From: a virus
Lineage: Duplodnaviria > Caudoviricetes
IMG/VR virus record: IMGVR_UViG_3300025789_000004
Span: 1 to 59,551 of that record
Length of the DNA: 59,551 nucleotides
Reading direction: 5' to 3' (one strand)
How positions within the stretch are numbered: the stretch's first letter is position 1; each line of letters opens with the position of its first letter. The translations under genes and the position numbers were made by a program. This document shows positions 1 through 59,551 of the stretch, in pieces. The notes beneath the pieces are model-generated. The model worked only from the letters and a program-made list of their open reading frames with translations, made no database searches and was not told the DNA's origin.

Positions 1-127
1 CCCACACTGCATGCAGAACCTTCTCAGGATCTGGCATCAAGAACCCGTTTTCCCCAGCCGCTAAGGTTGACAGGCGCATCACCTCATCAAGATCGTCAGG
101 CGTGCCAATGCGGATTTCCAAACCATC
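1..127. repeat. Terminal direct repeat, copy 1 (identical to 59425-59551); circular-assembly overlap
   Basis: Exact 127-nt identity of the two ends; an ORF reads through the junction. Confidence 0.95.
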
Positions 128-163
128 GGTGTCAATCATATAAAATCCTTTTATTGTAACAAC

Positions 164-937
164 TTAGTCTTTTTTGGGTCCCGGTAGCTTACTAAGTGTT
201 TTTACTGTCTCTTTTCGCATGCGCTTGACAAACTCATCCAGTACACGATGCCCGGTTTCCAGATCGCCACCGCCTACGCCACGGACTTCTGCGGGAGAGA
301 TAACATATTCTCCGCCAGCCGCAACAATGGGCACGGTGGCAGCGCCGCCGGACGCCTTTCCGGGCATCTCGCTTTCATATGGTCCGCTAGGCTCGCCATA
401 TGGCTCAGCCTTGGGATTCTGTTCATATGGAGCGCCTGAGGTCGATCCATAGGGATCAGATTGCCCGCTGTATGCCGTTCCGCCAAAGATCCGACGCATG
501 TGCTTGAACCCAGCAATGGTGTTGCCTTCGCCCATTGCACTGATGATGTCTGCGGGAATGACGTACGAACCCGATGGGACATGCATGGGAAGATGGTCAG
601 TTCGGCCCGCCACTGCGCTGTGGATAGGGCCAGAGAACACTTTGTCATCAGTTGCGGCACCACCATCGGCAAATGCCCGACGTGGGCCATTCATGATTTG
701 ATTGATGACGGGCTGGACTGTGGCCGTCGCCGCCTTGACCTTGGAAAGGTTCTGGGGCGAGTTCTCGGAAAGCAGCTTGGCGACCACCATGGGGTTGATC
801 TGACCGCCCATTGCGTGACCCTTACGGGCCGCGTTCAGGGCTGCAGCGATGGCTTGATCCTTTGGGTGACCCGCGTCGATCATTTCGGCAATGTTAGACG
901 AAATAACGCCCCGGCTACTTCCTTTTCGTAGAGGCAT
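164..937 (-). CDS. Virion-module protein with A-x-GG motifs
   Basis: Likely start MPLRKG at 937; HAMGG, FADGG, KASGG motifs; two related segments ([18 protein letters not shown] and [17 protein letters not shown]). Confidence 0.6.
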
Positions 938-1397
938 GACGCCATCCCTTCTGGTTCTCACTTAGATGCTCAATAGCATGACAGTTCGGGCAAAGCACTT
1001 TCAAATTTTCAAGTTCATTGTTTTGCCGGTCCCTGTCGATGTGGTGGACTACCAGTATTTCTGAGATAGAATCGTAACCGCAATCCTCGCACTTTTTTAT
1101 CATATTTCTTCGCTTCATCCACCTTCTAACAGATGGATAATCTTTAGAAACCGGCCTTGCCGTCCTATTGGCAACTCCACGGCATTTATAGCTGCAGGCG
1201 TTTATAGAATAGTTTGCCTCAGAAGGAGATCTATTGTATTCTTTATCGCATATGTCGCATTTTAGTTTTACACTTCCCCTACCTCTTAGGGAGATGGTGT
1301 AGCACTTCTTCGAGCAATATCTTGCTTTCTTTGCGTGGCACGGACGCGGCGTATATGGCTGGCTGCAGATGCAGCACGTTTTCTCTGCGCTTTCCAC
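915..1397 (-). CDS. Free-standing HNH homing endonuclease with Zn-finger repeats
   Basis: CxxC/YCSKKC repeats then [30 protein letters not shown]-rich relative to flanks. Confidence 0.88.
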
Positions 1398-1404
1398 AAG
1401 TAGT

Positions 1405-1746
1405 TTACGAGTAGCTAACCGTTATGACCTGCCCTGTGCCGGGGACAGCATAGATTCCATAGGATGCCGGAAGATTCACCGTATACAGCCCAACAGCCGT
1501 GGGGATCACGTAGATCGGCCTTGTCGCAGTTACTGTCGATGAATCGTAGATGGTGCCAGTGCTAGTTCCCAGAGTGGTGACAGACACTGAAGCTACTCGG
1601 CCCGCCGATGCTTTCACAACGGTTCCGGCTGAGATAGACGAAACATTGCTGGTGCCCTGTACGTTGGCGTAGGTCTGGGCAGCATTGCTGATGGCCGTAA
1701 CGCCATTCTTGAGTGTGGTCAGAACGTCTGAAAGAGATGCGCTCAT
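1405..1746 (-). CDS. Small virion structural protein
   Basis: T/S/V-rich beta-type ORF, coupled to the upstream stop. Confidence 0.5.
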   Translation of the reverse strand: MSASLSDVLTTLKNGVTAISNAAQTYANVQGTSNVSSISAGTVVKASAGRVASVSVTTLGTSTGTIYDSSTVTATRPIYVIPTAVGLYTVNLPASYGIYAVPGTGQVITVSYS

Positions 1747-3869
1747 CAAAACTTCCCATCTGGTGAATATCGGTACCGAATATTGCCCAGCCGCCAGAAG
1801 GATCCGATATCGCTACTGGTCAGCGTAACTGACACCAATCGGCCACGGAATCGGGGGCTGATATACTGCGTGTTCTGGGTCAGGGAGTATGGACCATACG
1901 CTACTGGCGTATCTCCGGGGTAATTGGCGACATTGAAAGTGAGATTGATAGTGGCTGTTTGCTGCGTGCTGCCATAGTCGCCCCACTTCATGTCTGGCCA
2001 GACCTGATCCACGTAGGTCAGGAGATCGCCTTCTGCAATAGACGAATAGCCAGTCGTGAACGTAGCAACTAGCGGTTGCCCATTGGCATCGTTCGAGGTT
2101 TCGTGCTGGTAGATCAGATAGGAACTGCCTGTGGGCGTGGCATCTGCCCCAATAGGAGCACCAAGCACGGACTGGTCGATCCACGCCGACCGGCCCATCG
2201 TCCCATAATCCCACACGTTTAGAGACGTGTTATACTTGACGTATGCGTTAACCTCTCCGCCATCGGACATTGTGGGATAAAACCACATGATCTCGCTGAA
2301 TCGTGAGTTTACGGCAACGCGGATCTTCTGTAGGTTGCTCTGATCAAGATCTTGGAAGATCACGTCCCACACAGGGCAAGCGATCGAAGATATGCCATTG
2401 CCCGACAATGCGTAAAACTGCGTAGGTCCCATCCAATATACGACGCCGTTCAAGGAACTTGCGGCCTTGCGGGCAATCAATCCGCAGCCGTAGCCAAGTT
2501 CATTGAATGAGTATACATATGGCGTGCCGATATATTGCATCGACCACAGGCCGACATCGGTCCAGATCAAGCCCTGCTGCGGACCTTGGATACAGCCAAC
2601 GATCTTGGAGCCACGAGGGATACGATACGATCCCGCCTGATTGGTGATCTGGCCGATCCATGTGTTGTAGTTGTTGACATCGCACCAACGGATCAGCAGC
2701 GGATCTTGAATGCCGGTGAATGTCGATCCCCATGCAATGATTTGACGCTGCGGCATTGCCACAAAGATGCCATCATTTACGGGCGGCGCATTCGGGATGA
2801 CTGTGGCCGTGGGACTGCCCGACAAAGGATCCCATGCGTAAATAGGCTGGTATGAAGGCGTTGATGCATTGATCGGGCACGCCAGCAGCACTTCACCCCA
2901 ATTGTCCAGAGTCCAATCAGTTGCCGAAATGGGCGTCCCCGTAGCTGGCGTTACAGCAGTCCCGGTCCCGTAGCCGCCGCCGCCATACGTACCAATGCCA
3001 TAACCCGTGCCAGAAGGGATCGAACCAACGCCAAAGTTATAGATATAATACGCATTTCCGCCATTCATGTAGCCGCTTGTCGCAGACGTCGGCGTAGTGG
3101 GAGCGGTGATGGTAAAGTTGTTTGCGTCAATTACAGATTGGACCAGATACTGTCCATAGAAGGTGACGCCACCAACGGTGGTGGATACCAGAACGGGGAA
3201 CGTACTTTCGACACTGTACCCATGATTGTTCAAGGTCACAGTTACCGTTGAGGCGCTAGTCCCCGTGGTTGTGGCAAACTTTGCAACAGAACCGCCATTC
3301 GCTACAGTCGATGTGGCAGGAAGCGGATTGCCAAGAATGTCAGTGACATAGAGCGTATACGTGCCGGATCCAAGGCTGCCATCGGGATCGCAGGCATATT
3401 GGCCAAACAGAACTATGCCGCCAACTGAGATCTGCGTAGCAATGTATACAGAGTCGTAGTCGGTTATGCCTACGACCGTGCCATCTGTGACCGTAACCTT
3501 GTTGCTACCGGACGTTGTGGATACTGATACAGCAACGCTATCGGACGTATTGCGCGGGGTAATGGCGGACTGGCCATTTACCGGAGGATATACGTTCAGC
3601 TGTGCTTGCGTCGTGCTGGGAGCGTTCTGCGTAGCATAGGCAAGGTGCGTCTGCGCGTTTGTATCTTCCCATGCCAGCAAGGCGCGTACGATAGCGGTAG
3701 TGGAAAGGCCCGAATATTGGACCCATCCGCCCAGCTTCTGCACCAACGCCCCCTGCGCCAAATCGTAGATAAACCGCACCAGATTGCCGCTGGCAAAGCC
3801 AGTCTCGTTCAACGCTGGCGTGGCGTTCTCGTTAAAGCCCGGAGTAAGTTTGATGCTTGAATGGGGCAC
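1746..3869 (-). CDS. Tail/head-closure structural protein (P22 gp10/nozzle-like)
   Basis: 707 aa, beta-propeller-like C-half (WTLDNWGE, DPLLIRWCD, FRGRLVSV); follows the adaptor gene. Confidence 0.6.
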   Translation of the reverse strand: MPHSSIKLTPGFNENATPALNETGFASGNLVRFIYDLAQGALVQKLGGWVQYSGLSTTAIVRALLAWEDTNAQTHLAYATQNAPSTTQAQLNVYPPVNGQSAITPRNTSDSVAVSVSTTSGSNKVTVTDGTVVGITDYDSVYIATQISVGGIVLFGQYACDPDGSLGSGTYTLYVTDILGNPLPATSTVANGGSVAKFATTTGTSASTVTVTLNNHGYSVESTFPVLVSTTVGGVTFYGQYLVQSVIDANNFTITAPTTPTSATSGYMNGGNAYYIYNFGVGSIPSGTGYGIGTYGGGGYGTGTAVTPATGTPISATDWTLDNWGEVLLACPINASTPSYQPIYAWDPLSGSPTATVIPNAPPVNDGIFVAMPQRQIIAWGSTFTGIQDPLLIRWCDVNNYNTWIGQITNQAGSYRIPRGSKIVGCIQGPQQGLIWTDVGLWSMQYIGTPYVYSFNELGYGCGLIARKAASSLNGVVYWMGPTQFYALSGNGISSIACPVWDVIFQDLDQSNLQKIRVAVNSRFSEIMWFYPTMSDGGEVNAYVKYNTSLNVWDYGTMGRSAWIDQSVLGAPIGADATPTGSSYLIYQHETSNDANGQPLVATFTTGYSSIAEGDLLTYVDQVWPDMKWGDYGSTQQTATINLTFNVANYPGDTPVAYGPYSLTQNTQYISPRFRGRLVSVTLTSSDIGSFWRLGNIRYRYSPDGKF

Positions 3870-3872
3870 TTA

Positions 3873-4649
3873 TTATCCCCTTGGCAGCGAGGCTGTAGGC
3901 GTCGGGGCATATGGCGACCAATCCGCTCCGGCAAAGCGCTTGCGAGATTCTTCCGTCAAAGCGCCCTTCAGCAGGTTTTCGTACTGAAGTTCGTACGTCG
4001 GCCCCATCGAGGGGTCGTTGCTTGCACTGCCAAAGTTGCGCTGGAACTGCGCGACGTAGATCATCGAAGCCTGAATGAGAAGATCCGGGTAGTACGTACT
4101 GATGAAAGTCGTCGCAGTAGACGCAAGAGACGACGTTGCATTGTCGTAAAGAGTAGGAAGGCGTACTGTGCCAGATACAGTAACAGTGTAACTCCCATCA
4201 GGATAAGGACCAAGAAGAATATTGTTATAAGTGTTGCCAAAAGTAGCAGCATCCCCGCCATACATCGCAAAATACTGAGGCATTGCCGAGCCAGACGATG
4301 ATCCATAGACATTTTGCAAGAACTCTTTGGTCGTAGGTAGCAGGGTAGTCGTAACGCCATTGCTGGTAATCGTCAGGGTCTGGACCGTCACAAAATCATT
4401 CACGCCAAGCTGCAGGATGTTGTTGCCAGATATGGTCGTGTAGGTGTTCGTAGTAACCGAAGGCAAAATATCCAAATCGCGCTGAATACGTAGTTCTGCG
4501 TAATTGAGCATCTGCGGGATCAGGGTGTTGAATGACGAGTCCACCCCAACCACTACGCCGTTAGAAGTCGTCGTCTGGACGACAGCCATGTTGGCGATTT
4601 GCTGTACGTACAAGTTATACGTGAGTGGCGTAGTTGCTGGCGTAGACAT
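3873..4649 (-). CDS. Head-tail adaptor-like protein
   Basis: AELRIQRDL, LGPYPD, YPDLLIQAS motifs typical of phage adaptors. Confidence 0.55.
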   Translation of the reverse strand: MSTPATTPLTYNLYVQQIANMAVVQTTTSNGVVVGVDSSFNTLIPQMLNYAELRIQRDLDILPSVTTNTYTTISGNNILQLGVNDFVTVQTLTITSNGVTTTLLPTTKEFLQNVYGSSSGSAMPQYFAMYGGDAATFGNTYNNILLGPYPDGSYTVTVSGTVRLPTLYDNATSSLASTATTFISTYYPDLLIQASMIYVAQFQRNFGSASNDPSMGPTYELQYENLLKGALTEESRKRFAGADWSPYAPTPTASLPRG

Positions 4650-4671
4650 TGGGATGCGGCTCGCCTTCTAG

Positions 4672-5742
4672 CTATGCGCTCTGGGTCATGTCACTCTTAA
4701 TGAATTTCACGTTTTCTTGCAAACGCAAATCGTCAGGGCACAATTCCGCAGCCATCTCTGCATGGTGCAGGGCTTCTTCTTTGATTCCCATATTCCATGC
4801 GGACACGCTTGCATAGTCGTGGGGCATTGCTCCCCATACTTCCGGATCAACAGTATAGACCCATTCCCGGTTCTGGATGCGCAAGGCAGACTTGCACGCT
4901 CCATAGCACTCCGGCCATAGTCCCAGCCGGTATGTGATCTTTGCAATCTCCATCCACGGCTCACGGGTGTTCGGAGCCTCAATAACGCCTAGCCGAGCCA
5001 TCTTGAGAGCGTTGTCGTAGTCCCCTAGTTCAGAATAGCATCGGGACATGACGCGGTAGGCATAGCACCGTTCATTCGCCCAATTGGCACCGGGTAGCGC
5101 GAGATAGCGATTGCACTCGTCAATCGAGCGCTGCCAATGGCCGTGGAATGACAATTCTCTGGCATAGTAGAACGCATTCCGAGGATCATGCGGATCCTCC
5201 TTGACCGACATCTCTAGAAGGGGGAGGTACTGTCCACGGCTTTTGGTCGGATCAGGCTTGTGGATAACCATGAGCATGTCGGTTTCGGCATACTGCTCAT
5301 TGATCAGATATGGCACGGGGTATTCATGGCAAGGATGAACCCAGCGGTATCCATGCCGTGCGTGGATCTTCTCGTACTTGAAGATGATCCCAGCGCCCCA
5401 ATCGAAACCGTACCTTAGGCGAGTGGTTCCCGCAGTCCAGACACGCTCGATTTCTTCTCGCCATCCGGGTTGAAGAACTTCATCAAGGTCAAGGCTAACG
5501 CAAACATCAATTTCGCGAGGTAGTAGAGATAGAGCAGTGTTTCGAGCGTCATCAAAACGCCAAGGAGTAACAACAATATCATGGACGATTGCTCCATATT
5601 GCTCTGCCAGATCACGGGTTCGATCAGTGCTTCCAGTGTCTGCAATCACAATCATGTCGGCGTCTCTAGCGGCGCTGCAGAACCGCTCGGCAAACATTTC
5701 TTCATTTTTGCTAATGGCGTAGACGCAGATCTTCAATGTCAT
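4672..5742 (-). CDS. Family 2 glycosyltransferase with C-terminal TPR-like helices
   Basis: KICVYAISKNEE, DTGSTDRT, RFDDARN, LDLDE (DxD), HE motif; helical repeat C-terminus. Confidence 0.9.
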   Translation of the reverse strand: MTLKICVYAISKNEEMFAERFCSAARDADMIVIADTGSTDRTRDLAEQYGAIVHDIVVTPWRFDDARNTALSLLPREIDVCVSLDLDEVLQPGWREEIERVWTAGTTRLRYGFDWGAGIIFKYEKIHARHGYRWVHPCHEYPVPYLINEQYAETDMLMVIHKPDPTKSRGQYLPLLEMSVKEDPHDPRNAFYYARELSFHGHWQRSIDECNRYLALPGANWANERCYAYRVMSRCYSELGDYDNALKMARLGVIEAPNTREPWMEIAKITYRLGLWPECYGACKSALRIQNREWVYTVDPEVWGAMPHDYASVSAWNMGIKEEALHHAEMAAELCPDDLRLQENVKFIKSDMTQSA

Positions 5743-5775
5743 TGAAAAACCAATATATTATGATGCTATAGCCAT

Positions 5776-6117
5776 TTATGTAGCAGGAGTAGTGCTCCAC
5801 GGCAAGGCTGGCGTCACAGCGGCAGGTGCAGCAAGCAGAGAAAGCTGGTTGTCAATAGCGCCCTGCCATTGAGCGATACCGTCTTCGCCAAGAGCATCAT
5901 GGACCCACCCAATGACCTGCTCCTCCGTCAGTTGGGCAAAGGGTACAAACGTGTCATTCGGATCAAGCGTGATTTGCGTGTTGGAATACGAACCAGCGCC
6001 GTTGGTGCCGTCAGTCCCCTCGATATGCCAATACACGGCAAACACTACATCCGTGTTCGATCCCTGTGTAGGGTAGCAATCCAAGCGGTCGATTGACCAT
6101 GTGTATGTGTTTGCCAT
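5776..6117 (-). CDS. Tail-fibre-associated small protein (possible chaperone)
   Basis: FVPFAQLTEEQVIGWV..LPW pattern common downstream of fibre genes. Confidence 0.5.
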   Translation of the reverse strand: MANTYTWSIDRLDCYPTQGSNTDVVFAVYWHIEGTDGTNGAGSYSNTQITLDPNDTFVPFAQLTEEQVIGWVHDALGEDGIAQWQGAIDNQLSLLAAPAAVTPALPWSTTPAT

Positions 6118-6126
6118 GATTTTTCC

Positions 6127-6741
6127 TCAGAACATTAGGAAGAAGTTGGATTGGTTGGCTTTAAACGCAAACGAAAGAGCGCCGTTTACATCACTAGAAC
6201 TCAGCGTTGCAGTTCTGGCCGTAGATGTCCCTACAGATGCCTGACTTTCATCGACAACGAGCAGCGCAAAATTGCCGCCAAGGCCAGAGACGCCGGGTAC
6301 GTTCACGCGGCTTGTGGTGCTTCCGGGTGCTGTAAAAGTCGGACTACCGACAATGTTGGCACCGTAAACAGAAACAACCAAGTCGTTTGCTGCAGTGGTA
6401 GTCAGTGTATTAGTGGTAACGCTCGTGCCCGCAGTGGTGTTGTTCACTGGAGTTGAGGACGAATCGAACCCGCTTAGGCCCCTATAGCACAGCATGACTG
6501 TTTCATTGGTGGCAGAGCCACCAGTCATCGCTACAGAAGACTCACTTGCACTAGCTACTTTATAGTACGCGGTAGCCCAAGCATTGTTGGTCCCAATCAG
6601 GGTCCAACCAGTCGGGGTTGTCAGGGTCCCGCTGACTGATACGATAATCAGGATATCCCCAGATGCATAGCCCGATGGCACTGGCACCGTGGGGTTTAGG
6701 CCCATAATGGCCGACCCTGCTGCGATAAAAGACCAAGCCAT
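6127..6741 (-). CDS. Fibre-associated beta-rich protein
   Basis: GDILII, TPTGWT, C-terminal FFLMF; adjacent to the fibre gene. Confidence 0.5.
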   Translation of the reverse strand: MAWSFIAAGSAIMGLNPTVPVPSGYASGDILIIVSVSGTLTTPTGWTLIGTNNAWATAYYKVASASESSVAMTGGSATNETVMLCYRGLSGFDSSSTPVNNTTAGTSVTTNTLTTTAANDLVVSVYGANIVGSPTFTAPGSTTSRVNVPGVSGLGGNFALLVVDESQASVGTSTARTATLSSSDVNGALSFAFKANQSNFFLMF

Positions 6742-6742
6742 C

Positions 6743-9700
6743 TTACTGCTGCGCCACCGCTACAACGTCCCAGAAGCTATCCTGCGAGTTGTATATACAT
6801 CCGACATACAAGACCTTGCTGATTACCGTGGTGGTGGGCAGCGCTACACCGACAGCGCGGTATGCACCTGATGTGGTAGTCCATGTAAGAGCCTGCGCTG
6901 TGCCGTTATCCTTGAAGCGGATTGTCAGACGCTGGCCATCAACCGGGGTGCCGGAAGGTGCGGCAATAGTAGCCGAGGCAGCAAGCGCCGTGACGTTATA
7001 TTGGTTGGTCGTCCCGGCAGTGGGCGTGATTGTGCTACCGCTGGTCGTCGCGATGGTCAGGGGCTGATACGAACCGTTGTGTACCAAAGCGCCGGGTGCG
7101 GCTGTTGAGCCGATGTTGATTGTAGTGGTGCTGCCCGATGCGCCGCCCGTACCGAGGTTGATTGTTTTTGTGTTGCCCGACGAAGTTGCGCCAGCCTGAA
7201 TATTTGTGGTCTGAGATACAAGAGACTGGCCAAATGTCAGGGTACCAGTGTGGTTAGTACCACCAATACTGATGGGGCCAGATGTGGTGGCGAGGCCGAT
7301 AGAAATGGTACCGACGGTTGAGCCGATCTGCAGGGTGGTACTGGTAAGTGATATTGAGAAGGAGCCTGCTGATGCGAGAAATGTCCCAGTAACATTTAGC
7401 GAGTCTGCTCCAACTGCGTATTTTTGCCCAGCAGTTACGTTTGTTCCCGCCAAGGGGGCCGTAAAGTACGTGCCGTAGAGGGTGTTGACCGTTACGCCGG
7501 TACTTGCCGCAGCGTAAGTCTGTGCCCCAAACGAGTTCATGTAGGCGGTATTGACTGTGCCAGATGTTCCAGTGCTAGTGTCTGTGAATGTGGCGGCGCT
7601 CTGGATCATATTGATCCCACTGGTATTCCATGCCGTGTAGCTGTTGGACGTCCCTGCCGCAATATTGATTGGACCGCCAACGGTCAGCTTGCGGGTCGCG
7701 GACGCAAACGTCAAGCTGCTACTTTCCGACATAACCGAGCCGGTATCAAACATGATCTGGCCCGCTGCGCCACCGCTGGTTGCGGTCGTGCCTACGGTGA
7801 GGGTGCCACCACCACCACCAGTCCCAAAGGGGCCAACAGTTGATCCATTGACCTGAGCATATACCCCCGCCGTCGTAGCCCAAATATCCCCGTTAACAGG
7901 GCTGGTGGGGGCAGTGCCGGGGGTTAGGTTGATGCTGGCAGCGGTTGTCGATGATGCCTGAAACGTGGTCTTTCCGGTCGTGGCAATGACAACCGCATCA
8001 GTTGTCCCGCTATTGACGACGAAGTGGATGGGGTTCGACGTGGCCGTGCCAAGCACCAGATCGCCACTGTTCGAGTACAGGTATACGGCGTTGGCAAGAT
8101 TCAGCGACCCGCTGCCGGTGAACCCGGAACTATTCATTCCGAAGTCGCCGTAGTAGGTCGTAGATGTCCCAAGGTTGTTCGACACAATGTGGTCAACGGA
8201 TGCTGCTGCGCCGTTGTTCGTGTTTTGCAAAATTGTCTGGACGTAGCTGTTGGTGGATAGCGTGTATGACGCAAAAATTCCCGTATCGCTATATCCTAGC
8301 GTGCCATAGCTATATGCACCGGCTGACAGCGCGGACAAGATCGAGCCGCTGGCGATGTAGAATGGGGATGACAGAGATGTCCCGCTGAAGGTAAAGTTTG
8401 AGGTGCTTGCGAGGGCGCTGGAGCCATTCCCATACGGGATGTAGCCAGATGCGAGAGACGTCAGGCCGGTCCCGCCATTTCCCACGGGTAGAGTGCCCGT
8501 GACGCCGGTCGAAAGGGGCAGGCCGGTCGCGTTGGTAAGGACAATGGCCGTCGGGGTGCCGAGGGCTGGAGTGACCAGCGTGGGGCTGTTGGACAGGACC
8601 ACGGAGCCCGTCCCGGTCGATGTCGTGACGCCAGTCCCTCCATTGGCTACAGCGAGAGTTCCGCCCAGCGTGAGGGTGCCCGAGGTGGTGATGGGGCCGC
8701 CAGTCAACGTCAGGCCCGTGGTCCCGCCAGAGCCACTGACACTAGTTACTGTGCCGGAGCCGGATACAGGAATCCACGACATGACACCGCCAGTGGTGGA
8801 CGACAGTACGTAGCCATTGCTGCTCGGAGCCGATGCAGGGAGCGTATAAGTCGTGGCCGCAGCACTCGCGCTGCCCTGCAGTGTCGTGGTCGTAGAGTTC
8901 GACGTGATGCCGATGGATGGGCTGGAAATGCTAGTTGGGGCTGTGACAACCCCATTCAGCGTAGTCGTGCTGGTGCCAGCCGCACTGCCAATGGCGATGG
9001 CTGTGGTGCTGCCCGATGTACCATTATTGCCGATGTTGACGGTTTTTGTATTTCCTGACGTTACAGCACCAGTGCTGATGTTTGTGGTGCTGTTGCCTGT
9101 GGAAATCCCGAGAGAGATGGCACCAGTGGTGCCAGATCCACCAATTGTGATCGTCTTGGTCGCCGCCCCGGAGAGCGCAAAGTTGCCTCCGAAGTTTACC
9201 GTCATAGCTCCCGAAACGGTACTGCCCAGATTGATGGTTCCGGTGGTCGCTGTGCCAAGAAGAAGGGCACCAGACGATGTCGAGCCTATCGTCATGTTGC
9301 CGATGCCGCACGAAATCGTGGTGTTGAATGACCCAGAGTTGGAGCTGAACACCCCGCCGTTCTGGATGAAAGTACCGTTGATTATCGCACTATCTGCACC
9401 GATTGCAGCCGGGTTGTTGACCGACACGAACGACCCAACGGCAGGTGCTTGGAAATAGGTTCCGTACAGGTAGCCGATCGAAACGGTACCTACACCGGTA
9501 GCATTTGCGGATGCGTATGTTTGCGTACCGAGCAGGTTCATGTACGCGGTTGTGATGTTCCCAGAAGCGGCAGTGGTTGTGTCTGTGAAAGTAGCCGGGG
9601 ACTGGATCAGGCTGATGCCGTTGGTGGACCAAGCTGGGGCAGAGGTAGCCGCGCCGCCAATGGTGACATTCCCCACTGCGGTGAGCTGCTTTGAGGTGTT

Positions 9701-11059
9701 GTTCCACGTCAGGGCGCTGCTTTCTTGCAGCACGGACCCCGAGTCGTACATGATCTGGCCCGCTGCGCCACCGCTCGTGGCTGTGGTGCCAACAATAAGT
9801 GTGCTTGGACCTGTTGCGCCAGTAGGCCCGGTCGGTCCGTTAGTTCCTGTAGGGCCGGTGGGGCCTGTCGGCCCATTAGTTCCTGCGGTTCCCGTAGGCC
9901 CGGTAGGCCCTGTGCTGCCTGCGGTTCCCGTAGGCCCGGTCGGCCCATTAGTTCCTGCGGTTCCCGTAGGCCCGGTAGGCCCTGTGCTGCCTGCAGTTCC
10001 CGTGGGGCCAGTAGGGCCGGTAGGTCCAGCAACGGTGGAGTTTGCACCCGTGGGACCAGTAGGTCCAGTAGGCCCCGTCGATCCGGTCGGACCAATGGGG
10101 CCAGAAAGATTGACGTTCCAGCTAGAAATCGTCCCAGTGCCAATAGTCGAAAAGACATTGACGTTCATAACGCCGCTGACGGCATTATAGCCCGTGACGA
10201 TGCCGAACATTTCGTATGAGGAACTGTATGCAATCGAGACAACCTGCCCGATTGTATAGGACAATCCGGTGCCTACGGTTAGCGTTTGCGACCCAGTTGC
10301 AATGGTCAGGCTGGTAGAACTAGTCGTAGCAAAAAGACTTCCCTGCGGACCCGTAGCGCCGGTTGGACCCGTAGGACCAACATTGCCAGTAGGTCCGGTG
10401 GGTCCCGCAATGCCAGTTGGGCCGGTAGGTCCATTGAAGCCGGTCGGTCCAGTGGGGCCATTTGCGCCAATAGGGCCAGTGGGTCCGGTAGGTCCAATAC
10501 CCGTAGGTCCAGTGGGTCCGGGCACACTCGATGCCGCGCCAGTGGGGCCAGTGGGTCCGATTGGGCCTACGGCACCATCAAGATTGATGGACCAAGATGC
10601 ATACGTACCAGATCCGCTGACCTCAAGGACGTTCACAACCATAACGCCAGTGGCGGAATTGTACGACACGATTGGGCCGGTCATCCAATTCGTTGCGCTG
10701 TTGGCGATGATTACCGACTGAGCAACCGTGTACGAAAGGCCGGTGCCGACCGTCAGGGTCTGTGTTCCGGTCGCAATTGTAAGCGTGCTGATACTGGTGG
10801 TCGGATACAGCGATCCCGAAGACCCCGTGGGTCCCGTCGGTCCAGTAGGGCCATTTGCGCCAGTTGGGCCGGTCATGCCAATAGGGCCAGTAGGGCCGGT
10901 GGGGCCAACGCTTCCAGTAGGTCCGGTCGGGCCAAGACCAAGAGCAGCAATCTGCGAAGTAGTAGCACGGGAAGACGTCCCGGCCTGCACGACTTCAATC
11001 AGTTCCGCCCCAGAGAGAGACGTTACAGCGGGAAGATTCGGAATCGTAGTATTAGACAT
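6743..11059 (-). CDS. Long tail fibre/spike with collagen-like (GPT)n repeats
   Basis: 1438 aa; three Gly-X-Thr blocks; [10 protein letters not shown] and [10 protein letters not shown] fibre motifs; duplicated internal module. Confidence 0.85.
9870..10003. repeat. Near-exact 72-bp tandem duplication in the collagen-coding region
   Basis: ggcccattagttcctgcggttcccgtaggcccggtaggccctgtgctgcctgc occurs twice, 72 bp apart. Confidence 0.8.
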
Positions 11060-11071
11060 TTATTCCCGCCC

Positions 11072-11341
11072 CTATGTAGAGCTGACAGTTTGCCATCCAG
11101 TGGGGGTGTATACACACATCTTGCCAAGAGTTGTATCGTAAACAACAGCCCCTACGCTAGTGATAATAGCGTTTTTCTGAGCGGTTGTGTATTGCGGAAG
11201 TAGGATAGGCACTGGAGACGGAACGGAGTTGATCTGGTTTACCGTCACGCGCACCGATGTGCCAGACTGGACTGCCTCAAGGTATTCTACACCCGTGAGG
11301 GACGTCACAACGGGAAGATTCGGAATAGTCGTATTGGCCAT
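11072..11341 (-). CDS. Short fibre-related protein sharing the N-terminal anchor of the long fibre
   Basis: [17 protein letters not shown] vs [26 protein letters not shown] motif. Confidence 0.6.
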   Translation of the reverse strand: MANTTIPNLPVVTSLTGVEYLEAVQSGTSVRVTVNQINSVPSPVPILLPQYTTAQKNAIITSVGAVVYDTTLGKMCVYTPTGWQTVSST

Positions 11342-11342
11342 A

Positions 11343-12077
11343 TTATATCCCCGTCTGCGGAACCTGTACGTAATTATACGGCAAGCCGACATCTGCAGTT
11401 ACAATTCGGCTTGTCCCAGTCAGAAGGCTGCCAGCTGGGATAGCCACATTTGACATGTACGTAAATGCCGTTGCGGTCGTCACGGTCACACTAAACAAGC
11501 CATCTGCCTCTTTGTTGGTGAGTCCGGCGGCAGAAATCTGCGCATTGGTAACAAGGCCGTGCGGAGAGGAGCACGTAACTGTAACCGTCGTAGTCCCAAT
11601 CGAAGACACTGACAGCAGCGGCAGTGCTGCACCGTACTTTACTGTGCCATTCAGAGGCATGATAGCGTTCTGATCCACGTCATTGGGAACGCCCAATGGC
11701 TGCGTGGTCATGTTCTGCCCATCTTGCGTCAACAGCGTCGTAGTGGACGGAACGGGGATGCCAGTCACGGAGTCATAAACGGTCGGGGCACTGATCGTGC
11801 TATAGTCAGTCTCTGCGCCCGCAAAGTCCTGCGTTCTAGGCTGGACAATCGGCACTGGATCCGCTGGCACCACAATAGCCCGCAACTGCTCCTGCGGGGT
11901 GTCGAGGCATCGGTCGCATACCAAGATGCGGATGTTCTGCAGAGCAGCACCGCGCCAATCGTACTGCCAATGTAGATCTACGTGATTATACCTAAATCCG
12001 CACCTGTCGCAAATCGCATGAGCCTGCGGATTGCTCGAATCTGTTCTGGCCCGCCCAGACCGGGAAGCATAGGCCAT
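11343..12077 (-). CDS. Virion-module protein with N-terminal Zn-ribbon
   Basis: CDRCG and CDRC pairs; beta-rich C-terminus. Confidence 0.55.
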   Translation of the reverse strand: MAYASRSGRARTDSSNPQAHAICDRCGFRYNHVDLHWQYDWRGAALQNIRILVCDRCLDTPQEQLRAIVVPADPVPIVQPRTQDFAGAETDYSTISAPTVYDSVTGIPVPSTTTLLTQDGQNMTTQPLGVPNDVDQNAIMPLNGTVKYGAALPLLSVSSIGTTTVTVTCSSPHGLVTNAQISAAGLTNKEADGLFSVTVTTATAFTYMSNVAIPAGSLLTGTSRIVTADVGLPYNYVQVPQTGI

Positions 12078-13132
12078 TACCTATAATACCCTGAAACCAT
12101 TGGGGAAATATAATACTGCGCCGTTTCCACGTTCTGCTGGACGGCAATTTGATATGCCTCATCCGCCAGAGGCTTGAGCAGCGCCATCTTATCGGGTGAC
12201 CAGATCGACGCCAGACGCTGCGCTAGTCCGTACGCAAATGCCTCAAGGAAGTATCCGGGCATATTGACCGTTTGGCCATTGGTAAAGTTGGCGTCGTCAA
12301 TCTGGCCCACTTGGTAGTAGCTGAACGACGATTGGGTGCCGTCAGGAACTGGCCACAGGGTAACGGTACCGTTAATCAGACGATCCTGCCAATAGGTCGT
12401 AGGAAAGCCCTGCTGGTCCTTATTGGGATACGAGGCATACTCCGTGCGGCTAATCGGCAGGATCAGACGGTCAATCGACTGAGCGGTTTCGCCAATCATC
12501 TGGGAAATGGCAACCGTTTGAGAATTGTTAAGGTTATAGCTAACTCCCGAGATTGCCTCAGAAGAAACTGTTATAGAATTATTCAGAACCCAATTGCCGC
12601 CGCTTGTTGAAACAATATATGTTCCGCTAGGAATGGAATTGCCAGTGATGGCCATTCCTACTGCCACCGAACCGCTGTTCGTGCTTGATACCGTCAGAAC
12701 ACCGGCGGTGATGGATCCAGTAAACGAAGCATTGTTTACGGAAGTAATCGTAGTACCATTGGTAATGGATTGACCAGATATTACTGTTCCAGATGAAAGA
12801 TAGACATTGTTTGTAACAGTCAGCGTCGTGCCATTGATATAGCCGGTGAACACTGTGCTGCCTGTGGTCACATAGGCATCAAGCATGACGATATTGTTGC
12901 TGGGAACAGAGTACGTGGATTGGCCTTGCACAAGCGGAATGCTCTGCAGAGTCACCATCCAAAGGTTTACACCTTCAGATGACCAACGCCCCAGCAGCAG
13001 GTTTGCGGCCATACGGGCCGATTCCATGTGCTGCTGGGTAATGGCAGTGTTTCGGATCCCGCACAGATTGAATGCGTACAGGACCAACTCGCCCAATGAC
13101 GGGTTGTAGTTATAGGTGCCACTCGCCGTCAT
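12077..13132 (-). CDS. Head-tail connector/adaptor protein with inserted beta-rich domain
   Basis: GVNLW, ISRTEYASYPNK, LWPVPD, FLEAFAYGLA motifs. Confidence 0.6.
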   Translation of the reverse strand: MTASGTYNYNPSLGELVLYAFNLCGIRNTAITQQHMESARMAANLLLGRWSSEGVNLWMVTLQSIPLVQGQSTYSVPSNNIVMLDAYVTTGSTVFTGYINGTTLTVTNNVYLSSGTVISGQSITNGTTITSVNNASFTGSITAGVLTVSSTNSGSVAVGMAITGNSIPSGTYIVSTSGGNWVLNNSITVSSEAISGVSYNLNNSQTVAISQMIGETAQSIDRLILPISRTEYASYPNKDQQGFPTTYWQDRLINGTVTLWPVPDGTQSSFSYYQVGQIDDANFTNGQTVNMPGYFLEAFAYGLAQRLASIWSPDKMALLKPLADEAYQIAVQQNVETAQYYISPMVSGYYR

Positions 13133-13142
13133 TGGCTATTCC

Positions 13143-13958
13143 TTACAGAGTGCCGTCGTTTTTGATCAAGTACCCGCCAATAAAACAACTCACGGAGCCG
13201 TTGATGCCGCCACTGTTGGTCTTTGCTTGCCACTGCAGGTCGCAGCCAGCCGAGTAAGGGATGGGGACGGTGAAGGGGATGTTGAAGAAGCCCGTGGAGA
13301 ACGGGGAAATCTGGGCCTGCTGCGTGTTCTGGTTATGCGGGATCGAGTACCCGTTCAGGACCAGAGTGGAGGGCAGGTTGTAGAATTCCTGCGTCTGGAA
13401 CAGAACCGCCTGATTGGCGAGCGTGCTATTAGCCTGAAGCAGGGTCTGGTAGAAGGTGTAACCGTTGGGAACAGTGTACACCGCCATCTGCGTCTGGCCA
13501 AAGCCGGGGTTGATCTGGCCATACACTGTCGTGCTGACTTTGGCCGTGATCGTGCCGACGTTGGAGAAGTTGGTGCAGTACAGGCCATTGACGCGGAGGT
13601 AGGAGTTTACCGACGTGACGGCGGTCGTGCCATTCAGTGTCAGCGTTTCCGACTGCAGGTTGAAGTTTGCGTCCAGACCAGAGATGAATACAACCCCGGT
13701 GTCTGACGTGCTCGAACTCGCGAGGGTAAGCTGCGATGCGGTAGACAAGTAGGTGTAGTTGTTCTGCGTGGCGTTGTTGGCCCCTTCCCAGACGGTCTGG
13801 GGAGTAGTGGTATTGCCAATTCCCGATGAATAACCGAAGATAGCAACCGGCTGATGAAACGTAATCTGGCCACGTCCGACTTGCAGATCAAATGGCTCAT
13901 TCCGGCCAGTGCGAGTGATCGACGGACTAACGGTCCCGGTGGTAACAAAAGCTGACAT
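13143..13958 (-). CDS. Virion structural protein
   Basis: Beta-rich ORF (GLDANFNLQSETLTLNG, AVYTVPNG) in the head-tail operon. Confidence 0.5.
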   Translation of the reverse strand: MSAFVTTGTVSPSITRTGRNEPFDLQVGRGQITFHQPVAIFGYSSGIGNTTTPQTVWEGANNATQNNYTYLSTASQLTLASSSTSDTGVVFISGLDANFNLQSETLTLNGTTAVTSVNSYLRVNGLYCTNFSNVGTITAKVSTTVYGQINPGFGQTQMAVYTVPNGYTFYQTLLQANSTLANQAVLFQTQEFYNLPSTLVLNGYSIPHNQNTQQAQISPFSTGFFNIPFTVPIPYSAGCDLQWQAKTNSGGINGSVSCFIGGYLIKNDGTL

Positions 13959-13959
13959 A

Positions 13960-14133
13960 TTACTCGCCCTTCTTGTGGCCAGCGCGGGCCGCTGCTACGT
14001 TGTCTACTAGATTTGGGTAAGGCCGTCCAGCGGCTCTTGCTCGCGCCTTGGCATCTTGCACGCTTTTGCGGTTCAAATGCTTGTGCTCAGCATCGCTAGG
14101 CGCTTCCGTTTCCCAGAACGGCTTCTTCAGCAT
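13960..14133 (-). CDS. Small basic hypothetical protein
   Basis: AKARARAAGRPYPNLVDN; overlaps the upstream stop. Confidence 0.55.
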   Translation of the reverse strand: MLKKPFWETEAPSDAEHKHLNRKSVQDAKARARAAGRPYPNLVDNVAAARAGHKKGE

Positions 14134-14396
14134 TTTACGTCCCACCGCTTCAGCGCCAGATTGATCCGGCTGTTCGGGTCATGCGCCGTTTTGGGCGATG
14201 CCAAGCTATGCTTGAGTCCGCACATCCGAGTCCTAAAATTCTCACGCCGTTGCGCAGCTTCTGGACTATGCTCAGCTTCAGATGCGGTCACAGGGCGCTT
14301 GATGTTGTGACCTTCCGCGCGCAGTGATGCGCGGCCCTTATCATTCAATCCACCAGCCGGGGATTGGCCTTCTTTGCGCTGCCAAGTGTCAGACAT
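14127..14396 (-). CDS. Conserved basic phage protein (DUF6321-like)
   Basis: WQRKEG..GGLNDKGRAS..RRENFRTRM..SRINLALKRW recalled pattern. Confidence 0.6.
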   Translation of the reverse strand: MSDTWQRKEGQSPAGGLNDKGRASLRAEGHNIKRPVTASEAEHSPEAAQRRENFRTRMCGLKHSLASPKTAHDPNSRINLALKRWDVKC

Positions 14397-14411
14397 TGCA
14401 ATCTCCATAGC

Positions 14412-14435
14412 AAAACGGGGGCCGTTAAGCCCCCG
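14412..14435 (-). terminator. Rho-independent terminator
   Basis: CGGGGGC-ttaacg-GCCCCCG followed by TTTT on the minus strand. Confidence 0.75.
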
Positions 14436-14462
14436 CTCGCTTTTTAATGGACTAGATTGGCC

Positions 14463-14858
14463 TCAGAGGCCATCCATTTCCATGTCCAGCTTACGGCCCT
14501 TGGGGACTTCAGCCTTGGCAGCCGACGAGAACGGGTGCGATTCACACGAACCACCCGACTTGCGCGGCTTGCGGCCCATGTGATGCTCGGCCTTTTCACC
14601 ATGCATTTCTACATGCTTCTTGCCGACCATGCCGCCACGCTTGCGCTTTTCGCGCCCCATGGTCGATTCGTGCTCAGGACCCATGCCTTCTGCACACTTG
14701 CCGCCCGACTTCCGCTTGGCGCGGCCACCGCGCTTACGCTCTTCGGCCTCACGGTCGATTTCGCGCGCGTTGGTACGTGCTTCCGGGTGGTCGTGCAGGT
14801 CTTTTTCAGCTTCATTCACACCGCCAGTGTTACGGTGCTTGCGCATGTGGCTTTTCAT
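14463..14858 (-). CDS. Basic internal head protein with R-K-x-GG repeats
   Basis: RNTGG, RKRGG x2, RKSGG x2; K/R/E/H-rich. Confidence 0.6.
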   Translation of the reverse strand: MKSHMRKHRNTGGVNEAEKDLHDHPEARTNAREIDREAEERKRGGRAKRKSGGKCAEGMGPEHESTMGREKRKRGGMVGKKHVEMHGEKAEHHMGRKPRKSGGSCESHPFSSAAKAEVPKGRKLDMEMDGL

Positions 14859-14868
14859 TTAAGCCTCC

Positions 14869-15387
14869 TTAGTAGACGATGTTACCGTTGCCGGTGGTGT
14901 AGCTGTTGTAAGCCTGTGCGTACTTCACAACCAAGGTTGCAACGCCCGAGCCGGTATTCGTAGAAGTGACAACAATCTGAACGTCGGTCGGCCCGACGTT
15001 CAACCAGTTGGAAATCTGCGTAGCGCCGGTTCCGGGAGTCACAGTGACCTTGCCAAGGTTGGTGCCATCAACTGCACCAGCAGTGGTAAGTGCGGTAGCC
15101 GAAGCCGTGGTGCCGAAGCCCAAGGTCTTGGCGGTTCCCGTCCACCCAGTCGTCACAAACAGATCAATCGAGGTGATGAAGCTGTTTGCCGGAATCACCA
15201 GCGAGGTCGTGTAGACGCCTGCCGAACTTCCGTTAGTCGCCTGATAGATAACCTGCGCCTGAACCATATCGGTCCAACCAAGGTTCTGTTCACCGCTGCT
15301 GCCACCGACACCGGCAAGATTGCCGGTGCCATCGCTGTTAAGTACGTTCCCTGCGAACAGGGGACCAGTAAAGGCTGTAGCTGACAT
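14869..15387 (-). CDS. Capsid-associated structural protein
   Basis: TAFTGP N-terminus, IPANSFITSI; directly after the capsid gene. Confidence 0.55.
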   Translation of the reverse strand: MSATAFTGPLFAGNVLNSDGTGNLAGVGGSSGEQNLGWTDMVQAQVIYQATNGSSAGVYTTSLVIPANSFITSIDLFVTTGWTGTAKTLGFGTTASATALTTAGAVDGTNLGKVTVTPGTGATQISNWLNVGPTDVQIVVTSTNTGSGVATLVVKYAQAYNSYTTGNGNIVY

Positions 15388-15410
15388 ATTTAGTCTCCCT
15401 TACAGCACTA

Positions 15411-16325
15411 TTACGAGGTCGGGAACGAACCGTAGATCGAGCGCCAGTTGTAGTACCCAAACGAGTACCGCTCATAGCCCTTGACCAGCAGGTTGTCGGT
15501 CACAAAGTCCACCTGCATGTCGGTTTCGAACTTCACGCGTTCCATGTACGACAGACCGTCGATGTTGGTCAGCAGGAACCAAGCATACGACGAGGTCAGG
15601 AAGTCGTTGACCATGTAACCTTCAGGCAGGCCACCAGCAGTCGACAGGATCGCGTTCACGTCGTTGTCGGCAGTACCCGGACGCAGTTCCGTCTTCGTCA
15701 GACGAATTGCAACGGGTTCAAGCTGCGGCGGAACGATCAGCTTACGACCGCGAGCAAACACCTTCAGACCAGCCTGATCCTTGAAGTTCGTGCGGATTGC
15801 GATCATCGCATTCAGCAGCGTAGCTTCGTTCAGGTCAACCTGCGTCGAAGGAGTGTTAGCAACCGTACCACCGTCAATCGGGTGCGAAGCCGAGCACAGC
15901 GCAACGCCGTCAGCGCCGATAGCGGCGTTGTAGGTGGTGGCGGTGTTCAGAATGTTCGCGCCGTAGATTTCCTTGGTCTGCTGAAACGATTCAATCAGGC
16001 CGAGGTTCGACGGGTGGAACTGCGTCTTGTACAGGTTGTCGTCAATGGCCTTACGCGTGATGGCATAGCCCAGCGCAATTTCATTGTGCTCTTGGTTGTA
16101 GATGTAGCGTTCACCAGCACCATTGTCGAAGGAGGTCTGGCCGCCTTCAGTCTTAAGCTGGGCAAGACCGAGGTAACGCATTTCAGCGGTACGTTCGAGA
16201 GCCAGCTTCGAGTCGTGCTTCGTGAAGATCTTGTCGTACTGAGACGGAATCATCTCGTACTTGCCCTCAATCCCCCGGAGACCGGGGAGGAGAAGGTCTT
16301 TAATTGCTGAAAGATTAACAGCCAT
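15411..16325 (-). CDS. Major capsid protein
   Basis: LLLPGL, ALGYAITRKAIDDNLY, DGVALCSASHP, LIVPPQL, ERYSFG..WR; strong codon bias. Confidence 0.88.
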   Translation of the reverse strand: MAVNLSAIKDLLLPGLRGIEGKYEMIPSQYDKIFTKHDSKLALERTAEMRYLGLAQLKTEGGQTSFDNGAGERYIYNQEHNEIALGYAITRKAIDDNLYKTQFHPSNLGLIESFQQTKEIYGANILNTATTYNAAIGADGVALCSASHPIDGGTVANTPSTQVDLNEATLLNAMIAIRTNFKDQAGLKVFARGRKLIVPPQLEPVAIRLTKTELRPGTADNDVNAILSTAGGLPEGYMVNDFLTSSYAWFLLTNIDGLSYMERVKFETDMQVDFVTDNLLVKGYERYSFGYYNWRSIYGSFPTS

Positions 16326-16338
16326 TGTGCCTTACTCC

Positions 16339-16956
16339 TTAGACGGCGGTCAGATTCTTGGTTTCGACGTTATTAAACGCCACAACCGCGTAGTTATATG
16401 CACCCGACGAAGTGCCGTTGGCACCCGGAGGGTTGGCGGGAAGCGACACAACACGGAACGGAAGCGTCGAAGTGGTCGCAGGAGTCACCGTGATGTCGAT
16501 GTAAGCGCCCGAGATACCCGTCGAGGTATTGCCGGTGCCGTAAGCGAACTGCACGTTCAGGCCGATCTGAGCAGCAGTCAGACCAGTCGAAGACGAACCG
16601 CTAACCTGCGCAAGGAACTGCGCATTCGGATCGTTGACGATGTAGGCTTCCGTAACGCCTTGGTTGGCGCTCGAAACGTCCGAACCCGGCCAATAGTTCG
16701 ACCAGACGGTGCGCTTCTGCGAAGTCGAGAGGTACTTGCAACCTTGGAAGATGCCAGCAATCGTGGTCGTGCCGGGGCCGGGGCCAGTGGTCACGCCAGC
16801 AATTGTGCCGTCCGAAAGACGAAACACTGGGTCGCCGTAGAAGATGTTCGCAGTATTGTAGTCAATTCCGCCAATCAGAGTAACCTGCTCATACGTAGGG
16901 GCCGAGCCGGTGCCACTGGACTGACGGAAACCGAAAGGGGCGTTGGTATTCGCCAT
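16339..16956 (-). CDS. Capsid decoration/cement-like protein
   Basis: MANTNAPFGF, IFYGDPV, GIFQGC, DPNAQF; immediately upstream of the capsid gene. Confidence 0.6.
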   Translation of the reverse strand: MANTNAPFGFRQSSGTGSAPTYEQVTLIGGIDYNTANIFYGDPVFRLSDGTIAGVTTGPGPGTTTIAGIFQGCKYLSTSQKRTVWSNYWPGSDVSSANQGVTEAYIVNDPNAQFLAQVSGSSSTGLTAAQIGLNVQFAYGTGNTSTGISGAYIDITVTPATTSTLPFRVVSLPANPPGANGTSSGAYNYAVVAFNNVETKNLTAV

Positions 16957-17085
16957 GTCGGGAATCCTTTTCAGGAAAGTCGTCGTCGCACACCGGGGCG
17001 ATTAAAGACTTGAAACTGGTTAAATCTCCACACCGAGGGAGATCGACTGTAACCCTGCTACTATTTAGGGCAGATTGTCAACTGC

Positions 17086-17117
17086 AAAATAAAGGGGCGG
17101 TAGTTAGCCGCCCCTTA
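17086..17117 (-). terminator. Rho-independent terminator
   Basis: GGGGCGG stem, 7-nt loop, then TTTATTTT on the minus strand, just after the 17121 stop. Confidence 0.8.
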
Positions 17118-17120
17118 TTG

Positions 17121-17762
17121 TTACTCTGGAATCGGAATTGATTCGTAAGAACGCTTAACCTTGACCAGCGACTGGTCCTTGTTGGTGCGCTCAAACTGAC
17201 CGCCTTCTGCCGAATTGAGTTGGGCTTCCTTCTGCCGGACCTGCCGACGGGCCTTGTTCAGTTCGATCAGACGCGCTTCATCACAAATTTCCTTGGGACG
17301 CTCCATAAGGATCATGCCCTTGCGCTCGATAACCGGATAGTTGCCTTCCAGAGGCATGTAGGCCGGGTGACGCGCAGTGGGGACGGCTTCCCAGCCTGCA
17401 CGAGCCAACTGCACCTGATAGGCCGGATCTTCTGCGCCAAGGAACGTCTTACGCTTCCATTCGTATTCCCAGCCTGCCGGGACGTCTTCCTTGTTGATGC
17501 GGAATTCATCAACGCCTTCGTCCATCTCGCCAAGGTGGTCACGCAGTTCAGCGGTACGACGAGCAGCGCGGGTGCGCGGATCTTCCTCACGCAGCGACGG
17601 GCGCAATTCCGGACGGACAATCGGAGTGGGAATAGGAGCCGGTTCAAAGGCTTCCTCCAAGACGTGCTGCATAGGCTCTTGCGCCGCTGCATTTGCCTTG
17701 ATTGACTGTTCAACTGCTTTTTTGACCTGCGGGGGACGCCCGCGCTTCGGTGGAATACCCAT
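17121..17762 (-). CDS. Conserved head-module hypothetical protein
   Basis: PAGWEYEWKR, GWEAVP, GMILMERP. Confidence 0.55.
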   Translation of the reverse strand: MGIPPKRGRPPQVKKAVEQSIKANAAAQEPMQHVLEEAFEPAPIPTPIVRPELRPSLREEDPRTRAARRTAELRDHLGEMDEGVDEFRINKEDVPAGWEYEWKRKTFLGAEDPAYQVQLARAGWEAVPTARHPAYMPLEGNYPVIERKGMILMERPKEICDEARLIELNKARRQVRQKEAQLNSAEGGQFERTNKDQSLVKVKRSYESIPIPE

Positions 17763-17774
17763 AATCTAATCTCC

Positions 17775-18647
17775 TTAACGGTTCATTTTGCCTTCGCGGA
17801 TCAGCGCGAGTTTCTGTTTGCCATATTCCTGCTCAGTCATGCCCATCATGCTGGCAATCTCACGCTCTGCGCCCGTCAGGGTAACGCGGTTGGGCGACGT
17901 ACCCGGAACCGTGCTCATGCGTGAAACAGGTGCCGCAGGGGGCGAAGAACGACGCTGAACAGGCGCTTCCGGTTCCGGAGTGCGAATGCGGAGCGTGCTT
18001 TCGATAGAGTTGAAATACTCATCACTATCGGGAGCAATGCCATCAGCATCCGCCAGATTGTGCGCCGCAATCATCTTGCGATACAGGTTCTGGTCGGTCG
18101 CATACTCGGGGTGGCGACGGACCCAATCTGCCGAACGAGGCGACAACTGCGATGCCAATGCCTCCACAGGGTCTGCCACATAAGGAGCAGGCGCTTCCCG
18201 CTTGGGTGCCGTTTCCAGAGCCTGCCTGCCCTGTTCAAGCTGCATCAAGCGTGCAGCATTTGTGGCAATCTCAGTTTGGATGTCTGCGGCAGCAGCAAAA
18301 TCACCAGTTGCCATGGCGTTCTGGTAGTTGGACTTGAGAATGTCAGTCGTCTGCTTGACCGACTCAATGGCATTGGCAACCAGATGCTTGTTGCTATCCT
18401 GCGCCTCGGCCTGATACCGATATGCCTCTTGGGCTGCTTCATTGGCGCGGCGTTCTGCTTCTGCACGGGCCTGACGCTCGCGCTCAAACTTCTCGCGCAT
18501 TTCCTTGAGCGTATTGTCCACTGGATCAGGCTCAGGAGCCTTTTCCTCTGCCTTCTCAACGACGATTTCGGGTTCTTCAACCTTATGATCGTCATCAAGA
18601 ATCAGTTCAATCTGTTCTTCATTGCCATCCGACATAAGATTCTCCAT
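17775..18647 (-). CDS. Scaffold-like coiled-coil protein
   Basis: Acidic coiled coil; C-terminal LTGAEREIASMMGMTEQEY; lies between portal and capsid genes. Confidence 0.65.
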   Translation of the reverse strand: MENLMSDGNEEQIELILDDDHKVEEPEIVVEKAEEKAPEPDPVDNTLKEMREKFERERQARAEAERRANEAAQEAYRYQAEAQDSNKHLVANAIESVKQTTDILKSNYQNAMATGDFAAAADIQTEIATNAARLMQLEQGRQALETAPKREAPAPYVADPVEALASQLSPRSADWVRRHPEYATDQNLYRKMIAAHNLADADGIAPDSDEYFNSIESTLRIRTPEPEAPVQRRSSPPAAPVSRMSTVPGTSPNRVTLTGAEREIASMMGMTEQEYGKQKLALIREGKMNR

Positions 18648-19039
18648 TACCAGACCTGATCGGGGTGCTGAATGCGGCCACGGACGTTGGTGTCATCCAG
18701 CATGCGGCACAGAACGCCGTTGACAGTGATGCTCCAGCCGTCGGAGGGGCGGAATACCACCCAATCGCCTTCTTCGACCTTGACGCCGTTGAACCAGTTG
18801 CCGTTTGGATCATCAAAGGCTTCCGGACCCATCTTCATGACAAGACCTACTTTGCCTTGGATCTTGTCCTCATCACGGTGAGCATCCGGAAGGTAGATGC
18901 CAGACTTGGTTTTTTCAGGGCGGATGTAAACCGCGACCAGAATCTTGTTGTTAAAGATTTCAATGTCATCAATGTTACCAATCTCATTAATGATGCCCTG
19001 CTTGGGGTCGGTATCGTGTGTCATAACCATATGTGGCAT
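18647..19039 (-). CDS. GroES-like co-chaperonin
   Basis: KILV..EKTKSGIYLP mobile loop, VMKMGP, VEEGDWVVF. Confidence 0.85.
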   Translation of the reverse strand: MPHMVMTHDTDPKQGIINEIGNIDDIEIFNNKILVAVYIRPEKTKSGIYLPDAHRDEDKIQGKVGLVMKMGPEAFDDPNGNWFNGVKVEEGDWVVFRPSDGWSITVNGVLCRMLDDTNVRGRIQHPDQVW

Positions 19040-19051
19040 TATAGTCTCCAG

Positions 19052-19261
19052 TTAGCGTTTCGACATAAAATGGTTCACTTCGTCGCATAGTTCATAGACT
19101 GAGCGAAGTGATGTAATTCTTCCAAGTTCGTACTTGTAGTCCTCATAGGACATTACTGCGGCTGGATGCGTGATCTTTTCTGCTATGTTAGCAACTTCAG
19201 CATCAATCAGTTTACGCAATTCGACCTCAAAGAGGCTATTGTAGTTCATAATAGGATCCAA
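19052..19261 (-). CDS. Hypothetical protein
   Basis: SYEDYKYELGRITSL, typical small helical gene upstream of phage GroES. Confidence 0.5.
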   Translation of the reverse strand: MDPIMNYNSLFEVELRKLIDAEVANIAEKITHPAAVMSYEDYKYELGRITSLRSVYELCDEVNHFMSKR

Positions 19262-19309
19262 TCAAATAATTGGGGCGGCACCCCTTCCAATGAGCGCCGC
19301 CCTAGTAGT

Positions 19310-20347
19310 TTACTTCTTACCGTACCAATCAATCTTTTCCAAGCGGCCTTTGCCACCGCCTGCACCGTCTTCCAACTTATATTCAGCGCGCCCACCGCGC
19401 TTGCGACCCATCGGCATAGGGCCAGCGGGAGGAGCGCCTGCGCCTGCGGGAACCGGGTAGGGCATCGGCATCGGAGCGCCAGCAGCTGGCCCCTGCGGCG
19501 GCATTGCAACAGGAACGCTACGTGGCGGCTGCGGCATACCCGGCTGTGGCTGCATTCCGCCCTGCGGCTGCTGCTCATGGCCACGTCCAATCGCGATCAC
19601 GATGTTGGTCTTGCCCTTGGTGCGGCCGCCGCTGGCACGGGCGGTGCGGCCACCAGTGGGGCGCGTGCCCTGCAGTTCGCCGTCGAGGGCTTCGCCGCCG
19701 CGCTTCAGCTTCAGCTTTTCATGCTTACCGCCATGTTCGGCATTTTCATGCTCGCGGAAAGCCTTCTTGATCAGTTTCTTTTCGCCTGCAACGGTGACAT
19801 TGCCGCCGCGCTTGTTGCCGCTACGAACGGGCATCGGGCCAGCGTCGTCAACTTCTTCGGTGGGAACGTAACGCGGCTGGGGCTTCGGCGCAGCTTTTGG
19901 AGCCTGCTTCTGGTCATCGTCCCAAGACGATCCCGTAACGCCAAAGTTTTTTCCGCCCATATCGGCATTCACACCAGCGCCGCCTGCGGCTTTCTTGGTG
20001 CGACCACCACGCTTGAACGCGCCGATATGCTTTTCGCCTTCGCGCTTTTCGTTGGCTTCCTTCACATCGCGGTTGATCAGGCTGTCGGCAGTCAGTGCCT
20101 TGCCGCCTTCAGCGCGACGGGGACGCTTACCGGCATGCTTGACAGCATCCTTGCCCGTAACAGCGACGACCTTACCGCCTTTTTTGAACGCACGACGCGA
20201 AATCGGACGTGCGCCAGTCTTTACGCCTTCGCTCAGAACTTCTTCTGGACCGTAGTCAGAAGCGTCAACCTTACCCTCAACACCCTTGGTCAAGCGGTGG
20301 ATCTTCGCACGCATAGAGCGGCGGGCCATCCGGGACATTTCCGACAT
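19310..20347 (-). CDS. Basic low-complexity internal protein with repeated K/A-x-GG motifs
   Basis: About nine x-K/A-x-GG motifs; Pro-rich C-terminus. Confidence 0.65.
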   Translation of the reverse strand: MSEMSRMARRSMRAKIHRLTKGVEGKVDASDYGPEEVLSEGVKTGARPISRRAFKKGGKVVAVTGKDAVKHAGKRPRRAEGGKALTADSLINRDVKEANEKREGEKHIGAFKRGGRTKKAAGGAGVNADMGGKNFGVTGSSWDDDQKQAPKAAPKPQPRYVPTEEVDDAGPMPVRSGNKRGGNVTVAGEKKLIKKAFREHENAEHGGKHEKLKLKRGGEALDGELQGTRPTGGRTARASGGRTKGKTNIVIAIGRGHEQQPQGGMQPQPGMPQPPRSVPVAMPPQGPAAGAPMPMPYPVPAGAGAPPAGPMPMGRKRGGRAEYKLEDGAGGGKGRLEKIDWYGKK

Positions 20348-20423
20348 TACAGTCTCCTTCCATACCGCCGTAGCGGCGAATGTAGAAGCATTAGCGGGTT
20401 TTTACTTGACATGCAAGTAACGG

Positions 20424-29762: not shown

Positions 29763-29984
29763 ATGAGGCCGGAACCATGGGATGAAGAGACAACCGCACG
29801 GGCAATCGGCATGAAGCGTGCGGGAATGTCTCATGCCCAAATCGCCCAAAAGCTAGGCCGATCGATGCCGGCGGTTGCTGCCAGAATGTCAAATCTAAAG
29901 ATCAAATCAAAGGTGAATCGCCGCAACCTATCAGGCCGCCTTACAAGTTCAGCCCTTCTAGACCTAAAGGATCAAAACAAATGA
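29763..29984 (+). CDS. GcrA-like N-terminal HTH protein
   Basis: WDEETT..GMSHAQIAQKLGRSMPAV resembles the GcrA DNA-binding domain. Confidence 0.55.
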   Translation: MRPEPWDEETTARAIGMKRAGMSHAQIAQKLGRSMPAVAARMSNLKIKSKVNRRNLSGRLTSSALLDLKDQNK

Positions 29985-30039
29985 CCCAAGCAGAACCCCA
30001 CCACCTTAGCCTAAACGATCTGATACAGGAAACCGGGCT

Positions 30040-30279
30040 ATGACCCCAGAACAAAGATCCCTCTCCCTCACCAGTGCCGCACGCAATGCTGCCACCACGA
30101 TCCGGGCCATCTACGAGTGGCTGGACATGATCGAACGCGAAGGCGGTTGCGTGACAATCCCCGGCATTGCCAAAACCCGTGCCATGATCAAGAACCTAAA
30201 CAGCACGCGATCAAAAATCGAAACCCTCATTCTAAAACCCATCGACGACGCAACAAACCAAAGGGACATCAAACCATGA
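30040..30279 (+). CDS. Hypothetical protein
   Basis: ORF in the coupled early block. Confidence 0.45.
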   Translation: MTPEQRSLSLTSAARNAATTIRAIYEWLDMIEREGGCVTIPGIAKTRAMIKNLNSTRSKIETLILKPIDDATNQRDIKP

Positions 30280-30536
30280 TCGATCAGCACGCTTTCGAAA
30301 TCATCATCAACCGCTATGATCTTTCAAGCTTCGACATCGCCATTCTGACCCTGTCAGACCGAATTGCTTTTTCCGTCTCCGCCGTGTGGACATCCAGCGA
30401 TTACACAAACCCGAACGGCCACAAGGTAATCGTCCAATATGGAGACACCCTTGAAATTGCCCTCAGAGCCGCACTGCAAGCCCTGAACGAAAAACTGGAC
30501 CATGACATGCACAAGCTAATGCAAATCGCTGCCTGA
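30276..30536 (+). CDS. Hypothetical protein
   Basis: ATGA coupling to the previous ORF. Confidence 0.5.
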   Translation: MIDQHAFEIIINRYDLSSFDIAILTLSDRIAFSVSAVWTSSDYTNPNGHKVIVQYGDTLEIALRAALQALNEKLDHDMHKLMQIAA

Positions 30537-30592
30537 CCCTCGCAAGGGCAATCCAGCCCACGCCAAACCAACAGCCCAGCACCAAAACCCTC

Positions 30593-30633
30593 GGGCATCT
30601 CTCAGCACCAAGCTAGGGGATGCCCTTTTCTTT
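30593..30633 (+). terminator. Rho-independent terminator
   Basis: GGGCATC...GATGCCC stem followed by TTTTCTTT. Confidence 0.65.
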
Positions 30634-30643
30634 AGGCTAACCC

Positions 30644-31096
30644 ATGACATCCCATCCCATGACACCACAAGAACTTTGCGAACTGATGGACCGCCTCTCA
30701 CTTAGGGCGGTGGATGTGGCATGGATGAGCGGCTACGGAATGCGCCAGATCGGCAACTGGATGAGCGGACATTCTCCAGTCCCCCAAACCGTCCGCTTGC
30801 TTCTGACTGCCATGCGCCAAGGGCATCTGTCTCCGCATTGGTTCGTTCGCAATGTGGGATCACCAGTCCCATACAGCCGCGGCACCTACGTCGCCCAACG
30901 CCAGCACCCACCCACTGCCAAAACGCGCCTGCCCAAAAGAACCGGACCCAAACCCCCACGCAAGCGCTACAAGCCAGTCCCCAAAGCGCCCACCGAACCC
31001 AAACCACCCCGCAAGCGCCAAAAGCCATGGTCCGTTCACCTAAACCGCCGCAAGCGCAACCGCAGCACCAAAGACAGCCCGAACCAGACCCCATAA
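30644..31096 (+). CDS. HTH protein with K/P/R-rich tail
   Basis: MTPQEL..VAWMSGYGMRQIGNWMSGHSPVP; PKPPRKR twice. Confidence 0.6.
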   Translation: MTSHPMTPQELCELMDRLSLRAVDVAWMSGYGMRQIGNWMSGHSPVPQTVRLLLTAMRQGHLSPHWFVRNVGSPVPYSRGTYVAQRQHPPTAKTRLPKRTGPKPPRKRYKPVPKAPTEPKPPRKRQKPWSVHLNRRKRNRSTKDSPNQTP

Positions 31097-31192
31097 CCCC
31101 CAAACAAGGCCGCCCACAGCCTCAAAAGGCTCAAAAACCACCCTAAAACACCCCAAAACCCAGCATTTCCAATGCCTTAGCACCCTAAAAAA

Positions 31193-31487
31193 CTGGATAG
31201 TCTAGATAGTAACTGGATAGTCAAATTTTGCTATCCAGATCTCTTTGAAAAACAAAGATAAAAGACTAGATAGTCTAGATAGTTATATATATATATATAT
31301 TCTCTCTGTGGATAAGTCCCCAAACAGTGCATTAGACTATCAGTATATCTACCTATCCAGATGTCTATATATCTGTCTCTATCTAGAAAATCGTACTATC
31401 TAGACTATCTAGTTTTTTTCCCTTTGATTTCAACGACATCTGGATAGTAACTGGATAGTAAACCGTACTATCTAGACTATCTAGTTT
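31193..31487. other. Putative replication origin (iterons, AT tract, DnaA box)
   Basis: At least ten CT(A/G)GATAGT units in both orientations, a (TA)n run, TGTGGATAA at 31307; abuts the primase gene. Confidence 0.7.
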
Positions 31488-33761
31488 TTACGCCTTGCGG
31501 ATGTGGGTGTACTGCTTGCCATTGCGGGGAATGGTGCGCTCAGTGCGTTCAATGCGGCCTGATTGGACCAGCGCGTCCAAGGCGGCGGCGATATCGTCCT
31601 TCTTGTACTTGCGCAGTTTGTTGGAAAGCACGCCAACGCTGATGCCATCATCGCTGCACAGGTTTTCGATCTTGGCTTGCAGCGCGCTCATGGGGGCGTC
31701 TTTCTGGTGATCGTTGGAGATGACCAGCCGCGCCTTTTCTTCGATGTCCCTGCGCACCAATGCAAACGCCCAGCGGACATGCTCAGCGGTGCGGATACCA
31801 CCGCTTAGGGCCAACACGAGGCTTGCCTTGCTCAAGGCTTCATATGCCCGCAGATAAAGCGCTTCGAGGCCGTGGCGCTCCTTCTGAAGATCCGCTTGTT
31901 CGTCAAACCAGTCTGCGGCCTTGGCAAGCATCTCCAATGCCTTTGGCTCTGTGGGGATCTTGCTCTTTTCGCCGTAGTATTCCACGCGGGTTGCCTGTGT
32001 GTCATAGGACCCGCCATAATACATGGCCTGCAAAGCGCTCTCGATCTCACGAGGCAGCGGGGGTGCCGCAAAGTTGCGCTTGCTCTTGGGGGCAGTGTCG
32101 CGTTCGTTGAACAACAGACTGCGGCCAATGAACCCATTGGTGGCGCTGGCATGATCCACCAGACCATCGAACGTCTCGGGCGTGGTGAAACCCAGCAGGC
32201 TAAGGAATGGACGCTCAAGACCCTTATCGAGATTGTTCAACTGCCCTTGCAGAGTGGTCCGGCGATGCTTCAGGCTATCGTTGTCGCCATCTTCATCTGC
32301 CTTGCGGTTAAGCTGGGCCATATCTTGTATGAGCGCTTTCTTAAGTTCCTCCTTGGCATCGCCTGTGACAAGCAACCAGCCATTCCCCTTGGAGTAAACC
32401 GACATCAAAGTAGCAATCACACCCTCCAGATAGATTGCTCCACCCTTCTGGGATGCTGATTTCAGCTTTTGCAGAAAGATCCCCACTTCGTCGATCACAT
32501 AGAACGCCGCTTGGTGCCGGGTCAGGTTGCGGAATATTTCGGAATCCGACTTGATGGCACCATGGGTTGCGCCAGAGATCCCGGCAGCGCGATGCAATGT
32601 GCCGACCGCTTGCTGAACGGCTTCCTTGCCGGTACCGGATCCAGCGATGCAAAAGCAAAACAGGTTTGCCGTCACACCGTCTTTGTCATCGGTGTATCGC
32701 AAACCAGCAATATTGCCGATTGCCGTAAGGGCAGCAGCGGTTGCAAGTGTGGCACGGGGACGGCGGCATTGGCTTTCGATCCAGCGGGCTACATCACCGA
32801 CAAAACCCGGTGGGGATTTGAGGTCGCATCCGGCGATGTCAAAAGGCAGGCCGTCAACTGGCGATTCAATCTCGGCAACAACCTCCACGCCCTCAGGAAC
32901 AAAGCTAACCGGCATCACCCAGCCGTGTTGCTCGGCATGATAGATCAGTGTGCCAATGGTGACAGGGTTTGCGGCGCGACCGAAGCTATGCCAGCGGTTC
33001 GCCATAAGGGTTGCATCATGCTTGCCAGATTGGGCGCTCCAATGGTCCCACAGATCGTAGCCGGTGCCGCCTGTCGCTTGATGGATTGCCATGCCGACCT
33101 TGACCCAATCATCATAGGGCAGATCGTCATTCGGGATATGCTGAAGCATCGTGGCAATTTCGGCCTGCGATACGTCCAGACTGATGCCGTTGTATTCCGT
33201 GCGGTGCCGTTCCGGCTTGCGCAGGATCGCCAGCAATGCATCTGGCGCAGGGGCGATGTCATTGGGCGCACCGTCCGCTGTCGAATAGCGGTTGCCAGAC
33301 AAATGCATGGAACCGGGGCCGACAACAAAACGGCTGCCCGATTGGAAATCGATGCCACGATATTCCGGGAGATGCGACAGCAAGGCCACATCATTTGGTG
33401 CGGTGAAATAGTAGTGGCGAGATCCCTTGCCGGAACCTGTATCGACGACCAGACCAGCTCCCGCAATCTCCGGGATGTCGATCAGCAGCTTTGACAGGCT
33501 TTCTACGCCACCATTGCGGGCATCGACATCGACAACCAGCAGGCCACGGCACAAGACGCCGTAACCAGTGTCAAAGAATTCCGCATCCTCCATGGTGTCC
33601 AACTGCTCGACATCCCAATGGGGCGTGTTCTGCCAGTTCGAGATGCGGGGGTGCTTGCCTTTCGCTTCGCAATCAGGCTTGCCGCATTCACAAGCATTCG
33701 GATTAAACCGCCACAACGGAAAAATCCGAAAGCCAGCATCATAGAAATCACGGTAAAGCAT
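31488..33761 (-). CDS. Primase-polymerase with PriCT-2 and C-terminal helicase-like domain
   Basis: GKHP, LVVDVDARNGG, TGSG..HYYF, WVKVGMAI, W.SF; GSGTGKE and IDEVG P-loop motifs. Confidence 0.88.
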   Translation of the reverse strand: MLYRDFYDAGFRIFPLWRFNPNACECGKPDCEAKGKHPRISNWQNTPHWDVEQLDTMEDAEFFDTGYGVLCRGLLVVDVDARNGGVESLSKLLIDIPEIAGAGLVVDTGSGKGSRHYYFTAPNDVALLSHLPEYRGIDFQSGSRFVVGPGSMHLSGNRYSTADGAPNDIAPAPDALLAILRKPERHRTEYNGISLDVSQAEIATMLQHIPNDDLPYDDWVKVGMAIHQATGGTGYDLWDHWSAQSGKHDATLMANRWHSFGRAANPVTIGTLIYHAEQHGWVMPVSFVPEGVEVVAEIESPVDGLPFDIAGCDLKSPPGFVGDVARWIESQCRRPRATLATAAALTAIGNIAGLRYTDDKDGVTANLFCFCIAGSGTGKEAVQQAVGTLHRAAGISGATHGAIKSDSEIFRNLTRHQAAFYVIDEVGIFLQKLKSASQKGGAIYLEGVIATLMSVYSKGNGWLLVTGDAKEELKKALIQDMAQLNRKADEDGDNDSLKHRRTTLQGQLNNLDKGLERPFLSLLGFTTPETFDGLVDHASATNGFIGRSLLFNERDTAPKSKRNFAAPPLPREIESALQAMYYGGSYDTQATRVEYYGEKSKIPTEPKALEMLAKAADWFDEQADLQKERHGLEALYLRAYEALSKASLVLALSGGIRTAEHVRWAFALVRRDIEEKARLVISNDHQKDAPMSALQAKIENLCSDDGISVGVLSNKLRKYKKDDIAAALDALVQSGRIERTERTIPRNGKQYTHIRKA

Positions 33762-33773
33762 TAGATTTCCTAA

Positions 33774-33995
33774 TCAAAAAGGCATATCAGGCATTGGCAT
33801 CCAAAAGGTCGGGTTGTCGTCGTACGACTGGCAGCACCCGCATCCATGGGCGGACAAGGTGATGTAGTCCCACCAGCCCCCATCGCCGTGCCAATCGGCG
33901 GGATACCACCACCCCTCAACTATGCCTTGGTCTTCCACATAAAGCAGAATATGCGTTCCATCCTTGGGCGCAGTGTCAATTGTCTGCCATTTCAT
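33774..33995 (-). CDS. DUF551-like small protein
   Basis: WQTIDTAPKDGTHIL..PTFWMPMP. Confidence 0.75.
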   Translation of the reverse strand: MKWQTIDTAPKDGTHILLYVEDQGIVEGWWYPADWHGDGGWWDYITLSAHGCGCCQSYDDNPTFWMPMPDMPF

Positions 33996-34192
33996 AAGTA
34001 ATATCCCCTATTCATAGTCATGGTCGATGCCGCTGAGAACCCAAGCGTAAATCGCTGCCTTGGCAATTTCGCGCAGTTCATCGTGCGTCAGTTCGCCCAC
34101 CCGTGCATCAGGATCTAGATACGGCCTGATCGCGTCTCGGATCTTGTCGGCAGTCGCGTCGATGCGGTCAGCCGTCCCGTAGCGAACGTGGG

Positions 34193-34414
34193 TCATAGCG
34201 GTAGCCCCCTCTTCTCTTTCCGCACCATAACATACGCCTTGGATAAGTCTGGCCAGCACGCCGAGCATACGTCCAAGAGTGTTCCATTATGCCGAATGCT
34301 GTAATCCGATAGGATCACTTCGGGAACACTCCCTGCGGCCACTTGTCTATCCAATTTGCGGACCTCGCACCCGCATAAGTCGCAAACATAGGTTTGTAGG
34401 ATATGAACGCTCAT
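34193..34414 (-). CDS. Small Zn-ribbon protein
   Basis: CDLCG and DVCSAC; GGAG RBS. Confidence 0.5.
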   Translation of the reverse strand: MSVHILQTYVCDLCGCEVRKLDRQVAAGSVPEVILSDYSIRHNGTLLDVCSACWPDLSKAYVMVRKEKRGLPL

Positions 34415-34451
34415 TGCTCCGCCTCCTTCTTAGCGTCGATGCGGTCAGCCA

Positions 34452-34664
34452 TCAAAGCTTCTCCCAATAATTGGCCTGAGGTCCGCAAGTGCGTCCGAGG
34501 GTTAGAATATACCAAGCCCTGCTACGTTCATGGTGGCATTGACGCCATAAGGCTTCTTTTCTGAACACAACCCCGTCGCCATCAATTTCACGCAGGCACC
34601 ACTGCTTTGTGGTTACAATGCCGTTATGGAACCAACGGCAATTTTTACAGAACTTATCCGTCAT
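34452..34664 (-). CDS. Small Cys-rich protein
   Basis: CKNC..C..CHHER..CGPQANYWE; GGAGGG RBS. Confidence 0.55.
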   Translation of the reverse strand: MTDKFCKNCRWFHNGIVTTKQWCLREIDGDGVVFRKEALWRQCHHERSRAWYILTLGRTCGPQANYWEKL

Positions 34665-34833
34665 ACTTTCCCTCCATATAATCCGACAGCCGCTTGACCG
34701 TCTGGTATGACGGATTGGCCGTGGTCCCATTGCGGATGTCAATAATCGTTGATACCCGCACGCCAATTGCCTTGGCCACCACGGATGGACGGCGGTCATA
34801 TAAGGCCGTCCTCACCTGCTCTAGCGTCATCAT
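34654..34833 (-). CDS. Cro/XRE-like HTH regulator (59 aa, not in the ORF track)
   Basis: Manual translation MMTLEQVRTALYDRRPSVVAKAIGVRVSTIIDIRNGTTANPSYQTVKRLSDYMEGKYDG; GGAG RBS. Confidence 0.75.
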   Translation of the reverse strand: MMTLEQVRTALYDRRPSVVAKAIGVRVSTIIDIRNGTTANPSYQTVKRLSDYMEGKYDG

Positions 34834-34860
34834 GCTACGCTGCTCCGTTAAAAAATTACG

Positions 34861-34909
34861 CTTGACAGGTACAATCCGCGCTGGCAGATGTCAAGCCGTA
34901 GCGTTGACA
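34861..34909. promoter_or_regulatory. Divergent promoter region
   Basis: CTTGACA..TGTCAAG inverted -35 boxes plus a second TTGACA between divergent genes. Confidence 0.5.
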
Positions 34910-34945
34910 GCCCGTCGCTACCGGGCAAGCCCAATGAGGTATAAA

Positions 34946-35761
34946 ATGGGTATCCTTTCGACCATCTCGAAGCCGGAGAACCGCGCTCCGATTCTGACAT
35001 TGTGCGGTGACGCTGGTACAGGCAAGACCAGTCTGGCTGCAACCTTCCCCAAGCCCATTTTTATCCGCGCAGAAGATGGCATGACGTCCATCCCTGTGAA
35101 GCAGCGTCCCGATGCCTTCCCGGTCCTGCGCAATCCCGATGATCTGTGGGAGCAACTGATTGCCCTGCTGCAGGAAGATCACGACTACCAAACCGTGGTG
35201 ATCGACAGCGTTTCCGCACTGGAAACGATGTTCAGCAAGGCCGTTCTTGACATGGACGGACGCGCCAAGACGCTTGCACAGGCATTGGGCGGCTATGGTG
35301 CTGGCGTTTCTGCGGTTGCTGCAATGCACACCCGTGTTCGCAAGGCGGCTGGTCTGCTGAACGAGCGCAAGAACATGACCGTGATCTTTATCAGCCATGC
35401 CGATCTGGAAACCATGCGGTTGCCGGATACGGATGACTACATGCGCTACAGCCTGCGGCTTATGTCCAAGTCCCTGCCGCCGTATGTTGACGATGTGGAT
35501 ATGGTCGGGTTTGTCCGTCTGGTATCTGCCCTGCGTGGTGACGACGGCGACCGCAAGAAGGTCATTTCCAATGGCGACCGCCAGATCGTTTGCCATGCCA
35601 CGGCTGCCTCTGTGTCCAAGAACCGCTTTGGCATCACCGAGCCGCTGGACTGCCCACCGGGTGTAAATCCGCTGGCCGATATTCTTGGGTTTGCCAAAAC
35701 CAAGTCTCCCAAGCCGCCCAAGCACACTGATGACGTCGATTTTTCTGACTTTGCGGAGTAA
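34946..35761 (+). CDS. AAA ATPase, Sak4-like recombinase
   Basis: GDAGTGKTS, VVIDS, IFISH, SKNR; GAGG RBS. Confidence 0.85.
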   Translation: MGILSTISKPENRAPILTLCGDAGTGKTSLAATFPKPIFIRAEDGMTSIPVKQRPDAFPVLRNPDDLWEQLIALLQEDHDYQTVVIDSVSALETMFSKAVLDMDGRAKTLAQALGGYGAGVSAVAAMHTRVRKAAGLLNERKNMTVIFISHADLETMRLPDTDDYMRYSLRLMSKSLPPYVDDVDMVGFVRLVSALRGDDGDRKKVISNGDRQIVCHATAASVSKNRFGITEPLDCPPGVNPLADILGFAKTKSPKPPKHTDDVDFSDFAE

Positions 35762-35766
35762 TTAAT

Positions 35767-36312
35767 ATGTCTTTCTGGAACCTCTCTGACAACTCGTCGG
35801 CCAAGACCCACGAAACCACTTTTGAATCCGCCAATGGTGACGGCTTTGCCCCGATCCCTGATGGCACTGTGCTGAATGCCGTGATTGACGAAGCCAAGTG
35901 GCAGACCCCTCGGGATCGTTCGGAGGAATTCATCTCCCTGCGCTGGACCGTGGTGGACCACCCTTCGTACAAGAACCGCAAGATCTTCCAGAAGCTGTGG
36001 GCCGGTGAAGACCTCGACCCTGCCGTGGATGACAAGGAAAAGGCCAAGAAGAAGCGCGACAAGGCACTGCGCATGCTGGGCGTTATCAATGCCAACTGCG
36101 GTGGCAAACTGCCTGATCGCCGTCCGTCGTCGGATGACCTGACCCTGTACCTCACCAACAAGAAGATGAGCATCAAACTGCAGGTCTGGGAAATTGGCGA
36201 CAACAGCGGCAACTGGATCAGCGCGGTGTCCGAAGCGACTAACGTGGTCGTCACCGCATCGCCCGCTCCGAAGAAGCGCCAGTCGGGCAGTGAAGATGAA
36301 GTGCCGTTCTGA
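35767..36312 (+). CDS. Single-stranded DNA-binding protein (DUF669-like)
   Basis: FAPIPDG, YKNRKIFQKL, acidic EDEVPF tail; follows Sak4-like gene. Confidence 0.75.
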   Translation: MSFWNLSDNSSAKTHETTFESANGDGFAPIPDGTVLNAVIDEAKWQTPRDRSEEFISLRWTVVDHPSYKNRKIFQKLWAGEDLDPAVDDKEKAKKKRDKALRMLGVINANCGGKLPDRRPSSDDLTLYLTNKKMSIKLQVWEIGDNSGNWISAVSEATNVVVTASPAPKKRQSGSEDEVPF

Positions 36313-36524
36313 TGGAAACGGAAAACCAGATCCTGAACGACGCTGCGGAACTCATCAAGGTCCGTGAGGCGGCGGAAGCAACCTTGCGCAACATCGACAA
36401 TGAGCTGCGTGAGGTAATCAAGAAATACAGCACCCAAGCCCGCACTTGGGGCATGGATCGCCACAAACTGCGGATTGTCTGCGAGTATCGCGGCTATCTG
36501 CCAAGGCAAGGAGAAGCAGCATGA
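36312..36524 (+). CDS. Hypothetical protein
   Basis: Coupled helical ORF. Confidence 0.5.
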   Translation: METENQILNDAAELIKVREAAEATLRNIDNELREVIKKYSTQARTWGMDRHKLRIVCEYRGYLPRQGEAA

Positions 36525-36682
36525 ACGAAGAACCTAACAACCTCGAATGCCTGCGCGATCACTTCGCCGGTCAAGCTATTCCCGCATTGCTGGCCAACGA
36601 GCCGAACCCGTGGATTGTGGCCCGCCGCGCCTACGAGATCGCTGATGCAATGCTGGAGGTCCGTGGTGACGGAGAGCAATGA
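36521..36682 (+). CDS. Conserved small phage protein
   Basis: LRDHFAGQA..AYEIADAML motif. Confidence 0.7.
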   Translation: MNEEPNNLECLRDHFAGQAIPALLANEPNPWIVARRAYEIADAMLEVRGDGEQ

Positions 36683-36972
36683 AGTTATAGCGGAGAGAGA
36701 CAGGAAAAGGGCGGAAGCAGCAGCCAAAAAGGCCCGTATTGAACGGGAAAAGGCGCGGCAGATGGCTACGCTTTGGGAATACTATGCAACGGGGGGTGGG
36801 GCTTTGGTCCCACCTCACCGGGTGGCGAATAACTGCGGCGTCTCTCTCGAAATAGCTATTTACAACTTGCACAGATATGGCCGCAAGGAATCCAATAATG
36901 ACCCAAATGATTGAGCAGGAGTAAGCACGATGTATACCATTAAAATTGTAGCAAAGGTAGCGGCATTTGATC

Positions 36973-37854
36973 ATGGATAATTCGCCAGAACAAAGAACAC
37001 CAGAATGGTTTGCGCAGCGCAAGGGTCGGGTTACCGGCTCGGCTGTTGGGGCTATCTTGGGTGTCAACACATATATGACACGCTGGGACGTCATGCGCCG
37101 TATGGTGCGTGAGGCTCTGGGTGCGCCTTCCGAGTTCGCAGGCAACGTGGCTACGGAATGGGGAACCAACAACGAAGCAGGGGCGCTGGTCGAGTTCCAG
37201 ATGGAATCCGGCCTATCCGTGACGCCGGCACCGTTCGTGATGTACGAGGATTGGCTTGGAGCCTCTCCAGACGGCTATGTGAGCGATGGCGGCCTAGTGG
37301 AGATCAAATGCCCCTATGGCATCCGCAAAGCCTCTCCTGTGCCCTTCAAGACGCCCCAGAGCCAACCAAGCTACATGGCGCAGATGTACGTGCAGATGTT
37401 CGTCACGAATACCGAGCATTGCCACTTCTTCCAGTGGACGCCCAACGGCACGCGGTACGACGTGATCCATCAGAACATGGACTGGATCGCTACCAACATC
37501 CCCCGGCTGAAGCAGTTCCATGCCGAATATCTGGATGAACTGAAGAATAACGCCAATGAGCATCTGGGTCCGAAGCAACCGGAGATCGACACTCCGCAGG
37601 CGCGGGCTGTCATGGAAGAATACCAAGCCGTCATTGCTGATATAGAAAGGGCGACTAACCGAAAGAAAGATCTTTTGGAACAACTTGTTAACATGACCAG
37701 TGGAAACAAGTCGGTCACGATTGCCGGTCACAAACTGACAAAAACTGAACGGCAGGGAGCAATCAGCTACGCCACGGCCATTAAAAAGCTGTTGCCCGGT
37801 GCTGACCTTGAGCCATATCGCGGCAAGGGCACTAGCTATTGGCAGGTGACATGA
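36973..37854 (+). CDS. YqaJ/lambda-exonuclease family nuclease
   Basis: QRTPEWFAQRKGRVTGS, LGASPDG, VEIKCP, YMAQM. Confidence 0.9.
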   Translation: MDNSPEQRTPEWFAQRKGRVTGSAVGAILGVNTYMTRWDVMRRMVREALGAPSEFAGNVATEWGTNNEAGALVEFQMESGLSVTPAPFVMYEDWLGASPDGYVSDGGLVEIKCPYGIRKASPVPFKTPQSQPSYMAQMYVQMFVTNTEHCHFFQWTPNGTRYDVIHQNMDWIATNIPRLKQFHAEYLDELKNNANEHLGPKQPEIDTPQARAVMEEYQAVIADIERATNRKKDLLEQLVNMTSGNKSVTIAGHKLTKTERQGAISYATAIKKLLPGADLEPYRGKGTSYWQVT

Positions 37855-37937
37855 TCCCTCCTGCCCTACGCCAATGGCTGTGGGATAATTTCGGGTGGGA
37901 CATATACGATTGGAACGATGGGGATTTGAGGTTTTGA
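37851..37937 (+). CDS. Trp-rich micro-ORF, copy A (28 aa)
   Basis: MIPPALRQWLWDNFGWDIYDWNDGDLRF; paralog at 43057. Confidence 0.7.
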   Translation: MIPPALRQWLWDNFGWDIYDWNDGDLRF

Positions 37938-37938
37938 T

Positions 37939-39744
37939 ATGTCATTCCAATTGCGTCCATACCAGCACGGGGCGGTTGACGCCGCCCTAGACTGGATGCG
38001 GCGGAGCATTGAGCCATGCCTGATTGATGCCGCACCTGCAGCGGGCAAGTCCTTTATGATTGCCGCCATTGCCTCGGAACTTCACCGGATCAGTGGCGGC
38101 AAGAGGATCTTGTGCATTGCCCCCAGCGCAGAACTGGTCAAGCAGAACGCCGAAAAATACAAATTTACTGGCGAGAAGTGCAGCATCTTCAGCGCAAGCG
38201 CGGGTGCAAAATCCGTCAAAAATGTGGTCGTGTTCGGCACTCCTGTCACGGTCAAAAATTCCATTGAAAAGTTCAAGAGAGACTATGCGGCTATAATAAT
38301 CGATGAATGCCATGGGCTGACCCCAACCATCAGGGGCATCATTGATGAAATGCGATCAACCCAGCCGAACCTGCGCGTTTTGGGCTTGTCTGGCACACCC
38401 TACCGCATGGGAAGCGGGTACATCTTCCATATGTGGCCAGATGGCCGATCCAATGGTGACGACACCACGCGGGATCCGTACTTTGTGAAATGCGTCTACC
38501 GCGTGTCGGCACGGGAAATGCTGGATCAGGGGTTCATTACCCCTATGGAAATCGGCAAGCCCGGTTCCAGTGGATATGACACCAGTGGCATCGAACTGCT
38601 GCCAAATGGAACCTTGAACCACGAGACCGTCGAGCGGGCATTCATGGGCCATGGCAGGCTTACGGCACAGATCGTTGCGGATGTCATTAACCAATCGCGC
38701 AGCCGTCCGGGTGGCGTCATGTACTTTGCCGCGACCATTGCGCACGCCAAGGAGGTGCTTGCCAGCCTTCCTGCAGAGAACTCCGCATTGGTGACGGGCG
38801 ATATGCCGACCAAGGAGCGTGATGCTATCATTCAGCGCTATCGTAATCAGAAGATCCGGCATCTTGTGAATGTGGGTACGTTAACCACCGGCTTTGACGT
38901 TAGCCATACCGAGACAATTGCTTTGTTACGTTACACTGAATCCGCCTCTCTGCTTCAGCAGATCATGGGCAGAGCGTGGCGCTTGCATCCGGGTAAGGAT
39001 ACGTCCCTGCTGCTGGACTATGCGAATAACATAGAGGAGCATATGCCAGATGGGGATCTGTACAACCCTGAAATCCGCGCAGGCAAGGCCAGTAAGAGTG
39101 AGCGGATTGACGCGGAATGCCCGGATTGCGGCAATATCAATCAGTTTTCATTGAATGCGGATTACAAGCATTATCAATATGATAAGCATGGATATTGCAT
39201 AGATGAGTTTGGCCTTCCTTTGATCAGCGAACACGGACCTGTCGCGCGGCACTTTGGCAGGCGTTGCTTTGGCATGGTCCGAACTGGGGATAAGGGGGAA
39301 TACGACAGGTGTGGATACTACTGGACGCACAAGGAATGCCTGCAGTGCTCTGAGAAGAATGACGTCACAGCAAGGCATTGCAGGTCTTGTAAGGCTGAGT
39401 TGATCGACCCCAACAAGAAACTGGTGTCCTTCGCGGAATACAAGAAAAACCCCAAGGCCAAGCAATGCGATATTGTCCTGTCCATGAAGGTAAGGGATAG
39501 TACGTCAAACAGAGGCAATAAGACCAAGCGGGTTGATTTTGTCACACCGTATCGCAAGTTCAGCGTGTGGTTTCTACCAGATGCCAGATATGACAAGGGC
39601 ATCAAGGATTGGCAGAAGTTCTGCCATTACACTGATGGCGGATCGCACGCGCCTCATACGATCATGTATCAGAAGGACGAGTCCGGATACTTCAAGATCT
39701 TGGGCTACGACATTCCGCCAGATGACGAGGGGAATACCAAGTGA
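37939..39744 (+). CDS. SF2 DExH helicase (RadD/YejH-like) with Zn fingers
   Basis: LRPYQ, AAGKS, IDECH, SGTP, LTTGFD, QIMGRAWR, CxxC pairs. Confidence 0.92.
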   Translation: MSFQLRPYQHGAVDAALDWMRRSIEPCLIDAAPAAGKSFMIAAIASELHRISGGKRILCIAPSAELVKQNAEKYKFTGEKCSIFSASAGAKSVKNVVVFGTPVTVKNSIEKFKRDYAAIIIDECHGLTPTIRGIIDEMRSTQPNLRVLGLSGTPYRMGSGYIFHMWPDGRSNGDDTTRDPYFVKCVYRVSAREMLDQGFITPMEIGKPGSSGYDTSGIELLPNGTLNHETVERAFMGHGRLTAQIVADVINQSRSRPGGVMYFAATIAHAKEVLASLPAENSALVTGDMPTKERDAIIQRYRNQKIRHLVNVGTLTTGFDVSHTETIALLRYTESASLLQQIMGRAWRLHPGKDTSLLLDYANNIEEHMPDGDLYNPEIRAGKASKSERIDAECPDCGNINQFSLNADYKHYQYDKHGYCIDEFGLPLISEHGPVARHFGRRCFGMVRTGDKGEYDRCGYYWTHKECLQCSEKNDVTARHCRSCKAELIDPNKKLVSFAEYKKNPKAKQCDIVLSMKVRDSTSNRGNKTKRVDFVTPYRKFSVWFLPDARYDKGIKDWQKFCHYTDGGSHAPHTIMYQKDESGYFKILGYDIPPDDEGNTK

Positions 39745-40154
39745 CTTTCAAGGATCTGCCCTTTCCGGTCTACGGGGATCTCGGCTTTCGGGGGAAGTGC
39801 CCGCTGGAGTCGCAGGAGCAGGTGTCGTTCTTCAACAAGCTGCGCCATGAGCATCCAAATACATGGGGCAAGATCGCTGTTCACGTAAAGAACGAAGGGT
39901 TGGTCCGGGGCAGTCAGTTTTCCGCCATGCAGAAACATAGGGCGATGGGTATGGTTCCGGGCGCGCCAGACATTTTCATACCCGGCGAACGCACTTTGCT
40001 GATCGAGATGAAGCGCAAGGATCACACTAAATCGAAGCTTTCCACGGAGCAGATTGAGTACCTGTCGATGGCACAAGACGCTGGCGCGTTCGTGTGCGTT
40101 GCTCTGGGCGCTGTTGCGGCATGGATGGCATTTGAGGATTGGCTGGATGGCTAG
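39741..40154 (+). CDS. VRR-NUC domain nuclease
   Basis: ESQEQ, HVKNEG, GMVPGAPD, IEMKR, LSTEQ. Confidence 0.85.
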   Translation: MTFKDLPFPVYGDLGFRGKCPLESQEQVSFFNKLRHEHPNTWGKIAVHVKNEGLVRGSQFSAMQKHRAMGMVPGAPDIFIPGERTLLIEMKRKDHTKSKLSTEQIEYLSMAQDAGAFVCVALGAVAAWMAFEDWLDG

Positions 40155-40383
40155 TGCAATCATGCGGGCAATGCTGGACGTTCTGGAGGGCATTGTTCCT
40201 TATGATGATGCCGCTCCAGCGATACAAAGCTGGGCTAGATACTTCTTCTACGAGGCTGCGGACGAGATCATCACACTTCCGACAATTGAAGATCGCCGTG
40301 CGGCACTAAGCAATATCCCTGATGGACTGCGGCCATACGTAGAAGCCGAAGTTAGGCGATTATGGGCATTTTATAGGACATAA
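40147..40383 (+). CDS. Hypothetical protein
   Basis: RRAALSNIPDGLRPYVEAEVRRLW. Confidence 0.55.
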   Translation: MASAIMRAMLDVLEGIVPYDDAAPAIQSWARYFFYEAADEIITLPTIEDRRAALSNIPDGLRPYVEAEVRRLWAFYRT

Positions 40384-40409
40384 TGTCCTTGACTACTCCC
40401 TGTGGATAA
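40375..40409. promoter_or_regulatory. Perfect operator palindrome plus DnaA box
   Basis: AGGACATAATGTCCT (40375-40389) and TGTGGATAA (40401-40409). Confidence 0.55.
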
Positions 40410-40443
40410 TCCAAAAGGGGTGCATATTCTACGGAGCGATACG

Positions 40444-40722
40444 ATGAACGATGAATTGGAATTTGCAGAGAAGATCCTGTCTGGCCGCTGGAGGCTGAAT
40501 GACCGCGTGGCCAAGGAGAGGGAATGGAAAGATGCCGCGCAAGGAGCGGTTGATGGCGATGTTTCTGAACTTGACCGTCTTCTGGATCTCGACGCGCTTT
40601 TCGATTTCTACCTTGACGAACCCCAGAGCGGAGAATGGGACTACACATTCAAAGATTGGGTAGAGGAGCAGGGCGGCTTCAAGGTGGCTGCAGCCCGTTA
40701 TTTGGAGTGGCATTCAAAGTGA
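40444..40722 (+). CDS. Hypothetical acidic protein
   Basis: GGAG RBS; coupled to the next gene. Confidence 0.5.
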   Translation: MNDELEFAEKILSGRWRLNDRVAKEREWKDAAQGAVDGDVSELDRLLDLDALFDFYLDEPQSGEWDYTFKDWVEEQGGFKVAAARYLEWHSK

Positions 40723-41192
40723 GATTGAGGGTTATTGACATCATTCGCCATGCGGTAAGGGTTACTCGCATTCCCCAAGAGGCTTTGATTGGCCAATCTC
40801 GCTTGATGGATTATGTGTGGGTTCGGAAAGCTATTGTAATGGTGGCGCGCGAACAAGGGTATTCCTATCCAGACATTGGTCGCCTCATGGGCAAAAGGCA
40901 TCATACTACAATCATGCATGCCGACCGTTGCGCCAAGAAAATGGTAAAGGACGATGATCGTTTCGCCCGCCTTGTGGAAGAACTTCGGCGGTCTGAGCCA
41001 GAGTTCACTACGGAGAAGCGGACCATAGCAATTCCCCGCGCGAAGGAGCCAATTAGCGATGATTTGGTTGTTGTACGTATTCGTCCTGACGCTGATCCAG
41101 AAGAAAACTTAGGTCGCGATACGGACGCCATGCAGCGCAAGATTGGAAGTGATAGGCTATTGAATGCCCTATTGGCAGCGAGGTCGGCATGA
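40719..41192 (+). CDS. DnaA C-terminal (domain IV)-like HTH protein
   Basis: R..SYPDIGRLMGKRHHTTIMHA resembles DnaA SLPxIGxxFGGRDHTTVxHA. Confidence 0.75.
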   Translation: MRLRVIDIIRHAVRVTRIPQEALIGQSRLMDYVWVRKAIVMVAREQGYSYPDIGRLMGKRHHTTIMHADRCAKKMVKDDDRFARLVEELRRSEPEFTTEKRTIAIPRAKEPISDDLVVVRIRPDADPEENLGRDTDAMQRKIGSDRLLNALLAARSA

Positions 41193-41371
41193 TAGATCCA
41201 CAGACAATGCAATTGGCTCGAAAGATGTGCGCGGAGAGCAAGAAATGGGGCCGTGTCCCAGAGAAAGCTATCTTGAGCGGCGCATGGGATACGGGCCATA
41301 TAGTGCTACAGTATGTGCCTGATGCAGAGATAGCACTTATCAAGATGCAGCAGGAAAAGAGCGAAGACTGA
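41189..41371 (+). CDS. Hypothetical protein
   Basis: Coupled small ORF. Confidence 0.45.
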   Translation: MIDPQTMQLARKMCAESKKWGRVPEKAILSGAWDTGHIVLQYVPDAEIALIKMQQEKSED

Positions 41372-41391
41372 TTTTATTGGAAGGATATTTT

Positions 41392-42660
41392 ATGAGCGAC
41401 CTGCATAAATTTCTGCAAGACTGGCTTGATGCCGCGACCGGCAAGATCGAGAAACCGGCATGGTACGACGACGCCAGAGGCCTGTGCGCCTGCGCGTATC
41501 ATTGGGATCATGCGCGGGTCGGTACGCGCGCGTACCCAGAGCTTAAGCATCGCATAGGGGAAGATTTCAGGGATGCCTACATATACCCGTTCGGCGGGGT
41601 GAATCGGTTCAACCGGGATATTCGTGACGGCACCATGCACCTGAACAAGGAGCGCCTCGAGTGGGTCCGGAAGGTGCTGGCCGAGACCGTGTGGGGTGCG
41701 GTGATTGATATTGAGGTGGTCCGCGAGCGGCCCGACTGGCTGAAGGCCAGCGACATCTGCGATATCAAGGATCGTGGCGTGTGGACAGGCGGGTGCGGCA
41801 GGTTCAAGGCGTCGGAATGGTTCTGGCACAAGGACGTCACGCAGATCAAACTGCTGGCCGACCACGCCTACTACTCCGTGCAGGACTATAACAAGGAGCA
41901 CGGCACGTCCTACACGTACTGGGGCGGGCAGGGCGACAAGCCTGCCGACTGGGACGGCAGCGACGTAGTGCTGCGTAATGGCAAAACGGTCCCCAGCCCG
42001 GTCAGCTGGAGCCACCCTTGGGGGGGACACGGAGACGAAGAATTCGACGTCATCGGCTACACGCGCAAGGCCGATGACCTCAAGGACTTCCTGACCGAGT
42101 GGCTCGAGTGTGCGACATCGGATCGGGAAGGGCCGTTGTGGTTCAGTCGCGCGTTTGGCCTTTGCTACTGCGCGGAAATGTGGGACGGCTCGAAGGGGCG
42201 TAATGCTCGTGAGCCGCTTAAGGGAAAGCTCAGGGCGGACTTTCCCAGATTCCACCTCTTTCCCTTTGGTGGCAACGACCGCTATCTTGATGATAAGCAT
42301 GACGAGGCAGCGCACCAGAACCCTGAGCGCCTCGCGTGGGTCCGCAAGACGCTGGGCCTGACGCCTCCGGCCGAGGATACCGTTGCCGCCGGGGATACTG
42401 TGGACGCATATGCCGCGCTGCGGGGCATCCTCGACGAGGCGTACAACCAGTCCGCCAAGGGCGCGCGTCAGCGCGGCGCCACGATCTATCGCAACACCAC
42501 GGTCACCGGCATCGGCTTCCCCACCGGGCAGGCGATCAAGAAGATCACCGAGGCCGTGGGTATGCTGGGCCGGGGCGAGGGTGACGCAGCCGCGCGTGAG
42601 CTGCTGGGCGCCATTGTCTACACGGCGGCGGCGGTCAAATTCATCAGAGAGGGGGAATAA
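41392..42660 (+). CDS. Mosaic multidomain protein with an internal duplicated domain
   Basis: Two copies of FL..WL..AT..GLC.CA..WD..PFGG..H.N.ERL.WVRK.L; helical C-terminal domain. Confidence 0.7.
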   Translation: MSDLHKFLQDWLDAATGKIEKPAWYDDARGLCACAYHWDHARVGTRAYPELKHRIGEDFRDAYIYPFGGVNRFNRDIRDGTMHLNKERLEWVRKVLAETVWGAVIDIEVVRERPDWLKASDICDIKDRGVWTGGCGRFKASEWFWHKDVTQIKLLADHAYYSVQDYNKEHGTSYTYWGGQGDKPADWDGSDVVLRNGKTVPSPVSWSHPWGGHGDEEFDVIGYTRKADDLKDFLTEWLECATSDREGPLWFSRAFGLCYCAEMWDGSKGRNAREPLKGKLRADFPRFHLFPFGGNDRYLDDKHDEAAHQNPERLAWVRKTLGLTPPAEDTVAAGDTVDAYAALRGILDEAYNQSAKGARQRGATIYRNTTVTGIGFPTGQAIKKITEAVGMLGRGEGDAAARELLGAIVYTAAAVKFIREGE

Positions 42661-42661
42661 A

Positions 42662-43060
42662 GTGAAATATTGGTATTACTGGAAAGGCGATGAAGTGCCG
42701 TTCGAAAGCATCGTCGGCAAGACATTCAGCTCCATCACTCACGACCAATCTGACGATCGGGTCGTCTTTCTGTCCAGCGAGGGGGAGACGTACGTCATGG
42801 GCCACTCTGAAGAATGCTGTGAGCACGTCTACCTTGAGGACACCTCGGGAGACCTGATCGACCTCGTGGGGACTCCGATCCTTATGGCGGAGAAGGTGTC
42901 GAACAAGGAAAACCCCAAAGAGCCTGAAGACGCCGAATACGGAGATTTCGAGTGGACGTTCTACAAGCTCGCGACCGTCAAGGGCCACGTGACCCTGCGC
43001 TGGTACGGCACCAGCAATGGGTTTTACGGCGTCGGTGTCGACTTCGTGAAGATGAAGTGA
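42662..43060 (+). CDS. Conserved phage protein
   Basis: HSEECCEHV, WTFYKLATVKG, RWYGTSNGFY. Confidence 0.7.
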   Translation: MKYWYYWKGDEVPFESIVGKTFSSITHDQSDDRVVFLSSEGETYVMGHSEECCEHVYLEDTSGDLIDLVGTPILMAEKVSNKENPKEPEDAEYGDFEWTFYKLATVKGHVTLRWYGTSNGFYGVGVDFVKMK

Positions 43061-43140
43061 GCCCCGCCCTCCGGCAATGGTTGTGGGATAATTTCGGCTG
43101 GGACGTATACGACTGGGCCGATGAAGATCTGAGGTTTTGA
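43057..43140 (+). CDS. Trp-rich micro-ORF, copy B (27 aa)
   Basis: MSPALRQWLWDNFGWDVYDWADEDLRF; GTGA coupling. Confidence 0.7.
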   Translation: MSPALRQWLWDNFGWDVYDWADEDLRF

Positions 43141-43141
43141 T

Positions 43142-43405
43142 ATGGAAGATGATGCAATCCCCCAGTGGGCGCTGGACGAGGCCGTGAAGCGGCTGAATGT
43201 TGGCCGAACCCTTCATTACAACTGCGATATGCACAGCACACAAGTACTCGCCCGCATGATCGCGAAGCATGAGAATCCGCCAGTCGATTCTGACGAGGAG
43301 GCGGTGAATCGGATACTCAGGGCGGCTTTTCCGCGCGGCGTGATTTATTCTGAAGATAAAGCCCGCGCCCTCGCCCAATACAAGAAGGAGATTGGCCGTG
43401 GTTGA
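43142..43405 (+). CDS. Hypothetical protein
   Basis: Coupled ORF. Confidence 0.5.
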   Translation: MEDDAIPQWALDEAVKRLNVGRTLHYNCDMHSTQVLARMIAKHENPPVDSDEEAVNRILRAAFPRGVIYSEDKARALAQYKKEIGRG

Positions 43406-43883
43406 ATTGACAAGAAACGACATTGGCAAAATGTATCGGGTGCCGTGGTCCCCCAATCCCCACCAGTTGCAGGAAATCCACCCGCGTCATTGTTCGCTGC
43501 ATGGCGATTTTTTGTGGATGGAAGCCGGACTGCGCAAAGCGCGAAATTCAACCGTTCGCCCATGGGGGTCTCTTTCCATGGTCAAGGCGGATGATCCGCG
43601 TATCGAAGAATGGGAAGCGAAGCATGGTTGACCTTGAGAAGCACGCCAAGGCGATAGCCGCAGCGTACCTAATAGTGCCAACGCCCGAAAAACCCACGCC
43701 ATTCCTCGCCGCCTGTCGCGCGCTGTTTGATGCTGGGGCTGAGGCGATGCGGGAGGCGGCAGTGAATATCATCGAAAATATGAGTCCATACGCTGATGAT
43801 TGCTGCCACGACACCCGTGGGGATTGTGTGCAGGCCATCCATAATTGCGCCATCCAACCCGCCAGCGTGATCGAGGTGACGAA

Positions 43884-44393
43884 ATGACCGAGCAACCGAC
43901 GCAGGATGATCGCAAGACTGTATACATTGACCCGCCCGGATTGGCCAAAGCGTGGAACGCATACAGGGCCAACATCATCGCCATGCCTTCGTCCTACAAG
44001 GCGTGCGAAGTTGGCTTTTCGGCAGGATACAGCGCCGCATGGAACACGCGGACCGACCCCAGCGCCGAAGTGCCGGACGCCGTGGAGCGGGTCGCGCGGG
44101 CGATATGCAGTGGCCACGGTAATGATCCAGACGAATTCCTGAAGGCGTTGGGTTTTCGCAGATGGGTTATGTATCAACCACACGCCCGCGCCGCCATTGC
44201 CGCAATGCCCGGAGGCGGCCCCGGCGCTTGGGTGCCAGCGGATCATCTGGCCGAGGCTAACCGTGAGATAGCGCGGCTGCGGGAGGCTCTGCAATTGGCA
44301 GATGCCGCCCTTAGCGGTGCCAACATGAATATGAATGTTGTTGAGCGCAAAGTGAAGGCAGCCCTGAAGGAGCACGCCGATGACCCTGCTTGA
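43884..44393 (+). CDS. Hypothetical mosaic protein
   Basis: AAWNTR, VERVARAI, ARAAIAAM short motifs typical of phage accessory genes. Confidence 0.55.
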   Translation: MTEQPTQDDRKTVYIDPPGLAKAWNAYRANIIAMPSSYKACEVGFSAGYSAAWNTRTDPSAEVPDAVERVARAICSGHGNDPDEFLKALGFRRWVMYQPHARAAIAAMPGGGPGAWVPADHLAEANREIARLREALQLADAALSGANMNMNVVERKVKAALKEHADDPA

Positions 44394-45077
44394 AATGCTG
44401 AAGCGTGAGCAGCCGATGGCCGCAAGCTATTTTCATGATGGAACCGTAACCCACTGGCATCCCCTTCCGGAGGGCCCTGCGTCATGACCGTCACCGCATC
44501 ATGCGGCCACGCCGTGCAGTCCGCCGATGACCTTGTCCCGGTCGAGTATGCGGACGAAGTTTGCGACGCCGTGGAGGGGTTTCTGCCTGCCACGGTGTAC
44601 GCCGTCTTCTGCCCCGAATGCGCCAGCGCCCACAAGGAGCCGACAACATGATTGAGATTACAGACGCTGATCGTCAGGCGGCGAACGAGTTTTGTGCGCG
44701 TCCGCGCCATGAGCAAATTTATCTTGCCGAAGCCTTCGCCGCCCACCGTGAGGCGGCGGTGCGCGACATGCGCGAGCGTGCGGCCAAGGAGGCTGATGAC
44801 TTTTGGGATTTGGACTCGGCAACGGACCGCATCCGGGCCCTGCCATTGGGGGGCAAGTGATGGCCAGACTATCACAGCCCTGCCCCCTTATCGGGGTCGC
44901 GTGCGAGTACGTGCCGCTGGCGCACAGTGCGGAGAGGGCGGCATCGGACGAGCGGGCACGCATCGTCCAGTGGCTGCGGTCCCGCGACCCGCATGATCCT
45001 GTGGTGAGAAACACACTGGACTATTACGGCGACGCCATCGAGTGCGGCGAGCATTGGGAAGACAAGGCGTGACCTAT

Positions 45078-45542
45078 ATGCTACACGGGGTGACTATCCC
45101 GGAGAACAGTATGGCAAGGCCGCGGTACGAGACAGTCGAGGACCTCACCCGCGAGCAGCGGGTGGCAGTACGCATCGGTGAATTCCTTGGCCGGGACTTC
45201 GAGAAGATGGACGCCAATAGTGGCGGGGACTTCCTGTATACTGCCCCGGGCAAGCCCAGCGTCGTCGTGGAGATAAAGACGCGCACGAACGCCTGCGGCA
45301 AGTACCCGACCTATATGGTCAGCAAGAACAAGTATGACCGGCTGTGCAGCTGGCACGCCAAGGGCTACAAGGCCACCCTGTTCGTGCATTGGACCGACAT
45401 GGTCGGGTACGTCATGGTGCCCTGCGATGGGATCACGTTCGGGAAGGGCGGACGCACCGACCGCAACGACGCCCTCGACACCGGGACAATGGCGTACATC
45501 CCCACAAACAATTTCAAAAGTATCGGACCGAGCGTCTTGTGA
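45078..45542 (+). CDS. PD-(D/E)XK-like nuclease
   Basis: GDF..VVEIKTR, GGRTDRND. Confidence 0.6.
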   Translation: MLHGVTIPENSMARPRYETVEDLTREQRVAVRIGEFLGRDFEKMDANSGGDFLYTAPGKPSVVVEIKTRTNACGKYPTYMVSKNKYDRLCSWHAKGYKATLFVHWTDMVGYVMVPCDGITFGKGGRTDRNDALDTGTMAYIPTNNFKSIGPSVL

Positions 45543-45691
45543 GCATCAACCGCGCCATAGCCGTCCACCTCACCAAGGCGGTCGGGACGATGTGGTGCGT
45601 GTACGCCTTCACTGTACTCTCTTTGTTCCCCATCGCCGTCCCGGCGTCGACCGGGGCGATCCAGTACATCAGCAGCGGCTCCGGAGCCTAG
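45539..45691 (+). pseudogene. Truncated 5' half of a membrane-protein gene, interrupted by the HNH cassette
   Basis: MSINRAIAVHLTKAVGTMWCVYAF..AIQYISSG then stop; paralogous to the N-terminus of 46328-46642. Confidence 0.65.
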
Positions 45692-45692
45692 T

Positions 45693-46340
45693 GTGGACTA
45701 CACAAAGCACTACGAAAATTTGGTCAGTAGGGCTATTGGACGTACCTTGGTTGGGTATAGCGAGCGCCACCACATCCTGCCTAAGTGCATGGGGGGAGGG
45801 GACGAGGGCAGCAATCTAGTTAGCCTTACTCCGAGGGAGCACTTCTTCGCCCACCAGCTGCTCCTAAAAATGTACCCGAACGTCAGGGGTCTGGCATACG
45901 CCGCGATGCTGATGTCGGGAAAGTCCGCCTACAGCAAGGGGTCCAGAAGGTATGGCTGGCTGAGAGAAAGGTACCGAGAAACGGGAAGGTCAAAAGAGCA
46001 CTGCGAGAACATATCGAAAGCAAAGATGGGCAAGGTAACAGAGGCTATGCGCAGGCCAAAGTCGGAAGAGCATAAGGCTGCATTGCGGAGGCCAAAGAGC
46101 CCGGAACATATCGCCAAGATAAAAAAGCTTGCCTGCACTCCTGAGGGCAGGGCAGTTAGGTCAGCGAACTCGAGGGGGAGGACAATCAGTGCCGAGCAAA
46201 AAGCCAAGCAATCGAAGGCAATGAAGGGGAGGCCCGGGCCCAGAAAAGGTATCCCCATGTCTGAAGAGGCAAAAATAAAACTATCAAATTCACAAAAAGA
46301 AAGACTAGCTAAGAGAAAGAGAGAGCAATGTCCTCTATAA
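45693..46340 (+). CDS. Free-standing HNH homing endonuclease with NUMOD3-like repeats
   Basis: ERHHILPKCMGGGDEGSNLVSLTPREHFFAHQLL; SEEHK, SPEH, SEEAKIKLS repeats. Confidence 0.9.
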   Translation: MDYTKHYENLVSRAIGRTLVGYSERHHILPKCMGGGDEGSNLVSLTPREHFFAHQLLLKMYPNVRGLAYAAMLMSGKSAYSKGSRRYGWLRERYRETGRSKEHCENISKAKMGKVTEAMRRPKSEEHKAALRRPKSPEHIAKIKKLACTPEGRAVRSANSRGRTISAEQKAKQSKAMKGRPGPRKGIPMSEEAKIKLSNSQKERLAKRKREQCPL

Positions 46341-46642
46341 ACAGAAAGCTGTCTGTTGTTTTGACGTCTTGCCTCGGTAGCATGTGGTGCTTTTATGCAT
46401 TTGTACTTCTGGAAATGTCGCCTATAGCCTTCCCGAATAGCATGGACACAGTACTTTACTTGTCTAACTGCATACAACTAGCCTTTATGCCCGCCATCAT
46501 GGTGGGCAGTGCAATCCTCAACGAGGAGGCAGAAGACCGGGCGCGGCAGGACCACGAGATACTGATCCAAGAGCTGCAAATGCTCCGGGACATCCTTGAT
46601 GCCTTAAATCTGGCCACACAGGGCCACACAGAGGAGAAGTAG
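46328..46642 (+). CDS. Small membrane protein (DUF1003-like)
   Basis: GSMWCFYAF, IQLAFMPAIMVG, RARQDHE. Confidence 0.65.
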   Translation: MSSINRKLSVVLTSCLGSMWCFYAFVLLEMSPIAFPNSMDTVLYLSNCIQLAFMPAIMVGSAILNEEAEDRARQDHEILIQELQMLRDILDALNLATQGHTEEK

Positions 46643-46645
46643 ACA

Positions 46646-46885
46646 ATGAGCATCATGACACGCCTGTTTCCCCACAAGGCCCTGAGAGAGGCTCTGAGCC
46701 GCATCAGGGACCACGAGGCAACAATCCTCAGCCAGCACCGGCGTCTGTGTGAAAGGGAGCGCCTCATCCGGGAGCAAGAGGCAACCATCGCCAGCAAGGA
46801 CTCGCGCATCCGCCTCCAGAAGGAGGAAATCATGCGATTGAACGACATTACCAAGGCGACAGATAATGGATCAAAATTTGATTAA
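46646..46885 (+). CDS. Coiled-coil hypothetical protein
   Basis: GAGGAG RBS; IRDHEATI/IREQEATI repeat. Confidence 0.5.
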   Translation: MSIMTRLFPHKALREALSRIRDHEATILSQHRRLCERERLIREQEATIASKDSRIRLQKEEIMRLNDITKATDNGSKFD

Positions 46886-47069
46886 CCTGCTTTGGTACGG
46901 AAGCATGAACACCGAAGGCGAGGTGGCCATTCTGCTCCAATACGCCGCCATGCGCCTCACGCAGCTTAAGGAAGTGGCTGAGGAAGCCAGTCTATGGGAT
47001 AAGGGAAGTGGCGGACCCGGTGAAATGGCCCGCCGCATCCTTGGCGAAATGCGCCACAACAATCACTGA
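46866..47069 (+). CDS. Hypothetical protein
   Basis: Overlapping small ORF. Confidence 0.4.
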   Translation: MDQNLINLLWYGSMNTEGEVAILLQYAAMRLTQLKEVAEEASLWDKGSGGPGEMARRILGEMRHNNH

Positions 47070-47251
47070 GGGGTATAGCCCGCCAGAATTGCTTCGATCG
47101 CTACTGATGTTGGCCCCGGAATGGCGCATTGACCGCTCTCGTAGCGGCGGATAGTACGGTCAGAATTGTCGCTCATGCGCAGGACCTTAGCCAATTCAGA
47201 TTGCGTAAGCCCCAGTTTCAGGCGGGCCTTGATAAATTTGTCTTTATGCAT
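47063..47251 (-). CDS. XRE-family HTH regulator
   Basis: ARLKLGLTQSELAKVL..RTIRRYESG..IP; AAGGA RBS; upstream TTGACA and operator at 47278-47292. Confidence 0.85.
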   Translation of the reverse strand: MHKDKFIKARLKLGLTQSELAKVLRMSDNSDRTIRRYESGQCAIPGPTSVAIEAILAGYTPQ

Positions 47252-47315
47252 TAGTGTTCCTTTCATGAAACTTATGTAGGGCGTTTCGTCCTAATGTCAA
47301 CCATAGGCTTACAGT

Positions 47316-47543
47316 ATGCGATTCCAGATCACGATGAATATGCCTTCACGAAACGGGAATTCGGTCCATCAGATCATCGGTGACTATCCCGCCAACTCCC
47401 TTGAAGAACTTGTCAACATTATATCGCAGTCTGACTTCATTGTTGTGGATGAGATCTACAAAGATAACGATGGGCTATACAGCAACGGGAATATCGCAAT
47501 TAACCCGTTGTTCATTGGAAAGATCAAGGTGTTCAAGCAGTGA
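47316..47543 (+). CDS. Conserved hypothetical protein
   Basis: MRFQITMNMPSR..HQII..IGKIK. Confidence 0.6.
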   Translation: MRFQITMNMPSRNGNSVHQIIGDYPANSLEELVNIISQSDFIVVDEIYKDNDGLYSNGNIAINPLFIGKIKVFKQ

Positions 47544-47785
47544 AAGCCAGCCATATGTACGGCATTGCCGTGGAAGAAGATCAGATCAATCACCCTGCGC
47601 ACTATACGTCTGGCGGGATCGAGACGATTGACTACATCCAATCGAAGATGACTGTCGAGCAGTTCCATGGCTACTGCCTTGGAAACGCTATGAAGTACAT
47701 CAGTCGCGCCGGTAAGAAGGACAACTTCCGGCAGGACATCGCTAAGGCCGCTTGGTACCTGAACCTCATCCTTACGGTAGGGTGA
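47540..47785 (+). CDS. DUF3310 family protein
   Basis: INHPAHYTSGGIETIDYI..GNAMKYISRAGKK..DIAKAAWYL. Confidence 0.9.
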   Translation: MKASHMYGIAVEEDQINHPAHYTSGGIETIDYIQSKMTVEQFHGYCLGNAMKYISRAGKKDNFRQDIAKAAWYLNLILTVG

Positions 47786-48245
47786 TCGCCCAATTATGCG
47801 CCTGCAAGGCGTAGGTTACAGAGGTTGTGCAGGCTTGCACGTCGTCGGCGGATACCATGACGGAATCGGCGGGCATGCCTGCAGGAACGGCGGGATCCGG
47901 ACTTTGGGCGCTGGCAACGGCTGGGCCGCCTGAACCTGCAGGGGCTTTGAGGCGCACGCGGTCAGCGGCAATATACTTAGAAGCAGCGGCATCAGCCGCA
48001 GCCGATTGGGATTGATAATCATTTTGGACCTTTTCAGAAAGCTGTTTGTACCGGGCCTCCGCCTGATCGTGGGCCTGCTGGGCTTGCTGCTGTGCTACTA
48101 CTTGTGCAGCCTTATAGCTGCTTTCAACGCTAAGTAGTTGCGCATGCCACTTATGGCTCTCGTGGTAGAAGTATCCTGCCACGGCGATAAGCAGCAAGAA
48201 GGATGCCGGGACGGCACCCTTAAGCAAGCCCAGCGGACTGATCAC
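47772..48245 (-). CDS. Rz-like inner-membrane spanin
   Basis: N-terminal TM, coiled coil, C-terminal Cys; in the lysis cassette. Confidence 0.7.
   Translation of the reverse strand: MISPLGLLKGAVPASFLLLIAVAGYFYHESHKWHAQLLSVESSYKAAQVVAQQQAQQAHDQAEARYKQLSEKVQNDYQSQSAAADAAASKYIAADRVRLKAPAGSGGPAVASAQSPDPAVPAGMPADSVMVSADDVQACTTSVTYALQAHNWAITLP
47816..48022 (-). CDS. Rz1-like outer-membrane spanin embedded in Rz
   Basis: Signal peptide with lipobox LTA-C, Pro-rich mature part with Cys; alternate frame within Rz. Confidence 0.65.
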   Translation of the reverse strand: MIINPNRLRLMPLLLSILPLTACASKPLQVQAAQPLPAPKVRIPPFLQACPPIPSWYPPTTCKPAQPL

Positions 48246-48376
48246 AGAATGTGGCCAATCAGCGCTGCCAAAATGATGACAGGCACCCAGTAGGGCCAAT
48301 CATGCCGGTAAGTGAGTAGGATATACTGCCATTCCGTGACAAGTTCGGTTTCGATCTCGGATTCGATGTCATCCAT
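48242..48376 (-). CDS. Small single-TM protein (44 aa)
   Basis: Manual translation MDDIESEIETELVTEWQYILLTYRHDWPYWVPVIILAALIGHIL; GGAG RBS. Confidence 0.5.
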   Translation of the reverse strand: MDDIESEIETELVTEWQYILLTYRHDWPYWVPVIILAALIGHIL

Positions 48377-48542
48377 TGTCAGTCTCCGTGCTTGTGGGAA
48401 CCAGTGTGCCGATCACGGCCACGACCATGGCAACATACGACCATGGGGCATTCAGTGCAGCAGCGCCTGTAGCACCTGCACCAATAGCAGCCCATGTCGA
48501 GCGCTCGTTCAGGCGTGCCTTGATATAACTGATAATGCGCAT
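48369..48542 (-). CDS. Putative holin (57 aa)
   Basis: Manual translation MRIISYIKARLNERSTWAAIGAGATG..VAMVVAVIGTLVP; two hydrophobic segments; AAGGAG RBS after endolysin. Confidence 0.6.
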   Translation of the reverse strand: MRIISYIKARLNERSTWAAIGAGATGAAALNAPWSYVAMVVAVIGTLVPTSTETDNG

Positions 48543-48545
48543 GCG

Positions 48546-48989
48546 TTACTCCTTGGCGTACAGCATTGCCTCGGCACCACGGCGGCGCTCAAGGCCAGAC
48601 GAAACCCGGCCATTCATGTGGTCCCACTTGCAGAATTCTGCCCTAGCGCCAGCATAATCGCCAGCGTTATGGCGTTTCAGCAGGGTGGATCCAGACAGGT
48701 TACCGAGGCCCACGTTGTAGGCGAAGGATACCAGAGCCGCGAACTGGTTATCCGTGCATTTGGGAGCAAGGCGTGACACGCCGTCTTCAAACCTGTGAAG
48801 ATCTGCTTCAAGGTATTCATCTGCCTGATCGTGCGTAATAACGCTATCAGGATGCACCTCGGGGCCAGTGTGGCCATAGCCAATGGTCCACGGTGCGCCG
48901 CCAGTACCCGGATCGGGATAGGCGCGCAGGCGGCATCCTTCAAATTCTTGAATCAAATCAAGGCCAGCAGTGTTGATATTTCGCGTCAT
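48546..48989 (-). CDS. Endolysin, GH24 lysozyme
   Basis: FEGCRLRAYPD..WTIGYGHT, QFAALVSFAYNVG, GLERRR. Confidence 0.95.
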   Translation of the reverse strand: MTRNINTAGLDLIQEFEGCRLRAYPDPGTGGAPWTIGYGHTGPEVHPDSVITHDQADEYLEADLHRFEDGVSRLAPKCTDNQFAALVSFAYNVGLGNLSGSTLLKRHNAGDYAGARAEFCKWDHMNGRVSSGLERRRGAEAMLYAKE

Positions 48990-49324
48990 TCGTGAGTCGC
49001 TTTGATTTCCGCCCCATGGAATCCAAGATAGTTCTTGGCAGTTACGATGCTATCGCGGGCATCGCGGATTGCCGTCCTCATCTCTGGTGGCTCACCAACC
49101 ACCTCAAGGGCAGTCAATAGTTTATCAAAAGAGTTGACCATAAGTCCACAGATTTTGTCGCAACGCTCTGTGGATTGGGCGGACGACTTGCGTTTTCCCA
49201 ACCAATTGCCGCCGATAAGGCCGGTGATAAGCGTTCCAAGGCCGGTGACAATCGAGGACTGGACTTGCGGGTCAAGGTTCATGGTAGGCTCCGGCTCAGG
49301 AGAAGTAGGCGGTGACGTTAGCAC
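48986..49324 (-). CDS. Single-TM protein upstream of endolysin (holin/antiholin candidate)
   Basis: Hydrophobic IVTGLGTLITGLIGG followed by KRK. Confidence 0.5.
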   Translation of the reverse strand: MLTSPPTSPEPEPTMNLDPQVQSSIVTGLGTLITGLIGGNWLGKRKSSAQSTERCDKICGLMVNSFDKLLTALEVVGEPPEMRTAIRDARDSIVTAKNYLGFHGAEIKATHE

Positions 49325-49694
49325 CTACTGTGGGGAAAGGGTTGGTAGGAGCATTCCACGTCCATGACGTAGTGCCGCCTGAGGCAAGAAACGAAGCAGA
49401 TGAGGAGGTGAAGACCTGACCGCCTACGGACAAACTGGTGAATGCAGATTGAGACTGGGTACCGTTTACGATAAAGTACAGTACCGTGCTGCCGGACCTG
49501 TCGTTGTAGTTCCAGTACAGGTCAAATATCTGCGAGTTAGTAAACGAGAAAGTGGTGGGGGTTATAGATCCGTACGTCGAGTAGAAGCCGTTAATGTAGC
49601 TTGTACTGGCATACGTGTATTGCCCCACGTTTACCACGTAGGCCGTGTTTCCGGTCTTGCCTCCGCCAAAAAGGGACAGCAGGATCCCAGACAT
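49296..49694 (-). CDS. Tail-tip/receptor-binding accessory protein
   Basis: MSGILLSL start coupled to the fibre stop; aromatic beta-rich; WTW..NPF. Confidence 0.5.
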   Translation of the reverse strand: MSGILLSLFGGGKTGNTAYVVNVGQYTYASTSYINGFYSTYGSITPTTFSFTNSQIFDLYWNYNDRSGSTVLYFIVNGTQSQSAFTSLSVGGQVFTSSSASFLASGGTTSWTWNAPTNPFPTVGANVTAYFS

Positions 49695-51061
49695 TAGCTT
49701 GCGCCCTGACCGCTGACGTAGAAGGCATTGCTTCCAGTGCAAAGCACTACGGCCTGCCCATATGCAGAGACGGTGCGCAGGCTGATAAGGGTCTGGCTTC
49801 CGGTTCCTGCGCTAGTAGCTGTGATTGCAGTCCCACCCTGAGTTGCCGAAACTGTAACGGTGGTGTTCGATGTGTTGGACACCACGAAGTACGTGGTGTT
49901 CGTGCTGAATCCGGTGGGTAGGGTGCCGGTGGTCGAGAATTGGACAGGGGTCCCGACAGGGGGGAGATTCGATCCGGTGATGTTTGCCGAACCGTTGGTA
50001 AAGCCAGCAGCCAAGTTTTGTGCCGCCGCAGAAGTGCTTGCCGCAAGCTGCAGGGTGGTGGATGCGCCGGGTATCAAGTACAAGGGCGACGACCCGCTAT
50101 TGACCACAAGGAAGCAGTCTCCAACAGCGAATTTCGATCCGGTGATGGTGATGTTGCTGGCTGTATATACGTGCTCGCCATCAGTGGCACTGCTAACCGA
50201 CGTACTAGTCGTCTGGGGGACATTCAGATAGCCAACAGGAGTTGAAGTGGTCCCGGCGACGTAGCTGGCGTATTGGGCGGTGCCGTACAAGGTACCGCTG
50301 AACGTGGGCGAGGTAAGCGTGATGAACACGCCCGTGGCCGAAGCGCCTGTGATTGCCGTTGCGCCGTTGGTGACATTGATGTTGTAGGTGCCAGCGCCGC
50401 CGGTGCCTGTGCCGAAACTCACAACCGTAACGGGCGAGATCGTGAGTCCGCTAATCACGGTGCCGACAGTAATTGTGCCAGTGACCGACCCTGCAGTCAG
50501 AACTGACGAGTTAGCCGGAACCGATGCGGTGAAGCTGGAAGTAGTAGTGGTGTAAGTCAGAAAGGATGATGCGCCCAGACCGCCGCCATTGTTGAACTGA
50601 ACCTGCGTGTTCGAACCTGCAGCACTGACCGAGGTGACGTTGGTGCCGTCGCAAATGATCGGAACCGTGCTGCCCGCTGGGATATTGGCCGTAGTACCGC
50701 CACCTGCTGACGAGAACGTAAGCGTTCCACCGCCGGTTGCCGAGTTAGTAACATACCAAGTACCCCCAACCCCAGTGGGGAATTGGTAGTTCACCGTGGT
50801 GCTGGACGATGTGAACGCGCCAGCGACTTGGATGATCGGGTTAACGTACGTCCCAATTGAGGTCAGGTTCCCGCTTGCATCATACACCGGAGCAGTAAGT
50901 GCAACGACGCCAGACTGGCTGGTGACGCTCAGGCTGGTGTGGCCGCCCAAAGCTGCGTCAATGACGTTCCAGTCCGCATTGACTGGAGCCGCCCATGCAC
51001 CGTTCAAATCACCACTTGCGGGCGCTTGGAGTCGTTTGTTTGTGGTGTATGAGGTAGTCAT
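49694..51061 (-). CDS. Second tail fibre/spike
   Basis: N-terminal SYTTNKRL..W..PVNADW anchor, GSNTQVQFNNGG, GTGGAGTY, VGYLNVPQ. Confidence 0.75.
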   Translation of the reverse strand: MTTSYTTNKRLQAPASGDLNGAWAAPVNADWNVIDAALGGHTSLSVTSQSGVVALTAPVYDASGNLTSIGTYVNPIIQVAGAFTSSSTTVNYQFPTGVGGTWYVTNSATGGGTLTFSSAGGGTTANIPAGSTVPIICDGTNVTSVSAAGSNTQVQFNNGGGLGASSFLTYTTTTSSFTASVPANSSVLTAGSVTGTITVGTVISGLTISPVTVVSFGTGTGGAGTYNINVTNGATAITGASATGVFITLTSPTFSGTLYGTAQYASYVAGTTSTPVGYLNVPQTTSTSVSSATDGEHVYTASNITITGSKFAVGDCFLVVNSGSSPLYLIPGASTTLQLAASTSAAAQNLAAGFTNGSANITGSNLPPVGTPVQFSTTGTLPTGFSTNTTYFVVSNTSNTTVTVSATQGGTAITATSAGTGSQTLISLRTVSAYGQAVVLCTGSNAFYVSGQGAS

Positions 51062-51070
51062 GGCAATTCC

Positions 51071-54000
51071 TTAAATGGCCTTCTGGGCGACATCAAGCGC
51101 ACGTACTATAGCGGAATCATCACGATTGAGTAGTGGTTCCGTTACTTTGTTGGACTGAATTTTTGCAGACTTTGCCTTGCGCATAAGCGACTGCACCAGA
51201 GGCTCAATATCCCGCACGCTGACAGACCCGCCCGACTTGTAGCCTACTCGGCCACCGGCGAATCTCTCAATAGGCACCCCTTCATCATTTGGATTGGGCT
51301 GTTCATTTGGATCAATCGGGTGGCCCTCATCGTTCGCGGAAGGAACGGGCAGAGGATCTTCCTCTTTGGGGTTTTTGTATTGCGGAGAAGTCATTGCTGA
51401 CAGCCCAGCGATTCCCGCAGATTGACCAATCCCAAAATTGGGCCTTTGGGGAGTCGTGTCCATTTTCATAAGAGTCTCAGCTGTAACTGGATTTGTCATA
51501 GCGCCTTCGAGATTTGAAAGCGCATGGTCGCCAATGGATCGACCTGAAGAATCGCGCAAAAAGCGATCTTTCAGACTATCTGCAGCTGTGCGAAACGCTC
51601 CTGAATTTTTATTGACCAGACTCGCTTCCACAAGGGGCCTCATAGATCCAGAAGATCCCAAAAGGCTGGCCTCCACAGGGATCATTGCTGTTGATGCGAC
51701 CCTCTGCCCCAAATCAATGGCTCTATTTGCGCCCTTCCCAAATTGGTTTGAGAATTGAGTTCCAACATCTCCAGATGTAATCGCGCTAAGGTCAGGAGAA
51801 TTTAGCCCACCCTCCCCAGTTGGACTAGACATAAGTTTGGAGTTATTGTGCAATTGGTCCAAATACTCCAGATGTTCCGGATTTACGTACGGAATCATTT
51901 CATTTTTGTAGTTGTCAAAAAAAGTGTTCAGAGCATCAGGACCCGCTTTGTAAGATGCCGCAAAGCGGTTCTGTAGATCCTCAAGATTTGCTTCATGAGC
52001 GTTGGTCTGGCGTGCGGTAGCCATATCGTCATGAGACTGGGCTTTAGCAGCATTCACATTTGATTGACCTTGAGCATCAGCGCTAGCAATGCCTTCTTCG
52101 CCTTGTTTCGCGGCACTTCTGATGTTCGCAAGGCGCTCCTGCACAGCGGGAACTTGCGATACCACATCATGGGTTTTGCGGTTTTGCAGAACAAACTTAT
52201 CGACATCCGCAGTGCTTACATTGGGAGTTGCGCCGTTGTTTGTAAGTTCCCCAGCGTAGTGATCAGCAAGAGCGCTATCTATCACGCCATTATCTACGTG
52301 GGGACTCGCCCGCATCTGACCAAGGGTCTGCAGGCCAGATTGACCATTGATCAATTTGGGTATGGTTGTTTCTGGGTCGATCTTGGGGGTTCCGGTCGAG
52401 GTTCTTTTTGTTATGTCAGAGAGCGGACCCTCTCCAAAGATCTCGCGGTGCGCCCTAGTAGCGTCCATGGCCGTATTCCAAAGGTTTTCATTACCTTCGG
52501 TAAGGCCATTGAAGTTTTCGGGATTCGATAGGTGACCCTCCAAGAGTTTGGCCATATCGCTTCTCACGCGCCAGCCATTGTAATCGCCTCTGTCAAAAGC
52601 TTCACTGGCTGCCTGCGTAATATCGCTCCTCAATGCCTGCCAAGAGGTTACAGGCATCATTCTCCCGCCATATTGCATTCTGTATTTTTTAAGCATTTTG
52701 GAGACATCGCCAAGGCTCTCCGCCGCAGGTATATCCCCAGACGCGCGAAGGTCATTAATATAGCCCTCGGCATCTGATATGACTCTAGGTCCGTTAAGGC
52801 TTGCTCCGCTCTCCGCAAGATCGCCCCATGCGGCACTTTCTCGATTGCGCAAGCCTTGCTCAACATTAGTCAGATGCTCATGCACCCGCCTAGAGGCATC
52901 AGAAACCATGCCCGGCTTGGCCCCCGTCGCGTCCTCCATTGCCGAATTCTTACCGGACTCAGCCTGTTCGATGGCATCAGCGTGATCTGCCTTAGCCTTT
53001 TCTACAGAATCGACACCCTGCTGTGCCACGGCCGCTTTTCGGGCTTCACGCTGCTCGGCAGTTTCAGCTGTACGCTGAAAGACAGCAGGAACATGAGCAT
53101 CCCTGCCGGTCCCCATTGGGCCAGCATCTGGGCCATTCTCCTGAGCAGGTGCCCCACTATTCTGTCGCGTCGTATTCCGCTGATCCGGTATGCTGCGAGA
53201 ATTTGTTGCTTTTCTTACCGCGTTTTCAACGTCTTGAGCATCGCTCGTTCCAACAATTTGACCAAATGTTGGATTGAAATCTGGGTGAAGCGTAGGCCCA
53301 ACATTTTCATTGTAGTTATGCAATTCTTCAAGGGCGGAGTTTGGATCGACCAAGGTTTGTTGCAAAATGCGACCGGCGGTCCTCTTCCCCTCATTAGGGA
53401 TGGATGCACGGATAGTGGGTCGGTTAATGGCATACCCTGTTCCCACAGCGCCCGCCATATTTCCGGTAATATCCGCCAAGTCCATAAGGGTTTCTTTTAC
53501 AGGACCCTCTCCGGGGACAAGCTGGTTGACGCCCTCCCGCCCAATTGATCCAAAAAGACCGCCTGCGCCCTGCATCAACGCACGAGTTGCGAAAGTTGAT
53601 TCACCAGCTGGGAATACGGCCCCCGCCAAGGCGCTAGCAGTTCCAGCCGCTACGCGCCCATAGCTAGTCTGAGGCTGGTAGAAGGTATAGTCTTTGTTAT
53701 CATTGTTAACGGCTCTAGCCACGGGCGTGACAACATGCCTCTCCAATGCCTGAGTAATTTGGCTTGAAGTTGGCGCGCTTACCGGAGAGGTCATTGCAGC
53801 TATATAAGGATGGCTCTGCTTGAATTTTTTCTGCAGAGCTTGCCATTTTTGATCTGTCTCTTGTTCTTTCTTAGTCACGGCTTGGCCTGATTGCTGCCAG
53901 CTTTCCGGAGTACCCCGCGCTTGATTGTAGAGGTACCGAACCCCAGTGTTGTACTGGTGCAGGCCACCACGCACGAGCGAAGTTACTCCTGCATCAATAT

Positions 54001-54211
54001 CTCCGGGGAGGCCCACAGTTGAGCGAACCAACGCCCCCGGCACTGCGCCGAGTGCCGCCATAGTAGCGTCATACCACGAGCTTGTGGGGGCAGGCTTGGG
54101 ATTGCTTTGCGCCCTACGCTCACTAGGGAGGACATATGGCCTAGAGGCACCATTCGTTTTTGAAGTGGTCTTCGCCCTATCGCTAGGCAAAACGTAGTCA
54201 TTTTTTGCCAT
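51071..54211 (-). CDS. Large internal virion (ejection) protein
   Basis: 1046 aa helical, next to the other giant gene; C-terminal FAGG/YKSGG motifs. Confidence 0.6.
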   Translation of the reverse strand: MAKNDYVLPSDRAKTTSKTNGASRPYVLPSERRAQSNPKPAPTSSWYDATMAALGAVPGALVRSTVGLPGDIDAGVTSLVRGGLHQYNTGVRYLYNQARGTPESWQQSGQAVTKKEQETDQKWQALQKKFKQSHPYIAAMTSPVSAPTSSQITQALERHVVTPVARAVNNDNKDYTFYQPQTSYGRVAAGTASALAGAVFPAGESTFATRALMQGAGGLFGSIGREGVNQLVPGEGPVKETLMDLADITGNMAGAVGTGYAINRPTIRASIPNEGKRTAGRILQQTLVDPNSALEELHNYNENVGPTLHPDFNPTFGQIVGTSDAQDVENAVRKATNSRSIPDQRNTTRQNSGAPAQENGPDAGPMGTGRDAHVPAVFQRTAETAEQREARKAAVAQQGVDSVEKAKADHADAIEQAESGKNSAMEDATGAKPGMVSDASRRVHEHLTNVEQGLRNRESAAWGDLAESGASLNGPRVISDAEGYINDLRASGDIPAAESLGDVSKMLKKYRMQYGGRMMPVTSWQALRSDITQAASEAFDRGDYNGWRVRSDMAKLLEGHLSNPENFNGLTEGNENLWNTAMDATRAHREIFGEGPLSDITKRTSTGTPKIDPETTIPKLINGQSGLQTLGQMRASPHVDNGVIDSALADHYAGELTNNGATPNVSTADVDKFVLQNRKTHDVVSQVPAVQERLANIRSAAKQGEEGIASADAQGQSNVNAAKAQSHDDMATARQTNAHEANLEDLQNRFAASYKAGPDALNTFFDNYKNEMIPYVNPEHLEYLDQLHNNSKLMSSPTGEGGLNSPDLSAITSGDVGTQFSNQFGKGANRAIDLGQRVASTAMIPVEASLLGSSGSMRPLVEASLVNKNSGAFRTAADSLKDRFLRDSSGRSIGDHALSNLEGAMTNPVTAETLMKMDTTPQRPNFGIGQSAGIAGLSAMTSPQYKNPKEEDPLPVPSANDEGHPIDPNEQPNPNDEGVPIERFAGGRVGYKSGGSVSVRDIEPLVQSLMRKAKSAKIQSNKVTEPLLNRDDSAIVRALDVAQKAI

Positions 54212-54213
54212 GA

Positions 54214-57200
54214 TTACTTCCCAGTCAATGTGCGAATGAAGCCGTTACCGTAAATGGCATCATACTTTCGTCTAGCTGCTTCTACCGCCTTGGGGTTAGA
54301 AATGTGAGCAAAAAGATCCCTTGCATCTTCGTCACCGCCAGCGACAGCAGATCCCATCAGCTTTATAGCGGCTTGGAACCTAGCCTGCTTAAGATAGGCA
54401 TCTGCAGGATTTTTTCTATTAAAAGCATCCGTTACCCCATCCAGCGTATGGATTGGGTTATGAAGCGCATAGTTACTGGAGAATTCACTGTAGTGCTGAT
54501 TACGCATGGCCTCTTGCTTCAACGCCTCTGCAATCAATACCCCTGCCACAGGACTGTTTTCAAAGCCGGGTGTGGCAGTTGTCATTGACTTAAGGATAGA
54601 ACTACCAAAGCGACCGCTAAGGTGCTCTGCCAATTCAGCAGCCGTAGTGGTGTTTAGTTTGCCAAGTTCCTCTCCCGGCGCTGTATTAAATAAGGCGGGA
54701 AAACCAAAGGACTGAAGGGCGGCATTCACCCTTTTTCCAATCTCAAGACGACCCTGACCGCCTGCGCCCGGAGTCAAAAACCCTTTATTAGCAGGAGAAA
54801 GAATGTCGGCTGTCATTCTGTCAAGCTTAGGAATGACTGCTGCAGCGCCCGTTGCAGAGGCGCGATTGGCCTCCAACTCTTTTGGAACGGTTGACTGTCT
54901 ATCCAGAATTGCTTGCTTATCAATTGGGGAAAGCGCCCACTTGTTCACATGAAAAGAAGGGTCGGTAAAGAGTTCATCTCCAGCGCTTGTGTCTGGCTTC
55001 CAACGCCCTTGAGTGACCGGCTGCCCTGCCTGTCCAGTTTGAGGAACTTGACGAGCAGTTTTTCCAGCCGGAGTGGGTTGAGGGCCACCCTTAGTTTGCG
55101 CCCCTACAGTATTCGGGCTTGGAGAATAGGCAGGAACAGGCTTTTGATTGGTGGGAAGCGTACTTACGCCAACAGGAGTGGGTGATCCCTCGGTGCCAGC
55201 GGGCTGCGGGCCAAGAGCAATAACCTTTCCAGTAGCAGGGTGGATTGCATAATAACCGCCATTTGGATTATTGTAAGTAAGATACCCTTTAGCAACTTCG
55301 GCATTATATTCAGCAGGCAAGAGATATTGAACTCTTTTTGCTGCTACGTTATCAGCGAAAGCCTTATTAGCCAGACCCGCAATTTCATACGGCATTTTCT
55401 GTCCAAAGTAGTTTACATTCTGTTGTTCTGCCAATGCCTTTGCTTGGTTGGCAAGAGATTCACGCTGGGCAACATCAGACTCAACGGCGAAGTTGCGCTG
55501 ATTCTGATATGCTGCAGCGCCTTGCCCCAGACCGGCCAGCAATGCCGTACCAAAATTGCGCGTACGAGCCGTAGCAGCGCCAGCCAGACCCGTCAGAATA
55601 GGCAGAATGGCATTTGCACTTCCGTGCTTTACGCCCTGCACTAGACTACCCAAGTTTGAAGCGTCGGTAGTGCCATAAACTTGTTCGTAAGCCTGCTTGG
55701 GGCTAACATTGTTCTGCAGAAGATCTTGAAAACGCTCCGCTGGAGCGCGCTTTGCATTGCCCCGAGCGGCGTTTACAAAGTCAGTCGCAGAACTAATTGC
55801 GGCTTTGTTCAGTTCATCAGTATCGGCCCCATTATCCGCATTACTTGTTGGTTTGTCCGCTGGCGTCCCTGACGCCAATCCGGCAGGCATAGGCACAGCC
55901 GAAGCAGCGCCTTGAGCGGCACCGGCGGCTGCGTTCTGGGCACTGTCGTCTGCCGGAGGGGGAGTTGCGGCATTCAAGCCGACCTTTGGAGCCGATGCCT
56001 TATTGGTCAGATCGCTACTGTCAATTGCCGACAGAGCATCTGCCAGAGTGCGCTTACCCGGACCTTGTTCGATCTTGCTCTCAGGGACCAGATCTGCATC
56101 GGTTGGTGCGAGGCCAGTGGCGTCACCAGTGCCATCGTCAGACCCATCGTCCACAGTTCTACCAAGGGCATATCCCTTACGGCCAACCAGCCCGCCTGCG
56201 GCAAACTTGTTCTCGAACTGCGCCATACGGGCACGAGTGCCACGGATAGCATCACCAGTGGTATACTCGTTTACATCGCGGCCTTTGGTACCGCCGAAGA
56301 TCCGCCAGTTCTGGGAGATTTCGTCCGGCTTCAGGTACTTGCGCAGCGGCGTATTGGGGTCAGCAGTCAGAATGCTCGGTGCCACAGCCGGTACAGCATG
56401 AGCAAGATACATGCTGCCAGCATCAGGAGTGATGCCAGCCTTGGTCAGGCGATCGTAGTTTTCCTTAGTGTACGTATCGTACATCTTGCTCTGGGCATCA
56501 GTCAATTCAGCAGCATGCTGCTGGCGATAAGCAGTCAATTCGCTATTGCTCATCCCGGCAATCTTTTGCGCCAGTGCAGGATCGACCTTGGCGGCATAGC
56601 TACGGAACGTCTTGTTGACAAACTGCCCCTTGCCCATTGCGGAAGATCCGGGGATTGGATTCTTGCCAGTCCCTTCAGATGCCGCAATCATGCTGGCAAT
56701 TTTGCTGATGTTCGCAGGTGCCTTGGCTTCGGCAGCCTTGGCGGGAACAAGTCCGGTGGGAGCGGGCGCAGAATTGGCGGGAGTGGGGGCCGCAGCAAGG
56801 CCCACATCTTCGCTCTTGGGCGCTTCTTGCTCATTCCCAATATCGCTTGCGGGATCTTTGAGCAAGTCGGCATCATCGTCAGAAGCGGGCTTTTGTTTCA
56901 TAGCGTTCAGCATGATCTGACGCAGAGCCGGATCGCTGAACAAACTGCTGATCATGCCCAATTCGCCATATCCGGGCGTACCACCATCAGCATAGCCCTT
57001 AATAGCGCCGCCACGTTTGGCACCCGACATTGCGTACTGAATGCCGATCTTGGCGACGTCGCCCATAATGCTGTCTAGTATCCCGCCACTTGGCTTAGGT
57101 GCAGCAGCCAACGTAGGCAGGCTTGCGTTACTGGCACCAGCCGTGTCGAGGGACTCAAGGGCGTCATTGCCGCCACCGCCATAAGGCATTGCAGCATTGA

Positions 57201-58617
57201 CCTCAGCGCCAGTTACGCCACCTCCAGCAAGGCCAATACGGCCACCGCGTTTTTCGCCCATGTCTGAAAAGTCTGGCGCATTGCTGTCATCAGCCACGCT
57301 AGAGACATCATGACTTGCATCTGCTGGAGGTGCTTCAGCGCCTTGCGCAGGAGCAACCTGCGTGTCAGAATTGCTGCCAGCGTCAGGGGCGTGCTCCCCT
57401 TCATGGCTCATTGCTGAAACGTCAGGATTTACGCCAGTTGGGGCATTCGGCTTGACCCCGGTATCTGCAGGCGGCTTCGGCTTTTCAAGCATGCTTTTCA
57501 GCTTGCTATCGACTGCAGATGAGACGCCGCTCTCAAGGCCCTTCGTCAGTGCGCCGGGTTCTTGAGCCTTAGGTGCAGCAATGCTGGGGAGCGTATAGTG
57601 CTGTCCGCCGCCCGCAGTGGCCTGCGCCATCAGTCCGGTTCCGCCAATTCCGCCAACCGGAGCGCCGGGATGCTGGCCAGAAAGGATCGAGGCCCATGCG
57701 GAGGGATCGTATCCAGCCAGCCCGCCAACAGCAAAGCCTTCTCCGGCATGCTGAGGCAGAACATTGCCGCCTTCAGACAGGCCACCCCCATAAGCCTTAC
57801 CTGCACGGCCACCACGGGCAAGCATCGCACCCGGCTGATTCGTGGTCTGCGTCTGGCCAGACAGAGCGCCCGTACCCTCAGCAATGTTGGCAGCAAACTG
57901 CACCTGCTGGAACGGATAAGCCTGATGCTGCAAGAACTGATTATACAAGGCAGTATCTTGCGCCTGCTGAGTCTGCTGCTGAACCTGACCCGCTGCAATC
58001 TGCGCTTGTCCGCCCTGCAATGCCGCAGACTGTGCGCCAGCGCCCAATGCCGCCAACTGATTAGCGCCGGTCTGGTATGCGCCAACTTGCTGGGCTTGCT
58101 GCTGCTGAGCGGTCTGGAGGGCAGTGTTATATCCGGTGTTCAGCAGATTGCTGTAGATGTTAGCATTGGCAATCTGCTGCTGCTGGTTCAGGTTCGCAGC
58201 CGCAATACCAGCGCGGTCGCCACCAAAGGCCCCACTGCTAATGGCATTGCCCAATTGCCCAGCCATTGCCTGCTGGTTGTTCTGGTTGAGCAGGGCGGAC
58301 TCTGATCCCACCACATCGCCCAAATACGGACTCATATACTGATTGATCTGCTGGCCGGTAATCGGGCTTGCAGCACCAAGTGCCGCTCCAGCAACGCCAG
58401 TGGCAGCGCCATAATAGGGCTGTGCAGCATTGGCATTCTGAGAAATCTGATTGATGCCGCCCTGCTGGGTGGCGTTCACAGGAGAGACAAATTCACCGCC
58501 GTACGTCTGAAACGGCGTGCTCATCAACCCCTGTGCTTCATTATTGACGGCGTTGTAGCGGGCCAATACCTCTGGCGGTATGGTCACAGTCTGCTGCGTC
58601 GTAGAACTTCCGCCCAA
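54214..58617 (-). CDS. Large ejection protein with lysozyme-like (transglycosylase) domain
   Basis: N-terminal Q/A-rich YMSPY..GAFGGDR region; ASEGTG..SSAMGKGQFVNKTF..YLAH; TTG start with AAGGAG RBS. Confidence 0.7.
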   Translation of the reverse strand: MGGSSTTQQTVTIPPEVLARYNAVNNEAQGLMSTPFQTYGGEFVSPVNATQQGGINQISQNANAAQPYYGAATGVAGAALGAASPITGQQINQYMSPYLGDVVGSESALLNQNNQQAMAGQLGNAISSGAFGGDRAGIAAANLNQQQQIANANIYSNLLNTGYNTALQTAQQQQAQQVGAYQTGANQLAALGAGAQSAALQGGQAQIAAGQVQQQTQQAQDTALYNQFLQHQAYPFQQVQFAANIAEGTGALSGQTQTTNQPGAMLARGGRAGKAYGGGLSEGGNVLPQHAGEGFAVGGLAGYDPSAWASILSGQHPGAPVGGIGGTGLMAQATAGGGQHYTLPSIAAPKAQEPGALTKGLESGVSSAVDSKLKSMLEKPKPPADTGVKPNAPTGVNPDVSAMSHEGEHAPDAGSNSDTQVAPAQGAEAPPADASHDVSSVADDSNAPDFSDMGEKRGGRIGLAGGGVTGAEVNAAMPYGGGGNDALESLDTAGASNASLPTLAAAPKPSGGILDSIMGDVAKIGIQYAMSGAKRGGAIKGYADGGTPGYGELGMISSLFSDPALRQIMLNAMKQKPASDDDADLLKDPASDIGNEQEAPKSEDVGLAAAPTPANSAPAPTGLVPAKAAEAKAPANISKIASMIAASEGTGKNPIPGSSAMGKGQFVNKTFRSYAAKVDPALAQKIAGMSNSELTAYRQQHAAELTDAQSKMYDTYTKENYDRLTKAGITPDAGSMYLAHAVPAVAPSILTADPNTPLRKYLKPDEISQNWRIFGGTKGRDVNEYTTGDAIRGTRARMAQFENKFAAGGLVGRKGYALGRTVDDGSDDGTGDATGLAPTDADLVPESKIEQGPGKRTLADALSAIDSSDLTNKASAPKVGLNAATPPPADDSAQNAAAGAAQGAASAVPMPAGLASGTPADKPTSNADNGADTDELNKAAISSATDFVNAARGNAKRAPAERFQDLLQNNVSPKQAYEQVYGTTDASNLGSLVQGVKHGSANAILPILTGLAGAATARTRNFGTALLAGLGQGAAAYQNQRNFAVESDVAQRESLANQAKALAEQQNVNYFGQKMPYEIAGLANKAFADNVAAKRVQYLLPAEYNAEVAKGYLTYNNPNGGYYAIHPATGKVIALGPQPAGTEGSPTPVGVSTLPTNQKPVPAYSPSPNTVGAQTKGGPQPTPAGKTARQVPQTGQAGQPVTQGRWKPDTSAGDELFTDPSFHVNKWALSPIDKQAILDRQSTVPKELEANRASATGAAAVIPKLDRMTADILSPANKGFLTPGAGGQGRLEIGKRVNAALQSFGFPALFNTAPGEELGKLNTTTAAELAEHLSGRFGSSILKSMTTATPGFENSPVAGVLIAEALKQEAMRNQHYSEFSSNYALHNPIHTLDGVTDAFNRKNPADAYLKQARFQAAIKLMGSAVAGGDEDARDLFAHISNPKAVEAARRKYDAIYGNGFIRTLTGK

Positions 58618-58618
58618 C

Positions 58619-59065
58619 TTACTTCTCCTTTACTTCAACAAAAGAAGTAATACTCTTTCTACGAGACCAATTTTCTTTGGCTTTTCTTGAAAGCAAGGCA
58701 ATAGTTTCTTCAGAGGCCACGCGGCCCTTCATGCGCTCACTATTCTGCCGCTTCCATTCTTCCGTATGCTTTCTGCCAGATGGCCCTTCTCCGCCATCGG
58801 TCAGGTTTGCCAGATCCGCGCCATCCGCGCGCCAAAAGGCAATGCGCTCACGCTCCAAGTCGAATGCTTGGCTCTCGGAAAGATCGGTCTCTACCAGACG
58901 GACTACGACGCATAGACCCGCTTTGGCCAGCTTTTGCTGAATGAACTTGTGAAAGCGATTGCGCTGACGCATGTCATTCGCCCGCTTGCTCTTACCTTTA
59001 CCTACGTAAAAGCATTCGTCCCTATCGGGCCTCCAATGCTCATACACGTAGAAAAGGTCGCCCAT
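58619..59065 (-). CDS. GIY-YIG homing endonuclease with NUMOD3-like tail
   Basis: FYVYEH..FYVGKG..R, E, LANLTDGGEG, GRKHTEE. Confidence 0.88.
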   Translation of the reverse strand: MGDLFYVYEHWRPDRDECFYVGKGKSKRANDMRQRNRFHKFIQQKLAKAGLCVVVRLVETDLSESQAFDLERERIAFWRADGADLANLTDGGEGPSGRKHTEEWKRQNSERMKGRVASEETIALLSRKAKENWSRRKSITSFVEVKEK

Positions 59066-59551
59066 TTACTGCTCCGTTCCAGCGAGTACGCCGGTCTTGG
59101 CATTGTGCAGGAAAAAGGCTCCTGCCGGTTTGCCCAATTGACGTTCGTACATACGAACCTTTGCTTCTGTTCTATTATTTGAAAGCACGCCAATAATCAA
59201 TGGCAAACCCAAAGTGTCTGCAACCCGCTTACTGAATTCGCATAGCTTGCGCGCTCGACCTCCCTTGGCGCTGCGGTAGTCAGGGTGAATGAAGATCACA
59301 CGTTCTTCGACCACGTTCTGACTGGAGTACCACATCCCGCCAATTGTTAGGACAACGCCGCCTTCAATCTGCCCACCGGGCTTTCCGATAATGCCAACAA
59401 TTCCGCCCTGCTGCGTCAAACCAGCCCACACTGCATGCAGAACCTTCTCAGGATCTGGCATCAAGAACCCGTTTTCCCCAGCCGCTAAGGTTGACAGGCG
59501 CATCACCTCATCAAGATCGTCAGGCGTGCCAATGCGGATTTCCAAACCATC
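59066..59551 (-). CDS. GNAT-fold-like protein spanning the circular junction (true ATG at 139)
   Basis: IRIGTPDD, FIHPDYR; reads MIDTDGLEIR across the end overlap, with AAGGA RBS at 146-150. Confidence 0.6.
   Translation of the reverse strand, partial: DGLEIRIGTPDDLDEVMRLSTLAAGENGFLMPDPEKVLHAVWAGLTQQGGIVGIIGKPGGQIEGGVVLTIGGMWYSSQNVVEERVIFIHPDYRSAKGGRARKLCEFSKRVADTLGLPLIIGVLSNNRTEAKVRMYERQLGKPAGAFFLHNAKTGVLAGTEQ
59425..59551. repeat. Terminal direct repeat, copy 2
   Basis: Identical to 1-127. Confidence 0.95.

What the first reader, a model, noticed from the sequence alone, without database searches (positions are those of the whole stretch)
45539..46642. HNH cassette that breaks a membrane-protein gene and rebuilds it with a replacement N-terminus
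Seen: upstream of the HNH lies a GC-rich 50-aa stub (SINRAIAVHLTKAVGTMWCVYAFTVLSLFPIAVP..IQYISS). Overlapping the HNH stop is a diverged AT-rich equivalent (SINRKLSVVLTSCLGSMWCFYAFVLLEMSPIAFP..VLYLSN), which continues into a GC-rich 3' half from about 46485. Inference: the endonuclease inserted mid-gene carrying its own recoded copy of the 5' half. This is a splicing-free way to stay harmless and remove its own target site.
Basis: partly seen in the sequence, partly recalled or inferred. Interest (0 to 1): 0.7.

Follow-up and report, generated by a model that had tools for sequence, protein, structure and literature searches.

The report
Homing endonuclease carrying replacement gene half
A selfish DNA-cutting-enzyme gene sits inside a small membrane-protein gene of an uncultured freshwater phage and carries a foreign copy of that gene's first half, so the gene stays whole while its original first half is left behind as a dead stub.

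Summary
An 817-bp cassette (45680-46496) replaces 28 bp of a 104-aa DUF1003-like membrane gene. It holds a 13-nt leader (stop codon for the stub, GGAG), a 215-aa HNH homing-endonuclease gene, and a foreign, AT-richer copy of codons 1-56 whose ATG lies inside the HNH 3' end.

Four metagenome contigs (L009-L012) carry the intact, HNH-free gene. Stub, then the 28 bp, then the 3' half equal that allele at about 98% DNA identity. Both alleles co-occur in one pond metagenome.

The cassette's gene half is 159/160 nt identical in a relative (L041) whose flanks are only about 65-80% identical. In L041 the HNH gene has been deleted, and a second independent deletion exists, so three stages of a homing-endonuclease life cycle are visible. 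The replaced segment encodes the family's most conserved motif.

Cleavage was not tested, and no donor allele was found.

The design is known from fungal mitochondria (mobile endonuclease ORFs carrying a foreign C-terminus, e.g. Allomyces atp6). My searches found no published phage case. This scan noted the same design earlier in four other phage windows. I rate it a new variant of a known kind.

The parts
45042..45542 (+). Upstream gene, Pfam PDDEXK_14 (phage putative PD-(D/E)XK endonuclease). It is the left flank. Its 3' part lies within the long left tract of high similarity between L041 and L009.
   Evidence: Pfam E 5.1e-27. Window 44179-45538 is 98.3% identical to L009. L041-L009 identity rises to 90-100% from the 3' part of this gene onward.
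45539..45691 (+). Stub ORF of 50 aa. It is the native first 47 codons of the membrane gene, followed by S-G-A-stop supplied by the cassette. Its GTG start overlaps the upstream TGA.
   Evidence: Identical or near-identical 50-aa stubs, all ending SSG(S/V)GA, occur in other contigs.
45540..45679 (+). Native 5' half remnant. It is the inferred left homology arm for homing.
   Evidence: 138 of 140 nt identical to the intact allele in L009-L012. GC3 is 0.915.
45680..46496 (+). The 817-bp cassette that replaces 28 bp (GTCCTGCAATTGGTACTCCTCCCTGCTC) of the intact allele.
   Evidence: blastn boundaries and alignments. A contig in run X16 joins 45679 to 46497 with exactly these 28 nt between.
45680..45692 (+). 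Cassette leader. It holds GGAG (45683-45686), a likely ribosome-binding site for the HNH gene, and TAG (45689-45691), which closes the stub frame.
   Evidence: Read directly from the sequence. The ribosome-binding function is inferred.
45693..46340 (+). Free-standing HNH homing-endonuclease gene, 215 aa, with NUMOD3-like repeats in the C-terminal part.
   Evidence: phrog_655 'homing endonuclease' E 1.4e-48. 153 homologues, many with NUMOD3/NUMOD1 domains, one named homing endonuclease. All invariant columns of a 30-sequence alignment are kept: E24 H26 H27 P30 C32 G34 G35 L45 E49 H50 H54. Pfam gives NUMOD3 at only 15.5 bits, below its cutoff.
46328..46642 (+). Rebuilt chimeric membrane-protein gene, 104 aa, distant DUF1003-like. 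Its ATG lies inside the last 13 nt of the HNH ORF.
   Evidence: Full-length and colinear with the family profile: 135.5 bits against 143.8 for the intact allele. 383 representative clusters of homologues.
46328..46496 (+). Foreign replacement 5' half, codons 1-56, carried by the cassette.
   Evidence: Only 78/165 nt and 26/55 aa identical to the native 5' half, with a one-codon indel. GC 0.438. 159/160 nt identical to L041 despite diverged flanks. Nearest relatives differ from those of the native halves.
46495..46505 (+). Right junction. ATCATGGTGGG (I-M-V-G) is shared by the cassette and the native alleles (L013 differs at one base). The switch from cassette to native sequence falls here in both the window and L041.
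   Evidence: Alignment A4.
46497..46642 (+). Native 3' half of the membrane gene. It is the inferred right homology arm.
   Evidence: Window 46497-46836 is 97.6% identical to L009-L011. 141/147 nt and 47/49 aa match the intact allele.
46646..46885 (+). Downstream 79-aa ORF. Similarity to the HNH-free relatives ends at 46836, inside this ORF.
   Evidence: Loose end at 46836 in run X20.

Best explanation
A free-standing HNH homing-endonuclease cassette has invaded a small two-helix, DUF1003-like membrane-protein gene of an uncultured freshwater tailed phage.

**The mobile unit.** It is 817 bp and holds three things:
- a 13-nt leader that stops the truncated native reading frame and offers a GGAG for the nuclease gene;
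- the HNH gene;
- a foreign copy of codons 1-56 of the target gene, which starts inside the HNH stop region.

**What the insertion did.** It replaced 28 bp that encode the most conserved motif of the protein. Downstream of the cassette a complete chimeric gene is read (foreign 5' half + native 3' half). The native 5' half is stranded upstream as a 50-aa stub. These points are shown.

**Inferred mechanism.**
1. The nuclease cuts the intact allele in or next to the replaced 28 bp during mixed infection.
2. The break is repaired from the cassette-bearing genome. The stub and upstream DNA serve as the left homology arm, and the 3' half serves as the right arm.
3. The cassette is thereby copied in.
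4. Neither the stub junction nor the foreign half keeps the target, so carriers are immune to their own nuclease.
5. The gene stays functional without an intron or intein.

**After fixation.** The nuclease gene decays or is deleted, while the foreign gene half persists. This is shown by two deletion derivatives and by truncated HNH variants.

**Origin (inferred).** The cassette probably arose from an HNH gene lying directly upstream of a whole allele in an unknown, AT-richer donor phage. A first illegitimate repair event then left the stub.
For: 1. **Intact HNH-free alleles exist.** P0003 and P0302-P0305 and contigs L009-L012 equal stub + 28 bp + 3' half. Flank identities are 98.3%, 98.6% and 97.6%.
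2. **Both alleles co-occur in one pond metagenome (run X16).** An HNH-bearing contig has depth 12.2. A contig joining 45679 to 46497 through the 28 nt has depth 7.22. X20 shows the same intact-allele end plus HNH pieces.
3. **The cassette half is mobile relative to its flanks.** It is 159/160 nt identical between the window and L041. Their far left flanks are about 65-80% identical and their 3' halves about 72-87%. Among 9 full-length rebuilt protein variants, residues 1-60 never differ at more than 2 positions. Residues 61-104 fall to 27/44 identical.
4. **The junctions are the same in diverged backgrounds.** Stubs of 82-100% identity all end SSG(S/V)GA. The right switch falls in the same ATCATGGTGGG in the window and in L041.
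5. **There is a co-conversion-like gradient.** L041 is 90-100% identical to L009 from the PDDEXK 3' end through the stub, and 65-80% further left.
6. **The HNH gene has been lost twice.**
   - L041 lacks window 45594-46311 but keeps 54 nt of stub, 16 nt of HNH tail and the rebuilt gene.
   - P0308 and P0315 fuse the stub to the HNH tail KERLAKRKREQCPL.
   - Truncated HNH variants P0291, P0295 and P0298 also exist.
7. **The nuclease identity is supported by sequence.** phrog_655 homing endonuclease, E 1.4e-48. The conserved H-N-H columns are kept.
8. **The replaced segment is the family's most conserved stretch.** The top 10-residue window is residues 50-59, across 140 representatives.
9. **The 28-nt segment is absent from the window**, even with 3 mismatches.
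10. **The gene is a chimera.** The native 5' and 3' halves share nearest relatives (L013, P0129). The cassette half has different ones (P0130, P0126, P0128).
11. **No RNA intron family** is found in 45000-47200.
12. **The phage encodes recombination functions.** A Sak4-like annealing protein and a RecE-like exonuclease are present.
Against: - No cleavage, nicking or inheritance data exist. Target site and activity are inferred.
- Near-identity of the cassette across backgrounds could in principle come from ordinary recombination without nuclease action.
- No full-length donor allele matching the foreign half was found. The best is 53% identity among the fetched homologues. The word-based search gave only 4 proteins from 5 candidates.
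- Pfam's HNH models do not match. Only NUMOD3 appears, below its cutoff. PDB sequence search gave only McrA at E 0.49.
- 0 of 15 usable loci of distant HNH homologues show a duplicated flank. 0 of 16 carry a DUF1003-like ORF. The ancestral context is therefore unknown.
- Some HNH copies are truncated, so not every carrier need be active.
- The DNA context of most ENA/Logan proteins could not be fetched. Several statements about them rest on protein sequences and shared contig lengths only.
- The L041 deletion junction rests on one contig.
Confidence: 0.85

Rival explanations
1. Passive mosaicism. An ordinary recombination event between phages brought in a foreign segment that happens to include an HNH gene and a gene half. 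The nuclease does not drive spread, or no longer does.
For: - Phage genomes here are mosaic. Similarity to L009 ends abruptly at 46836, and a 205-bp ORF is present or absent upstream.
- Truncated HNH variants exist.
- No activity data exist.
Against: - The junctions are identical in diverged backgrounds.
- The cassette is 159/160 nt identical where flanks are about 65-80% identical.
- The insertion lies in the most conserved motif of the gene.
- The gene belongs to a homing-endonuclease family with catalytic columns intact.
- There is a presence/absence polymorphism within one sample.

Together these are the usual signature of homing.
Confidence: 0.1
2. A domesticated nuclease or a functional stub. 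The HNH gene or the 50-aa one-helix stub peptide now serves the phage, for example in excluding competitors or modulating the membrane protein. The arrangement is kept by selection on the phage.
For: - The stub ORF stays open at 50 aa in all 7 stub variants seen. The window's stub keeps a start coupled to the upstream gene.
- Marker exclusion by free-standing endonucleases is known in T-even phages (PMC2988022, passages read).
Against: - Two independent deletions remove the HNH gene and part of the stub, while the rebuilt gene and its upstream 16 nt are kept.
- The stub's stop codon is supplied by the cassette.
- Stub differences between lineages may simply mirror recipient alleles.
Confidence: 0.04
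3. Tandem duplication of the gene's 5' half in place, followed by divergence and later insertion of an HNH gene between the copies.
For: Two homologous 5' halves lie 0.8 kb apart on the same strand.
Against: - Relatives 98% identical in the flanks have a single copy.
- The two halves share only 78/165 nt and differ strongly in GC3, 0.915 against 0.536.
- They have different nearest relatives.

This much divergence cannot have arisen in place in the time that left the flanks at 98%.
Confidence: 0.01

Closest known systems
Mobile endonuclease ORFs (mORFs) that create 'gene hybrids' in fungal mitochondria: Allomyces macrogynus atp6; Glomus sp. atp6, atp9, cox2, nad3; Rhizopus atp9; Mortierella cox2 (PMC3630166, passages read; the 1994 Allomyces paper is known to me only through that text and from recall)
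   Same: - An endonuclease ORF sits inside a protein gene together with a foreign, diverged duplicate of one gene end.
- The native end is displaced and stays near-identical to the close relative's gene.
- The hybrid gene remains complete.
- No intron or intein is involved.
   Different: - This case is in a phage, not an organelle.
- The nuclease is HNH, not LAGLIDADG or GIY-YIG.
- The orientation is the mirror image. The 5' half is replaced and the stub lies upstream, whereas the fungal cases replace the C-terminus.
- The nuclease is a separate ORF that overlaps the start of the rebuilt gene, not an in-frame fusion.
- Deletion derivatives that keep the foreign half are documented here.
Intronless homing and marker exclusion by free-standing HNH/GIY-YIG endonucleases of T-even phages (SegF, SegG, MobE) (PMC2988022, passages read; PMC2790892, abstract start seen in the listing only)
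   Same: - A free-standing endonuclease gene shows presence/absence polymorphism between related phages.
- Flanking DNA is co-converted.
- The target is a conserved gene next to the insertion site.
   Different: The T-even elements sit between genes and do not leave a duplicated gene half. Here the element lies inside the target gene and carries a replacement half.
Endonuclease insertions that split phage genes: mobE in nrdA of Aeromonas phage Aeh1, mobA at T4 gene 39/60, seg43 in phage 25 (PMC2988022, passages read)
   Same: A free-standing endonuclease gene sits inside a coding region of a phage gene, without an intron.
   Different: In those cases the two gene pieces are both needed and reassemble as separate polypeptides. 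Here a full-length gene is restored, and the stub is redundant.
Engineered home-and-rescue (HomeR) gene drives with a recoded rescue of the target gene (PMC7968924, title and start of abstract seen in the listing)
   Same: The design logic is shared. A nuclease is placed in its own target gene together with a cleavage-resistant replacement of the disrupted part.
   Different: HomeR is synthetic, uses Cas9 and works in a diploid animal. The parallel is conceptual only, and I did not read the paper's body.

Membership tests
HNH homing endonucleases (free-standing, NUMOD-type; PHROG 655) | Significant match to a curated family profile | tested here: met
   phrog_655 'homing endonuclease' E 1.4e-48, residues 1-184; phrog_10088 E 1.3e-16. 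Pfam gives only NUMOD3 at 15.5 bits, below its 20.4 cutoff.
HNH homing endonucleases (free-standing, NUMOD-type; PHROG 655) | HNH catalytic motif residues conserved | tested here: met
   E24, H26, H27, P30, C32, G34, G35, L45, E49, H50 and H54 are invariant, and N41 nearly so, in 30 homologues. All are present in the window protein. The motif aligns to the McrA HNH region, but weakly (E 0.49).
HNH homing endonucleases (free-standing, NUMOD-type; PHROG 655) | HNH (beta-beta-alpha-metal) fold | tested here: inconclusive
   The AlphaFold2 model has pLDDT 84.7. Foldseek against PDB gave no match at E <= 0.001; it gave only short local matches to ColE7, E9 and pyocin DNases over 34-36 residues. VIA-align gave no Z >= 5; the phage GVE2 HNH scored Z 4.0, rmsd 2.6 A, 47 residues aligned.
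HNH homing endonucleases (free-standing, NUMOD-type; PHROG 655) | Presence/absence polymorphism at one site among close relatives, with near-identical flanks | tested here: met
   L009-L012 lack it, with flanks at 97.6-98.6% identity. Both forms occur in run X16.
HNH homing endonucleases (free-standing, NUMOD-type; PHROG 655) | Site-specific cleavage of the element-free allele and preferential inheritance | not testable with these tools
   This needs biochemistry or crosses. The only indirect support is the co-conversion-like gradient.
Mitochondrial-type mORF gene hybrids | Endonuclease ORF inside a gene plus a foreign duplicate of the displaced gene end; the native end matches the close relative's gene | tested here: met
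Mitochondrial-type mORF gene hybrids | C-terminal end replaced; LAGLIDADG or GIY-YIG nuclease; organelle genome | tested here: not met
   The 5' half is replaced, the nuclease is HNH, and the genome is a phage. It works like these elements but is not a member by descent.
Intron- or intein-borne homing endonucleases | Self-splicing RNA structure around the ORF, or an in-frame Hint domain | tested here: not met
   No Rfam family at E <= 1 within 45539-46642. The HNH has its own start and stop, separated from the stub frame by the stub's stop codon. No Hint or intein domain was found.
DUF1003 (PF06210) membrane proteins (the target gene) | Score above Pfam's gathering threshold (27.4 bits) | tested here: inconclusive
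   The window protein scores 14.4 bits, and P0003 has no hit. Homologues found with it do pass: L005 27.7, L008 30.3, P0200 92.4 bits. It is a distant, shortened relative.
Genes-in-pieces created by endonuclease insertion (mobE/nrdA type) | Both gene fragments are needed and non-redundant | tested here: not met
   The rebuilt gene covers the whole family profile, positions 27-124, as the intact allele does. The stub covers only positions 29-74 and is redundant. The stub is partly deleted in derivatives.

The most novel reading that the evidence does not exclude
Phage homing endonucleases can travel as natural 'home-and-rescue' units: the nuclease plus a cleavage-resistant replacement of the part of the target gene that it destroys.

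The rescue half would be a selected component of the mobile element. It gives self-immunity. It also makes precise homing the only repair that restores the gene. It outlives the nuclease, so endonucleases drive lasting chimeric allele replacement in phage populations.

Together with four earlier notes of this scan on other phages, this would be a general route of phage gene evolution for which I found no published phage description.
Probability: 0.5. Interest if true: 0.75.

Novelty: new variant of a known kind. Interest (0 to 1): 0.6.

Why it matters
It shows a third way for a homing endonuclease to sit inside a phage gene without harming it. Self-splicing (introns, inteins) and gene splitting are the known ways in phages. 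Here the element brings its own replacement for the gene half that it displaces.

Public data for this locus hold the naive allele, the invaded allele and two nuclease-deleted derivatives. The naive and invaded alleles co-occur in one pond sample. The invasion, decay and loss stages of a selfish nuclease's life cycle, and the chimeric allele it leaves behind, can therefore be followed in a natural phage population.

The substrates are short, and the cleavage assay is straightforward. The design mirrors engineered rescue-type gene drives. It may also explain some stranded gene stubs beside nuclease genes in phage genomes.

Tried and rejected
**Searches that found nothing**
- Phage-record searches with the rebuilt protein (tblastn) and with 4 kb of DNA.
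- Single-protein scans of viral contigs with the rebuilt protein and with the PDDEXK protein.
- An exact 41-nt word of the cassette half in viral contigs. Records very near the window may be left out of these collections, so this is not evidence of absence.
- Look-ups of earlier scan notes by place in this genome and by the HNH sequence.

**Structure**
- Foldseek against PDB had no match at E <= 0.001. VIA-align had no Z >= 5.
- PDB sequence search gave only McrA at E 0.49.
- These results are inconclusive, not negative.

**Looking for the same design or the ancestral context elsewhere**
- 0 of 15 usable loci of distant HNH homologues (L025-L039) have duplicated flanks. L040's hits were self-overlap of my two query windows, and I dropped them.
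- 0 of 16 HNH-homologue loci hold a DUF1003-like ORF.
- Among 23 DUF1003-like loci, only L004/L015 (one contig) has a weak HNH-profile hit, E 4e-4, on the other strand.

**Other negatives and artefacts**
- No RNA holder was listed among the sequencing runs. Nothing can be said about expression.
- Promoter and terminator scans gave no more sites than shuffles.
- P0125 (380 aa) and P0200 (308 aa) looked at first like stub-HNH-gene fusions. They are tandem duplications of the membrane domain.
- P0314 (501 aa), in the stub's cluster, is an unrelated protein.
- A six-sequence MAFFT alignment across the whole region misaligned the 205-bp ORF against the HNH. I replaced it with pairwise alignments.

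**Literature**
- Searches for a published phage example found none. Passages of PMC10448857 were also checked.
- Subscription journals are not covered.

**Limits**
Full report
**What the window is.**
The window is a complete 59,551-bp virus record with direct terminal repeats. It is a tailed phage with these genes:
- a large terminase that contains an intein;
- a portal protein and tail fibre proteins;
- a primase and a helicase;
- a Sak4-like annealing protein and a RecE-like exonuclease.

Twenty public runs from freshwater, pond and lake metagenomes hold the stretch 45000-47200 or part of it. Eight of them may be sources of this DNA.

**The observation.**
On the + strand, the sequence reads in this order:
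- The PDDEXK_14 gene, 45042-45542.
- A 50-aa ORF, GTG 45539 to TAG 45691. Its start overlaps the upstream stop (GTGA).
- A 215-aa ORF, GTG 45693 to TAA 46340.
- A 104-aa ORF, ATG 46328 to TAG 46642, which begins 13 nt before the previous stop.

The 50-aa ORF matches residues 2-47 of the 104-aa protein at 48% identity. The E-value is 5.9e-11 within this genome and 1.5e-12 by tblastx of one flank against the other.

The composition differs sharply between the parts:

| Segment | GC | GC3 |
|---|---|---|
| Stub | 0.638 | 0.915 |
| HNH gene | 0.526 | 0.62 |
| Replacement 5' half | 0.438 | 0.536 |
| Native 3' half | 0.568 | 0.735 |

**The decisive comparison.**
A search of 5.8 billion proteins returned four relatives of the 104-aa protein.
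- P0003 (104 aa) equals the stub through ...YISSG. It differs from the window's 3' half at one residue (NEGAE against NEEAE).
- P0001 is a 98% identical rebuilt form.
- P0002 has the same first 60 residues as P0001 (59/60 to the window form), but a diverged C-terminal part.
- P0004 (87 aa) is a shorter call of the intact type.

Four metagenome contigs (L009-L012) encode P0003 exactly. By blastn:

| L009 coordinates | Window coordinates | Identity |
|---|---|---|
| 81-1440 | 44179-45538 | 98.3% |
| 1646-1785 | 45540-45679 | 98.6% |
| 1814-2153 | 46497-46836 | 97.6% |

So 28 bp of the intact gene (GTCCTGCAATTGGTACTCCTCCCTGCTC) are replaced in the window by 817 bp (45680-46496). The stub, those 28 bp and the 3' half are colinear with an intact allele.

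A more distant HNH-free relative, L013 (66% identical protein), also has a single intact gene directly after the PDDEXK gene.

**Anatomy of the cassette.**
- Its first 13 nt hold GGAG (45683-45686) and the TAG that closes the stub frame (45689-45691). Both are read. The ribosome-binding role of GGAG is inferred.
- The HNH ORF matches PHROG 655 'homing endonuclease' at E 1.4e-48.
- It has 153 homologues, many with NUMOD3 or NUMOD1 domains.
- It keeps every invariant column of a 30-sequence alignment, including H26, H27, N41, H50 and H54.
- Pfam's own HNH models do not reach it.
- The fold searches were inconclusive.
- The last part of the cassette is a copy of codons 1-56 of the target gene. 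It shares only 78/165 nt and 26/55 aa with the native 5' half and has a one-codon indel.
- The switch back to native sequence lies in ATCATGGTGGG (46495-46505). This word is common to the cassette and the native alleles; L013 differs at one base.
- No Rfam family is detected within the element at E <= 1. The nuclease has its own start and stop. Neither an intron nor an intein is involved.

**The rebuilt gene looks functional, and it is a chimera.**
I built a profile from 140 distant homologues and scored the proteins against it:

| Protein | Score (bits) | Profile positions covered |
|---|---|---|
| Intact allele | 143.8 | 29-124 |
| Rebuilt protein | 135.5 | 27-124 |
| Stub | 66.7 | 29-74 |

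The family has 383 representative clusters at E <= 0.001. It is a distant, shortened relative of DUF1003. Some members pass Pfam's threshold, but the window protein does not.

The native 5' and 3' halves have the same nearest relatives (L013, P0129). The cassette half has other ones, and none is above 53% identity. So the 'recoded' half is best read as a natural allele from an unknown, AT-richer donor.

**Evidence that the cassette moves.**
L041 is a 2,413-bp contig binned in a MAG. It carries the same cassette half at 159/160 identical nt. Its far left flank is 65-80% identical, and its 3' half about 72-87%. In L041 the right-hand switch falls in the same 11-nt island as in the window.

On the left, L041 becomes 90-100% identical to L009 from the 3' part of the PDDEXK gene through a 63-aa ORF and the stub. 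This looks like a long co-conversion tract.

At protein level, 9 full-length rebuilt variants never differ at more than 2 of their first 60 residues. Their last 44 residues fall to 27 identical.

Seven stub variants, down to 82% identity, all end with the cassette-derived ...SSG(S/V)GA.

In pond run X16, a contig with the HNH gene (depth 12.2) and a contig with the intact 28-nt allele (depth 7.22) co-occur. Lake run X20 shows the intact-allele end together with HNH pieces.

**Decay and loss of the nuclease.**
- L041 lacks window 45594-46311. It keeps 54 nt of stub (100% identical), the last 16 nt before the ATG, and the rebuilt gene.
- It is a deletion derivative, not a naive state. The longer stub of the window could not be regenerated from it.
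- P0308 and P0315 are stubs fused in frame to the HNH tail ...KERLAKRKREQCPL. This is a second deletion with different end points. It probably lies on the contig that also encodes the rebuilt P0284. I infer that from equal contig lengths only.
- HNH variants lacking the N-terminal HH (P0291) or ending early (P0295, P0298) also occur.
- In each case the rebuilt gene is retained.

**Target choice and self-immunity.**
The replaced codons 48-57 and the junction M58-V59-G60 lie in the most conserved 10-residue stretch of the family. This is residues 50-59, motif QL..LP..MV, among 140 representatives.

The 28-nt segment does not occur anywhere in the window, even with three mismatches.

It is inferred, not shown, that the nuclease recognises this segment and that carriers are immune.

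**Proposed mechanism.**
1. The nuclease cuts the intact allele at or near the 28 bp.
2. Repair copies the cassette from a carrier genome. The stub and upstream DNA are the left arm, and the 3' half is the right arm.
3. The phage's own annealing protein and exonuclease could serve this repair.
4. The stub is therefore not only debris. It is the homology that lets the unit home among relatives.

The origin is conjecture. I suggest an HNH gene directly upstream of a whole allele in a donor phage, and a first repair with homology on the right side only. Neither the donor allele nor an HNH-DUF1003 pairing was found elsewhere.

**Comparison with what is known.**
- **Fungal mitochondria.** The same design is described there. 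Mobile endonuclease ORFs carry a foreign C-terminal gene end and displace the native one. Examples are Allomyces atp6; Glomus atp6, atp9, cox2 and nad3; Rhizopus atp9; and Mortierella cox2 (PMC3630166, passages read).
- **Phages.** The T4 review describes free-standing endonucleases between genes, with co-conversion and marker exclusion. It also describes insertions that split genes into two required pieces (PMC2988022, passages read).
- **This case** is the mirror image of the mitochondrial design. It sits in a phage, with an HNH nuclease and separate overlapping ORFs.
- **Literature searches.** Three searches and passages of PMC10448857 gave no published phage example. Subscription journals are not covered.
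- **Engineered drives.** Home-and-rescue drives use the same logic (PMC7968924, listing only).
- **Earlier notes of this scan.** They report the same design in four other uncultured phages: e1-5795655, e1-5759139, e1-5871347 and e1-6003642. I did not check those.

**Verdict.**
This is a new variant of a known kind. It is of good interest because the naive allele, the invaded allele and the nuclease-deleted forms can all be recovered from public data, and because the cleavage test is simple.

Noticed in passing
window 23255-26902 (-): The large terminase ORF is 1,215 aa. Terminase matches cover residues about 53-429 and 850-1191. In between, Pfam finds Intein_splicing (E 2.9e-16), Hint, LAGLIDADG_3 and Hom_end. 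This is an intein with a homing endonuclease, so the phage carries a second, unrelated selfish nuclease.
   Followed up: partly
window 45538/45540; L009 1441-1645; L041 795-986: Relatives L009-L012 and L041 have an extra 205 bp between the PDDEXK gene and the membrane gene. It encodes a 63-aa hydrophobic ORF with a TTGA overlap to the membrane gene. The window and the more distant L013 lack it. Stub variants starting with L (P0309) or V (P0310) suggest that the cassette occurs in both backgrounds.
   Followed up: partly
window 46836/46837: Similarity to the HNH-free relatives stops abruptly at 46836, inside the downstream ORF (79 aa here, 89 aa in L009). The next about 700 bp are AT-richer. 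Run X20 has a loose end at the same place. This is another mosaic boundary, unrelated to the cassette as far as I can see.
   Followed up: no
L005 4944-5303, L006 4986-5315, L007 2843-3202: In AT-rich phages, the homologous small membrane gene lies between a GNAT-like acetyltransferase ORF that follows nrdA and the gene nrdB. The names were assigned by eye from the translations, not by a family search. ORFs with GIY-YIG-like motifs lie further downstream in L006 and L007.
   Followed up: no
proteins P0125 (380 aa) and P0200 (308 aa): Some cellular homologues carry two tandem copies of the DUF1003-like domain in one protein.
   Followed up: no
protein P0314 (501 aa): An unrelated 501-aa protein is listed as a member of the 50-aa stub's 90% cluster. 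This is apparently a clustering artefact in the protein collection.
   Followed up: no
L041 (whole contig): The 2.4-kb contig with the nuclease-deleted form is binned in a Verrucomicrobia MAG. This may be a weak host hint, or a mis-binned phage fragment.
   Followed up: no
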